Part shown: piece by piece, positions 1 to 42,309 of the stretch
Layout of the letters: each line of letters starts with the position of its first letter
Position numbering within the stretch: position 1 is the first letter of the stretch
IMG/VR virus record: IMGVR_UViG_638341085_000012
Direction: 5' to 3' (one strand)
DNA length: 42,309 bases
From: a virus
Lineage: Duplodnaviria > Heunggongvirae > Uroviricota > Caudoviricetes
Notes under the pieces: model-generated
Database searches by the model: none
The model's input: only the letters and a program-made list of their open reading frames with translations
Told to the model about the DNA's origin: nothing
Position numbers and translations under genes: made by a program

Positions 1-1248
1 ATGGCACTGAATATTCCATTCAGAAATGCGTACTATCGTTTTGCATCCAGTTACTCATTTCTCTTTTTTATTTCCTGGTCGCTGTGGTGGTCGTTATACG
101 CTATTTGGCTGAAAGGACATCTAGGGTTGACAGGGACGGAATTAGGTACACTTTATTCGGTCAACCAGTTTACCAGCATTCTATTTATGATGTTCTACGG
201 CATCGTTCAGGATAAACTCGGTCTGAAGAAACCGCTCATCTGGTGTATGAGTTTCATCCTGGTCTTGACCGGACCGTTTATGATTTACGTTTATGAACCG
301 TTACTGCAAAGCAATTTTTCTGTAGGTCTAATTCTGGGGGCGCTCTTTTTTGGCCTGGGGTATCTGGCGGGATGCGGTTTGCTTGACAGCTTCACCGAAA
401 AAATGGCGCGAAATTTTCATTTCGAATATGGAACAGCGCGCGCCTGGGGATCTTTTGGCTATGCTATTGGCGCGTTCTTTGCCGGCATATTTTTTAGTAT
501 CAGTCCCCATATCAACTTCTGGTTGGTCTCGCTATTTGGCGCTGTATTTATGATGATCAACATGTGTTTTAAAGATAAGGATCACCAGTGCGTAGCGGCG
601 GATGCGGGAGGGGTAAAAAAAGAGGATTTTATCGCAGTTTTCAAGGATCGAAACTTCTGGGTTTTCGTCATATTTATTGTGGGGACGTGGTCTTTCTATA
701 ACATTTTTGATCAACAACTTTTTCCTGTCTTTTATGCAGGTTTATTCGAATCACACGATGTAGGAACGCGCCTGTATGGTTATCTCAACTCATTCCAGGT
801 GGTACTCGAAGCGCTATGCATGGCGATTATTCCTTTCTTTGTGAATCGGGTAGGGCCAAAAAATGCATTACTTATCGGTGTTGTGATTATGGCGTTGCGT
901 ATCCTTTCCTGCGCGCTGTTCGTTAACCCCTGGATTATTTCATTAGTGAAGCTGTTACATGCTATTGAGGTTCCACTTTGTGTCATATCCGTCTTCAAAT
1001 ACAGCGTGGCAAATTTTGATAAGCGCCTGTCGTCGACGATCTTTCTGATTGGTTTTCAAATTGCCAGTTCGCTTGGGATTGTGCTGCTTTCAACGCCGAC
1101 TGGGATACTCTTTGACCACGCAGGCTACCAGACAGTTTTCTTCGCAATTTCGGGTATTGTCTGCCTGATGTTGCTATTTGGCATTTTCTTCTTGAGTAAA
1201 AAACGCGAGCAAATAGTTATGGAAACGCCTGTACCTTCAGCAATATAG
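1..1248 (+). CDS. cscB: Sucrose:H+ symporter (LacY-family oligosaccharide permease), 415 aa, complete
   Basis: Full-length ORF from the first base; translation matches the CscB permease as I recall it (MALNIPFRNAYYRF...); 12-TM hydrophobic profile; csc locus is known to sit near argW in sucrose-positive E. coli. Confidence 0.85.
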   Translation: MALNIPFRNAYYRFASSYSFLFFISWSLWWSLYAIWLKGHLGLTGTELGTLYSVNQFTSILFMMFYGIVQDKLGLKKPLIWCMSFILVLTGPFMIYVYEPLLQSNFSVGLILGALFFGLGYLAGCGLLDSFTEKMARNFHFEYGTARAWGSFGYAIGAFFAGIFFSISPHINFWLVSLFGAVFMMINMCFKDKDHQCVAADAGGVKKEDFIAVFKDRNFWVFVIFIVGTWSFYNIFDQQLFPVFYAGLFESHDVGTRLYGYLNSFQVVLEALCMAIIPFFVNRVGPKNALLIGVVIMALRILSCALFVNPWIISLVKLLHAIEVPLCVISVFKYSVANFDKRLSSTIFLIGFQIASSLGIVLLSTPTGILFDHAGYQTVFFAISGIVCLMLLFGIFFLSKKREQIVMETPVPSAI

Positions 1249-1688
1249 ACGTAAACTTTTCCGGTTGTTGTCGATATCTCCCTATCCCTCAACCGGAAAA
1301 TAATAATACTAAAGTGCTTAGCCCTGCTAATAATCACCTAATCCAAACGCCTCATTCATGTTCTGGTACAGTCGCTCAAATGTACTTCAGATGCGCGGTT
1401 CGCTGATTTCCAGGACATTGTCGTCATTCAGCGACCTGTCCCGTGTATCACGGTCCTGCGAATTCATCAAGGAATGCATTGCGGAGTGAAGTATCGAGTC
1501 ACGCCATATTTCGCTATCAGGATTCTGTGTGATGGTTACATCGCCCGGCCCAGGGCTGTTTAGTCATCAGCGCTTTCTGACAGTGCTGAGATTTCAACCT
1601 GTTGCAGTAAAAATGAGTAGATATAAGGCAAGTGTGCTGCCAAACCTATCTTTTACGGGGTGAAGGTAGATTTCGTTTGAAGGGTATC

Positions 1689-1703
1689 TGGTGTCCCCTG
1701 CAG
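1689..1703. repeat. attR core: 15-bp direct repeat identical to the 3' end of argW (tggtgtcccctgcag)
   Basis: Exact 15-mer identity with 41227..41241; flanks diverge on both sides. Confidence 0.8.
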
Positions 1704-1776
1704 ACATCTACTTGAAGCGGCAGGGGATTGATTGGAATGGTGTTTTTTAGATGTGAGAAATATTTTACCCGCTATT

Positions 1777-1977
1777 TTACCCATTGGCGCGGCTTAAGAG
1801 CTTATTTTTGAATTCACAATGGTCACGATATAACCATCTTGCTCGTCCGTGGATAACTTTGGCTTTTGGCAGGTCGCCGGACTTAATCCGGTCGTAGATG
1901 AAGGTTTTACCGAAGCCAGTATCGGCCATGATGAATTTCAAATCAACCAGTGAATCAGGCTGTAGTTCGTGTTGCAT
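1777..1977 (-). CDS. torI: Excisionase / TorR inhibitor TorI (AlpA-like winged-helix DNA-binding protein), 66 aa
   Basis: 66-aa ORF MQHELQPDSLVDLKFIMADTGFGKTFIYDRIKSGDLPKAKVIHGRARWLYRDHCEFKNKLLSRANG matches recalled KplE1 TorI; lies beside attR at the end opposite the integrase. Confidence 0.8.
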   Translation of the reverse strand: MQHELQPDSLVDLKFIMADTGFGKTFIYDRIKSGDLPKAKVIHGRARWLYRDHCEFKNKLLSRANG

Positions 1978-2020
1978 GAGTGCTATCTCCGAATAGGGAA
2001 TCGAACCTGCAAATCAGGCA

Positions 2021-2043
2021 ATAAAAAACCGCCATCAGGCGGC
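2021..2043 (-). terminator. Putative rho-independent terminator closing the leftward early operon upstream of torI
   Basis: Minus-strand reading GCCGCC-TGAT-GGCGG followed by TTTTTTATT. Confidence 0.45.
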
Positions 2044-2108
2044 TTGGTGTTCTTTCAGTTCTTCAATTCGAATATTGGTTACATTGTTTTAATATATGAA
2101 TAAATAAA

Positions 2109-2288
2109 TTAGCTTTTTTCGTTGCCTTCGCGTTCTTTATTAATTTTAACAAACTCGTTTTTACCACGCTCTCCAAATGCGTCTTTAGAGTCGTTGTATC
2201 CGCAATCGCAGCACACATAATCACCAGACCATCCGCGCATTGTTTTTTCTTTTGCAATATTTCCAGAACCGCATTTTGGACAAGACAT
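2109..2288 (-). CDS. Small zinc-ribbon protein (CPxCG...CCDCG), 59 aa
   Basis: ORF with GGAGG 7 nt upstream of the internal ATG (MSCPKCGSG...); two Cys pairs typical of a zinc ribbon; start chosen by SD. Confidence 0.45.
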   Translation of the reverse strand: MSCPKCGSGNIAKEKTMRGWSGDYVCCDCGYNDSKDAFGERGKNEFVKINKEREGNEKS

Positions 2289-2384
2289 ATCACTACCTCC
2301 AAAGCATGAGTGAGATGACAACGTAACATTGATTGGAGATTAACAATAGATTGCTGATGTAAAAGATATGTATAAGCTTCGCTT

Positions 2385-2936
2385 TCAAAGTGGAGGCTCT
2401 GGTAGCGGCATCCAGTGTGACGGCTCACATACCCCCTCAACACCATTCATGTAAAAGAATTGAAATAACCCTTTACCTTTGTGAAACCCTACCATCTGCT
2501 CTTTTGTGTCTGAGCAATAAACCAAAACATCTTCTTCGCTTGGCATTCGCTCACTACAGCTTATCCAACCATCCGGAGTTACCGGAGAGTTGCCCGATGG
2601 CTCGTTCAACTTGCAAGTTTGGCTTACAGGTTCGGCTTCCAGTTCTGCTATGCGCTTTTTTGCTGCTTCCAGCTCGCCAAGCAGCGCCAAGACGGTAGCC
2701 GGATTGGCTGCGGCGATGAATTCAGCATTGGCCTGCTGTTCCATTTGGAAATCTTCATCGAAACCGCTTTCTGGATGCGCTCCTTCAATTCTGCAAATGG
2801 GAATATATCCAGCAACTTCACGATGAATTAGCGCATCATCACCATCAAATCGGCTCTCCCCATATTCGAGCGACCACTCACCACACGTTGCTTTTTCTGC
2901 CGCCTCACGCAGTGCCTGATAGTCAATCTTGCTCAC
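2385..2936 (-). CDS. Ead/Ea22-like early protein with DUF551-like C-terminus, 183 aa (GTG start)
   Basis: Reverse complement of 2936 downward reads GTG AGC AAG ATT GAC ([17 protein letters not shown]...) and ends TGA at 2385..2387; the plus strand has stops in this frame, so the + label in the ORF track is wrong; FIAAANPATVLALL motif. Confidence 0.6.
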   Translation of the reverse strand: MSKIDYQALREAAEKATCGEWSLEYGESRFDGDDALIHREVAGYIPICRIEGAHPESGFDEDFQMEQQANAEFIAAANPATVLALLGELEAAKKRIAELEAEPVSQTCKLNEPSGNSPVTPDGWISCSERMPSEEDVLVYCSDTKEQMVGFHKGKGLFQFFYMNGVEGVCEPSHWMPLPEPPL

Positions 2937-3406
2937 TGGTTGCCTCCCTTGCGAAGCTCTGCGACGAACTCGTTAAGTGATATGTAGCAATCTCCAAATG
3001 TTAACGAACCGCTCGACTGCATATGCTCCATAGCCATCTCCACGCCCTGCGCCCGTACTTCAGCCAGGAATGCGTCGGTGGCTGGGGTTTTGATTTCGTT
3101 AAGCGCATCACTGAATCCACCACGCTCCATACCTAGCTCTGCTTCGTAATCGGCATCGAATGCAGCGTCTTTGCAGAACTTCTTCATCCCCGCACTCTCC
3201 GCTGCCAGCGCCACGCACTTGGCCTCAAGGTTATCAATCGTGATTCCAGCAGAACGACACTCCCGCAACGCCGTTTCCAGTTTTGATTCAAGATCACCGA
3301 ACTTACGCACCAGATATTCAGCGTTTGTTTCGTTAACCTTTAAATCTCGTGGGATGCATTTACCTTTCAGAAAACCATCCATCTCAATTAGTGACATTTG
3401 TTTCAT
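2933..3406 (-). CDS. Hypothetical early-left protein, 157 aa
   Basis: ATG verified at 3406 on the minus strand; 4-bp overlap with the downstream gene; protein-like composition. Confidence 0.5.
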
Positions 3407-3567
3407 TTCTTCCCACTCCGCAACATCGCATTCAGATATTTGTTTTGATTCACTGATGGAAAAGAATTTCTCTTAAGTAATTCCTCTCTCGATGGCATTG
3501 GCTTTACGCGTTGGCGAATAATCATTTCTGCCGGAAGAATGCCGGGATTGTATGCAAGTCCTCTCAT
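3403..3567 (-). CDS. Hypothetical small protein, 54 aa
   Basis: ATG 10 nt after the upstream stop, with GAGGA SD overlapping that stop; start chosen over the longer 105-aa reading frame. Confidence 0.3.
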
Positions 3568-3577
3568 AGTAAATTCC

Positions 3578-3874
3578 TCAGTCATTACTGATAGCGCCAT
3601 AGCGTGAGCGGTAATTACGCAGGCGAGGGTCGATATATTCAGGGAAGTGGGTATATGTGGCTTTGCGGAATGGTCGGATTGATGTCTGGTAAATTCGCTC
3701 GCGTTCTTCTTTCTCTGCAAGCCATATACAATGGCGAAATTCCTTTTCCTCTTTCGTTTCCTGCGGTAGCGACATTATCCGGTTGTAGTTTTTCCTGAAT
3801 TTATCCAGCACCTCCGATACGGAATTGCCGGAACAGCGGCGCGCGTCATCCGCACCATACAGAGGCGCTGGCAT
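3578..3874 (-). CDS. Hypothetical early-left protein, 98 aa
   Basis: [16 protein letters not shown]...; sits between ssb and the downstream small ORF in the same leftward operon. Confidence 0.45.
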
Positions 3875-3887
3875 GATTTTCTCCTGA

Positions 3888-4403
3888 TTAAATTGCGTGA
3901 ATAGCGTGACGAGGGAAGGGGAGAGTTACTGGTGCAAAGGGTATATCGTCGTCAAAATCCATAGGTGGTTCGCTGTGATTCCCCTGCTGCTGAGGTTGCT
4001 GTCTTTGTTGCTGACCGTTATTTCGCTGAGGTGAAGACTGTTCATTGCCTCCTTGCTTGCCACCAAGCATTTGCATGGTTCCACCAACGCCTACGATAAC
4101 TTCGGTAGTGAACCGATCCTGTCCACTTTGATCCTGCCATTTTCTTGTCCGCAATTTGCCTTCAAGATAAACCTCTGAGCCTTTCCGCAGATACTCGCTG
4201 GCAATTTCTGCCAGTTTCCCGCTCATTACCACACGGTGCCACTCCGTCTGCTCCTTTTGCTCTCCAGTTTGCTTATCACGCCATTGTTCTGACGTAGCAA
4301 CTGTAAGGTTTGCAAATGCCGTTCCTGATGGTGAATATCTGATTTCTGGATCATGCCCAAGGCGACCAATAATGATCACCTTATTTACGCCTCTGCTTGC
4401 CAT
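3888..4403 (-). CDS. ssb: Single-stranded DNA-binding protein with a 15-residue extension after the DDDIPF motif
   Basis: N-terminal OB-fold sequence ([44 protein letters not shown]...), Gly/Gln-rich linker, ...[11 protein letters not shown] followed by [15 protein letters not shown] before the stop. Confidence 0.85.
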
Positions 4404-5111
4404 TTATGCCGCCTGTTTTAGCTCGTTAACTCTGATGTTCATTACCTGAACGCATTTAGCCTGCGCATCCTCATTGCCAGCCATTAATTGCCAGTCACGC
4501 TGATAACGCTCGATGAGTTTTTTCTTGTCAGTTTCTGTTGACGCATAATCGCTGAAGTCTTTCAGGATTTTCTCGCAGTCAACCGATGGAGATTTCTGGT
4601 TGGTACTTTCTGGTGATGGTTTGTTATCTGATGCTGGGATTGCCCATCCCGGCAGCGATGGAGGGAGCCAGTAAAATCCTGTTCCATCCTTGAGTTTTGC
4701 CCTGTGCCACCCCTGCTTTTTATCGAGAGATGTTTGTGCGAAACCTTCCTCAAGGTTATACAGATACCGACCGATTCCCCACTGAACGGCAGCGCGCTTC
4801 ATTGCACCGGAACGACCACCTTTGACGGCTTCTACCTGCGTGTTTTCAGCAGCATCCCATTTGGTTACCCATTCGGAATCAATCTTTATTGATATGCCGC
4901 ATTCAACGCCGCCGTTGTTGGGAATATCGCGGTATTCATTGCGCCATCCTGCTTTGCCGCAAACATCGTCCAGGCGTTTCATGATTGCCCGGTTCGTGAC
5001 ATAAGCCAGCACCATAGCCCACACTTTGCCATCGCGTGTTTTACCGCTTTGCTGTATTCGCCATTCGATATCTTCAGGGCTGAATGGCTCATCGAATTTA
5101 TTCAAATCCAT
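4404..5111 (-). CDS. Single-strand annealing recombinase (Erf/Rad52-like superfamily), 235 aa
   Basis: KRAAVQWGIGRYLY motif; immediately upstream of ssb in the early-left operon; GAGGTG SD. Confidence 0.6.
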   Translation of the reverse strand: MDLNKFDEPFSPEDIEWRIQQSGKTRDGKVWAMVLAYVTNRAIMKRLDDVCGKAGWRNEYRDIPNNGGVECGISIKIDSEWVTKWDAAENTQVEAVKGGRSGAMKRAAVQWGIGRYLYNLEEGFAQTSLDKKQGWHRAKLKDGTGFYWLPPSLPGWAIPASDNKPSPESTNQKSPSVDCEKILKDFSDYASTETDKKKLIERYQRDWQLMAGNEDAQAKCVQVMNIRVNELKQAA

Positions 5112-5198
5112 AATTCACCTCAGAATGGACACGGCCCAAGGAAATAACGCTGATTTAATACTTCAGTCTTTGCCGCATTTAAAAATACGCGAACACCT

Positions 5199-5369
5199 TC
5201 ACGATCTCCCTTCTGGCGATACATTAACGCCTGCTGCGTGTACATGCGTCTCTGTAACTTGCTCTCCTTCACTGTGGTTGCAAGTGACATGAATATCTCC
5301 TTCGTTACCGATTAATTCTTTCATCTGACGAATGAATTCTTCGTCTGACCAGTTATCCGTAAAACTCAT
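5199..5369 (-). CDS. Hypothetical protein, 56 aa
   Basis: ATG overlaps the kil stop (ATGA); AGGAA SD; MSFTDNWSDEEFIRQMKELIGNEGD... Confidence 0.4.
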   Translation of the reverse strand: MSFTDNWSDEEFIRQMKELIGNEGDIHVTCNHSEGEQVTETHVHAAGVNVSPEGRS

Positions 5370-5518
5370 TTCCTGCGATACCACGGAAGGTTGATAGCTG
5401 ATTTCATCGCTTTATTTGCTTCAAGCCACATTTTTGAATCACCAATAAATCGGGCTATTACTGCTTTGTTCTGTGCAGCACGAAGCATCTGGTGATTGAT
5501 GGCTATTTCATTGCGCAT
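5366..5518 (-). CDS. kil: Kil-like host cell-division inhibitor, 50 aa
   Basis: 50-aa ORF overlapping the end of cIII as in lambda; RFIGDSKMW motif resembles recalled lambda Kil (FIGDEKMF); below the 60-aa track cutoff. Confidence 0.5.
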   Translation of the reverse strand: MRNEIAINHQMLRAAQNKAVIARFIGDSKMWLEANKAMKSAINLPWYRRK

Positions 5519-5634
5519 AATAAGACCTCAAATCTTTTCCATCCGTCACGTAATTTACGGGTGATTCGTTCAAGTAAAGATTCATTTAATTGGAAGGCAC
5601 CCATGCGAGCGCCTCCCGCGATTGCGTAAATCAT
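5503..5634 (-). CDS. cIII: CIII (FtsH inhibitor, CII-stabilising), 43 aa
   Basis: MIYAIAGGARMGAFQLNESLLERITRKLRDGWKRF... carries the lambda CIII core ESLLERITRKLRDGWKR; AAGGAA SD 8 nt upstream. Confidence 0.7.
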   Translation of the reverse strand: MIYAIAGGARMGAFQLNESLLERITRKLRDGWKRFEVLLCAMK

Positions 5635-5658
5635 GGGTGGTTCCTTATGTTGGTTTTA

Positions 5659-6627
5659 TTAGTAGGTTATTTTTGTTGCGAATACTTCGCCTTTTACGAT
5701 GGCTGTTATGATATTTTTAGCAACATCTTCTGATGCGCCAACCTTGATAAGGTCAGCAAGTATTTTGTTATTTACTTCTTTCCGGTGAGCTTTATCCTTT
5801 GCTCTACGCTCTTCTTCGTCCTTGATTCTTTTTTCTTCTGCTATTCTGGCTTGCTCTTTTGCTTCAGCCTCGCGCCGGATTCGTTCAGCCTCCTCCTGTG
5901 CTTTTCGGCGTTCTGCTTCAATTGCCGCCTGCTTTTCTCTTTCAGCTCGTTCTGCTGCCTCTTTTGCTTCGCGCTGTGCTCGTTGCTCGGCTTCAATGCG
6001 TTCACGCTCTGCACGTTCCGCTGCGGCCTTAGCTTCTGCTTCTCGCCTTGCTGCTGCTTCAATTTCGGCTTTTGCCTTTGCTTCGGCTTCAGATCTGGCT
6101 TTCTCTTCAGCTTCTCTTTTTAAGCGTTCTTCATGCTCTCGCTTTTCCTGCTCCGCTTTGAGTCTTGCCTCTTCTCTTTGGCGGTCAAATTCGCGATCCA
6201 TCAAAATCGCTATTTCATGGTCAGACTCAATTTGCTTTGCGAGAGCTTCAGCTGCTGCCTTAGCTTCTTCTTCGGCTTTAATCCGCGCCTGCTCCTCCTC
6301 ATAATCAGTAAGAGGCTGGCGCGCCTTGGCTTTCAGTTCATCAAGGCGATCACGCACTGTCTTGCGGTTGGCATCAATTAGCTTTGGAATTTCCTTAAGT
6401 TCAGCAACAAGGTCTTTGCCAAGACCATCGAGATATGTTTTCGTCTGCGCAACTTTATACGCCAGAGAAGCGATCTCCTTTCTGCCCTTTGCCGTTGTGA
6501 TATCAGGCACAAAGGACATAACTTCACGTTCAACCTTTTGAAGGATTTCTTCAATCTGGTCGGCAGACTGAAATACAGTCATTGCATTTGCTTTTTCAAT
6601 AACAACTAAATCTGTTACTTCACTCAT
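5659..6627 (-). CDS. Hypothetical early protein with a long E/R/K/A-rich predicted single alpha-helix or coiled-coil region, 322 aa
   Basis: Globular N- and C-termini flanking ~180 residues of EAKR-type low complexity; ATG verified at 6627. Confidence 0.55.
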   Translation of the reverse strand: MSEVTDLVVIEKANAMTVFQSADQIEEILQKVEREVMSFVPDITTAKGRKEIASLAYKVAQTKTYLDGLGKDLVAELKEIPKLIDANRKTVRDRLDELKAKARQPLTDYEEEQARIKAEEEAKAAAEALAKQIESDHEIAILMDREFDRQREEARLKAEQEKREHEERLKREAEEKARSEAEAKAKAEIEAAARREAEAKAAAERAERERIEAEQRAQREAKEAAERAEREKQAAIEAERRKAQEEAERIRREAEAKEQARIAEEKRIKDEEERRAKDKAHRKEVNNKILADLIKVGASEDVAKNIITAIVKGEVFATKITY

Positions 6628-6639
6628 ATATCCTCCATC

Positions 6640-6666
6640 AAAAAAATTGCCCTCACATTAGAGGGC
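6640..6666 (-). terminator. Rho-independent terminator within the early-left operon
   Basis: Minus-strand GCCCTC-TAATGT-GAGGGC followed by AATTTTTTT. Confidence 0.55.
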
Positions 6667-6759
6667 AAAGAAGATTTCCAATAATCAGAACAAGTCGGCT
6701 CCTGTTTAGTTACGAGCGACATTGCTCACATAGCAGACTCGTAAATCTGCTATAGGCGC

Positions 6760-6921
6760 TTATTCGCATCGCATGACAACATCAAATTTTTCGAGATTAC
6801 TTTGTCGCAACAATCCTTCTTCTACGCGGTCAGCTTTTCTATAATTATCAAATTCGAAATGTTTAATTACTTCTTTTGTTTCTCGCTCTATAACTTCAAC
6901 AATGTATTTCTTATTCATCAT
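6760..6921 (-). CDS. Hypothetical protein, 53 aa
   Basis: ATGATGA overlap with the stop of the upstream 98-aa gene; MMNKKYIVEVIERE... Confidence 0.3.
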   Translation of the reverse strand: MMNKKYIVEVIERETKEVIKHFEFDNYRKADRVEEGLLRQSNLEKFDVVMRCE

Positions 6922-7214
6922 TCTTCCCCAAGAGCTTTTCTGATTGCTGCAAGACCTTTATTAACAGTTCCATACCATTCTGGATATGTTGTCGTTGTTC
7001 TATTTTTGGTTTGCTTAAGTAATAACTGAAGTGCTTCGAGAAGGTCAGGTGCTGCCGCTATTAGATTGGCATCTTCAATGCATTGAACTTCCTCACAGAT
7101 TGCAATATACGAACGCCAGCCTGCGCCATTTTCAAGTGAGTCTGCCTGGATGATTTTAATCTCATCGCCATCCATCATTATTTCCCACTTACCTTCAGTA
7201 CCTTTAAATTCCAT
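6918..7214 (-). CDS. Hypothetical Ea22-related protein, 98 aa
   Basis: LIAAAPDLLEAL motif shared with the Ea22-like protein at 2385..2936; first gene after the tL1-like terminator. Confidence 0.5.
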   Translation of the reverse strand: MEFKGTEGKWEIMMDGDEIKIIQADSLENGAGWRSYIAICEEVQCIEDANLIAAAPDLLEALQLLLKQTKNRTTTTYPEWYGTVNKGLAAIRKALGEE

Positions 7215-7236
7215 GTTAGCCTCTGTTGTTTATGCC

Positions 7237-7262
7237 AAAAATAAAGGCCGACTATGCGGCCA
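7237..7262 (-). terminator. tL1-like rho-independent terminator downstream of N
   Basis: Minus-strand GGCCGCATAGTCGGCC followed by TTTATTTTT. Confidence 0.55.
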
Positions 7263-7462
7263 TCACTTAAATTTCCTTTCATCCCCAATCAAGCGTTTCA
7301 AATGCTACATCACGCATGTTTTCGTCTTTTTCGTCCCGATCCATTTCATCCCACTCATTCTCGGATAAGCCAAGATCACCGAGTGTTACAACTGTCTTTT
7401 TGCAAGAATGAAGTTTGCGCCGGAATCCAACCAAATTTCAAATTTACGTTCCATATATCACC

Positions 7463-7789
7463 TCAAATAAGTGGTTTGCTGCCTAATTTTATTTTCTGGC
7501 GACCAACACAAGTCACACCCATTTCACTGCGTGGCTTGCTGTACCATGTGCGCTGATTCTTGCGCTCAATACGTTGCAGGTTGCTTTCAATCTGTTCGTG
7601 GTATTCAGCCAGCACCGTAAGGTCTATCGGATTCAGTGCGCTTTCTACTCGTGATTTCGGTTTGCGATTCAGCGAGAGAATAGGGCGGTTAACTGGTTTT
7701 GCGCTTACCCCAACTAACAGGGGATTTGCTGCTTTCCATTGAGCCTGTTTCTCTGCGCGACGTTCGCGGCGGCGTGTTTGTGCATCCAT
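7463..7789 (-). CDS. N: Antitermination protein N, 108 aa
   Basis: MDAQTRRRERRAEKQAQWKAANPLLVGV... matches recalled lambda N including the arginine-rich motif. Confidence 0.9.
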   Translation of the reverse strand: MDAQTRRRERRAEKQAQWKAANPLLVGVSAKPVNRPILSLNRKPKSRVESALNPIDLTVLAEYHEQIESNLQRIERKNQRTWYSKPRSEMGVTCVGRQKIKLGSKPLI

Positions 7790-8057
7790 CTGGATTCTCC
7801 TGTCAGTTAGCTTTGGTGGTGTGGTGGCTGGTAGTCTAGCTCCAGCTTGTTGAGTCTCATTCGGAGGGGTATAACCGGCACCCCAGCGATTTTTCCATGC
7901 GACAACGTGCGCGTTATGGCGGCCTTATCGCCCGCGGCTCCCCATCTCGTCCACGCTATTGCTAGCGTTGGGAGCGCTTCACCGCTCAACAGTAGGTAAG
8001 CACTTGCCAGTGACTAGCTGGCTTCACCACACCCCAAAGCCTTCTGCTTTGAATGCT

Positions 8058-8089
8058 GCCCTTCTTCAGGGCTTAATTTTTAAGAGCCT
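8058..8089 (-). promoter_or_regulatory. nutL: nutL (boxB GCCCTGAAGAAGGGC with adjacent boxA-like GCTCTTAA)
   Basis: Reverse complement of 8058..8072 is the lambda nutL boxB; boxA-like sequence 8081..8089. Confidence 0.7.
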
Positions 8090-8132
8090 CACCTTCATGG
8101 TGGTCAGTGCGTCCTGCTGATGGCTTAAAATT

Positions 8133-8200
8133 ACAAGAAAGATTGTATGTTGTAAACAAGGAATATTGTAAAAAGGGGCGTGAAAAACAAACTCCATTGT
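8133..8200. promoter_or_regulatory. 434-type left operators OL1-3 (three ACAA-N6-TTGT 14-mers) spanning pL
   Basis: ACAAGAAAGATTGT 8133..8146, ACAAGGAATATTGT 8156..8169, ACAAACTCCATTGT 8187..8200. Confidence 0.6.
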
Positions 8201-8249
8201 TTTTAAATGAAAAATAGTTTGTTTTTGGTTATCGAGATTGAGGTGGGGA

Positions 8250-9602
<1,353 letters not shown>

Positions 9603-9610
9603 GACATTCC

Positions 9611-9642
9611 CGCTCTTACACATCCCAGCCCTGAAAAAGGGC
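9611..9642 (+). promoter_or_regulatory. nutR: nutR (boxA CGCTCTTACA, boxB GCCCTGAAAAAGGGC)
   Basis: Exact lambda-type boxA and boxB between cro and cII. Confidence 0.75.
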
Positions 9643-9718
9643 ATTACCAGAAACAAATCTCTATGGTTTTGCGTTTCTTTGCGAAGCCAACTCTATCTAA
9701 TCATTAAGGAAATTATCT

Positions 9719-10000
9719 ATGGGTACTATTGCAACTAAAAGCAAGAAAGCGGCTCGCATCGAGTCAGCCTTGCTGAACAAACTGGCACTGATGGGGCAGA
9801 AGACATTCGCTCGAGCAATGGGGGTTCCTGAATATCAGGTAAGCCGATGGAAGAATGGTTTCTTCTCGCAGGTAAGCATGATGCTTGCTGTTCTGGAATA
9901 CGGAATCGAAGACGATGAAATGGCTGAATTGACTAAGCGGCTTGCCGATTACCTGACAAAAGAAAAAGCCCCGAAGAACGGCGAATTCTTCGAGGCCTAA
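9719..10000 (+). CDS. cII: CII transcriptional activator, 93 aa
   Basis: [15 protein letters not shown]...[32 protein letters not shown] resembles recalled lambda CII. Confidence 0.85.
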
Positions 10001-10034
10001 TGTAGAAAGACTGGATCAATCCACGGGAGTAATT

Positions 10035-10181
10035 ATGACAAAACAACTCAGTCCTTACCAGGACAAAATTCACAAACACATACTACGTGATCGCTTCCTG
10101 TCCAGCTTCAAGCAGCCTGGTCGATTCCGGGCTGAGTTGGAAAAAGTGAAGCTGATGCAGAAGGAGAAAGGTCATGAGTAA
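10035..10181 (+). CDS. Hypothetical small protein, 48 aa
   Basis: GGAG SD; stop overlaps the O start; below the track cutoff. Confidence 0.3.
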
Positions 10182-11034
10182 TCTTGCAACCGTAACACAT
10201 TTAAGGCCTTCACAACGGCCTGTGGAGCGTCGTGTGGCAGAAGTTGAAGATGGTTATACCCGTCTTGCAAATGCCCTGTATGAAGAGCTTATCGGCGCAG
10301 ATTTAACGAAAAATCAGAGCAAGGTTGCCCACGCCATATGCCGTAAAACATACGGCTACGGTAAAAAGATGGATCGCATCTCTGATAGTCAGTTAGCTCA
10401 AATTACCAGGCTGCCAAGACAGAAGGTAAACAAGGCCAAGAATGAGCTTATCGCGATGAAGGTTATCCTTCGCGAAGGCCAGCAAATCGGGCCTAACAAG
10501 AACATCGAGGAATGGCAAATAGAAGGGTGTCACTACTCTGGTGATAATGTCACTGCATTGGTGACAAAAAGCGTCACCAAAACGGTGACAGCGCTGTCAC
10601 CAAAACAGGGACACACAAAAGAAACTATTACAAAAGAAAAAAGAAATAATAAAAACACTATGTCCGAAAGTGTTCGGACGGAGTGTGAAAAATCACATGA
10701 CCGTCACGAAGAAACCGACAAGGCATTCGAGGAAATATTCTGGTGTGCAGGCATGCGGAAAGCCGGGAAGAAAAACGCAGCTTCGGCATTCAGAACACAG
10801 TTCAGGGAATGGCGTAAAACTACCAGGGGTACGGCAAGCGAGTTTGCCACGATGCTGGCAGAAGACATCGCATGCAGGAATGGTAAGCAGTTCGGATTCG
10901 ACAGGTTGTTACCATCGAGCTACCTGAACGGTCAACGCTGGAACGACGAGAAGCCAGAAACTATTCAACCACAATCCAAACCATCATCCGCAATCACCGT
11001 ATCGAAAACTGGCTACGTGTTTTTCGACAGGTGA
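10174..11034 (+). CDS. Replication initiator O-like protein, 286 aa
   Basis: N-terminal region resembles lambda O ([14 protein letters not shown]...[40 protein letters not shown]); iterons inside the gene. Confidence 0.85.
10540..10601. repeat. Putative replication origin iterons inside the O gene, followed by an A/T-rich stretch
   Basis: GGTGATAATGTCAC, GGTGACAAAAAGCGTCACC and GGTGACAGCGCTGTCACC in tandem; A/T-rich 10615..10660. Confidence 0.6.
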
Positions 11035-11141
11035 ACCATGAAATCAAAAATCAAATCGCTACTGGTTGCTGGTTATAACCACGGCTGGTTAAGTATTTCG
11101 TTTGTCGATTTCTGGTTTAAAAATCTCAATCTGAGGGAATC

Positions 11142-13022
11142 ATGACGCCAAGTGAACTTAGCGACCTGCTTTGGGCGCAGGTTGACAGGGTGGCTCCGCA
11201 CCTGTTGCCAAACGGCAAGAAAGAGGGGCATGAGTGGGTTGCCGGTAACGTCAATGGTGACAAGGGAAACAGCCTTAAGGTCAACCTTAGCGGCAAGAAA
11301 AGATGGGCTGATTTCGCTGAGGGAGACGGCGGTGACATGCTTGATTTGTGGATGGCATGTCGTGGAATTAACCTGCATCAGGCTATGCAGGAAGCGAAAG
11401 CATTTCTCGGTATCAAGGATGACGATCACCATTTCGATGCCAAACGTGAGAAAAAATTCTCCAGACCTGATCGCAAGAAAATCGCCCGCTACGTTACCAG
11501 AACAGAATCCCATCTTGAGTACCTGCAATCGCGTGGCATATCGCCAGAAGTCGTAAAGCGCTACGAGGTTGTCAGCGGCAAGGTGTGGAATGGAGAACGA
11601 GAACTTGATGCACTGGTGCTTCCGTACAAACGCGATGGTGAGTTGTTGCAGGTCAAGCGAATCAGCACTGAGCGCCCGGACGGGAAGAAAGTCATTATGG
11701 CAGAAGGTGATTGCGAACCTTGTCTGTTCGGATGGCAGGCTCTGGACGCTGGCGTGAGGGCGGTTGTACTTTGCGAAGGCGAAATTGATTGTATGAGCTA
11801 TGCGCAATACGGCATCTCGGCGTTATCCGTGCCGTTTGGTGGCGGGAAAGGCGCTAAGCAACAGTGGATTGAGTTTGAGTATCACAACCTCGACAGGTTT
11901 GAGGAAATATTCATCTCGATGGACGTTGATGATGTTGGTCGTGAAGCCGCAAGGGAAATCGCAAGCCGACTCGGTGAACATCGTTGCCGTCTTGTTACTC
12001 TGCCGTACAAAGACATCAACGAATGCCTGATGAACGGTGTTACCGAGGATGAAATCTGGCAGTACATCGGCACGGCATCCTACTTTGATCCTGAAGAACT
12101 CTACAGCGCGCGAGAGTTTTACCAGGACACTATCAACGCTTTCTACGGCAAGCAGCAGTATCTGTTTAATCCACCGTGGGAATCTCTGGCAGATAAATTC
12201 CAGTTTCGTGAGGCCGAGTTGACGCTGGTCAATGGTGTGAACGGTCACGGAAAAACGGAGGTTGTCGGGCATATGGCACTTGAGGCAATGCGTCAGGGTG
12301 TGAAGACGTGCATCGCGTCACTTGAGCTGAAGCCTGGTATTCTCCTTAAGCGCCTTACCCGTCAGGCGACGTGCTGCAAGATGCCGCCAGTGCTGGAAAT
12401 TGACTCTGCATTTAAATTTTATGACGAAAGACTTTGGGTGTTTGGCCTGACTGGAACGGCGAAAGCCGACAGGCTGATCGAAATATTCGACTACGCTCGC
12501 CGCCGATACGGCATCCAGTTATTCATCATCGACAGCCTGATGAAATGCGGCATAGGTGACGATGACTATAACGGGCAGAAAGCATTTGTTGACTCGATTT
12601 GTGACTTCAAAAACAAAACAAACTCCCACGTCATTCTCGTTACTCACTCCAGAAAAGGAGATAGCGAAGAAAAACCAACCGGGAAAATGGACGTAAAAGG
12701 CTCTGGAGCGATAACAGACCTGACAGACAACCTTTTTATCATCTGGCGTAACAAGGCTCGCGAGAGAGCGTTACAGAGAGTTCAGAGTGGTGAAAAGATG
12801 TCAGAGAAGGACGAACAGCTACTGGCATCTCCGGCATCTGTTTTGATGCTTGAAAAACAACGTAACGGCGAAGGTTGGGAAGGTGGTGTCCCGTTGTTCC
12901 TTGACGAGCAATCGCACCAGTTCCTGCAACTTGAATCAGGATCGCCTTATAGCTACATCGCCAATATGCCGAAATCGGAATATGACGAGGCGTGGCGACA
13001 GGAAAACGTGACGGAGTATTAA
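11142..13022 (+). CDS. Primase-helicase fusion (TOPRIM primase domain plus SF4/DnaB-like helicase), 626 aa
   Basis: TOPRIM-like VVLCEGEIDCMSY and MDVDDVG acidic motifs; Walker A GVNGHGKTE and Walker B LFIIDSL. Confidence 0.75.
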   Translation: MTPSELSDLLWAQVDRVAPHLLPNGKKEGHEWVAGNVNGDKGNSLKVNLSGKKRWADFAEGDGGDMLDLWMACRGINLHQAMQEAKAFLGIKDDDHHFDAKREKKFSRPDRKKIARYVTRTESHLEYLQSRGISPEVVKRYEVVSGKVWNGERELDALVLPYKRDGELLQVKRISTERPDGKKVIMAEGDCEPCLFGWQALDAGVRAVVLCEGEIDCMSYAQYGISALSVPFGGGKGAKQQWIEFEYHNLDRFEEIFISMDVDDVGREAAREIASRLGEHRCRLVTLPYKDINECLMNGVTEDEIWQYIGTASYFDPEELYSAREFYQDTINAFYGKQQYLFNPPWESLADKFQFREAELTLVNGVNGHGKTEVVGHMALEAMRQGVKTCIASLELKPGILLKRLTRQATCCKMPPVLEIDSAFKFYDERLWVFGLTGTAKADRLIEIFDYARRRYGIQLFIIDSLMKCGIGDDDYNGQKAFVDSICDFKNKTNSHVILVTHSRKGDSEEKPTGKMDVKGSGAITDLTDNLFIIWRNKARERALQRVQSGEKMSEKDEQLLASPASVLMLEKQRNGEGWEGGVPLFLDEQSHQFLQLESGSPYSYIANMPKSEYDEAWRQENVTEY

Positions 13023-13099
13023 ATGACCATCTACATCACTGAGCTTGTAACAGGCCTGCTGGTAATCGCAGGCCTTTTTATTTGGGGGAGAGGGAAGTC

Positions 13100-13540
13100 A
13101 TGAAAAAACTAACCTTTGAAATTCGATCTCCAGCACATCAGCAAAACGCTATTCACGCAGTACAGCAAATCCTTCCAGACCCAACCAAACCAATCGTAGT
13201 AACCATTCAGGAACGCAACCGCAGCTTAGACCAGAATCGAAAGCTTTGGGCTTGCCTTGGTGACGTCTCTCGTCAGGTTGAATGGCATGGTCGCTGGCTG
13301 GATGCAGAAAGCTGGAAGTGTGTGTTTACCGCAGCATTAAAGCAGCAGGATGTTGTTCCTAACCTTGCCGGGAATGGCTTTGTGGTAATAGGCCAGTCAA
13401 CCAGCAGGATGCGTGTAAGCGAATTTGCGGATCTATTAGAGCTTATACAGGCATTCGGTACAGAGCGTGGCGTTAAGTGGTCAGACGAAGCGAGACTGGC
13501 TCTGGAGTGGAAAGCGAGATGGGGAGATCGGGCTGCATGA
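13100..13540 (+). CDS. ninB: NinB (Orf-family recombination mediator), 146 aa
   Basis: MKKLTFEIRSPAHQQNAIHAVQQILPDPTKP... matches recalled lambda NinB; strong SD. Confidence 0.85.
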   Translation: MKKLTFEIRSPAHQQNAIHAVQQILPDPTKPIVVTIQERNRSLDQNRKLWACLGDVSRQVEWHGRWLDAESWKCVFTAALKQQDVVPNLAGNGFVVIGQSTSRMRVSEFADLLELIQAFGTERGVKWSDEARLALEWKARWGDRAA

Positions 13541-14064
13541 CTATCAAATCAAATACGCCAGCACACGACAAGGACTGCTGGCAAACGCCGCTTTGGCTTT
13601 TTGATGCACTGGATATTGAGTTTGGATTCTGGCTGGATTCGGCAGCGAGCGACAAAAATGCTCTGTGCGCTCACTGGCTAACTGAGGCTGACGACGCGCT
13701 AAATTCTGAGTGGATAAGCCACGGTGCAATCTGGAATAACCCACCGTACAGCAATATCAGGCCGTGGGTGGAAAAAGCCGCTGAGCAGTGCATACAACAG
13801 CGACAGCCGGTAGTGATGCTTGTGCCAGAGGATATGTCTGTCGGATGGTTCAGCAAGGCTCTGGAGAGTGTTGACGAAGTTCGCATTATCACTGATGGAC
13901 GGATTAATTTTATCGAACCATCGACGGGGCTGGAGAAGAAGGGAAACAGCAAAGGCTCCATGCTGCTGATTTGGCGACCATTCATCAGTCCTCGACGGAT
14001 GTTTACTACCGTATCCAAAGCGGCATTGATGGCGATCGGGCAGGGTGTCAGGAGGGCTGCATGA
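13537..14064 (+). CDS. Phage Dam-like DNA N6-adenine methyltransferase, 175 aa
   Basis: NPPY catalytic motif (IWNNPPYSN); ATGA overlaps with the ninB stop and the ninC start. Confidence 0.75.
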   Translation: MTIKSNTPAHDKDCWQTPLWLFDALDIEFGFWLDSAASDKNALCAHWLTEADDALNSEWISHGAIWNNPPYSNIRPWVEKAAEQCIQQRQPVVMLVPEDMSVGWFSKALESVDEVRIITDGRINFIEPSTGLEKKGNSKGSMLLIWRPFISPRRMFTTVSKAALMAIGQGVRRAA

Positions 14065-14933
14065 TAAATGTCGTTAGTTTCTCAGGTGGCAGGACGTCAG
14101 CATATTTGCTCTGGCTAATGGAGCAAAAGCGACGGGCAGGTGAAGACGTGCATTACGTTTTCATGGATACAGGTTGTGAACATCCAATGACATATCGGTT
14201 TGTCAGGGAAGTTGTGAAGTTCTGGGATATACCGCTCACCGTATTGCAGGTTGATATCAACCCGGAGCTTGGACAGCCAAATGGTTATACGGTATGGGAA
14301 CCAAAGGATATTCAGACGCGAATGCCTGTTCTGAAGCCATTTATCGATATGGTAAAGAAATATGGCACTCCATACGTCGGCGGCGCGTTCTGCACTGACA
14401 GATTAAAACTCGTTCCCTTCACCAAATACTGTGATGACCATTTCGGGCGAGGGAATTACACCACGTGGATTGGCATCAGAGCTGATGAACCGAAGCGGCT
14501 AAAGCCAAAGCCTGGAATCAGATATCTTGCTGAACTGTCAGACTTTGAGAAGGAAGATATCCTCGCATGGTGGAAGCAACAACCATTCGATTTGCAAATA
14601 CCGGAACATCTCGGTAACTGCATATTCTGCATTAAAAAATCAACGCAAAAAATCGGACTTGCCTGCAAAGATGAGGAGGGATTGCAGCGTGTTTTTAATG
14701 AGGTCATCACGGGATCCCATGTGCGTGACGGACATCGGGAAACGCCAAAGGAGATTATGTACCGAGGAAGAATGTCGCTGGACGGTATCGCGAAAATGTA
14801 TTCAGAAAATGATTATCAAGCCCTGTATCAGGACATGGTACGAGCTAAAAGATTCGATACCGGCTCTTGTTCTGAGTCATGCGAAATATTTGGAGGGCAG
14901 CTTGATTTCGACTTCGGGAGGGAAGCTGCATGA
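14061..14933 (+). CDS. ninC: NinC-like PAPS-reductase-fold protein, 290 aa
   Basis: PP-loop SFSGGRTS near the N-terminus; size and position as lambda NinC. Confidence 0.75.
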
Positions 14934-15103
14934 TGCGATGTTATCGGTGCGGTGAATGCAAAGAAGATAACCGCTTCCGACCAAATCAACCTTACTGGAA
15001 TCGATGGTGTCTCCGGTGTGAAAGAACACCAACAGGGGTGTTACCACTACCGCAGGAAAAGGAGGACGTGTGGCGAGACAGCGACGAAGTATCACCGACA
15101 TAA
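14930..15103 (+). CDS. ninD: NinD-like small Cys-rich protein, 57 aa
   Basis: [16 protein letters not shown]...; ATGA overlap with the ninC stop; below the track cutoff. Confidence 0.5.
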
Positions 15104-15246
15104 TCTGTGAAAACTGCAAATACCTTCCAACGAAACGCTCCAGAAATAAACGCAAGCCAATCCCAAAAGAATCTGACGTAAAAACCTTCAACTACACGGC
15201 TCACCTGTGGGATATCCGGTGGCTAAGACATCGTGCGAGGAAATGA
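15070..15246 (+). CDS. ninE: NinE-like protein, 58 aa (GTG start)
   Basis: [58 protein letters not shown] matches recalled lambda NinE; AAGGAGGA SD. Confidence 0.6.
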
Positions 15247-15608
15247 CAATGGATTATTCACAGTTAAGTGATTTTGAAATTAACGTGGCGGTATTCGAAG
15301 CCATTCATAACGGATCACCGGATTACAAAGAAGGTGAGAATGGCGATATGGTGTTTGTCTCATTTGAGGGAGACATTGTAAACGGAGACGCAGTTGAAGT
15401 AGAAGTTGAGCGCGGATCCTTTAACCCATGCGCAAACCCAGCAGACTCATGGCCGATTATTGAAAAATACAGGATTAGCATTATCAATCTCGATGAAGAC
15501 GAGTGGGGTGCACGCGGTGTGGCCTACTGTAAATCTAAGCGAGCTATACATGAAAATCCCCTTCGCGCCGCCATGATTGTCTTTCTCATGATGCAGAGAA
15601 TCCAATAA
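15243..15608 (+). CDS. Hypothetical acidic nin-region protein, 121 aa
   Basis: ATGA overlap with the ninE stop and TAATG overlap with the ninF start; [24 protein letters not shown]... Confidence 0.5.
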
Positions 15609-16322
15609 TGCTTAGCCCATCCCAATCCCTTCAATACCAGAAAGAAAGCGTCGAGCGAGCTTTAACGTGCGCTAACTGCGGCCAGAAGCTGCATGTGCTG
15701 GAAGTTCACGTGTGTGAGCGTTGTATATATGAATGCTTAAATATGGTGGAACATAATGAGAAATATAAGCAACATAGACGAATTAAGAAATAAATTATCA
15801 TATGATGATGTTTTAGGTGTACTTAGATGGAAAGTGTCTCCTTCTAATAATGTTAAGGTTGGCAGTGTTGCTGGTTACATTAGGAGTGATGGTTATAGGA
15901 TGTTAACTATCGATGGTGTAATTACTTATGCTCACCACGTTATATGGATGATAAATAATGGTGAGATTCCATTAGGGTATAAAATTGATCATATAAATGG
16001 AGTAAGGTCAGATAATAGGCTATCTAATCTTCGATTGGTTACACACCAACAGAATGCACAGAACCAAAAGAGAAAAATAACCAATTCGTCAGGAGTGACT
16101 GGAGTATATTTCAATAAAGAGAGATGTAAGTGGATTGCGAATATATGCGTAGATGGGCGCACCAAATATCTTGGAATATTTGCTAGCATCATTGACGCTA
16201 TTGCAGAAAGGAAGAGGGCAGAAAAAGAACTGGGTTTTCATGAAAACCATGGTAGACCATAACTGCGCAGAACTGATGAGCGATCCGAATAGCTCGATGT
16301 ACGAGGAAGAAGACGATGGCTA
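15608..16322 (+). pseudogene. ninF: ninF interrupted by a 539-bp insertion: 5' fragment 15608..15724 (39 codons) and 3' fragment 16264..16322 (19 codons) in different frames
   Basis: 5' part [39 protein letters not shown] and 3' part [19 protein letters not shown] together reconstitute recalled lambda NinF; the insert is not a multiple of 3. Confidence 0.6.
15756..16262 (+). CDS. HNH homing endonuclease with AP2-type DNA-binding domain, 168 aa
   Basis: HNH motif HINGVRSDNRLSNLRLVTHQQNAQN; C-terminal SGVTGVYFNKERCKWIANICVDGRTKYLGIF; AT-rich relative to flanks. Confidence 0.8.
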   Translation: MRNISNIDELRNKLSYDDVLGVLRWKVSPSNNVKVGSVAGYIRSDGYRMLTIDGVITYAHHVIWMINNGEIPLGYKIDHINGVRSDNRLSNLRLVTHQQNAQNQKRKITNSSGVTGVYFNKERCKWIANICVDGRTKYLGIFASIIDAIAERKRAEKELGFHENHGRP

Positions 16323-16927
16323 AACCAGCGCGAAGACGATGTAAAAACGATGAATGTCGGGAATGGTTTCACCCTGCATTCGCCAATCAGTGGTGGTGCT
16401 CTCCAGAGTGTGGAACCAAGATAGCACTCGAACGACGAAGTAAAGAACGCGAAAAAGCGGAAAAAGCAGCAGAGAAGAAACGACGACGAGAGGAGCAGAA
16501 ACAGAAAGATAAACTTAAGATTCGAAAACTCGCCTTAAAGCCCCGCAGTTACTGGATTAAACAAGCCCAACAAGCCGTAAACGCCTTCATCAGAGAAAGA
16601 GACCGCGACTTACCATGTATCTCGTGCGGAACGCTCACGTCTGCTCAGTGGGATGCCGGACATTACCGGACAACTGCTGCGGCACCTCAACTCCGATTTG
16701 ATGAACGCAATATTCACAAGCAATGCGTGGTGTGCAACCAGCACAAAAGCGGAAATCTCGTTCCGTATCGCGTCGAACTGATTAATCGCATCGGGCAGGA
16801 AGCAGTAGACGAAATCGAATCAAACCATAACCGCCATCGCTGGACTGTCGAAGAGTGCAGGGCCATCAAGGCGGAGTATCAGCAGAAACTCAAAGACCTG
16901 CGAAATAGCAGAAGTGAGGCCGCATGA
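16316..16927 (+). CDS. ninG: NinG/Rap recombination-promoting nuclease, 203 aa
   Basis: [20 protein letters not shown]...; Cys-rich zinc motif; overlaps the ninF 3' fragment as in lambda. Confidence 0.85.
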
Positions 16928-17130
16928 CGTTCTCAGTAAAAACCATTCCAGACATGCTCGTTGAAGCATACGGAAACCAGACAGAAGTAGCACGCAGACT
17001 GAAATGTAGTCGCGGTACGGTCAGAAAATACGTTGATGATAAAGACGGGAAAATGCACGCCATCGTCAACGACGTTCTCATGGTTCATCGCGGATGGAGT
17101 GAAAGAGATGCGCTATTACGAAAAAATTGA
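16924..17130 (+). CDS. ninH: NinH, 68 aa
   Basis: [37 protein letters not shown]... matches recalled lambda NinH. Confidence 0.85.
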
Positions 17131-17773
17131 TGGCAGCAAATACCGAAATATTTGGGTAGTTGGCGATCTGCACGGATGCTACACGAACCTGATGAAAAAA
17201 CTGGAGACGATAGGATTCGACACCAAAAAAGACCTGCTTATCTCGGTTGGCGATTTGGTCGATCGCGGTACAGAGAACGTCGAATGCCTGGAATTAATCA
17301 CATTCCCCTGGTTCAGAGCTGTACGTGGAAACCATGAGCAAATGATGATTGATGGCTTATCAGAGCGTGGAAACGTTAATCACTGGCTGCTTAATGGCGG
17401 TGGCTGGTTCTTCAATCTCGATTACGACAAAGAGATTCTGGCTAAAGCTCTTGCCCATAAAGCAGAAGAACTTCCGTTAATCATCGAACTGGTGAGCAAA
17501 GATAAAAAATACGTCATCTGCCACGCCGATTATCCCTGTGACGAATACGAGTTTGGAAAGCCAGTTGATCATCAGCAGGTAATCTGGAACCGCGAACGAA
17601 TCAGCAACTCACAAGACGGGATCGTGAAAAAAATCAAAGGCGCGGACACGTTCATCTTTGGTCATACGCCAGCAATGAAACCACTCAAATTTGCCAACCA
17701 GATGTATATCGATACTGGAGCAGTGTTCTGCGGAAATCTCACATTGATTCAGGTACAGGGAGAAGGCGCATGA
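17108..17773 (+). CDS. ninI: Ser/Thr protein phosphatase NinI (lambda PPase family), 221 aa
   Basis: Metallophosphatase motifs GDLHGC, GDLVDRG, GNHE. Confidence 0.85.
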
Positions 17774-18393
17774 GACTCGAAAGCGTAGCTAAATTTCATT
17801 CGCCAAAAAGCCCGATGATGAGCGACTCACCACGGGCTACGGCTTCTGACTCTCTTTCCGGTACTGATGTGATGGCTGCTATGGGGATGGCGCAATCACA
17901 AGCCGGATTCGGAATGGCTGCATTCTGCGGTAAGCATGAACTCAGCCAGAACGACAAACAAAAGGCTATCAACTATCTGATGCAATTTGCACACAAGGTA
18001 TCGGGGAAATACCGTGGTGTGGCAAAGCTCGAAGGAAATACTAAGGCAAAGGTGCTGCAAGTGCTCGCAACATTCGCTTATGCGGATTATTGCCGTAGTG
18101 CCGCGACGCCGGGAGCAAGATGCAGAGATTGCCACGGTACAGGCCGTGCGGTTGATATAGCAAAAACAGAGCAGTGGGGGAGAGTTGTTGAGAAAGAGTG
18201 CGGAAGATGTAAAGGCGTCGGTTATTCAAGAATGCCAGCAAGCGCAGCATATCGCGCTGTGACGATGCTAATCCCAAACCTTACCCAACCCACCTGGTCA
18301 CGCACTGTTAAGCCGCTGTATGACGCTCTGGTGGTGCAATGCCACAAAGAAGAGTCAATCGCAGACAACATTTTGAATGCGGTCACACGTTAG
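17770..18393 (+). CDS. Q: Late antiterminator Q, 207 aa
   Basis: [31 protein letters not shown]... matches recalled lambda Q over its length. Confidence 0.9.
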
Positions 18394-18435
18394 CAGCATG
18401 ATTGCCACGGATGGCAACATATTAACGGCATAATA

Positions 18436-18464
18436 TTGACTTTTTGAATAAAGTTGGGTAAATT
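18436..18464 (+). promoter_or_regulatory. Late promoter PR' (-35 TTGACT, 17-bp spacer, -10 TAAATT)
   Basis: Lambda-like PR' sequence downstream of Q. Confidence 0.65.
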
Positions 18465-18499
18465 TGACCCAACGATGGATAAATGCACTCGTTAAATAA

Positions 18500-18535
18500 A
18501 GCCCTGAGTTAATAGCTCGGGGCTTTTTGCGTTTT
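18500..18535 (+). terminator. Strong rho-independent terminator ~40 nt downstream of PR'
   Basis: AGCCCTGAG-TTAATA-CTCGGGGCT followed by TTTTGCGTTTT. Confidence 0.65.
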
Positions 18536-18671
18536 AAGCACGGCCTTTCTGAAAGCACATCAAACCAAATACCAGGCAGACCAAAATAATCACCTTATCC
18601 GCTGTGTCTACGGTGCGGTGTGCTTTGCATAAAAGAAAACCAGCGCAATGGCTGGCTTCGTGAAAGCGGGT

Positions 18672-18710
18672 GGCAAGAGGTTGCGCTAACAACCTCCTGC
18701 CGTTTTGCCC
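18672..18710 (+). terminator. Lambda tR'-like terminator
   Basis: GGCAAGAGGTTGCGCTAACAACCTCCTGCC followed by GTTTTGCC. Confidence 0.65.
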
Positions 18711-18826
18711 GTGCATATCGGTCACGAACAAATCTGATTACTAAACACAGTAGCCTGGATTTGTTCTATCAGTAATCGACCTTATTCCTAATTAAATAGA
18801 GCAAATCCCCTTATTGGGGGTAAGAC

Positions 18827-19150
18827 ATGAAGATGCCAGAAAAACATGACCTGTTAGCCGCCATTCTCGCGGCAAAGGAACAAGGCATCGGGGCAATCCT
18901 TGCGTTTGCAATGGCGTACCTTCGCGGCAGATATAATGGCGGTGCGTTTACAAAAACAGTAATCGACGCAACGATGTGCGCCATTATCGCCTGGTTCATT
19001 CGTGACCTTCTCGACTTCGCCGGACTAAGTAGCAATCTCGCTTATATAACGAGCGTGTTCATCGGCTACATCGGTACTGACTCGATTGGTTCGCTTATCA
19101 AACGCTTCGCTGCTAAAAAAGCCGGAGTAGAAGATGGTGGAAATCAATAA
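18827..19150 (+). CDS. S: Holin S (S107/S105 dual start), 107 aa
   Basis: [41 protein letters not shown]... matches recalled lambda S. Confidence 0.9.
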
Positions 19151-19610
19151 TCAACGTAAGGCGTTCCTCGATATGCTGGCGTGGTCAGAGGGAACAGATA
19201 ACGGACGTCAGAAAACCAGAAATCATGGTTATGACGTCATTGTAGGCGGAGAGCTATTCACTGATTACTCCGATCACCCTCGCAAACTTGTCACGCTAAA
19301 CCCAAAACTCAAATCAACAGCAGCCGGACGTTACCAGCTTCTTTCCCGTTGGTGGGATGCCTACCGCAAGCAACTTGGCCTGAAAGACTTCTCTCCCAAA
19401 AGCCAGGACGCAGTGGCATTGCAGCAGATTAAAGAGCGTGGCGCTTTACCGATGATTGATCGCGGTGATATTCGTCAGGCTATCGACCGTTGCAGCAATA
19501 TCTGGGCTTCACTGCCGGGTGCTGGTTATGGCCAGTTCGAGCATAAGGCTGACAGCCTGATTGCAAAATTCAAAGAGGCTGGCGGAGCGGTCAGAGAGAT
19601 TGAGGTATGA
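19134..19610 (+). CDS. R: Endolysin R (lytic transglycosylase), 158 aa
   Basis: [42 protein letters not shown]... matches recalled lambda R. Confidence 0.9.
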
Positions 19611-20074
19611 GCAGAGTAACCGCGATTATCTCCGCTCTGGTTATCTGCATCATCGTTTGCCTGTCATGGGCTGTTAATCACTACCGTGATAACGCCATCG
19701 CCTACAAAGAACAGCGAGATAAAAAAGTCAGTGAGCTGAAGCAGGCGACCGCCACCATTACTGACATGCAGCAACGCCAGCGTGCTGCTGATGCACTCGA
19801 TGCTAAATACACGAAGGAGTTAGCTGATGCGAAAGATGAAAATGATGCTCTTCGGCGCAAGCTTGATAATGGTGGCAGGGTGCTCGTCAAAGGAAAATGC
19901 CCTGTGCCATCCTCAGCCGAAACCTCCGGCGCCTCCGGCATGGGCAATGATGCCACCGTCGAACTCTCTCCAGTTGCTGGACGAAACGTTCTCGGTGTCC
20001 GGGACGGAATTATCCGCGACCAAACAGCACTGAGAACGCTTCAGGAATACATCAGGACGCAATGCCTTCGATGA
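19607..20074 (+). CDS. Rz: Spanin inner-membrane subunit Rz, 155 aa
   Basis: N-terminal TM segment [31 protein letters not shown] as in lambda Rz; C-terminal half divergent. Confidence 0.85.
19827..20033 (+). CDS. Rz1: Spanin outer-membrane lipoprotein Rz1, embedded in Rz in the +1 frame
   Basis: Lipobox MVAGC followed by a Pro-rich segment ([11 protein letters not shown]); exact start Met uncertain. Confidence 0.6.
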
Positions 20075-20420
20075 TAGCGATAATTTTACTCATCATCCTT
20101 CACATCTGGCTCTGTAGACAGGGTGATGATCACTTCTGGAGTGAATCCAGATTAAACATCTCATTGCTGATGCTTGATATTGAGCATCTGGCGCGCGGTA
20201 AGGGGCTGCGTTGAGATAAGAGCCAGTCATTACAAATACCAGGATTTAGCCTCGCATTTGCGGGGCTTTTTTACATCTGCAGTAAACCGCGCATCGCAGC
20301 GCGTAACAATCCCGAGTCTTTCAGAAAGCTGAGCCTGAGAATTGCCGTATATGGTGGCGACCATCTCGGGGACGGCTTTTCTGTGCGAACAGGCTCATCT
20401 TTCTAAAAGGTAAAGACGCA

Positions 20421-20963
20421 ATGAACTACCCAACCGTTGTTAACGATATAGATTTCAGAGACCTAATTTTTGTAGCAAACAACGATCCGGTTACAGATTC
20501 TTTTATGGTGGCAAAAGCATTTGGAAAGCTGCCGAAGAACGTGGTTCGTGACATTGAACGAACCATAGAAGCTTGCCCTCCTGAGTTTGATACAAAGCTC
20601 AACTTTGAGCTTTGCTATAAAAACAATGAGTTACAGAATGGTAAGCCGCAAAAATTCTACCGTCTCCGCAAGGATGGGTTGATGCTTTTGGTTATGTCCT
20701 ACACCAAAAAAGAAGCAATGCGTATCAAAATTGCTTACATCAACGCATTCAACTGGATGTACGCCATGCTTCAGGTTGGTCATCGTCAATTTGAAGAAGA
20801 GAGAAATGCCGTAATGCTGGAGTACATGAAAGAGAAGGATGTTGCCAGCATGTCAGGCCGCCTGCTTAATCGCTGGGGAAAAATTAAGAAGCCTCAGCTA
20901 CTGGCGAGAATTGAACGCCTTGAACAGCACGGGCAAACCGTAATCCCCGGACTCACCAATTAA
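20421..20963 (+). CDS. rha: Rha-family phage regulatory protein, 180 aa
   Basis: N-terminal VAKAFGKLPKNVVRDIERTIE fits the Rha/Bro-N family; between lysis and packaging genes as in P22. Confidence 0.6.
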   Translation: MNYPTVVNDIDFRDLIFVANNDPVTDSFMVAKAFGKLPKNVVRDIERTIEACPPEFDTKLNFELCYKNNELQNGKPQKFYRLRKDGLMLLVMSYTKKEAMRIKIAYINAFNWMYAMLQVGHRQFEEERNAVMLEYMKEKDVASMSGRLLNRWGKIKKPQLLARIERLEQHGQTVIPGLTN

Positions 20964-21043
20964 CGGCAGTACAGCGAAACAACCCAAGCCAGAAAGTGGG
21001 GAAATAACACTGGCAGCCACTGAAAGATGAACCTCCTGCCTTA

Positions 21044-21481
<438 letters not shown>

Positions 21482-21593
21482 TACGGGCCAATTGGTGTAT
21501 TGAATATTCCGGGCGTGAATTGATGTGATATATCAATTATTCTGGGAAATGAGTTCATTATGAAATTCCACTAACCAGAATCGGAGGATTTCA

Positions 21594-22334
21594 ATGCATC
21601 AAAACTTAGCCAACGCAACATTTCAGGTCATTGCAGGTGATTCTCGTGGTAGCGGGTTCAGTTTCATGCGAGAAAACCTAGTTGTAACTAACTTGCATGT
21701 TGTGGCCACCTGTTGTGACTTACAAACCAAGTGTCAAATCAATGACGTCATTCTTCAAACTGAAGCAAATGAGAGTATCGACGCTAAAATTTTGTATGTT
21801 GATGGTAGTAACGACTTTGCTATCATGCAATTGCAATCCCCCCTTCCTGGCGGAAGAACAGTCCTTCAACCATCTGCTGGGTTTGCTCCATCCAGGGGCA
21901 GAAAAGTAATTTTTGCAGGATACCCGCATGGGATACCTCTGTTACTAACAAGTGAGGCAATTATTTCAGCACCGATGGAGCATGGCCGATTTACGCTTGA
22001 TGGAATGGTTAATGGGGGGAACTCAGGAGGACCTATTATTGATCGAGATTCGGGAGAGTTAGTAGGTATCGTCACCCAGCGTAGATATATAATGGGCGAT
22101 CAGGCTGATGCTTTCAGCCAAGAAATAGCCCAACTGCGACAATATCTTTCTTCAGCAAGTCTGCATAGAAGTGTTGAGATCATGGGTGTTAATTTCGGGC
22201 AAATGGCGGACATGTTTGGTAGATCGCTACAGATTGTTTCGGACATGATGTCGCAGAATGCTAACTCCGGAATTGGTATTGGATTTTCAATCCAGCCCAT
22301 CGTTGATGTGATCACATCTTTCCCTACGAAATAA
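21594..22334 (+). CDS. Trypsin-like (S1/chymotrypsin-fold) serine protease domain protein, 246 aa
   Basis: Catalytic triad in canonical order: H in VVTNLHVV, D in NDFAIMQL, S in GNSGGPII; GGAGG 7 nt upstream; own downstream terminator. Confidence 0.7.
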   Translation: MHQNLANATFQVIAGDSRGSGFSFMRENLVVTNLHVVATCCDLQTKCQINDVILQTEANESIDAKILYVDGSNDFAIMQLQSPLPGGRTVLQPSAGFAPSRGRKVIFAGYPHGIPLLLTSEAIISAPMEHGRFTLDGMVNGGNSGGPIIDRDSGELVGIVTQRRYIMGDQADAFSQEIAQLRQYLSSASLHRSVEIMGVNFGQMADMFGRSLQIVSDMMSQNANSGIGIGFSIQPIVDVITSFPTK

Positions 22335-22366
22335 ACATTCGTTGTATAAGATTTTATACATGATAT

Positions 22367-22390
22367 GGCCACGCATATGTGTGGCTTTTT
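22367..22390 (+). terminator. Rho-independent terminator after the protease gene
   Basis: GCCAC-GCATATGT-GTGGC followed by TTTTTATT. Confidence 0.5.
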
Positions 22391-22497
22391 ATTGCCATCA
22401 CAAAAGCCATTCCTTGCAGAGTGGCTTTGATAATGGCCTATACCCTACACGGGATAACTTGACTGATATCCCTTTTAACGGATAAACGGAGCCAACA

Positions 22498-22740
22498 ATG
22501 GCAGAGATTATTCCCATGACTGAAGAACAGAAATTCCAGCTAGAGATTTACAAACTGGTCATGAACCAGAACGCAGCCGCAGAGGAAGCATTTCAGTTCA
22601 TTGGCACTGACGAACTGAAGCTTGAGCTATTCAAAATTCACTTCCAGTCAGGCGGCGCTAATTCGGATATCACGATCCGCACATTCGAAGCAGTGCGTAA
22701 ATCGAAGGAAGCGTTAGACCTGTTCACTACCGGAGCATAA
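22498..22740 (+). CDS. Hypothetical protein upstream of the small terminase, 80 aa
   Basis: ORF MAEIIPMTEEQKFQLEIYKLV...; ends 2 nt before terS. Confidence 0.45.
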   Translation: MAEIIPMTEEQKFQLEIYKLVMNQNAAAEEAFQFIGTDELKLELFKIHFQSGGANSDITIRTFEAVRKSKEALDLFTTGA

Positions 22741-22742
22741 AC

Positions 22743-23183
22743 ATGGCGCGCCCAACAAAGTATCAAGAGGCGTACGCCGAACAGGCACGCAAACTGTGCT
22801 TGCTGGGCTACACCGATGCAGAGCTTGCTGATTTCTTCGAAGTCAGTGAGTCAACTATTAACAAGTGGAAGCTTGATTATCCTGAGTTTTCGGAGTCCAT
22901 AAAAAAGGGTAAGGCCGTCGCTGATGCAGAAGTTAGTGATCGTCTTTATCAACGCGCTATGGGCTTCGTGGCTCCAGACATCGATATTCGTGTTATTGAA
23001 AACAGAATTGTCGAAACTCCGCTTGAGAAGTATTACCCGCCTGATACAACAGCTGCCATCTTCTGGCTTAAGAACAGACAGAAGGATAAATGGCGCGACA
23101 AGGTTGATCACGAGCTAACAGGCAAAGACGGCGGCGCAATCCAGATTGAAACATCACCGATGAGCACTCTATTCGGAAAATGA
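22743..23183 (+). CDS. Terminase small subunit, 146 aa
   Basis: HTH-like segment LGYTDAELADFFEVSESTINKWK; immediately upstream of and overlapping terL. Confidence 0.65.
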   Translation: MARPTKYQEAYAEQARKLCLLGYTDAELADFFEVSESTINKWKLDYPEFSESIKKGKAVADAEVSDRLYQRAMGFVAPDIDIRVIENRIVETPLEKYYPPDTTAAIFWLKNRQKDKWRDKVDHELTGKDGGAIQIETSPMSTLFGK

Positions 23184-24592
23184 CCTCGATTAATCCTATC
23201 TTTGAACCGTTCATTGAGGCGCATCGCTACAAAGTCGCCAAAGGCGGTCGAGGTAGCGGCAAGTCATGGGCAATCGCGAGGCTGCTTGTTGAAGCGGCGC
23301 GTCGGCAGCCGGTGCGTATTCTCTGCGCTCGTGAACTGCAAAACAGTATCAGCGATTCGGTAATCCGGTTGCTTGAAGACACCATAGAGCGGGAAGGGTA
23401 TTCGGCTGAGTTTGAAATTCAGCGTTCAATGATTCGTCATCTCGGAACGAATGCTGAATTCATGTTCTACGGCATCAAAAACAACCCGACGAAGATTAAA
23501 TCGCTCGAAGGCATTGATATCTGCTGGGTGGAAGAAGCGGAAGCGGTAACGAAGGAATCATGGGATATCCTGATACCAACCATCCGTAAGCCGTTCTCTG
23601 AAATATGGGTGAGCTTTAACCCGAAGAACATACTCGACGATACCTATCAGCGATTCGTTGTAAATCCTCCCGATGATATTTGCCTGCTGACGGTGAACTA
23701 CACCGACAACCCGCACTTTCCTGAAGTTCTCCGTCTGGAGATGGAAGAGTGCAAACGCAGAAATCCGACACTGTATCGTCACATCTGGCTTGGTGAGCCG
23801 GTAAGCGCAAGTGATATGGCAATCATCAAACGAGAATGGCTTGAAGCTGCAACCGATGCGCACAAGAAACTCGGATGGAAAGCGAAAGGCGCTGTTGTCT
23901 CTGCGCATGACCCATCAGATACAGGGCCAGATGCTAAAGGTTACGCATCGCGTCACGGTTCGGTAGTTAAGCGCATTGCCGAAGGTCTGCTGATGGACAT
24001 CAACGAGGGTGCTGACTGGGCTACTTCGCTGGCGATTGAAGACGGCGCTGACCATTACCTGTGGGATGGTGATGGTGTTGGTGCAGGTCTACGCAGACAG
24101 ACAACGGAAGCGTTCTCCGGTAAGAAAATCACCGCCACGATGTTCAAGGGCAGCGAATCGCCATTCGATGAAGATGCACCGTATCAGGCCGGAGCATGGG
24201 CTGATGAAGTCGTACAGGGTGACAACGTTCGTACTATTGGCGATGTATTCCGCAATAAGCGAGCGCAATTCTATTACGCGCTGGCTGACAGGCTGTATCT
24301 GACATATCGGGCGGTTGTTCACGGTGAGTATGCAGACCCCGACGACATGCTGAGTTTCGACAAAGAAGCGATAGGCGAGAAGATGCTGGAGAAGCTGTTT
24401 GCAGAACTGACGCAGATTCAGCGCAAATTCAATAACAACGGGAAGCTGGAGCTAATGACTAAGGTCGAAATGAAGCAGAAGCTCGGTATTCCATCTCCCA
24501 ACCTGGCTGATGCTCTGATGATGTGTATGCATTGCCCGGCATTGGTCCGCGAAGAAACAGAAATATACGTTCCCTCATCCTCCGGTTGGTAA
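23180..24592 (+). CDS. Terminase large subunit (ATPase plus nuclease), 470 aa
   Basis: Walker A KGGRGSGKS near the N-terminus; size and position. Confidence 0.85.
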   Translation: MTSINPIFEPFIEAHRYKVAKGGRGSGKSWAIARLLVEAARRQPVRILCARELQNSISDSVIRLLEDTIEREGYSAEFEIQRSMIRHLGTNAEFMFYGIKNNPTKIKSLEGIDICWVEEAEAVTKESWDILIPTIRKPFSEIWVSFNPKNILDDTYQRFVVNPPDDICLLTVNYTDNPHFPEVLRLEMEECKRRNPTLYRHIWLGEPVSASDMAIIKREWLEAATDAHKKLGWKAKGAVVSAHDPSDTGPDAKGYASRHGSVVKRIAEGLLMDINEGADWATSLAIEDGADHYLWDGDGVGAGLRRQTTEAFSGKKITATMFKGSESPFDEDAPYQAGAWADEVVQGDNVRTIGDVFRNKRAQFYYALADRLYLTYRAVVHGEYADPDDMLSFDKEAIGEKMLEKLFAELTQIQRKFNNNGKLELMTKVEMKQKLGIPSPNLADALMMCMHCPALVREETEIYVPSSSGW

Positions 24593-24594
24593 AC

Positions 24595-26721
24595 ATGGCA
24601 GAGACATTAGAGAAAAAACATGAGCGGATCATGCTCAGGTTTGACCGCGCCTATTCTCCACAGAAGGAAGTGCGCGAAAAGTGCATTGAAGCTACGAGGT
24701 TTGCTCGTGTCCCCGGAGGTCAATGGGAAGGAGCAACGGCGGCTGGAACTAAGCTTGATGAGCAGTTCGAGAAGTATCCTAAGTTTGAAATCAATAAGGT
24801 AGCAACTGAACTTAACCGCATCATTGCAGAATACCGCAATAATAGAATCACCGTTAAGTTTCGTCCTGGTGACAGAGAGGCAAGCGAAGAGTTAGCCAAT
24901 AAATTAAATGGTCTGTTCCGTGCTGACTACGAAGAAACTGATGGCGGTGAGGCTTGCGATAATGCATTTGACGACGCTGCTACTGGTGGTTTCGGTTGCT
25001 TCCGTTTGACGTCGATGCTGGTCAATGAATACGACCCCATGGACGATCGTCAGCGTATTGCTATTGAACCAATATACGACCCGTCGCGCTCTGTGTGGTT
25101 TGACCCTGACGCTAAGAAGTACGACAAATCTGACGCGTTGTGGGCGTTCTGCATGTATTCGTTGTCACCTGAAAAATATGAGGCTGAATACGGAAAGAAA
25201 CCTCCTGCTTCTCTGGACGTAACGTCTATGACCAGTTGGGAATATGACTGGTTTGATGAAGATGTTATTTACATAGCGAAGTATTACGAAGTTCGTAAAG
25301 AGTCTGTTGACGTCATCAGTTATCGACATCCAATCACTGGAGAGGTTGCAACATACGACAGTGATCAGGTTGAAGATATTGAAGATGAACTGGCAATAGC
25401 TGGATTTCAGGAAGTGGCAAGGCGCTCAGTGAAGCGCCGTCGTGTGTATGTATCCGTAGTGGATGGTGATGGTTTCCTTGAGAAACCTCGACGTATTCCT
25501 GGTGAGCATATCCCCCTCATCCCGGTTTATGGAAAACGCTGGTTCATTGATGACATTGAGCGTGTCGAAGGGCACATTGCAAAAGCAATGGATCCACAGC
25601 GTTTGTACAACCTTCAGGTTTCAATGCTGGCTGATACTGCAGCGCAAGACCCCGGTCAGATCCCTATAGTTGGCATGGAGCAAATTCGTGGACTTGAGAA
25701 GCACTGGGAGGCTCGCAACAAGAAACGCCCAGCGTTCTTGCCGTTGCGCGAAGTGAGAGATAAATCTGGCAACATTATCGCTGGAGCTACCCCGGCAGGA
25801 TATACACAGCCTGCGGTTATGAATCAGGCATTGGCTGCATTACTACAGCAAACCAGTGCAGATATTCAGGAGGTTACAGGCGGCAGTCAGGCCATGCAGC
25901 AGATGCCAAGTAATATTGCTCAGGAAACGGTTAACAACTTGATGAACAGAGCAGATATGGCTTCGTTTATCTATCTGGACAATATGGCGAAAAGTCTTAA
26001 ACGCGCTGGTGAAGTATGGCTGTCAATGGCGCGTGAAGTGTACGGTTCAGAACGTGAAGTGCGCATCGTTAACGAAGATGGAAGTGATGATATCGCTGTC
26101 CTGAGCGCACAGGTTGTTGACAGGCAAACAGGGGCTGTTGTTGCGTTAAATGACCTTTCTGTCGGTCGATACGATGTGACGGTTGATGTTGGACCAAGCT
26201 ACACAGCACGACGTGATGCAACGGTTTCTGTACTGACAAATGTCCTTAGCTCTATGCTTCCAACAGATCCAATGCGCCCGGCAATTCAGGGTATTATTCT
26301 GGACAATATCGATGGCGAAGGCCTTGATGACTTCAAAGAGTACAACCGAAACCAACTGCTGATATCTGGTATTGCAAAACCACGCAATGAGAAAGAGCAG
26401 CAGATTGTTCAACAGGCGCAAATGGCAGCACAAAGCCAGCCAAATCCTGAAATGGTTCTCGCTCAGGCGCAAATGGTAGCAGCGCAGGCAGAAGCGCAAA
26501 AAGCAACTAACGAAACTGCTCAAACTCAAATCAAAGCATTTACTGCCCAGCAGGATGCGATGGAGAGTCAGGCAAACACTGTCTATAAACTGGCCCAAGC
26601 CAGAAACATCGATGACAAAGCAGTGATGGAGGCAATACGCCTTCTGAAAGATGTCTCCGAGTCACAACAACAGCAATTCCAGTCACCACCACAGTCTCCG
26701 GCAGACTTAATGCCGAGTTAA
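24595..26721 (+). CDS. Portal protein, 708 aa
   Basis: Large ORF immediately after terL; start at MAETLEKK (ATG 24595); size comparable to P22/Sf6 portal. Confidence 0.8.
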   Translation: MAETLEKKHERIMLRFDRAYSPQKEVREKCIEATRFARVPGGQWEGATAAGTKLDEQFEKYPKFEINKVATELNRIIAEYRNNRITVKFRPGDREASEELANKLNGLFRADYEETDGGEACDNAFDDAATGGFGCFRLTSMLVNEYDPMDDRQRIAIEPIYDPSRSVWFDPDAKKYDKSDALWAFCMYSLSPEKYEAEYGKKPPASLDVTSMTSWEYDWFDEDVIYIAKYYEVRKESVDVISYRHPITGEVATYDSDQVEDIEDELAIAGFQEVARRSVKRRRVYVSVVDGDGFLEKPRRIPGEHIPLIPVYGKRWFIDDIERVEGHIAKAMDPQRLYNLQVSMLADTAAQDPGQIPIVGMEQIRGLEKHWEARNKKRPAFLPLREVRDKSGNIIAGATPAGYTQPAVMNQALAALLQQTSADIQEVTGGSQAMQQMPSNIAQETVNNLMNRADMASFIYLDNMAKSLKRAGEVWLSMAREVYGSEREVRIVNEDGSDDIAVLSAQVVDRQTGAVVALNDLSVGRYDVTVDVGPSYTARRDATVSVLTNVLSSMLPTDPMRPAIQGIILDNIDGEGLDDFKEYNRNQLLISGIAKPRNEKEQQIVQQAQMAAQSQPNPEMVLAQAQMVAAQAEAQKATNETAQTQIKAFTAQQDAMESQANTVYKLAQARNIDDKAVMEAIRLLKDVSESQQQQFQSPPQSPADLMPS

Positions 26722-26734
26722 CCAGGAGTAATCA

Positions 26735-27619
26735 ATGGAAAACGAACTGATCATCGACGGTCAGGTTATTGGCCTGTCTGAAACACAGGAAAATGCAGAA
26801 GAAACCATCATCCAAACAGAGTCACAGCCTGAGAATGAAAGCCAGGATGACAACGGTAAAGAGGTGGCAACTGAGCCTGAAAAAACCGAAGAGACACCAG
26901 AAGATTACGCCTTGCGTATTGGTGATGAAGAAATTCAGCTTAACGCTGACGATGATGATCACATTGACGGGCAACCTGCACCGCAATGGGTGAAAGATCT
27001 TCGCAAAGGCTTCAAAGAAACACAGAAAGAAAACCGTGAGTTGCGCCGCCAGCTTGAGGAAGCATTAGCCAAGCCAGCGGAACATCAGCAACCACAACCA
27101 GACGCTATTCCACCAAAACCGACTCTTGAGTCGTGTGATTATGACGAACAGGCGTTTGAACAGGCATTGACTGATTGGCATGAGAAAAAAGGCCGTGTCG
27201 AACAGCAGCAGCAACAAAAACTACGTCAGCAACAGGAATACCAGCAGCGTTTCCAGCAAAGGGTAGAAGCGCATAAACAACGGGCAGCCAAACTTCCTGT
27301 GAAAGATTATCAGGAAATGGAAGCCATTGTTCTTAGTGAGCTACCACCAATTCAGCAGGAAATCATCATTCACTGTGCAGACGAAGGCTCTGAACTACTC
27401 GCCTATGGCTTAGGTAAGAGCCAGCAATTACGCCAGCGTGTAGCCGCTGAGACAGATCCAATTCGCGCAGCATTCCTCTTGGGGCAGATTAGCAAACAGG
27501 TAAGCCTTGCTCCAAAACCAAAGAAAGCCATCAAGCCAGAGCCGGAAGTACGTGGTGGCGGTGCTGATGCGAAACAAGACGAATTCAACAAATTATGCCC
27601 CGGCGCAAAAATCGAATAA
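26735..27619 (+). CDS. Scaffolding protein, 294 aa
   Basis: Acidic, Gln-rich, helical protein between portal and coat, as P22 gp8. Confidence 0.7.
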   Translation: MENELIIDGQVIGLSETQENAEETIIQTESQPENESQDDNGKEVATEPEKTEETPEDYALRIGDEEIQLNADDDDHIDGQPAPQWVKDLRKGFKETQKENRELRRQLEEALAKPAEHQQPQPDAIPPKPTLESCDYDEQAFEQALTDWHEKKGRVEQQQQQKLRQQQEYQQRFQQRVEAHKQRAAKLPVKDYQEMEAIVLSELPPIQQEIIIHCADEGSELLAYGLGKSQQLRQRVAAETDPIRAAFLLGQISKQVSLAPKPKKAIKPEPEVRGGGADAKQDEFNKLCPGAKIE

Positions 27620-27630
27620 GGAAAAGATAA

Positions 27631-28902
27631 ATGCCTAACAATCTCGACAGTAACGTCAGTCAAATCGTTCTGAAAAAATTCCTTCCGGGTTTTATGTCAG
27701 ATTTAGTTCTGGCGAAAACCGTAGACCGTCAGTTGCTGGCAGGTGAAATCAACTCCAGCACTGGCGATAGCGTTAGCTTTAAACGTCCGCATCAATTCTC
27801 ATCCCTCCGTACTCCCACTGGTGATATTTCAGGGCAAAATAAAAACAACCTGATCTCAGGTAAAGCCACGGGGCGTGTAGGTAACTACATCACTGTTGCT
27901 GTTGAATATCAGCAACTGGAGGAAGCGATCAAGCTTAACCAGTTGGAAGAAATTCTCGCGCCGGTTCGCCAGAGAATCGTTACCGACCTTGAAACAGAGC
28001 TTGCTCACTTCATGATGAATAACGGTGCGTTGTCACTTGGTAGCCCCAATACTCCAATCACCAAATGGTCTGATGTTGCGCAGACGGCATCTTTCCTGAA
28101 AGACCTCGGCGTTAATGAAGGTGAAAACTATGCTGTAATGGATCCATGGTCTGCACAGCGACTTGCTGATGCGCAGACTGGTTTGCATGCTTCAGATCAA
28201 TTGGTTCGTACTGCATGGGAGAACGCACAGATCCCAACCAATTTTGGCGGCATTCGCGCACTGATGTCTAATGGGCTTGCCTCTCGTACGCAGGGGGCAT
28301 TTGGCGGAACACTGACAGTCAAAACACAGCCAACTGTTACCTATAACGCAGTTAAAGACTCATACCAGTTCACTGTAACATTGACCGGAGCGACAGCCAG
28401 CGTTACAGGTTTTCTGAAAGCTGGTGATCAGGTCAAATTCACCAATACCTACTGGCTGCAACAGCAGACCAAACAGGCGTTGTATAACGGAGCCACACCA
28501 ATTAGCTTCACTGCAACGGTTACTGCTGATGCTAATTCAGACAGCAGTGGCGATGTGACGGTTACGCTTTCTGGTGTTCCGATTTATGACACTACAAACC
28601 CGCAGTACAACTCTGTAAGTCGTCAGGTAGAGGCAGGCGATGCCGTATCTGTAGTAGGCACTGCTAGCCAGACAATGAAGCCAAACCTGTTCTATAACAA
28701 GTTCTTCTGTGGACTTGGCTCTATCCCACTGCCGAAACTGCACAGTATTGATTCTGCTGTTGCAACATATGAAGGTTTCTCCATCCGCGTACATAAATAC
28801 GCAGATGGCGATGCCAACGTGCAAAAAATGCGCTTTGACTTACTGCCTGCATATGTGTGCTTTAACCCTCACATGGGCGGTCAGTTCTTCGGTAATCCGT
28901 AA
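27631..28902 (+). CDS. Major capsid (coat) protein, 423 aa
   Basis: Position after the scaffold; 423 aa as recalled for the Sf6 coat protein. Confidence 0.8.
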   Translation: MPNNLDSNVSQIVLKKFLPGFMSDLVLAKTVDRQLLAGEINSSTGDSVSFKRPHQFSSLRTPTGDISGQNKNNLISGKATGRVGNYITVAVEYQQLEEAIKLNQLEEILAPVRQRIVTDLETELAHFMMNNGALSLGSPNTPITKWSDVAQTASFLKDLGVNEGENYAVMDPWSAQRLADAQTGLHASDQLVRTAWENAQIPTNFGGIRALMSNGLASRTQGAFGGTLTVKTQPTVTYNAVKDSYQFTVTLTGATASVTGFLKAGDQVKFTNTYWLQQQTKQALYNGATPISFTATVTADANSDSSGDVTVTLSGVPIYDTTNPQYNSVSRQVEAGDAVSVVGTASQTMKPNLFYNKFFCGLGSIPLPKLHSIDSAVATYEGFSIRVHKYADGDANVQKMRFDLLPAYVCFNPHMGGQFFGNP

Positions 28903-28944
28903 TAACAAGGGGCTTACGCCCCTTTTATGTTTTAAGGAAACAAT

Positions 28945-29130
28945 ATGGATCGCATGAGTGTATTCCTTGCCGCAGATAACGAATCCGGGCATGTACAGGC
29001 CGTTATCGCAGAAAAAGACTTCCAGTTTTTCGAAAAGTTGGGCTTTGTTGCCTCAGTTGATGAATTGAAACCGACCAGTAAGCGAGGTCGTAAGGCGGCA
29101 GACAATGGCAACAGTACTGACAAAGGGTGA
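28945..29130 (+). CDS. Hypothetical small protein, 61 aa
   Basis: AAGGA SD; overlaps the start of the next gene by 26 nt. Confidence 0.35.
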   Translation: MDRMSVFLAADNESGHVQAVIAEKDFQFFEKLGFVASVDELKPTSKRGRKAADNGNSTDKG

Positions 29131-29587
29131 GATCGTCCTTTTTGCGCTTCGTAAGTTTGCTATTGCTTCTAATGCATCGCTGACTGATGTTGAGCCGCAA
29201 TCAATTGAAGATGGTGTAAATGATCTGGAAGATATGATGTCCGAGTGGATGATTAACCCCGGCGACATTGGTTACGCTTTCGCAACTGGAGATGAGCAGC
29301 CATTACCAGATGATGAGTCAGGTCTTCCAAGAAAATACAAACACGCAGTAGGCTATCAGTTATTGCTGAGAATACTATCTGATTACAGCCTTGAACCAAC
29401 TCCGCAAGTTCTCAGTAACGCCCAACGCTCATATGATGCCTTGATGACCGACACTCTGGTTGTTCCTTCAATGCGACGACGTGGAGATTTTCCTGTAGGA
29501 CAGGGTAATAAATATGACGTGTTCACATCTGACCGATATTATCCAGGCAATCTCCCTCTGATTGATGGCGATATCCCAAACGCATAG
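29105..29587 (+). CDS. Head completion/adaptor protein (P22 gp4-like), 160 aa
   Basis: TKGEIVLFALRKF...TDVEPQS resembles recalled P22 gp4; synteny. Confidence 0.7.
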   Translation: MATVLTKGEIVLFALRKFAIASNASLTDVEPQSIEDGVNDLEDMMSEWMINPGDIGYAFATGDEQPLPDDESGLPRKYKHAVGYQLLLRILSDYSLEPTPQVLSNAQRSYDALMTDTLVVPSMRRRGDFPVGQGNKYDVFTSDRYYPGNLPLIDGDIPNA

Positions 29588-29595
29588 GTGAATAA

Positions 29596-31014
29596 ATGCC
29601 TATTCAGCAACTTCCGCTTATGAAAGGTGTCGGCAAAGACTTCAGAAACGCCGACTATATCGACTATCTGCCAGTGAATATGTTGGCTACACCCAAAGAA
29701 ATCCTGAACAGCAGCGGATATCTTCGCTCATTCCCGGGCATTGCCAAACGTTCTGATGTGAACGGCGTATCGCGCGGCGTCGAGTACAACATGGCGCAGA
29801 GTGCTGTTTATCGCGTATGTGGTGGGAAGCTTTACAAAGGCGAAAGCGAAGTCGGTGACGTCGCCGGAAGTGGTCGCGTATCAATGGCGCATGGTCGGAC
29901 ATCACAGGCGGTAGGCGTTAATGGTCAACTGGTCGAGTATCGCTATGATGGTACGGTTAAAACCGTCTCAAACTGGCCTACAGACAGTGGATTCACTCAG
30001 TATGAGTTAGGTTCAGTTCGCGACATTACGCGCTTGCGTGGGCGTTATGCGTGGTCAAAAGACGGTACTGATTCATGGTTTATCACTGACCTTGAAGACG
30101 AATCGCACCCTGACCGCTACAGCGCACAATATCGCGCAGAATCGCAGCCTGACGGCATCATCGGCATCGGAACATGGCGAGACTTCATCGTATGCTTTGG
30201 TTCATCAACGATTGAATATTTCTCCCTGACTGGTGCAACCACCGTTGGCGCTGCTTTGTATGTCGCACAGCCATCACTGATGGTGCAAAAAGGCATCGCC
30301 GGGACTTACTGCAAAACGCCGTTTGCTGATTCGTATGCGTTCATCAGCAATCCGGCAACGGGTGTGCCGTCTGTGTATATCATCGGCTCCGGTCAGGTGT
30401 CACCAATCGCCAGCGCGAGCATTGAGAAAATCCTCCGATCCTACACTGCTGATGAACTGGCTGATGGTGTGATGGAATCGCTGCGGTTTGATGCTCATGA
30501 GTTGCTGATTATCCACCTTCCTCGCCATGTTCTCGTGTACGACGCATCTTCAAGCGCCAATGGTCCGCAATGGTGTGTACTGAAAACAGGCTTGTATGAC
30601 GATGTGTACCGCGCTATCGACTTCATTTACGAAGGAAATCAGATAACGTGCGGCGATAAGCTGGAATCGGTGACCGGGAAATTGCAGTTCGATATCAGCA
30701 GCCAGTATGGGCTTCAACAGGAACACCTGCTGTTTACTCCGTTGTTCAAAGCGGATAACGCCAGAGTGTTCGATCTTGAGGTTGAATCGTCAACTGGCGT
30801 TGCGCAGTACGCCGACCGCCTGTTCCTCTCTGCAACCACTGACGGCATAAATTACGGACGTGAGCAGATGATTGAACAGAATGAACCGTTCGTTTACGAC
30901 AAACGTGTTTTGTGGAAGCGAGTCGGGCGCATCAGGAAAAATGTCGGCTTCAAATTGCGCGTTATCACGAAGTCACCTGTCACTCTGTCAGGCTGCCAGA
31001 TAAGGATTGAGTAA
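29596..31014 (+). CDS. Head completion/tail hub protein (P22 gp10-like), 472 aa
   Basis: Size identical to P22 gp10; synteny 4-10-26. Confidence 0.65.
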
Positions 31015-31862
31015 TGGCTGATTCGAATCTCAATGTGCCGGTAATCATTCAGGCTACACGGCTCGACACATCAGTCCTTCCACGCAATATCTTCTCGCAG
31101 TCGTATCTGCTTTACGTTATCGCACAGGGTACTGATGTTGGTAACGTGGCTAACAAGGCCAACGAGGCCGGACAGGGCGCTTATGATGCACAAGTCAGGA
31201 ACGATGAGCAGGATGTGATTCTCGCTGACCATGAGCAGCGAATTTCTGCTGCGGAAGCAACGCTTGTTAATCATGAGGAGAGAATCAGCCAGGCAGAATC
31301 AACTCTTCAGGAACATGAAACACGAATCACTCAGAATGAAAGCGATATTGCGTCGCTTGATACCAGAGTTCAGTCGCTGGAGTCGCAGGTTTCAGACCAT
31401 GAAACGCGCATTGATGCTCTGGAGTATGCAACCACACGCAAGAAGTCAGAGGTTGTTTACTCTGGTGTATCTGTAACCATCCCGACAGCGCCGACCAACC
31501 TTGTTAGCCTGCTGAAAACGCTCACGCCGTCATCAGGCTCGTTGGCACCATTCTTCGACACCGTTAACAACAAGATGGTTGTGTTCAACGAGAACAAAAC
31601 CTTGTTCTTCAAGTTGTCGATTGTCGGCACGTGGCCCAGCGGAACCGCCAACAGGTCAATGCAGCTAACCTTTTCCGGCTCTGTCCCTGACACGCTGGTA
31701 AGCAGTCGTAATGCGGCGACAACGACCGATAACATCCTGTTAGCTACGTTCTTCAGTGTGGATAAAGACGGCTTTCTTGCCACAAATGGCAGTACGTTAA
31801 CCATTCAGTCTAATGGTGCGGCGTTTACTGCCACAACCATCAAAATCATTGCGGAGCAGTGA
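31014..31862 (+). CDS. Tail needle protein (gp26-like trimeric coiled coil with C-terminal knob), 282 aa
   Basis: Heptad-repeat region [61 protein letters not shown]; extra C-terminal domain as in Sf6-type needles. Confidence 0.7.
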
Positions 31863-32317
31863 TGATTCAGTTCAAACCAACGCGAAACATCGACCTTATC
31901 GAAGCAGTAGGAAATCACCCTGACATTATCGCCGGGAGCAACAACGGTGATGGATACGACTACAAACCTGATTGCCGTTACTTTGAGGTGAACGTGCACG
32001 GGCAGTTCGGCGGCATTGTTTACTATCAGGAGATTCAGCCGCTGACATTCGATTGCCACGCCATGTACCTGCCAGAGATTCGCGGCTTCAGCAAGGAAAT
32101 CGGGCTGGCGTTCTGGCGATACATTCTGACTAACACCACCGTTCAGTGCGTCACATCATTTGCTGCACGCAAATTCCGCCACGGTCAGATGTACTGCGCA
32201 ATGATTGGCCTTAAGCGTGTAGGAACCATCAAGAAATACTTCAAAGGCGTGGATGACGTGACATTTTACAGTGCTACACGCGAAGAACTAATCGAATTCC
32301 TGAATCACGGGAGATAG
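31859..32317 (+). CDS. Virion assembly protein (P22 gp14-like), 152 aa
   Basis: Synteny after the tail needle; size. Confidence 0.55.
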
Positions 32318-32319
32318 CC

Positions 32320-33012
32320 ATGTTATATGCATTTAAGCTGGGCAGAAAACTGCGCGGCGAGGAACCTTATTGCCCTGAAAAAGGCGGGAAAGGTGGCAGT
32401 TCTGATAAAAGCGCAAAGTATGCCGCAGAAGCTCAGAAGTATGCAGCAGACCTGCAAAATCAGCAGTGGCAGACGATCATGAAAAACCTTGCTCCGTTCA
32501 CGCCTCTTGCGGAGCAGTATGTTAACCAGCTTCAGAACCTTTCCAGTTTAGAAGGTCAGGGGCAGGCACTTAATCAGTATTACAACTCTCAGCAGTATAA
32601 AGACCTTGCAGGTCAGGCTCGTTACCAGAGTCTTGCTGCTGCGGAGGCTACGGGAGGACTTGGTTCGACAGCCACAAGCAATCAACTGGCTACGATCGCG
32701 CCGACTCTCGGTCAGTCTTGGTTATCAAACCAGATGAGCAATTACAACAATCTGGCAAACGTTGGGCTTGGTGCTCTGCAAGGTCAGGCAAACGCCGGGC
32801 AGACGTACGCCAACAACATGAGCAGCATTGCACAGCAAAGCGCAGCTCTTGCCGCTGCTAATGCCAACAAACCATCAAGTCTTCAGACAGCAATTAGTGG
32901 CGGAACGTCTGGTGCGATTGCCGGTGCAGGTCTTGCCAGCCTTTTGGGAACATCAACACCTTGGGGCGCTGGCATTGGTGCTGGTATCGGATTGCTTGGT
33001 TCGTTGTTTTAA
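32320..33012 (+). CDS. Ejection protein (P22 gp7-like), 230 aa
   Basis: Synteny; Gln/Ala/Gly-rich with hydrophobic C-terminus; size matches gp7. Confidence 0.6.
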   Translation: MLYAFKLGRKLRGEEPYCPEKGGKGGSSDKSAKYAAEAQKYAADLQNQQWQTIMKNLAPFTPLAEQYVNQLQNLSSLEGQGQALNQYYNSQQYKDLAGQARYQSLAAAEATGGLGSTATSNQLATIAPTLGQSWLSNQMSNYNNLANVGLGALQGQANAGQTYANNMSSIAQQSAALAAANANKPSSLQTAISGGTSGAIAGAGLASLLGTSTPWGAGIGAGIGLLGSLF

Positions 33013-33021
33013 GGGGTAATC

Positions 33022-34410
33022 ATGGCTACTTGGCAAGGATCAAATGGCGGATTGTTGGCTGGTATCGGCGGCGTCAACTCAAACGCTCCGAGCGTAAATG
33101 ACATCGGCAATACGCTTCAGCTTATCAGGCAGAACAATGATATTGAGCGTTCAGGCGCTAACAATGTTGGGCTGACTGCTTTGCAAGGCCTTTCAGGTAT
33201 TGCGGGGGTGTTTCAGCAGGAAAAGCAGGCTCAGCGGCAGAAAGAATTTCAGCAGGCATACGCTAATGCTTATGCGTCTGGTGATCGCGGTGCTTTGCGT
33301 CAGTTGGCTACTCAATATCCAGACCAGATTGAATCCGTTCGTAAAGGCATGGGATTCATTGATGAAGACCAGCGCAATTCTATCGGCACCTTAGCGGCTG
33401 GCGCACGCCTTGCGGCCTCGTCTCCAGAAGCAATGCAATCATGGCTGCAAAACAACGCCAATGAGCTGGCGCGCGTCGGTGTTGACCCTAATAACGTTGC
33501 TCAGATGTATCAGCAGAATCCTTCAGGATTTGGTGAGTTTGTTGATCACCTTGGGATGGCTGCTCTTGGTCCTATTGATTACTTCAATGTTCAGGACAAG
33601 ATGGCAGGTCGTGAGATTGACCGAGGCAGGCTGGCAGAGACAATCCGCAGCAATCAGGCTGGCGAGGCGCTAACAGCACGAGGCCAGAACATCACGATGC
33701 GCGGTCAGGACTTATCTGCTTCTACTGCGAGACGCGGGCAGGATTTGGCAATGCAGCGAGCGTCAACAAGAGGAACCGCTGGGAATGATGAGCGTACAGT
33801 TCAGTTATCAGATGGCAGAACTGTAACGGTAGGCGGGAAACTTCACGGCGCTGGGGCTAATGCGTTCTACGAAGGCATCGACAACGAGGGGAATATGGTT
33901 CGCGTTCCTGCCAGTTCAATCGCAGCGCCTGCAACATCGTCTGCATCAGCACAAAACTATGCCATGAAGAAGGATATCGACGCGATCGCAAATGCAGATG
34001 CTTCTGCTCTCGATTTCATGACAGGAATGACCGGCGGCGCAGGTAACCCGGCAATTGGTGCTGATGTTCGCAGCCGATTAACAGGAAAAGAGCAGCGCCA
34101 GTTATATAACTCAGCACAACGTATTCAGGGCAGAATGCAGAATCAGGGTGTGGCGGCAGCAAGGGACATGGGTGCCAGTGGTATTAACACCGTTGCAGAA
34201 GCGAAGATGTATTTTCAGGGGATGCCGCAGGTTGACTATTCAAGTCCGGAGGCTATGCAGCAGTCGATTCGTGAAATTCAGGAATACACCAACAATTACA
34301 ACCAACAATATAACGTTAATGTTGGTAAATCTCAGCGGAAGCAATCTCAACCTGCACAGGTATCACAGCCAGCAGCCAGCAGTAACTTTTCTTCACTATG
34401 GGGTGATTAA
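33022..34410 (+). CDS. Ejection protein (P22 gp20-like), 462 aa
   Basis: Synteny and size. Confidence 0.6.
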
Positions 34411-36407
34411 TGGCTAAAGCATGGAAAGATGTTATCGCCTCTCCACAGTATCAGGCGTTAGCACCAGAACAAAAAGCGCAGGCTCAGGAGCAATACTTCA
34501 ATGAAGTCGTGGCCCCGCAAGCCGGAGAAAATGCAGAGCAGGCTAAGCAAGCTTTCTATGCTGCCTATCCATTGCCATCTGTGCAGCCAGTGGATACACA
34601 ACAACCAGTAGCACAGCAACAACCACAGCAAAGTGGATTTATGTCTGATCTTGGTGAAGCAGTAAAAGAGACTGGTCGTGGACTGGTGCAGGCTGGCGTG
34701 AACGTGGCAAACATACCTGCATCAGTTGCCGATGCTGTAACAAGCGCGGCGGCTTGGGCTGGCGGTAAACTCGGCATTGGCGATGGTACATATCAACCAG
34801 CGCCACGAGTAACAACGCAGGGATTAGAGCAGGACTTTGGCCTTCAGCAAGGTGCGCTGACTCCACAAACGACAGAGGGAAGGGTATTTGCTGAAGCATT
34901 GCCTTACCTCACTCCTGCTGGCGTTGAGAGAGCGGCGGTACAGGCACCAACACTTGCTGGTCGAATTGCTCAGGGGGCAACTCGCCTTCTCGCAGAAAAC
35001 GCAGTTGGATCACTTGCTGCAAACAGTATGAAAGATGATGCGGAAGCACTCGCTACCGATTTAGGCGTTGGTGTGCTGGCTGGCGGTGCTATTAACGCTG
35101 CCGGACGTGGATTAGGTGCTGCTTATCGTGGCGTTCGTGGTGCTATTGCGCCAGAAGCGCAGCAGGCTATCAGATTTGCAGAGCGTGAAGGAGTTCCTCT
35201 GCACACAACAGACCTGTTACAACCAACTTCCCGCGTCGGAAAAATGGCGCAGACTACAGCAGAAAATATCCCTCTGGCTGGAACAAGCGGAATGAGAGCA
35301 ACGCAACAGGAAGCGAGAAGCCAGTTGGTGCAGAGATTTGCCGATAAATTCGGTGAGTATGATCCAGCGGTTGTTATTGACAGCCTTAAAGCGAAAACAT
35401 CAGGAATTCGGCGTGCCGCCGGTAATCGACTGGAGCAGGTTCAGAATGCTATGGCTGGAGTAAACATTCAGCCTGCGCGAGCAATTCAGCAGATTGATAC
35501 TGAGATATCTAATCTGCAGAAGCTTGGTAAGGTGGCTGATAACGAGACTATTTCAAAACTTCAGTCCTATCGTGATGAGCTTGTTCGCAATGCTGGTCCT
35601 GATGGTCCGGTAAATCTGGATTTGAAGCAATTAAGCGATCTGCGCAGCCAGTTCAGAATGGACGTGAAGGGGGAACGACCAGTGTTACCAAACCGTTCCG
35701 ATGCTGCCATTCAGCGCGTTTACAAGGCAATGACAGACGATATCAATGGTGCCATTGGTCAGAATCTTGGCAACGATACTCTTCGTAAATATCAGCAGGC
35801 CAATGCCGTCTACGCTGACGAAGCGGCGAAACTAAAGAATACCAGGCTGAAGAATGTTCTCATGAAAGGCGACCTGACGCCGGAAGTTGTCAACAACATG
35901 CTATTCAGCAAGAACAAATCGGAAATTAAGACGCTGTATAACTCAGTTGGTCGTGTTGGCAGGGCGCAAATGCGCAATGGCATCATTGGAAAGGCGATGG
36001 AGAAATCAGGTGGTTCCCCTGACCAGTTCCTTCGACAGCTTAACACCCTGCAAAACCAGACTGGCATCACATTTAAGGGGCAGGACGCTGCTTATCTGAA
36101 AGGATTGAAAAATTACCTTCAGTCCACTCAGCAGGCAGCAAAAGCGGCAGTAACAACACCAACAGGGCAGCAAACCATCCCGTTCATTATCGGGTATGGG
36201 ACGGCAATGAACCCGGCGACAACTGGCGCAGCAGTAAGCTACGGACTTCTTACTCGCGCCTATGAGAGCGAATCATTCAGAAATGCAATGCTCCGAATGG
36301 CAAACACCCCACGCGGATCAACAGCGTTTGAGAAAGCCATGCAGCAGGCGCAGAAGGCCATTAACGCCCTGACTCAAGGTGCCAAGTCTGATGCGTTGTC
36401 AGAATAG
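34410..36407 (+). CDS. Ejection protein (P22 gp16-like), 665 aa
   Basis: Synteny and size. Confidence 0.6.
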   Translation: MAKAWKDVIASPQYQALAPEQKAQAQEQYFNEVVAPQAGENAEQAKQAFYAAYPLPSVQPVDTQQPVAQQQPQQSGFMSDLGEAVKETGRGLVQAGVNVANIPASVADAVTSAAAWAGGKLGIGDGTYQPAPRVTTQGLEQDFGLQQGALTPQTTEGRVFAEALPYLTPAGVERAAVQAPTLAGRIAQGATRLLAENAVGSLAANSMKDDAEALATDLGVGVLAGGAINAAGRGLGAAYRGVRGAIAPEAQQAIRFAEREGVPLHTTDLLQPTSRVGKMAQTTAENIPLAGTSGMRATQQEARSQLVQRFADKFGEYDPAVVIDSLKAKTSGIRRAAGNRLEQVQNAMAGVNIQPARAIQQIDTEISNLQKLGKVADNETISKLQSYRDELVRNAGPDGPVNLDLKQLSDLRSQFRMDVKGERPVLPNRSDAAIQRVYKAMTDDINGAIGQNLGNDTLRKYQQANAVYADEAAKLKNTRLKNVLMKGDLTPEVVNNMLFSKNKSEIKTLYNSVGRVGRAQMRNGIIGKAMEKSGGSPDQFLRQLNTLQNQTGITFKGQDAAYLKGLKNYLQSTQQAAKAAVTTPTGQQTIPFIIGYGTAMNPATTGAAVSYGLLTRAYESESFRNAMLRMANTPRGSTAFEKAMQQAQKAINALTQGAKSDALSE

Positions 36408-36497
36408 CTTCGCAAACACCAGGAACGTGCAAAAACCAAATATGTAGAACGCGAGGTTTATCGTACCACTCTGCATAGGCGATACCTTTGCTGATTG

Positions 36498-36983
36498 TTA
36501 TCTTATGTTACTGCTACTGTTGCATGTTACTGTATTCCCAAACCCTGAATTGCAGTTTGTGTAAGTGTCAACGCGTGTTGGATAGGGTTGAGTTATAACA
36601 GGCTGTCTCGCTTTTTGCTCGATCGCTTGCATTGTGTTTACAGCCTGATAATTCAATAAAGCCTGCTGGAATGCTTGGCTTTGCGCTATTTGTTGGGCTT
36701 GTTCTTGGCTTTGTAATTGAACATAAAGATTTTGAAGCTCAAGTCTTGCCTGTACGTCACTTATCTTACCTTCATCAACGCCTTGCCCGAGCATCTTTGC
36801 AGCAAGGACATACAGCTTAGGTGTTGGTGCAGATGCCATGCGTGAGTCGTTCTTCACACTGGCATCAAGGCAATTAGCCATATCGCTAAGCCTTTGATAG
36901 CGTTGTTCGCAACTTGCTTGATAGTCACTTACTTTTGCGCATCCAACCAGCAGAAGCGGGATAATTAACAGTGATTTTTTCAT
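36498..36983 (-). CDS. Lipoprotein of unknown function, 161 aa
   Basis: Signal peptide with lipobox MKKSLLIIPLLLVGC; AGGAG SD; downstream of mnt in the same orientation; Gln-rich C-terminal half. Confidence 0.6.
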   Translation of the reverse strand: MKKSLLIIPLLLVGCAKVSDYQASCEQRYQRLSDMANCLDASVKNDSRMASAPTPKLYVLAAKMLGQGVDEGKISDVQARLELQNLYVQLQSQEQAQQIAQSQAFQQALLNYQAVNTMQAIEQKARQPVITQPYPTRVDTYTNCNSGFGNTVTCNSSSNIR

Positions 36984-37053
36984 ATGGTTAACTCTCCTTA
37001 GTTTTTCACAGGATATCATGAAGGCAATGCCATTTTATCCGGAAACTAGATTT

Positions 37054-37353
37054 CTATGTTTCCTTTTTATTATTGCTATACATGGTCTTAAGCGTTTCAA
37101 AAACCATTTTCTTAACCATATCAGATTGTTGTTCTGCCATACGCTCTGCATCGTCAATGTAAACTGATGCAGAGCTTTGTTTATCCAATGATTCTTCAAT
37201 CGCTGCAATTATCTCTGAGTTCAGCGACCTGTTATTCATCTTCGCACGCTGCTTAATTTTCGCGTGGAGTTCATGCGGAAGTCTCAAGTGAAACTGCGCC
37301 TCGTCGTATTTGCTGTACATCCTTGATGCCTCACCAGTTGGGTGGAATGGCAT
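37054..37353 (-). CDS. mnt: Mnt-like ribbon-helix-helix repressor, 99 aa
   Basis: FHLRLPHELHAKIKQRAKMNNRSLNSEIIAAIEESL and C-terminal DDAERMAEQQSDMVKKMVFETLK resemble recalled P22 Mnt. Confidence 0.7.
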   Translation of the reverse strand: MPFHPTGEASRMYSKYDEAQFHLRLPHELHAKIKQRAKMNNRSLNSEIIAAIEESLDKQSSASVYIDDAERMAEQQSDMVKKMVFETLKTMYSNNKKET

Positions 37354-37441
37354 CGTAACTTACTGGATAAATACTCAATAGTACCATTTCGGTATGCAAT
37401 CACATCATGGTTGCATCATATCATTCGTCTGGAGCAATGAA

Positions 37442-39826
37442 ATGTCAGATATCACCGCAAATGTTGTGGTAAGCATGCCTTCTCAACTCTTCACTATGGC
37501 TCGTTCTTTTAAAGCGGTTGCCAATGGCAAAATTTATATCGGTAAAATTGACACTGACCCGGTAAATCCTGAAAACCAGATTCAGGTTTATGTGGAAAAC
37601 GAAGACGGTTCTCAAGTTCCTGTTTCTCAACCAATCATCATTAACGCTGCTGGTTATCCGGTATATAACGGACAGATTGCCAAATTCGTTACCGTGCAAG
37701 GCCATTCTATGGCTGTTTATGATGCATATGGTGCTAAGCAGTTCTATTTTCCTAATGTGCTGAAGTATGATCCATCATCAAAGTTTTCCTACCTTGATAT
37801 AAACTTATTAAATCTTTGGGATAAATACAGTAAACTTCCTGGATATAATTTAATTGGATATTTCAAACCAGGAGTAACAATAAATAACCCATGCGATGTT
37901 GTATTTCATCTTGATAGCGCAACCGTTTATAGATATACAGCAACCATACCGCACACCATAACCAGTGATGAAGAACCATCAGGATTTTGGCTGCCAGTAA
38001 AAGAAGGCATTGAAGCTGCATCTTCTGATGATATGACGAGGCTGATATCAGAGGGGCATTACATCATTGATAAAAATGCCGACTTTATCATTCCAGGACA
38101 AATAACCAACTCATATAATAGGGCGGATAGAAGTTTTTCTGATGGATATCAATATCGCTACGGCGGAATAAAACATCAGAAACAACCGTTCGGAGTTTTT
38201 GAAGATGCATGTGTTTTTACAGCAGTGGCTGCTACTCGTGAAGCTGAGCATTTCACTGGTATTTTAGGTGCTGGAACTGGGCAATCATTAGCGCAATATG
38301 GCAGTGTCGATACTTCAGCCACGTATTTCGAAAACACAGCATTACCTCCAGTATATACGATAACTGGCGCTACTTTTAACTCAACAGGGGCATCAGGCAT
38401 CAATATTGACACAAAAAAAATTAAGCTGAATATGGTTGCGGTAGTTATCGGAACATCACAAACATGGTTTGGTCTTATTCGCTCCTTTAATTCGTCAAGT
38501 ATCACTGTTGATGGGTGGTATGAAAAAACTTCAGGAACCTTGAGCATACCGTCAGGCACTCTTTATATCTCGCCAGTATATCGTGTATGGGGGAATAATA
38601 CTGTAGTAACAATTCCTGAAAATTCTTCTGCTTCATCTGCAGTTGGCATGGAGGTCATGCTTAATTTGTATAAGGATGGAAGTGGTATTGATAGTCAAGT
38701 TTATAAAGCGATAAATAATAATGCGTTTAATCCCGATGAGATTGTGGATAGCGCATACCAGGCGGTAGGTAAGTTTGGCAAGGCGCATGATGTCTGGCCT
38801 GGTTCGACATATTCTTATCGTTCATGGGGTGCTACATCATATGGGTTCTTCTCAGACCACGATCAGTCCGGTATCAAAATTCTAACCCCTAATGATGCCG
38901 CTTTTGTACTGGCATCACAGGTAGGGGGTGTCGGGGCGGAGACTAACGTGCTGATTATCGACCCCGCTGGAAGTATCATACAAACAAACCAGAAAGCGGT
39001 AAATGAAGTGGCTGCGCAGTTTGGGGCAAACGGAGCTTCTGGGGTGACAATACGTCAGCAGTCAGGTGGTGGAGCAAGTAACACAGACGCTGTTATGTAT
39101 GTTGGCGCGTCAACAGAGACAGGCAGAAGTATAAACTGCGCTGGAACTATTAACACTTCAGGTGCTGACTACGCGGAATACGTGGAAAAATCTGAAGCTT
39201 GTGGATGTATTTCACCTGGTGATATTTGTGGAATTAACTCAGCCGGGAAAATAACTGATAAATTTGATGATTCAATAAGATTCGTTATTAAGAGCACAGA
39301 ACCAAGCATGGTTGGAGGAGATACTTGGTCTTCTCTTGAACGCCCAAAATATCCAAGCGAAGAGTGGGTAGCCTGGGACAAAGCCATTCGTAAAAAAAAG
39401 CCAAACAAACCAGACAAAAAAATAATTAATAATCTGATTAAGGGTGGTGTTGATGAGGATGAAGCAAAAAAACAATATTCAAAAATGATGGAGTCATACC
39501 AAAAGGAACATGAGCTATGGTCAATAACTATTGATTCTCTAATGAAATCAGAACCTAGTAAAGAGAGCAAAGAATATAAGGAATGGTTGAGAAAAACAGA
39601 GGAAATTCGCAGAAATTTTGACAGAGTTGCTTTCTGTGGTCGAGTCCCTGTAAATGTTAAAGGAGGAAAGCCAGGAGATTATTTAATACCAATCAAGGGT
39701 GGCGATGGTAAGATAAGTGGTTGCTTTGTATCTAATCCAGATTTCAATCAATTTAAATTGTCAGTAGGCAGGGTTTGGAATGTTGATAATCATGGGTTGG
39801 TAACTGTTTCTGTATTAATGATCTAG
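37442..39826 (+). CDS. Tailspike protein: P22 gp9-type N-terminal particle-binding domain fused to an unrelated receptor-binding region, 794 aa
   Basis: First ~115 aa ([43 protein letters not shown]...[13 protein letters not shown]...VLKYDP) match the recalled P22 tailspike head-binding domain; GGAG SD before ATG 37442. Confidence 0.85.
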
Positions 39827-39852
39827 AAATTTTATTTTAAACTGAGACAAAC

Positions 39853-39880
39853 AAAGCCTTGCACTGGATTGCAAGGCTTT
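39853..39880. terminator. Bidirectional rho-independent terminator between tailspike and integrase
   Basis: AAAGCCTTGCA-CTGGAT-TGCAAGGCTTT with T/A-rich flanks on both strands. Confidence 0.6.
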
Positions 39881-39907
39881 GTGCTCTTCGATAGTGGTTA
39901 AGGAGGA

Positions 39908-41065
39908 TTACTCCACCTTCCCATCAAGCCAGTCCGCCCACCACTGCATCATTTCTCTGCGCTTATCGAGATACTGAGCATGGTTGTAAATCCCACGCAC
40001 AGATCCGCCGTTGGCATGTGCCAGTTGCACTTCAATAGCGTCAGCAGGCCATTCGTGCTCGTTCATAATCGTGCTGAATTCATGCCTGAATCCGTGACCG
40101 CTTTCCAGACCTTCATAGCCGATTTGTTTGATCACAAGCAGTACAGCGTTCTCGCAAATTGGCTTCTTCTTATCGTTGCGCCCGGCAAAAACAAACTCTG
40201 ATACTGGTTTGGTGATTGAGCTTAGCGTAGTGAGAAGTTCAACTACCTGGTCTGACATAGGAACCACATGAATTTTGCGTCCCTTCATCACACTGGCGTC
40301 GATGGTGATAATCCTGTTTTCAAAATCGACGTTCTTCCATAGCATGGAACGAAGCTCTTTCGTTCTTAGGGCTGTGTAGCGTAAAACTTTGGTCGCAATG
40401 AGCGATACGATACTTCCTGAAAATGTTGCCAGTGCTTTGTTGAATGCCGGGATCTGGTCTGCAGGAAGAAACGGGAAGTTCTTCTTGCGGTATCCCTTCA
40501 TGGCGTCAGCAAGGTCAGGTGCCGGGTTATATTTAGCCCTACCAGTGACAATAGCGTAACGGAAAACCTCGCCGCATCTTCTGCGGGCTTTGTTGGCTCG
40601 CTCCATTGCACCTCGATCTTCAAATCTGCGGATTACTTCCAGCAGTTGCATCGGCTCAATATCCTGAATTTCAAGGCCGCCGATGATAGGTAAAATGTCG
40701 TCATCAAACATTTTTGCAAGTTCATTTGCATAGCCTACTGACCAGACTTGCTTCTTGTGCTCGTACCATTCCTTGTAAATGGCGCTAAAGGAATTGTTGT
40801 TAGACGAAGCCTTTTTCGCCTTTACCGGATCGATGCCAACCGAGATGTCTTTCCTCGCAGTCCATGCTTTATCCCTTGCCTCCTGCAAAGTAATAAGCGG
40901 ATATTTTCCGACGGTCAGGATTTTCTCCTTACCGTCAATCTTGTAGCGAAGCTGCCATACCTTTTTCCCTGACACAGGGACATAAAGGTACAGGCCATTA
41001 CCATCGAGTAGGCGGTATGGTTTTTCTTTCGGCTTTGCTGCTTCAATCTGCTTAACGGTGAGCAT
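39908..41065 (-). CDS. intS: Tyrosine integrase IntS (KplE1/CPS-53 type), 385 aa
   Basis: Matches recalled E. coli IntS from MLTVKQIEAAKPKEKPYRLLDGNGLYLYVP...; the ORF could extend 12 codons upstream to 41101; adjacent to argW. Confidence 0.9.
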   Translation of the reverse strand: MLTVKQIEAAKPKEKPYRLLDGNGLYLYVPVSGKKVWQLRYKIDGKEKILTVGKYPLITLQEARDKAWTARKDISVGIDPVKAKKASSNNNSFSAIYKEWYEHKKQVWSVGYANELAKMFDDDILPIIGGLEIQDIEPMQLLEVIRRFEDRGAMERANKARRRCGEVFRYAIVTGRAKYNPAPDLADAMKGYRKKNFPFLPADQIPAFNKALATFSGSIVSLIATKVLRYTALRTKELRSMLWKNVDFENRIITIDASVMKGRKIHVVPMSDQVVELLTTLSSITKPVSEFVFAGRNDKKKPICENAVLLVIKQIGYEGLESGHGFRHEFSTIMNEHEWPADAIEVQLAHANGGSVRGIYNHAQYLDKRREMMQWWADWLDGKVE

Positions 41066-41226
41066 GGGTAAAAATCCGGTGGGTAAAATTATTTTATCCA
41101 CTTTTTACCCGTCATGGAGTGCGGCTGTCAACGATCTGACGCGAACCATTACGAACTGTGAATCTACGGAAGGCTTGATATTCAGGGGATTTTGCGGACT
41201 GGTACGGATGGGAGCGAACTGATAAA

Positions 41227-41241
41227 TGGTGTCCCCTGCAG
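41227..41241. repeat. attL core: 15-bp direct repeat (3' end of argW)
   Basis: Identical to 1689..1703. Confidence 0.8.
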
Positions 41242-41301
41242 GAATCGAACCTGCAATTAGCCCTTAGGAGGGGCTCGTTATATCCATTTAACTAAGAGGA
41301 C
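41227..41301 (-). tRNA. argW: tRNA-Arg (anticodon CCU), 75 nt
   Basis: Reverse complement reads GTCCTCTTAGTTAAATGGATATAACGAGCCCCTCCTAAGGGCTAATTGCAGGTTCGATTCCTGCAGGGGACACCA. Confidence 0.9.
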
Positions 41302-41376
41302 AATGCGGCATGAGTATACCCGCTAATGGACTGCGGGGTAAGTACGCTGCCGCTCGATTGCTTAAACCCTCGCCAT

Positions 41377-42309
41377 TTATGCTGGGTTTTTATCATTTTT
41401 CTTAATGTTTTCCGCACGTTCTGCTTTTTGGCGTGCTTCTGCTTTACGCTTGTTGCTCATGTCGTTACGAATCTGTGCATGACTCATTAACGCGAAGATA
41501 AAGGTGCCGCCGCAGATGTTCCCCGCTAAAGTAGGTAGTGCGAAGGGCCAGATGAAATCGCTCCAGTGCAGCGTGCCGTTAAACACCAGATAGAGGATTT
41601 CAACAGAACCGACAACGATGTGGGTGGTGTCACCCAGTGCAATAAGCCAGGTCATCAATATAATCACCACAATCTTTGCCGCACCCGCAGCAGGAAACAT
41701 CCAAACCATAGTGGCGATCAGCCAGCCGGAAATGATCGCGTTGGCAAACATCTCGCTGGGGGTGTTCTTCATCACATCCATGCCGATTTTGACAAATGCA
41801 TCGCGAGTTTCTTCATTGAAGATAGGCATATATTCAAATGCCCATGCAGCAATACCTGTCCCGAGAATATTACCCAGCAGCACGACGCCCCATAATCGCA
41901 TAAGTAAGCCGACGTTGCTCATTGTCGGTTTTTGCATGACGGGTAGTACCGCAGTCACGGTGTTTTCGGTAAATAATTGCTGGCGGGCCATAATGACGAT
42001 AATAAAACCAAAGGTATAACCGAGATTCTCCAGTAAGAAGCTGCCTGGCACTCCTTCCAGTTCGACATGAAATATCCCTTTTGCCAGTAGCGAAGCGCCC
42101 ATCGACAGACCCGCCGCAATGGCTGACCACAGTAGCGCCATTGCGTCGCGTTCCAGCTCTTTTTCACCATCCTGGCGGATATGCTCATGAATTGCCATCG
42201 CCCGGGAGGGGAGTCGGTCTTCATCTATTTCTATTTTTTTGCCGCGCTCTTTTTCTTCGCTCTCAACTTCAATTTCGTCGCTGTGTTGATCAATTTTGTC
42301 GTTGTCCAT
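41377..42309 (-). CDS. yfdC: Formate/nitrite transporter family inner-membrane protein YfdC, 310 aa, complete
   Basis: MDNDKIDQHSDEIEVESEEKERGKKIEIDEDRLP... matches recalled E. coli YfdC; start codon at the last bases of the window. Confidence 0.85.
   Translation of the reverse strand: MDNDKIDQHSDEIEVESEEKERGKKIEIDEDRLPSRAMAIHEHIRQDGEKELERDAMALLWSAIAAGLSMGASLLAKGIFHVELEGVPGSFLLENLGYTFGFIIVIMARQQLFTENTVTAVLPVMQKPTMSNVGLLMRLWGVVLLGNILGTGIAAWAFEYMPIFNEETRDAFVKIGMDVMKNTPSEMFANAIISGWLIATMVWMFPAAGAAKIVVIILMTWLIALGDTTHIVVGSVEILYLVFNGTLHWSDFIWPFALPTLAGNICGGTFIFALMSHAQIRNDMSNKRKAEARQKAERAENIKKNDKNPA

Follow-up and report, generated by a model that had tools for sequence, protein, structure and literature searches.

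Organization of the N leader

The window, that is the whole stretch of viral DNA that was analysed (42,309 nt), contains a gene for an N antiterminator preceded by a long leader, all features of which lie on the minus strand and are transcribed leftward, with the N start codon at 7789..7787. In the direction of transcription, the following features were delineated.

8121..8121, minus strand: presumed pL transcription start, the A of ATCAGCAGGACGCAC, by match to the lambda pL +1
8081..8088, minus strand: boxA-like element of nutL, GGCTCTTA, at the position equivalent to the annotated boxA of HK544
8058..8072, minus strand: nutL boxB hairpin GCCCTGAAGAAGGGC, the same as the lambda nutL boxB in lambda-derived loci
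between boxB and the 5' arm, minus strand: spacer GCAGCATTCAAAGCAGAAG
8025..8040, minus strand: 5' arm of the base helix, GCTTTGGGGTGTGGTG, GU-rich and boxC-like, pairing with 7826..7810 with a probability of at least 0.995
7827..8024, minus strand: GC-rich apical cassette of 198 nt ('type 286'), enclosed by the arms
7807..7989, minus strand: 60-aa ORF with a TTG start inside the hairpin, taken from the ORF list and judged not to be a gene
7810..7826, minus strand: 3' arm of the base helix, CACCACACCACCAAAGC, with A7817 bulged, assigned by pairing and covariation
7797..7801, minus strand: Shine-Dalgarno (SD) sequence of N, AGGAG, in the context TAACTGACAGGAGAATCCAGATG, which is the same in lambda
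7463..7789, minus strand: N antiterminator gene, 108 aa, MDAQTRRRERRAEKQ..., taken from the ORF list, the homologue of which is annotated as N in HK544, Sf6 and Bas106

The start of the pL transcript was placed at 8121 by identity to the corresponding region of lambda, where we take +1 to be the A of ATCAGCAGGACGCAC. In the HK544 record (EF120455) the 5' nucleotide of the pL transcript is annotated at the equivalent relative position, and a boxB is annotated there as well. The boxA of lambda itself reads CGCUCUUA (PMC2724277). In the ensemble of the full leader the boxB hairpin is retained, its stem pairs having probabilities of 0.99-1.00. The 3' arm ends 8 nt 5' of the SD sequence, likewise in lambda, with TAACTGAC lying between the two, and the N protein shares 92% identity with the N of lambda-derived contigs.

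A preliminary description, made from the sequence alone, had located the element correctly as to its coordinates and the strings quoted, the transcript being the minus strand, and its estimate of ~270 nt from the nutL boxB to the N start is in agreement with the measured gap of 268 nt, as compared with about 158 nt in lambda. Expressed as the boxB-to-ATG leader length, the values are 286 nt here and 176 nt in lambda.

Comparison with lambda and other known phages

A blastn search with the 281-nt boxB-to-ATG query revealed that the leader is 100% identical over its full length in 19 phage records, including those of Sf6, HK544, HK633, HK446, mEp213, mEp043, Sf101, Bas106 and vB_EcoP-720R6. The preliminary description had named as an argument against its own reading that the sequence might be the standard leader of known lambdoid phages with no extra structure, and the first seven phages listed above show this to be the case in part. 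In the case of lambda, 434 and others, the flanks alone align (32% of the 281-nt query for lambda), with an identity of 94.6-98.7% to lambda and 434, and an all-vs-all blastn-short comparison produced no match of the interior to the interior of lambda. Hence, the earlier impression that the ~200 nt between the arms are unlike the lambda leader was correct, and the suggested comparison with the leaders of lambda and 434 gave aligned flanks around an unaligned interior. The interior also occurs in 59 of the 5426 complete E. coli genomes, at up to three places per genome and with an identity of 97.9-100%, unannotated. The segment is unannotated in the records of HK544, Sf6 and Bas106 too, except that in the last of these the 60-aa ORF is called a hypothetical protein.

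The N leader of lambda occupies the same position in the pL transcript and has the same boxB, while the arms, nutL, the spacer, the SD sequence and the N start are nearly identical. Each arm departs from its lambda counterpart by one inserted base, the present pair being GGGGTGTGGTG/CACCACACCACC and that of lambda GGGGTGTGTG/CACACACCACC. What they enclose, however, amounts to 198 nt here and to 86 nt in lambda, without detectable similarity between the two. The rod of lambda continues into another stem (ACGAAAC/GUUUUCGU); the base helix of the present leader, by contrast, leads directly to a multiloop that bears several short hairpins. Since the 86-nt interior of lambda is absent, the difference is to be read as a substitution within a homologous hairpin with a net gain of 110 nt. 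The segment of ~200 bp described earlier is thus real (8024..7827), but it replaces the 86 nt of lambda and was not inserted into the leader.

The base helix

The arms 8040..8025 and 7826..7810 form 7 bp and, beyond the bulged A7817, a further 9 bp, and when the full pL leader of 362 nt is folded as an ensemble, the probability of each of these 16 pairs is 0.995-1.000. The near-perfect complementarity of the two segments and the long terminal stem expected from it were therefore upheld by the folding that the preliminary description had proposed, the helix appearing at a probability of at least 0.995. The fold of the whole leader is better than that of dinucleotide shuffles (z = -3.97, 0 of 200), whereas the fold of the interior alone is not (z = -0.63 and -0.48), so that the statistical signal resides in the base helix.

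Among 12 distinct arm pairs, 7 of the 16 base pairs have changed on both sides, while 97.9% of the cells of the arm alignment remain paired; the observed values were reached in 0 of 500 shuffles, and in a sliding partner control the pairing of the arms fell to 36-55%. The 128-nt leader class, with its interior of 40 nt, was excluded from this alignment because it has no bulge; it possesses a wholly different, perfectly complementary stem of 15 bp (GAGTAGCGCG / CGCGTTACTC). In the 933W-type context described below, the outermost pair of the helix has turned from G-C to A-T. Changes on both sides of the arms that preserve pairing constitute strong evidence of selection on the helix. Together with the homology of the leaders, this covariation supports the earlier suggestion that the stem is the counterpart of the RNase III-processed hairpin in the lambda N leader.

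The 198-nt interior

With 58% GC, as opposed to 35-47% in its surroundings, the interior is indeed GC-rich, as had been noted previously. The imperfect terminal inverted repeats reported for it (GCCAGCTAGTC / GACTACCAGCC) are present in so far as 8 of 11 positions match, yet each of them is predicted to fold into a local hairpin of its own. Eight other cassette types, folded alone, were likewise no better than shuffles.

The Rfam scan called for at the outset was run on 7300..8700, both strands, at E <= 10, and gave no relevant family, the two miRNA/sRNA matches being chance ones outside the element; ten further cassette-bearing loci were equally free of relevant Rfam matches. ARAGORN detected no tRNA or tmRNA in locus L001, which is identical to this one, or in the 8 further leader variants examined, nor did the T-arm-like GCTGGTTCGACTCCAGCCACCA of one cassette (L166) lead to a match. 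Scanning for promoters and terminators revealed no internal promoter on either strand, and the sole terminator-like match was boxB read on the plus strand. Within the window, no further copies of the interior and no complementary targets were found above chance. A blastn-short comparison of all cassettes with an E. coli rrn operon gave no match for the 198-nt cassette; that of locus L191 (see below) alone matched 16S, and two weak cassette matches of 12-13 nt antisense to tRNA-Ile (E about 0.01-0.04) were judged unreliable.

The few variants of the interior contain no compensatory substitutions, and several of them break predicted pairs. Nucleotide diversity (pi) is 0.001-0.004 in the hairpin as compared with 0.008-0.029 in N next to it; roughly half of the copies analysed had been fetched by an exact 26-mer, which biases diversity downward. 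The 133-nt hairpin type, with an interior of 102 nt, shows a diversity equal to that of its N flank; since this sister type has no deficit, a young and recently spread allele is the simpler reading of the low diversity observed here. In summary, the view that the element is a regulatory RNA controlling the translation of N probably holds for the base helix, on the grounds of homology and covariation, but for the interior in its own right no evidence was found among the analyses above, and its interpretation as a separately regulatory RNA is unsupported.

Polymorphism and exchange of cassettes

N loci were surveyed in GTDB representatives and in IMG/VR, together with loci containing either a 26-mer of the interior or the left arm. 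What the scan of GTDB species representatives for N brought up was largely contamination by lambda in genomes unrelated to it, and the 198-nt cassette was not among its results. Lambda-type N loci fall into 9 leader length classes (128, 175-177, 181, 190, 201, 204, 216 and 286 nt), the interiors of which cannot be aligned with one another. Behind the left arm CTTTGGGGTGTGGTGA, 18 k-mer clusters were distinguished, two of them being 99% identical, which leaves about 17 distinct interiors in hairpins of 71-229 nt. The antiterminators encoded downstream of such leaders are diverse and arginine-rich (MDAQ..., MTRRTQFKG..., MTKPRKKRR..., MNAKQRCKLRR..., MNSRQRRIARY... and others). Several of the cassettes share nested outer elements, namely a 5' hairpin ATGCGCAGGCTGATGCGC and a 3' hairpin GCCGGAGATCAGCGCCGGCC, and differ in their centres. 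Altogether, the slot between these arms is taken, in other lambdoid phages, by about twenty cassettes that bear no relation to one another and have interiors of 40-198 nt.

The 198-nt cassette itself is flanked by both arms in 50 of its 52 IMG/VR copies, the remaining two being cut by contig ends. It was found 3' of three unrelated boxB types: that of lambda (in one contig the variant GCGCTGAAAAAGCGC), followed by a lambda-type N; the P22-like GCGCTGACAAAGCGC, followed by an N resembling those of 933W and H-19B; and a third boxB type, which precedes a small membrane ORF. Between the lambda and the 933W contexts, the copies differ at 1 of 229 positions, and apart from the shared cassette the homology of the two contexts is confined to the arms of 17-18 nt. 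The 133-nt cassette likewise occurs in multiple N/nutL contexts, and in one contig (L060) a duplicated fragment of the N start separates two tandem cassettes.

All cassettes except one 40-nt interior have 51-61% GC and 10-25% U. Interiors of 40 nt are viable and common, yet long cassettes persist, and this persistence, along with the shared unusual composition, hints at some selection on the interior. In the 133-nt hairpin type, one internal helix contains two compensatory changes. In addition, a 47-nt portion (7369-7415) of the cassette of locus L191 mimics helix 11 of 16S rRNA (Rfam SSU, E = 3.4e-6), with 34 of 37 positions identical to rrsH 246-282 and a closing stem kept by different bases; as the ten other cassette-bearing loci lack Rfam matches, this has to be considered a single case.

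Full-text searches of the accessible literature brought up no paper in which N-leader variants, the polymorphism of the cassettes or their exchange are described.

Proposed function

In our opinion, the element is probably a natural allele of the hairpin that precedes N in lambda-type pL operons, composed of a lambda-like helix and an interchangeable cassette. The lambda leader, according to Wilson and colleagues, is said to be arranged in the order NUTL, RNase III-sensitive hairpin and N ribosome-binding site, and RNase III cleavage reportedly prevents N-mediated repression. In lambda, NUTL is located about 200 nt upstream of N, translation is repressed by N and the Nus factors, and the intervening RNA is highly structured (PMC5725501). 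Since every element outside the interior is conserved, the same mechanism may well operate here. The helix would then represent the RNase III-sensitive hairpin that brings the NUTL-bound N/Nus complex next to the N start, and N would repress its own translation through the complex apposed in this way. Cleavage of the helix by RNase III would separate NUTL from the ribosome-binding site, and repression would be relieved. The looped-out 198 nt form an interchangeable apical cassette, which is most likely a tolerated, moderately GC-rich and U-poor stuffer or tuning domain without an independent job.

Several observations were counted against this interpretation. The 16-bp helix that precedes the multiloop is shorter than the classic two-turn substrate of RNase III, whereas lambda stacks a second stem on it. 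As far as the stuffer reading is concerned, the shared composition of the cassettes, the persistence of long ones, the compensatory helix of the 133-nt type and the existence of the P22B RNA (see below) were listed. The lower diversity of the hairpin than of the N gene was listed as well, a deficit that the 133-nt type does not show.

Alternative explanations

A functional RNA may instead be what the hairpin carries. According to this explanation, RNase III would excise the looped-out domain by means of a boxC-type helix, and a stable RNA of ~200 nt would act in trans as a decoy, sponge or regulator, in which case the many cassette types would imply diversifying selection. The explanation seems unlikely, although it draws on several lines of evidence. 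P22B, a discrete 96-nt RNA of P22, originates from the homologous gene-24 leader hairpin; its ends, however, do not fit a clean double cut by RNase III. The mimic of helix 11 speaks for a cargo but stands alone among the loci that were searched against Rfam, the 198-nt cassette having no match on either strand. The compensatory changes in the helix of the 133-nt type would be expected of a functional RNA, whereas the variants of the 198-nt cassette are not compensatory and in several instances disrupt the predicted pairs. Likewise, the GC-rich and U-poor composition common to the cassettes and the transfer of this one as a unit between unrelated N/nutL backgrounds, nearly unchanged, have to be set against the lack of both excess folding stability and significant complementarity elsewhere in the window. 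The architecture, finally, recalls the boxC of the rrn leader-trailer helix (PMC10250234).

In its broader form, the same idea would turn the N-leader helix into a 'cargo holder' of general use, built after the rrn boxC helix, with swappable cassettes excised by RNase III as trans-acting, host-directed RNAs. Such RNAs might serve, for instance, as decoys of ribosomal proteins or RNA-binding proteins, a role suggested by the helix-11 mimic, and the 198-nt cassette would be one such phage small RNA. This generalization likewise appears unlikely.

It may also be asked whether the arms act mainly at the level of DNA, as recombination linkers marking the boundaries of modules, the interiors being arbitrary trapped DNA and the RNA helix incidental. 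The confinement of homology between the lambda-type and 933W-type contexts to the 17-18 nt of the arms would agree with this, and so would the tandem cassettes of L060, which are to be expected from unequal recombination at the arms. Moreover, the sequence of the arms is more conserved than pairing alone demands. Nevertheless, the two-sided changes that keep the arms paired, including the separate stem of the 128-nt class, indicate selection on the structure of the RNA or hairpin rather than on sequence identity, which renders this reading improbable. Both explanations, recombination linker and RNA helix, could apply together.

A small mobile element (MITE or IS remnant) inserted in a lambda-type N leader, as had been considered in the preliminary description, might be suspected from the presence of a GC-rich segment between inverted repeats and from the weak inverted repeat (8/11) inside it, at either end. 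This can hardly be maintained: what looks like inverted repeats are the arms of the ancestral helix, present in lambda without this interior; the interior of lambda is missing, as in a substitution; there is no target-site duplication; and the search for other copies that had been advised found the interior to be single-copy in the window, while every retrievable copy is enclosed by these arms and belongs to the leader of an antiterminator, apart from the two IMG/VR copies truncated by contig ends.

Equally remote is the notion that the 60-aa ORF (7989..7807, minus strand) encodes a real leader peptide or small protein. It is a 60-codon open frame on the transcribed strand, and one GenBank record (Bas106), like a few further database entries, lists it as a gene. 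On the other hand, it begins with TTG, lacks an SD sequence and lies inside a structured region closed by the helix. None of the three ORFs of the region has a match in Pfam or PHROGs. Among 5.8 billion proteins, just 4 clusters correspond to the 60-aa ORF, two of them full-length at 98-100% identity and two covering 35-37% of it at 100%, and no diverged homologue is found there. The frame is disrupted by two independent frameshifts, a 1-nt deletion in one IMG/VR contig and a 1-nt insertion in E. coli GDSC2239PM; its commonest SNP is non-synonymous; and in the 933W-type context the stop codon is lost, the ORF becoming 81 aa long and entering N out of frame. The possibility that a conserved protein is encoded here, which had been named as an argument against an RNA element, is thereby rejected.

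Significance

As far as the annotation of the window is concerned, the matter is settled: the segment belongs to the apical part of the N-leader regulatory hairpin and is neither a gene nor a mobile element. As a sequence it was known already, although unannotated, from Sf6, HK544 and several mEp and HK phages, and the feature represents a variant, not annotated before, of a regulatory hairpin that is known. Of greater note are the polymorphism of the cassettes and their passage between antiterminator modules that are unrelated. One of the best-studied regulatory RNAs turns out to consist of a strongly covarying base helix and a hypervariable, cassette-like top, which is exchanged even where the antiterminators of the phages are unrelated. 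With interiors that naturally range from 40 to 198 nt behind an identical nutL, helix and ribosome-binding site, the effects of loop size and content on RNase III processing and on the autoregulation of N become testable, as do possible functions of the excised RNAs (cf. P22B).

Comparison with related systems

In phage HK022, structured put RNAs in the pL and pR leaders act in cis as antiterminators, putL being located upstream of the gene at the position of N. HK022 has no N, and the likeness of the present leader to a put RNA is one of functional analogy only: in a blastn-short comparison with the HK022 pL leader the best match was 7 nt long (E = 5), and the arm motifs GTGTGGTG and CCACACCAC are absent from the HK022 pL-nun region.

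The leader of P22 gene 24 follows the same plan, with pL, boxA, boxB, a helix (UUUGG-A-CUGGCG / CGCCAG-UA-CCAAA) enclosing ~85 nt and an end just before the SD sequence of the N homologue. It differs in the sequence of the arms, in the interior and in the antiterminator, and the motif GUGUGGUG lies inside the P22 helix. P22B, a 96-nt small RNA of P22, was detected at 642 RPM in infected cells, with its 3' end 16 nt before gene 24 (PMC13397905), and was located by BLAST to the interior and the 3' arm of this hairpin. The accumulation of P22B shows that an RNA from a homologous hairpin can accumulate.

The leader-trailer helix of the rrn operons, itself a substrate of RNase III, has in common with the phage leader a boxA/boxB site followed by a GU-rich boxC strand (UCUGUGUGGG in rrn, GGGGUGUGGUG here), a distant complement and a looped-out RNA. 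The rrn helix encloses the 1.5 kb of 16S rRNA, whereas the phage helix encloses 40-200 nt of non-rRNA sequence, and the spacing between boxA and boxC differs as well. An involvement of SuhB or S4 is not known for the phage helix. In rrn, the boxC downstream of boxA provides the 5' strand of the leader-trailer helix around 16S, and its structure outweighs its sequence (PMC10250234). This precedence of structure over sequence fits the covariation of the phage base helix, and the latter may be regarded, by way of analogy and not as an established homology, as the rrn design in miniature.

Polymorphism of the N leader helix

The arms of the N-leader helix (CTTTGGGGTGTGGTG / CCACACCACCAAAG) are near-invariant among the N leaders retrieved from IMG/VR and GTDB (loci L004-L273), and the interiors between them, 40-198 nt long, are of about 20 kinds that bear no relation to one another. 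One and the same interior was found with unrelated boxB and antiterminator types, and the hairpin of the window (8040..7810, minus strand) is one instance among these helices with swapped interiors. Such a cassette-like polymorphism of the N-leader helix appears to be undescribed so far.

Two of the loci contain rearranged leaders:
L060 (IMGVR_UViG_3300045988_069239), about 6560-7150: tandem leader hairpins, the 229-nt type followed by the 133-nt type
L034, 3001-3088: cassette remnant in a degraded P22-like prophage of the E. coli P276M chromosome

A duplicated fragment, consisting of the start of a 933W-type N and a boxB tail, lies between the two hairpins of L060, as if unequal recombination at the arms had given rise to the tandem. 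In the L034 prophage, the deletion endpoint is located within the 198-nt cassette, of which all that remains is the 3' 88 nt, abutting a truncated packaged-DNA stabilisation gene.

Cassettes resembling ribosomal and transfer RNA

The interior of one leader harbours a segment resembling ribosomal RNA:
L191 (IMGVR_UViG_3300013953_000018), 7369-7415: mimic of 16S rRNA helix 11, enclosed by the leader helix of a lambda-type N gene

The L191 cassette matches positions 237-283 of the Rfam SSU_rRNA_bacteria model (E = 3.4e-6), and the mimic is identical to E. coli rrsH 246-282 at 34 of 37 positions, with the closing stem of helix 11 preserved by means of other bases (CCG/CGG versus GGG/CCC). It could be a mimic of a ribosomal-protein binding site adjoining a nut site.

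The cassette of L166 (about 1029-1175, 201-nt leader type) has at its end GCTGGTTCGACTCCAGCCACCA, which resembles the T-arm and acceptor 3' end of a tRNA stacked on the base helix; no tRNA was detected in this cassette by ARAGORN or Rfam. The cassette clusters c13/216-type and c14 contain stretches of 12-13 nt that match tRNA-Ile in antisense orientation (E 0.01-0.04), and these matches are probably due to chance.

ORFs flanking the leader

In some phages (L004, 1331-1459; L055; L062/L130; L039), an extra small ORF is present between the SD of the hairpin and the N gene, examples being MKHNEHFMAWLKSMRDEAKRPETTMTRIVEIFSCISKYATCQ, MNNEALKEMIAKLLEDARRIQEVEPNAGTQSRIDEAMKLLKGE and the membrane-like MLDIMTNPILGGLVTTFAICFGFTIWSEVDDWMWERKNK. 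The window itself carries an ORF on the other side of the hairpin:
8250..8726, minus strand: 158-aa ORF between pL and the 434-type cI (8651..9283)

This ORF, which overlaps the 3' end of cI and encodes a hydrophobic signal-like segment, occupies the same position as gene 38 of Sf6, and probably represents a "moron" for lysogenic conversion or exclusion.

Comparison with the P22B small RNA

The paper describing the P22 small RNA P22B (PMC13397905) does not relate this RNA to lambda's N-leader hairpin, the RNase III substrate. The P22B sequence recurs at one locus:
L276 (Salmonella phage As3), 401-496: matches P22B as published with 100% identity

P22B comprises the interior and the 3' arm of the leader hairpin of P22 gene 24, the N homologue.

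Follow-up and report, generated by a model that had tools for sequence, protein, structure and literature searches.

The interrupted ninF locus

We analysed a stretch of 42,309 nucleotides, here called the window, which is held in IMG/VR as record IMGVR_UViG_638341085_000012. It represents a mosaic P22-like/lambdoid prophage with bacterial genes at its left end. The head and tail genes are of the P22 type, and an integrase gene lies at positions 39908-41101 of the window. A prophage of E. coli CEC15 is 99.9% identical over positions 14925-20236 and 100% identical over 15400-16700. Downstream of a gene whose product matches NinX in Pfam, the window carries ninF, a non-essential (dispensable) early gene. 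The gene is split in two by an AT-rich insert that encodes an HNH endonuclease. The features of the locus are as follows:

15608-15724, + strand: 5' segment of ninF, codons 1-39 (from the ORF list; Pfam NinF, PF05810, E 6.4e-12; PHROG 672, E 2.8e-24; aligns to ninF of phage Huey)
15608-15793, + strand: truncated NinF' ORF, 61 aa, made of 39 NinF residues and a 22-residue basic tail from the insert (IYECLNMVEHNEKYKQHRRIKK)
15719-15724, + strand: codons 38-39, CGT TGT (CAC TGC in intact ninF), substitutions linked to the insert
15725-16263, + strand: AT-rich insert of 539 bp, a probable homing-endonuclease cassette, delimited by alignment with the empty site of Huey and by GC content
15745-15750, + strand: Shine-Dalgarno-like GGTGGA, read from the sequence
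15756-16262, + strand: HNH endonuclease ORF, 168 aa (Pfam HNH_3, E 1.2e-19; PHROG 99, 'HNH endonuclease', E 3.4e-70)
15927-16061, + strand: HNH_3 catalytic domain, residues 58-102 (Pfam; residue-by-residue alignment with I-HmuI)
16089-16235, + strand: AP2-like C-terminal putative DNA-binding domain, residues ~112-160 (secondary structure of the model; Foldseek)
16264-16323, + strand: 3' segment of ninF, codons 40-58 and stop, in a frame displaced by 2, encoding the same 19 residues as intact NinF alleles
16316-16927, + strand: ninG (Pfam NinG, E 2.4e-91; ORF list)

The original prediction, made from the sequence alone, placed an insert of 539 bp at 15725-16263, behind codon 39 of ninF, and these coordinates are confirmed: the reading frame runs through ...HVCERC to codon 39 (TGT), which ends at 15724. 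The insert is AT-rich compared with its surroundings, as had been stated, with a GC content of 0.34-0.39 inside it versus 0.47-0.51 in the flanks. Its length is not divisible by three (539 mod 3 = 2). The claimed 168-aa HNH ORF with its own ribosome-binding site is likewise present, GGTGGA lying 5 nt before the ATG at 15756. The ORF takes up 507 of the 539 nt, and only 31 nt of the insert lie outside it. Its frame, which differs from that of both ninF segments, is closed upstream by a stop codon at 15738-15740 and ends on its own TAA at 16260-16262. The last 19 codons of ninF resume at 16264 in another frame and overlap the start of ninG, again in agreement with the prediction. The ninG ATG (16316) overlaps the ninF stop (ATGGCTAA), an arrangement shared with uninterrupted phages, and the 3' fragment of ninF preserves the native region 5' of ninG, including a Shine-Dalgarno-like run, GAGGAAG.

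The frame of the 5' segment continues into the insert up to a stop codon at 15791-15793, and the 3' end of the resulting ORF overlaps the start of the HNH ORF. The 61-aa product is identical to WP_032192604.1, annotated as 'protein NinF' in RefSeq; the exact protein occurs on 498 contigs, and one source names it from Salmonella enterica. Both CxxC pairs of NinF (CANC...CERC) are encoded within the 5' segment. As judged from the translation, the truncated protein would keep both pairs and exchange the acidic tail of NinF for the basic one of 22 residues. Most RefSeq records annotate a second 'protein NinF' CDS at the 3' segment. In the PGAP annotation this second CDS, a predicted one only, starts at a TTG that corresponds to window position 16171. 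In-frame ATG codons at 16240 and 16249 also precede the 3' fragment, and arise incidentally from the stretch that encodes the nuclease's conserved HENHG motif.

No promoter-like site was found on the + strand between 15200 and 16900, which suggests that the HNH gene is probably expressed by read-through of the nin operon. The single terminator-like match on this strand (15704-15719) is ordinary ninF sequence, and the total number of matches does not exceed that in shuffled sequence.

The empty site and the insert boundaries

Phage Huey, whose sequence matches the flanks of the insert at 98.7%, carries a ninF of 58 codons. Its 5' flank and codons 1-39 align with the window apart from a few substitutions, and the junction itself reads GAG CAC TGC|TGC GCA in the intact gene versus GAG CGT TGT|insert|TGC GCA in the window. 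Removal of 15725-16263 restores a continuous ninF of 58 codons, as the original prediction held that it would, and the restored protein differs from the common NinF only by H38R. The same empty site is found in ~79 of 81 uninterrupted loci (80 from IMG/VR and Huey). Both flanking segments had been taken for parts of NinF, and both are: the 5' part by its match to the Pfam family, the 3' part by a 19-residue C-terminus that is the same as in intact alleles.

The alignment is equally well served by boundaries one nucleotide to the left, at 15724-16262. With these the insert ends exactly on the TAA of the HNH gene, and only CAC->CGT (H38R) is left to be explained, versus three substitutions with the other placement. 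The altered codons accompany the insert: CGTTGT is present in the window and in 29 of the 29 interrupted IMG/VR alleles with a recovered left junction, and the G and T at positions -5 and -4 from the insertion point are found in 0 of 81 uninterrupted alleles. A joined allele carrying CGTTGT and lacking the insert, of the kind that would mark precise loss or resistance, had no exact match in IMG/VR. When an 80-nt joined query was compared with E. coli genomes, the top matches were all of the two-piece, interrupted kind, a result that is not decisive on joined alleles.

If the insert were a group I (or II) intron with a homing endonuclease ORF, or an intein, splicing would restore NinF. Phage genes split by introns that bear HNH_3 genes are known, for example the tape-measure gene of ICP1 (PMC10448857), and the insert is preceded by a T, as at a group I 5' splice site. 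However, a search of Rfam with both strands of 15300-16700 returned nothing at E<=10, the non-coding sequence is small (31 nt), and the insert ends in ...CCATAA(C), that is in A or C and not in the terminal G of an intron. The out-of-frame length, which shifts ninF by 2, and the stop codons before and at the end of the HNH frame mean that the insert cannot be an intein. We consider a spliced element highly improbable, and the earlier description of a free-standing HNH gene, neither intron nor intein, is upheld.

The nuclease and its C-terminal domain

The HNH ORF scores 70.1 bits against Pfam HNH_3 (PF13392), for which the cut-off is 24.8. A sequence search of the PDB gave a match to I-HmuI that was marginal (E 0.069), and a comparison of folds was therefore needed. 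The AlphaFold2 model of the 168-aa protein, built with 70 homologues, has a pLDDT of 90.7, and its best full-length match among PDB structures is I-HmuI (1u3e; Foldseek E 1.2e-3, probability 1.0). Residues D78-H79 and N100 align with D74-H75 and N96 of I-HmuI, reportedly its metal-binding and general-base residues. Across the 70 sequences of the family alignment D78 never varies, and H79 and N100 hardly do.

The original prediction had called the gene HNH-AP2. At the level of fold the label holds. The C-terminal domain of the model consists of three strands (117-120, 125-132 and 135-142) and a helix (145-159), and Foldseek matches the C-terminal 50-60 residues to the AP2 domains 7et4, 7et5, 1gcc and 7wq5, which come from TEM1, AtERF1 and WRINKLED1, with probabilities of 0.99-1.0 and an rmsd of 1.7-3.1 A. 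The E-values of these matches are weak (0.09-0.2) because the domain is small. By sequence the label falls short: Pfam AP2 (PF00847) gives 15.4 bits (E 0.024), below its cut-off of 33.3. A precomputed PF00847 match exists for ~18 of 100 homologues. By profile match and modelled fold, the protein belongs to the HNH_3 nucleases, resembles I-HmuI in its fold and ends in an AP2-like domain.

Distribution of the insert

Among 5426 complete E. coli genomes, 44 carry the insert in a form that is 98-100% identical. EPEC E2348/69, which has three ninF places, is one of them, and FXCREC035 has two copies of the insert. In every E. coli record among the matches listed the insert overlaps annotated NinF fragments. 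The region with this ninF is matched by 1723 E. coli genomes, 44 of which have the insert. In IMG/VR there are 30 close insert loci and at least 592 ninF loci. Overall, the frequency of the insert among copies of ninF is ~2-5%. A degenerate left-junction pattern recovered four more loci from JGI metagenomes, each of them of the E. coli type. At least 1000 contigs, with E. coli and E. albertii as their sources, encode exactly this HNH protein. All known copies lie in prophages or predicted viral contigs; no isolated phage record in INPHARED contains the insert, even by sensitive blastn, and a protein-based scan of representative bacterial genomes found no relative.

The position of the insert does not vary. 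Both junctions were recovered for 27 IMG/VR loci, 26 of which have identical junctions and 539 bp, the 27th (L031) measuring 540 bp; all four JGI metagenome contigs share the junctions of the window. This bears on whether a transposable element (IS or MITE-like) or an assembly artefact could account for a discrete AT-rich insertion that disrupts a gene. A repeat search at the ends of the insert found no target-site duplication and no terminal inverted repeats, a transposase is absent, and the position is identical in every copy, all of which speaks against transposition. The insert is found in too many independent assemblies to be an artefact. Neither origin is credible to us beyond a very small residual chance.

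The surroundings of the insert, on the other hand, are varied. Interrupted loci have two kinds of ninF 5' end and lie in at least two upstream contexts, and at least seven different genes follow the interrupted ninF, including ninG and a Rha/antirepressor-like gene. At least five of these downstream contexts also occur with uninterrupted ninF, which itself has 13 downstream contexts among 81 loci.

Relatives of the nuclease at 37-50% identity come from other phages, in which their HNH genes are free-standing and occupy unrelated positions between genes. Strain 14EC007 has a second HNH-AP2 gene, 37% identical, which lies 28 nt into ninG.

Diversity of interrupted alleles

Nucleotide diversity was compared for a set of 28 interrupted alleles and for uninterrupted ones:

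Insert (539 bp): interrupted 0.0052; uninterrupted not applicable
69 bp upstream: interrupted 0.018; uninterrupted 0.023
53 bp downstream: interrupted 0.017; uninterrupted 0.018

The insert is ~3.5-fold less diverse than ninF within 70 bp on each side, with 21 segregating sites in 539 bp versus 14 in 122 bp of flank (Fisher p = 0.0025); the contrast rests on few sites because the compared flanks are short, and rates of evolution may differ between the AT-rich insert and the coding sequence of ninF. The flanks of interrupted alleles are about as diverse as the corresponding stretches of uninterrupted ones. Between about -21 and +32 the interrupted alleles show no variation but for one singleton, in a stretch where uninterrupted alleles vary, for example at -16, -15, -13 and +3. 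Outside this stretch the interrupted alleles too are polymorphic, at the common variable sites of ninF at -67, +33 and +37. Taken together, the low diversity of the insert and the shortness of the invariant tract make the cassette look younger than the ninF variation around it. To judge from these alleles, the cassette appears to have moved with only 20-30 bp of flanking sequence into many backgrounds, and the tract from -21 to +32 would fit a short co-conversion tract.

An invariant position, many contexts and a low diversity of the insert are what homing is expected to leave, but ordinary homologous recombination in the conserved ninF core of ~130 bp could give the same population pattern, lambdoid mosaicism being very active. 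The HNH gene might then be passive or domesticated cargo that entered ninF once by illegitimate recombination, spread only by general homologous recombination in the ninF core, and retained a nuclease that serves some other end, for instance harming competitor phages or assisting recombination. The 13 downstream contexts of uninterrupted ninF favour such a course of events in so far as they show that mosaic exchange at this gene is frequent without any insert; so does the low frequency of the insert, and so do the related HNH genes at unrelated intergenic sites. The ~3.5-fold deficit of diversity relative to the immediate flanks argues against it.

A diverged copy and the age of the association

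A more distant copy of the nuclease was found on a single 909-bp Logan contig (L117). Its HNH product is 85% identical in protein sequence to that of the window, the genes being 81% identical at the nucleotide level. The copy interrupts a diverged gene that resembles ninF, immediately behind ...IHVCEKC; the junction is again TGT|ATATATG, and AGGAG takes the place of GGTGGA. An acidic, ninF-like end follows 3' of the HNH gene and overlaps the start of ybcO, not of ninG. A scan of IMG/VR with the 85% variant (P0002/L117) returned only the E. coli type, and an exact-pattern scan of representative bacterial genomes for the 3' end of the L117-type ninF gave no hit; an uninterrupted version of this host gene was not found.

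Between the HNH genes of the window and of this contig dS is ~1.24 and dN/dS 0.07. Within the E. coli cluster the HNH gene has undergone 13 synonymous and 8 non-synonymous changes, for 105 synonymous and 399 non-synonymous sites. Together these values indicate that the nuclease is kept by purifying selection. They show that the protein is useful and leave its purpose unspecified, which is compatible with a cargo gene that acquired another function. In contrast, the conservation of the insertion point in a copy that is separated by a dS of ~1.2 and resides in a diverged host gene speaks against a cargo origin, and means that the association of the nuclease with this codon of ninF is old.

Several copies have decayed: the HNH gene of Eco_70239 contains an IS3 element, that of 14EC007 is an annotated pseudogene, and the 540-bp variant L031 is counted with them. 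Decayed copies and a frequency of 2-5% have the look of a steady homing cycle and not of an invasion caught halfway. The original prediction saw the gene as captured in mid-invasion; this part of it is not supported, given the old association with the same codon, the low frequency and the decay.

Discussion

We think it likely that the insert is a free-standing homing endonuclease gene residing in ninF of a P22-like/lambdoid prophage. From the sequence comparisons we infer that its product cleaves uninterrupted ninF and that the gene homes into the cut allele. The HNH gene, having no promoter-like site of its own, would be transcribed within the pR/nin early operon. When an occupied phage and a lambdoid genome with uninterrupted ninF replicate in one cell, the enzyme may nick or cut the unoccupied site at or close to GAGCACTGC|TGCGCAGAA. 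The lesion would then be repaired by recombination with the occupied allele, which would bring in the cassette and ~20-30 bp of neighbouring sequence to either side, the linked CGT (TGT) codons among it, and occupied alleles would be immune because the insert splits the site. A recurring cycle in which it is gained, decays and is lost could maintain the element at low frequency. A frequency of ~2-5% is modest for an efficient drive.

A role as passive or domesticated cargo seems to us unlikely, though it deserves to be weighed. Apart from the diversity and age of the insert, it has to contend with an architecture and a placement that match those of known homing endonuclease genes (PMC10448857). 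The alternative function that it assumes is also no obstacle to homing, as damage to competitors and homing can coexist.

Considerably further-reaching, and in our estimate improbable, is the proposal that HNH-AP2 genes actively home among lambdoid prophages of Enterobacteriaceae and repeatedly target the adjacent genes ninF and ninG. The double-strand breaks and the co-conversion would on this proposal help to make the mosaic boundaries of the nin region, and the split ninF might work as a 'gene in pieces', with a zinc-ribbon fragment and a separately made acidic tail.

Several known systems resemble the interrupted ninF in part. The HNH endonuclease I-HmuI of Bacillus phage SPO1 (1u3e) is alike in fold over the whole length and in the aligned D-H...N residues; it differs in being encoded in a group I intron, whereas the nuclease gene in ninF is free-standing, and in having a C-terminal DNA-binding part that is not AP2. 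I-HmuI nicks one strand of its target. In Aeromonas phage Aeh1 the host gene nrdA is split by mobE, a free-standing gene for a homing endonuclease, which is similar in that an HNH-family gene lies in a coding sequence and leaves two separately encoded fragments without splicing. There, however, the split protein is essential and its fragments reassemble, whereas ninF is dispensable and its 19-codon 3' fragment is a putative product. The seg and mob genes of T4 are known for intronless homing and marker exclusion. They share with our proposal a mechanism in which the unoccupied allele is cut and then repaired on the template of the occupied one, with co-conversion of neighbouring markers, and differ in lying mostly between genes of lytic T-even phages and, for seg, in encoding GIY-YIG nucleases.

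Among the homing endonuclease genes of phages, those of the HNH-AP2 type form a recognised class; systems of this kind are described from phages, cyanobacteria and protists, including IPA-HNH in ICP1 and the HNN/HNH-AP2 genes of Xanthomonas phages Xp10, OP1 and Xop411 (PMC10448857, PMC2248197). The nuclease gene in ninF resembles them in its N-terminal HNH-type nuclease and C-terminal AP2-type domain, and as a small free-standing ORF scattered among related phages with decayed copies (PMC10448857, PMC2248197). Three differences set it apart. It matches the canonical Pfam HNH_3 strongly, whereas the IPA-HNH proteins of ICP1 do not; its AP2 domain is seen mainly by fold, the sequence match being below threshold; and its site is within a coding sequence, in a temperate lambdoid prophage, and not between genes of a lytic phage.

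Our search of the literature on ninF with HNH or homing, and on homing endonucleases of the lambdoid nin region, found no published description of the ninF insertion; RefSeq already labels the pieces as 'HNH endonuclease' and 'protein NinF'. The insert is notable mainly for its place in a temperate lambdoid coding sequence and for its clean empty site. For ~2% of the E. coli prophages that have ninF, it explains why RefSeq shows an HNH gene flanked by two 'NinF' fragments. It also provides, in the temperate phage family that has been studied best, a defined natural pair of empty-site and occupied-site alleles for an uncharacterised HNH-AP2 endonuclease, whose predicted target in ninF, GAGCACTGC|TGCGCAGAA, is open to direct genetics in lambda or P22. 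Should the gene not home, it would be an ordinary selfish insertion in a dispensable gene. If it does, the locus would offer a tractable case of endonuclease-driven gene conversion between prophages that share a cell, and would bear on the origin of lambdoid mosaicism.

Reading frame and annotation of the interrupted gene

The 3' part of ninF remains open well into the endonuclease gene:

Window 16153-16323: ninF 3' frame, open over 37 upstream codons that lie within the HNH gene

The frame contains in-frame ATG codons at window 16240 and 16249, both of which arise from the nuclease's conserved HENHG motif, and the second 'NinF' CDS in RefSeq begins at a TTG equivalent to window 16171. In the 90% cluster of the window HNH protein (15756-16259), NCBI titles several partial members 'serine/threonine protein phosphatase, partial', a name apparently transferred in error from the NinI phosphatase gene close by.

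Altered and diverged copies of the insert

Three loci carry copies of the HNH gene that depart from the form seen in the window:

L115 263-1491 (E. coli Eco_70239, NZ_CM160040.1): IS3-family element within the ninF-borne HNH gene
L031 2970-3509 (IMGVR_UViG_3300023488_000025): insert of 540 bp, compared with 539 bp in the window
L117 1-909 (contig from Logan SRR25288770): HNH copy, 85% identical, in a diverged ninF-like gene beside ybcO, where it sits at the same codon as in the window

The Eco_70239 copy is decayed, with insert positions 139-539 as its only contiguous remainder. The HNH product of L031 gives a weaker tblastn match, and its ORF is probably frameshifted by a 1-nt insertion. The right junction of L117 is 27 nt shorter than that of the window, and the HNH ORF therefore lacks its TAA and is extended by 8 codons to a TGA; this stop codon overlaps the start of ybcO. 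Copies of this type are known from one contig; a search for an uninterrupted counterpart of the L117 ninF-like gene found none.

Other genes elsewhere in the prophage

The window also encodes a pair of overlapping genes upstream in the nin region, and a peptidase gene:

Window 13477-14064: Dam-type N6-adenine methyltransferase (Pfam Dam, E 3e-64)
Window 13971-14933: PAPS-reductase-like ORF of 320 aa, overlapping the methyltransferase ORF
Window 21594-22334: trypsin-like serine peptidase ORF of 246 aa (Pfam Trypsin_2, E 3e-20)

The methyltransferase and PAPS-reductase-like pair (13477-14933) is missing from the otherwise close prophage of E. coli CEC15. The peptidase ORF has the lysis genes on one side and the terminase genes on the other, an interval that is a typical place for accessory 'moron' genes. 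The early-left region of the CEC15 prophage has short fragments of its own in RefSeq:

L002 10936-11160 (CEC15 prophage, approximately window 3181-3579): 'hNH endonuclease' and hypothetical pseudogene fragments

These may be what is left of a further endonuclease gene. In the equivalent region of the window (about 3181-3579), the ORFs that were scanned matched the DUF2737 and P22 anti-RecBCD protein 2 families, and none of them matched HNH.

Variation on either side of the insertion site

In about half of the interrupted alleles (including L004 and L006-L012) the ninF 5' end AACAAGGTGATTGACC… replaces ATGCTTAGCCCATCC…, the variant sequence lying about 75-117 bp 5' of the insert. The existence of two alternative 5' ends thus places a mosaic breakpoint inside ninF, some 75 bp upstream of the insert. 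The annotation of E. coli 14EC007 gives a longer NinF variant. On the other side, the ORF directly 3' of the ninF end in L012 (and likewise in L024 and L152) begins MSDVKEKDIPGFEGIYKVTENGDI… and then runs into stop codons. We take this motif to resemble the N-terminus of NUMOD4/HNH-type homing endonucleases; the ORF may be another decayed endonuclease gene adjoining ninF.

A second endonuclease gene, differing from that of the window, is found at ninG in strain 14EC007:

L114 2209-2775 (NZ_CP024131.1 1753167-1753733, E. coli 14EC007): second HNH-AP2 gene

Its 188-aa product is 37% identical to the window HNH protein and matches Pfam HNH_3 (E 4e-11) and AP2 (E 2e-4). The opening 28 nt (9 codons) of the gene are the 5' end of ninG, and a full ninG allele with a different N-terminus stands after it. 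Because this second gene adjoins the site, the ninF-ninG junction looks like a hot spot of the HNH-AP2 endonuclease family.

What the first reader, a model, noticed from the sequence alone, without database searches (positions are those of the whole stretch)
36498..37353. mnt-like repressor plus lipoprotein operon at an immI-like position with no arc/ant
A P22 Mnt homologue (ribbon-helix-helix) is followed on the same strand by a 161-aa lipoprotein (lipobox LLLVGC, Gln-rich C-terminus), wedged between the ejection-protein genes and the tailspike. In P22, Mnt controls the antirepressor, but no arc or ant gene is present here. Mnt is made in lysogens, so the co-transcribed lipoprotein is a candidate lysogenic-conversion or exclusion factor, for example blocking DNA entry of related phages.
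Basis: partly seen in the sequence, partly recalled or inferred. Interest (0 to 1): 0.5.

Follow-up and report, generated by a model that had tools for sequence, protein, structure and literature searches.

The report
Prophage lipoprotein in the sieA slot
In this P22-like E. coli prophage, an unrelated, uncharacterised lipoprotein gene sits next to an Mnt repressor gene exactly where phage P22 keeps its injection-blocking gene sieA and behind the same start signals, which makes it a testable candidate phage-exclusion protein of unproven function.

Summary
On the minus strand, between the gp16-like ejection gene and the tailspike, lie an Mnt homologue (47% identical to P22 Mnt) and a 161-aa lipoprotein gene. 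There is no arc or ant.

An mnt without arc or ant is already described. This region is the hypervariable "ant moron" of P22-like phages, and phages L and ST64T also carry only mnt.

The new point concerns the lipoprotein. It occupies the sieA slot precisely. Its 29-nt leader and ribosome-binding site match the leader of P22 sieA at 25 of 29 positions, and similarity ends right after AAGGAG. No SieA was found in any locus that carries the lipoprotein. SieA is a three-transmembrane inner-membrane protein; this protein has only a lipoprotein signal peptide.

The family is confined to this slot in P22-like prophages of at least ten enterobacterial genera. It is under strong purifying selection (dN/dS 0.05). 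It occurs in 185 of 5426 complete E. coli genomes, against 56 with sieA.

A 96%-identical orthologue in strain LF82 is transcribed from the prophage while late genes are silent.

My best reading is a prophage-expressed envelope lipoprotein that excludes P22-like phages (confidence 0.45). Function is untested, and no fold or sequence relative is informative.

The parts
34410..36407 (+). gp16-like ejection (DNA transfer) protein gene. Its 3' end converges on the lipoprotein gene. Context, not part of the moron.
   Evidence: phrog_770 'DNA transfer protein', E 3e-238. 33% identical to P22 gp16. Every lipoprotein locus checked has a convergent gp16-type gene, of at least 5 sequence types.
36498..36983 (-). 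Lipoprotein gene, 161 aa. It has a signal peptide with lipobox LLVG|C15 and Ala at +2. Residues 17-96 form a helical domain containing Cys25 and Cys38. Residues 84-128 are Gln-rich. A C-terminal Cys144...Cys154 hairpin motif follows.
   Evidence: phrog_6067, unknown function, E 8e-110. No Pfam, NCBIfam or PADLOC hit. dN/dS 0.053.
36994..37022 (-). Leader shared with sieA genes: TTCATGATATCCTGTGAAAAACTAAGGAG. It contains a possible extended -10, TGATATCCT (37018-37010), and the ribosome-binding site AAGGAG (36999-36994).
   Evidence: 25 of 29 positions identical to the region upstream of P22 sieA that overlaps the annotated putative PsieA. The block also lies upstream of E. coli HS sieA type B and of lipoprotein genes in four other mosaic contexts. 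Coordinates.
37054..37320 (-). mnt-like repressor gene: a ribbon-helix-helix domain plus the Mnt C-terminal tetramerisation helix. 88 aa from M12; the ORF is open up to 37353.
37352..37378 (-). P22-equivalent Pmnt: -35 TTGAGT (37378-37373) and -10 TACGAT (37357-37352), with a short 15-nt spacer. Inferred, not shown.
   Evidence: Aligned by position with the annotated P22 Pmnt (-35 TTGAGA, -10 TATCAT). Not reported by the consensus scan, which requires a 16-18 nt spacer.
37380..37396 (.). Candidate Mnt operator AGTACCATTTCGGTATG, with core TACC-N5-GGTA. The left arm is perfect and the right arm is degenerate.
   Evidence: It lies at the same distance (58-63 nt) from the mnt ATG as the P22 Omnt. 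The operator sequence changes together with the Mnt recognition strand: PHFNFR / AGGTCCAC; PQFNLR / AAGACCAC; QFHLR / AGTACCAT (perfect 8+1+8 in Serratia). The core occurs once in 42 kb, against 0.13 expected.
37394..37416 (.). Second near-palindrome ATGCAATCACATCATGGTTGCAT (9+5+9, 8 of 9 positions pair), just upstream of the tailspike ribosome-binding site. Role unknown.
   Evidence: I4. Conserved in E. coli relatives and perfect in L055. Absent from VSe13 and Serratia.
37442..39826 (+). Tailspike gene, the right border of the moron.
   Evidence: PF09008 Head_binding, E 1.3e-65.

Best explanation
The region 36498-37441 is this prophage's version of the P22 'ant moron', reduced to two genes.

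Mnt is a self-contained repressor with one operator in the prophage, in its own promoter region 45 nt upstream of the tailspike gene. With no ant to control, it most likely sets its own level. It may also set the level of transcription running out of that intergenic region in both directions.

The lipoprotein gene is an alternative cassette to sieA. It is plugged in behind the same leader and ribosome-binding site. In this window it probably also receives read-through from the mnt promoter. It is transcribed from the prophage while the late genes are off.

The protein would be exported, lipidated at Cys15, and sent to the inner face of the outer membrane, because residue +2 is Ala.

Inferred step: like SieA, it protects the lysogen against superinfecting P22-like phages. 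It would act one compartment further out, at the outer membrane or periplasm. Possible modes are hindering assembly or passage of the gp7/gp20/gp16 ejection conduit, or hindering the cell-wall-cutting step of gp16 types that carry a transglycosylase domain.

Shown: gene identity, position, shared leader, conservation, purifying selection, and transcription of an orthologue. Inferred: localisation, the target, and exclusion itself.
For: 1. Slot. The gene always converges on the 3' end of the gp16 homologue. In 73 of 82 loci the two 3' ends are within 100 nt, and this holds across at least 5 gp16 sequence types. Family members only 25-30% identical sit in the same place. So do homologues in Morganella, Serratia and Xenorhabdus.

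2. Cassette swap. The leader is 25/29 identical to that of P22 sieA, and similarity stops right after AAGGAG. E. coli HS sieA type B has the same block. In the L081/L065 class the upstream sequence is P22-like for more than 100 nt. Some loci keep the P22-type mnt-arc-ant-orf59a set and differ only by carrying the lipoprotein in place of sieA (O104:H4).

3. Mutual exclusion. No SieA type A or B was found in about 100 lipoprotein loci or in the window.

4. SieA biology. SieA is prophage-expressed from its own putative promoter, sits in the inner membrane, and blocks DNA injection by P22-like phages (PMC10883804).

5. Expression. LF82_138 (96% identical) is the second most transcribed Gally gene in LB after the repressor: 70 against a median of 15.6. 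It reaches log2 10.3 in macrophages while the injection genes stay at 2.3-4.

6. Envelope protein. It has a lipobox and no other hydrophobic segment. Residue +2 is never Asp in 201 family members. Cys25, Cys38 and Cys154 are invariant in 39 homologues, which fits periplasmic disulfides.

7. Function retained. dN/dS is 0.053. The gene is in 185 of 5426 E. coli genomes, against 35 with sieA type A and 21 with type B.
Against: - There is no experiment on this protein.
- The structure model is only partly confident: pLDDT 81-88 for residues 18-96 and below 50 after residue 118.
- The slot is a general cargo site that also takes unrelated genes, for example a second lipoprotein in Gally. Position alone does not fix function, and the shared leader could simply mark a recombination junction.
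- The LF82 authors did not score the gene as a moron, because 4.5x fell under their 5x cut-off.
- The whole right end of Gally, including the tailspike, rises in macrophages. That could equally point to a host-adaptation role or to regional de-silencing.
- The LF82 orthologue has a different upstream sequence beyond the ribosome-binding site, so its expression does not prove that the window's promoter is active.
- There is no similarity to ejection proteins that would suggest a decoy.
Confidence: 0.45

Rival explanations
1. Host-fitness (lysogenic conversion) lipoprotein. It would be an envelope protein that helps the lysogen in particular environments, such as serum, macrophages or envelope stress. 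It would compare with lambda Bor or plasmid TraT and have no role against phages.
For: - Transcript rises about 16-fold in macrophages compared with LB in LF82.
- The gene is present in pathogens: O104:H4 C227-11 and the adherent-invasive strain LF82.
- It is an outer-membrane-type lipoprotein like Bor.
- The region is AT-rich, GC 0.38-0.45, which would fit environment-dependent silencing.
Against: - The family was found only in P22-like prophages, in the one slot beside gp16. This includes Xenorhabdus, Pectobacterium, Tatumella, Yersinia and Morganella, which have very different lifestyles. A general fitness gene would be expected on other phage types or on chromosomes.
- It replaces sieA rather than adding to it.
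- There is no homology to Bor, Iss or TraT.
Confidence: 0.25
2. Receptor-masking exclusion of the Cor/Llp type. The lipoprotein would bind the periplasmic side of an outer-membrane protein that phages need, such as OmpA or OmpC for Sf6-like phages, or FhuA or BtuB for unrelated phages. It would block adsorption or triggering rather than the ejection conduit.
For: - It has the same protein class and the same predicted location as Cor and Llp (Cor and Llp from established knowledge).
- The same allele sits next to at least 5 gp16 types. This is easier to explain if the target is a host protein.
- There is a weak PHROG hit to Cor.
Against: - The Cor hit has E 0.038 and covers only the signal peptide, residues 1-30.
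- No structural similarity was found.
- The tight association with the ejection-gene end of P22-like genomes and the swap with sieA point to the injection step.
Confidence: 0.12
3. A function in the phage's own lytic cycle. Examples would be protecting the producing cell from re-infection late in infection, or modulating envelope breakdown. Prophage expression would be incidental.
For: - P22 sieA is reported to be up-regulated during induction, and the leader is shared.
- The gene lies inside the late region.
Against: - It is on the strand opposite to the late operon.
- It is transcribed in LB and in macrophages when late genes are silent.
- The lysis genes lie elsewhere, around 18.8-20 kb.
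- It is absent from many functional P22-like phages such as P22, L, Sf6 and Sf101.
Confidence: 0.06
4. A decaying remnant. Mnt without ant, and the neighbouring ORF, would be leftovers of a degraded immI region with no current function.
For: Phage L's mnt-like gene has been suggested to be a possible remnant. The Pant-like promoter is degenerate here, and no plus-strand promoter-like site was found. The right operator arm is imperfect.
Against: - dN/dS is 0.053 for the lipoprotein.
- The mnt-then-lipoprotein tandem is intact in 105 E. coli genomes and recurs in Serratia, Tatumella and Providencia with diverged sequences.
- The Mnt recognition residues and the operator change together across lineages.
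- The orthologue is transcribed.
Confidence: 0.02

Closest known systems
P22 SieA superinfection exclusion protein (types A, B and C; Leavitt et al. 2024, PMC10883804)
   Same: - Same genomic slot: between the gene 16 and gene 9 homologues, on the strand opposite to the late operon.
- Same leader and ribosome-binding block.
- Similar size (161 aa against 162-164 aa).
- Envelope location.
- Prophage expression (shown for SieA; shown for an orthologue here).
- Mutually exclusive in the loci sampled.
   Different: There is no sequence similarity (BLASTP E 1.7). SieA has three or four transmembrane helices and sits in the inner membrane, with the cytoplasmic motif FxRYPxEAxxFNK. This protein has only a cleavable lipoprotein signal peptide, no such motif, and is predicted to sit in the outer membrane. 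Its function is untested.
P22 immI region / 'ant moron' of P22-like phages (Villafane et al. 2008, PMC2629481)
   Same: Same location and same logic. mnt is transcribed away from the tailspike, with its operator and promoter in the mnt-proximal intergenic region. The region is highly mosaic. mnt-only versions are already known (L, ST64T, ST104).
   Different: arc, ant, sar, orf59a and the mnt terminator are absent. The Pant equivalent is degenerate. The operator has a different sequence (TACC core rather than GTCC). The gene partnered with mnt is the lipoprotein.
Cor (phi80, N15, HK022) and Llp (T5): outer-membrane lipoproteins that exclude phages by blocking FhuA
   Same: Small phage-encoded lipoproteins expressed to protect the cell, acting from the periplasmic side of the outer membrane.
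   Different: No homology beyond the signal peptide. No known receptor target. Different phage group. A much more restricted genomic position.
Ltp of Streptococcus thermophilus phage TP-J34: a lipoprotein that blocks DNA injection by binding the tape measure protein
   Same: A prophage-expressed lipoprotein that stops DNA injection by targeting an ejected phage protein. This is the closest precedent for the proposed mode of action.
Lambda Bor / Iss lipoprotein
   Same: A prophage moron that encodes an outer-membrane lipoprotein expressed in lysogens.
   Different: No homology. Bor lies in a different genome region and acts on serum resistance.

Membership tests
Mnt repressor (Arc/MetJ ribbon-helix-helix superfamily) | N-terminal ribbon-helix-helix DNA-binding domain | tested here: met
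   PF03869, E 1.2e-14, residues 18-60. 47% identity to P22 Mnt.
Mnt repressor (Arc/MetJ ribbon-helix-helix superfamily) | C-terminal Mnt tetramerisation helix | tested here: met
   PF11423 Repressor_Mnt, E 3.9e-12, residues 68-92.
Mnt repressor (Arc/MetJ ribbon-helix-helix superfamily) | Two-fold symmetric operator next to its own promoter, at the P22 Omnt position | tested here: inconclusive
   AGTACCATTTCGGTATG lies at 37380-37396, at the P22-equivalent distance. The sequence changes together with the recognition strand across lineages. Only the 4-bp cores are symmetric in this window, and binding was not tested.
Mnt repressor (Arc/MetJ ribbon-helix-helix superfamily) | Controls an antirepressor (ant) operon | tested here: not met
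   There is no arc or ant in the window, and no plus-strand promoter-like site in the intergenic region.
SieA | Integral inner-membrane protein with three or more transmembrane helices | tested here: not met
   No 19-residue window reaches mean hydropathy 1.6 (maximum 1.45, in the signal peptide). SieA types A and B have three or four such segments.
SieA | Conserved motif FxRYPxEAxxFNK and detectable sequence similarity | tested here: not met
   BLASTP E 1.7. The motif is absent. It is present in the E. coli HS protein used as a control.
SieA | Gene between the gene 16 and gene 9 homologues of a P22-like prophage, on the anti-late strand, with its own leader | tested here: met
SieA | Blocks DNA injection by P22-like phages | not testable with these tools
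   This needs plating and potassium-efflux assays.
Bacterial lipoprotein (signal peptidase II substrate) | Signal peptide ending in a lipobox [LVI][ASTVI][GAS]C | tested here: met
   The sequence is MKKSLLIIPLLLVG|C15. The Cys is invariant in 39 homologues and at least 90% conserved in 46 distant ones.
Bacterial lipoprotein (signal peptidase II substrate) | Outer-membrane sorting: no Asp at +2 | tested here: met
   Residue +2 is Ala here. In 201 family members it is A, V, S, T, G, L or Q, and never D. Actual localisation was not tested.
Cor/Llp-type exclusion lipoproteins | Homology to Cor or Llp | tested here: not met
   phrog_1119 Cor, E 0.038, covers the signal peptide only. No fold match.
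Moron (autonomously expressed prophage cargo gene) | Transcribed from the prophage while neighbouring lytic genes are off | tested here: inconclusive
   This is met for the 96%-identical LF82 orthologue: 4.5x background in LB, and much higher in cell-culture and macrophage conditions. There are no data for this window's arrangement. The promoter is only inferred.

The most novel reading that the evidence does not exclude
The lipoprotein would found a new family of superinfection-exclusion proteins, evolved as an interchangeable alternative to SieA. It would stop the P22-type ejection-protein conduit at the outer membrane or periplasm instead of at the inner membrane. In E. coli it is about three times more common than SieA. 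That would make it the main injection-blocking device of P22-like prophages in that species, and a second, independent probe of how gp7, gp20 and gp16 cross the envelope.
Probability: 0.35. Interest if true: 0.65.

Novelty: new variant of a known kind. Interest (0 to 1): 0.45.

Why it matters
How short-tailed phages build a channel across two membranes from ejected proteins is still unclear. SieA is so far the only studied protein thought to block that step in short-tailed phages.

An unrelated envelope protein that evolution has swapped into the same expression site would give a second genetic handle on the process. Escape mutants should map its target.

It would also explain part of the phage resistance of the roughly 3% of E. 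coli genomes that carry it, which include the O104:H4 outbreak strain and the Crohn's-associated strain LF82.

If it turns out instead to be a host-adaptation factor induced in macrophages, that would matter for those pathogens.

The Mnt part is ordinary. It mainly shows that Mnt persists, and co-evolves with its operator, without an antirepressor to control.

Tried and rejected
- Homology of the lipoprotein to SieA types A and B: none.
- Family libraries: Pfam, NCBIfam and PADLOC give nothing, and PHROGs gives only an unknown-function family.
- PDB sequence search with a profile: nothing below E 0.7.
- Decoy idea, meaning similarity to gp7, gp20, gp16, the needle or the tailspike: none.
- Profile search of 1.84 billion representatives: 238 relatives, all unannotated small lipoproteins with the same architecture. 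A second word-indexed search added only 10 proteins.
- Literature searches for the protein accessions, the PHROG number, or a lipoprotein at this position: nothing.
- Intrinsic terminator between mnt and the lipoprotein gene: none. There is only a hairpin without a U-run.
- A Pant-like promoter reading into the tailspike: not detectable.
- Other copies of the operator in the prophage: none.
- Rfam: only the tRNA.
- The longer ORF starts (37353 for mnt, 37019 for the lipoprotein) were considered and rejected.
Full report
**What the window is.**
The window holds a complete P22-like (Lederbergvirus-type) prophage in an E. coli chromosome.
- A LacY-type transporter gene lies at the left end. tRNA-Arg(CCT) and a formate/nitrite-transporter-family gene lie at the right end.
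- A 15-nt copy of the tRNA 3' end is at 1689-1703.
- The right part reads: gp7-like (32320-33012), gp20-like (33022-34410, PF16928), gp16-like (34410-36407, phrog_770), the two genes of the finding on the opposite strand, tailspike (37442-39826, PF09008), and integrase (39908-41101).

- The upstream gene is an Mnt homologue. It hits Pfam Arc (1.2e-14) and Repressor_Mnt (3.9e-12) and is 47% identical to P22 Mnt.
- Its likely start is M12 at 37320, giving 88 aa.
  - GGTGAGG lies 8 nt upstream.
  - The first ATG of the ORF lies inside the P22-equivalent Pmnt -10.
  - In Serratia relatives the equivalent upstream ATG is out of frame.
  - PGAP aa.
- The downstream gene (36498-36983) encodes MKKSLLIIPLLLVG|C..., with AAGGAG 10 nt before the ATG.
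  - The lipobox Cys is invariant.
  - Nothing else in the protein is hydrophobic enough to span a membrane.
  - Gln makes up 15 of the 45 residues 84-128.
- The 70-nt gap between the genes has a hairpin but no terminator.
- Arc, Ant and SieA types A and B are absent from the whole window.

**What is already known about the place.**
- In P22 the order is: 16, then sieA (own putative promoter), a terminator, orf59a and mnt on the opposite strand, then Pant/Pmnt with the Arc and Mnt operators, then arc, ant and gene 9.
- Villafane et al. named this the "ant moron". They showed ten types in sixteen genomes, including versions with only mnt plus one unknown gene.
- Phage L has only a diverged mnt and orf62.
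- So an Mnt without arc or ant is a described variant, not a surprise.

**The Mnt operator.**
I aligned the regions upstream of mnt from P22, Gally, Sf101, VSe13, Serratia prophages and the window. I then tabulated all loci.
- A palindrome sits 58-63 nt from the mnt ATG in each lineage, and it changes with the recognition strand of the protein:
  - PHFNFR with AGGTCCACGGTGGACCT (the annotated P22 operator);
  - PQFNLR with AAGACCAC(A/G)GTGGTC;
  - QFHLR with AGTACCATAATGGTACT (perfect in Serratia).
- The window's Mnt has QFHLR, and its site is AGTACCATTTCGGTATG (37380-37396). The left arm is perfect. The right arm keeps only the GGTA core.
- TACC-N5-GGTA occurs once in the 42 kb, against 0.13 expected. 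No other operator-like site exists.
- The P22-equivalent Pmnt is TTGAGT, 15 nt, TACGAT. The Pant equivalent is degenerate, and the scan finds no plus-strand promoter there.
- Mnt therefore appears to be an autoregulator left without its classical target. I infer that it also influences transcription leaving this intergenic region, including read-through into the lipoprotein gene.

**The lipoprotein is the interesting part.**
It has no Pfam, NCBIfam or PADLOC match and belongs to PHROG 6067 (unknown function).

*Distribution.*
- Close homologues (50-98% identical) occur in Escherichia, Salmonella phages, Citrobacter, Serratia, Cronobacter, Klebsiella aerogenes, Pectobacterium, Yersinia, Morganella, Proteus, Providencia, Xenorhabdus and Tatumella. 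All are unnamed or misnamed.
- A profile search of 1.84 billion representatives finds 238 relatives. All share one architecture: a lipobox, a helical domain with a Cys pair, a variable linker, and a C-terminal T-x-C...G...C motif.

*Position.*
- Wherever context could be read, the gene lies between the gp16 homologue and the tailspike of a P22-like prophage, converging on gp16.
- This holds for Morganella (alone, no mnt), Serratia (mnt 17 nt upstream), Xenorhabdus, and Serratia fonticola and a metagenomic member at 25-30% identity.
- It also holds for 80 IMG/VR loci.
- The same 97-100% allele sits next to at least five gp16 sequence types.
- The rest of the moron is mosaic:
  - mnt directly upstream with a 70-nt gap, as in the window, in 42 loci;
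  - P22-type mnt plus orf59a;
  - a full mnt-arc-ant-orf59a set, also in O104:H4 C227-11;
  - another lipoprotein in between, as in Gally.

*The cassette swap.*
- The sequence upstream of P22 sieA reads ...TTTTTTCATGGTATCCTGCACAAAACTAAGGAG followed by GTTGGTGTG.
- The window reads TTCATGATATCCTGTGAAAAACTAAGGAG followed by AGTTAACCATATG (37022-36994).
- This is 25 of 29 identical, and similarity ends right after the ribosome-binding site.
- E. coli HS sieA type B carries the same ...CTGCTCAAAACTAAGGAG block. In one class of loci the upstream region is P22-like for more than 100 nt, yet the ORF is the lipoprotein.
- Three different ORFs are thus exchanged behind one leader.
- No SieA was found in any lipoprotein locus.
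- Among 5426 complete E. coli genomes, 1166 have a gp7-like gene, 185 have the lipoprotein, 35 have sieA type A and 21 have sieA type B.

*Is it a working, expressed gene?*
- Across 56 alleles dN/dS is 0.053, and no segment is relaxed.
- Prophage Gally of strain LF82 carries a 96%-identical copy (LF82_138, GALLYPH_13).
- In the published RNA-seq table it has 70 normalised reads in LB, against a prophage median of 15.6. That makes it second only to the C2 repressor (727). It fell just under the authors' 5x cut-off, so they called Gally moron-free.
- It reaches log2 8 in the B1/B6 samples and 10.3 in macrophages at 1 h, while the injection genes stay at 2.3-4.
- In LB, mnt is at background. Expression there is therefore independent of mnt.
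- Caveat: Gally's upstream sequence differs from the window's beyond the ribosome-binding site.

*Structure and location.*
- AlphaFold2 with 39 sequences gives a confident helical bundle for residues 18-96 (pLDDT 81-88) and low confidence afterwards.
- Residue +2 is Ala, and never Asp in 201 relatives. By the established +2 sorting rule this predicts the outer membrane.
- Cys25, Cys38 and Cys154 are invariant, and Cys144 lies near Cys154. This fits two periplasmic disulfides.
- There is no similarity to ejection proteins.

**Interpretation.**
- Firmly supported: this is a conserved, selected, prophage-transcribed envelope lipoprotein that serves as the alternative occupant of the sieA expression site.
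- Inferred: it does what SieA does, namely exclude P22-like phages at DNA delivery, but from the outer membrane or periplasm.
[quoted passage not shown] It works against very diverse ejection proteins. The lack of coupling between this lipoprotein and any gp16 type is therefore compatible with that reading.
- I put the exclusion reading at 0.45.
- The main rival is a host-adaptation role, suggested by the macrophage induction (0.25). The family's confinement to one slot of one phage group across hosts of very different lifestyles argues against it.
- Other rivals are Cor-like receptor masking (0.12), a lytic-cycle role (0.06) and a decaying remnant (0.02).

**Verdict.**
The finding is real. 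Novelty lies in a new, common, uncharacterised variant of a known kind of prophage cargo. Interest is moderate (0.45), and higher (0.65) if exclusion is confirmed.

Noticed in passing
window 37394-37416: A 23-bp near-palindrome, ATGCAATCACATCATGGTTGCAT, lies between the candidate Mnt operator and the tailspike ribosome-binding site. It is conserved in E. coli mnt-tailspike junctions (perfect in L055) but absent from VSe13 and Serratia. It could be a second protein site or an RNA hairpin affecting tailspike expression.
   Followed up: partly
window 1689-1703, 1997-2012 and 41227-41301: The 3' 30 nt of tRNA-Arg(CCT) reappear at the left prophage end as two pieces 293 bp apart. A small ORF (1777-1977, minus strand) lies between them, with a weak HTH_17 (excisionase-type) hit, E 0.008. 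The integrase lies at the other end, next to the tailspike, so the attachment site appears to sit between xis and int.
   Followed up: partly
window 39827-39907: There are no O-antigen modification genes (gtr or acyltransferase) between the tailspike and the integrase. Close relatives (Sf101, JNE082640, Morganella prophages) have one there.
   Followed up: no
window 21594-22334: A trypsin-like serine peptidase ORF (PF13365, E 2.6e-20) lies between the Rha-like regulator gene and the terminase genes. This is an unusual cargo gene for that position.
   Followed up: no
window 13971-14933: A PAPS-reductase-like ORF (PF01507; phrog_33262/424) lies in the nin region.
   Followed up: no
window 8250-8726: A 158-aa ORF (phrog_2651, unknown function) lies directly downstream of the CI-like repressor gene on the same strand. 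It overlaps that gene's 3' end in the mechanical ORF list. This is the rexAB-like position for prophage-expressed genes.
   Followed up: no
L002 4219-4638 (phage Gally gene 14, LF82_139): A second, unrelated lipoprotein (MKRIIGVVAGAILLSGC..., phrog_6823) lies in the same moron between the lipoprotein gene and mnt. It is even more strongly transcribed in LF82, at log2 about 10-11 outside LB.
   Followed up: partly
L003 3474-3767 (Sf101 gp14); PHROG 795; Cronobacter proteins P0022, P0107-P0109: These look like annotation errors that are propagating. Mnt homologues are labelled 'partition protein ATPase', and lipoprotein homologues are labelled 'type II secretion system protein GspK'.
   Followed up: no
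window 36850-38200: GC content falls from about 0.50 in the ejection genes to 0.38-0.43 in mnt and the 5' half of the tailspike gene. This fits a separately acquired module and possible silencing in rich medium.
   Followed up: no
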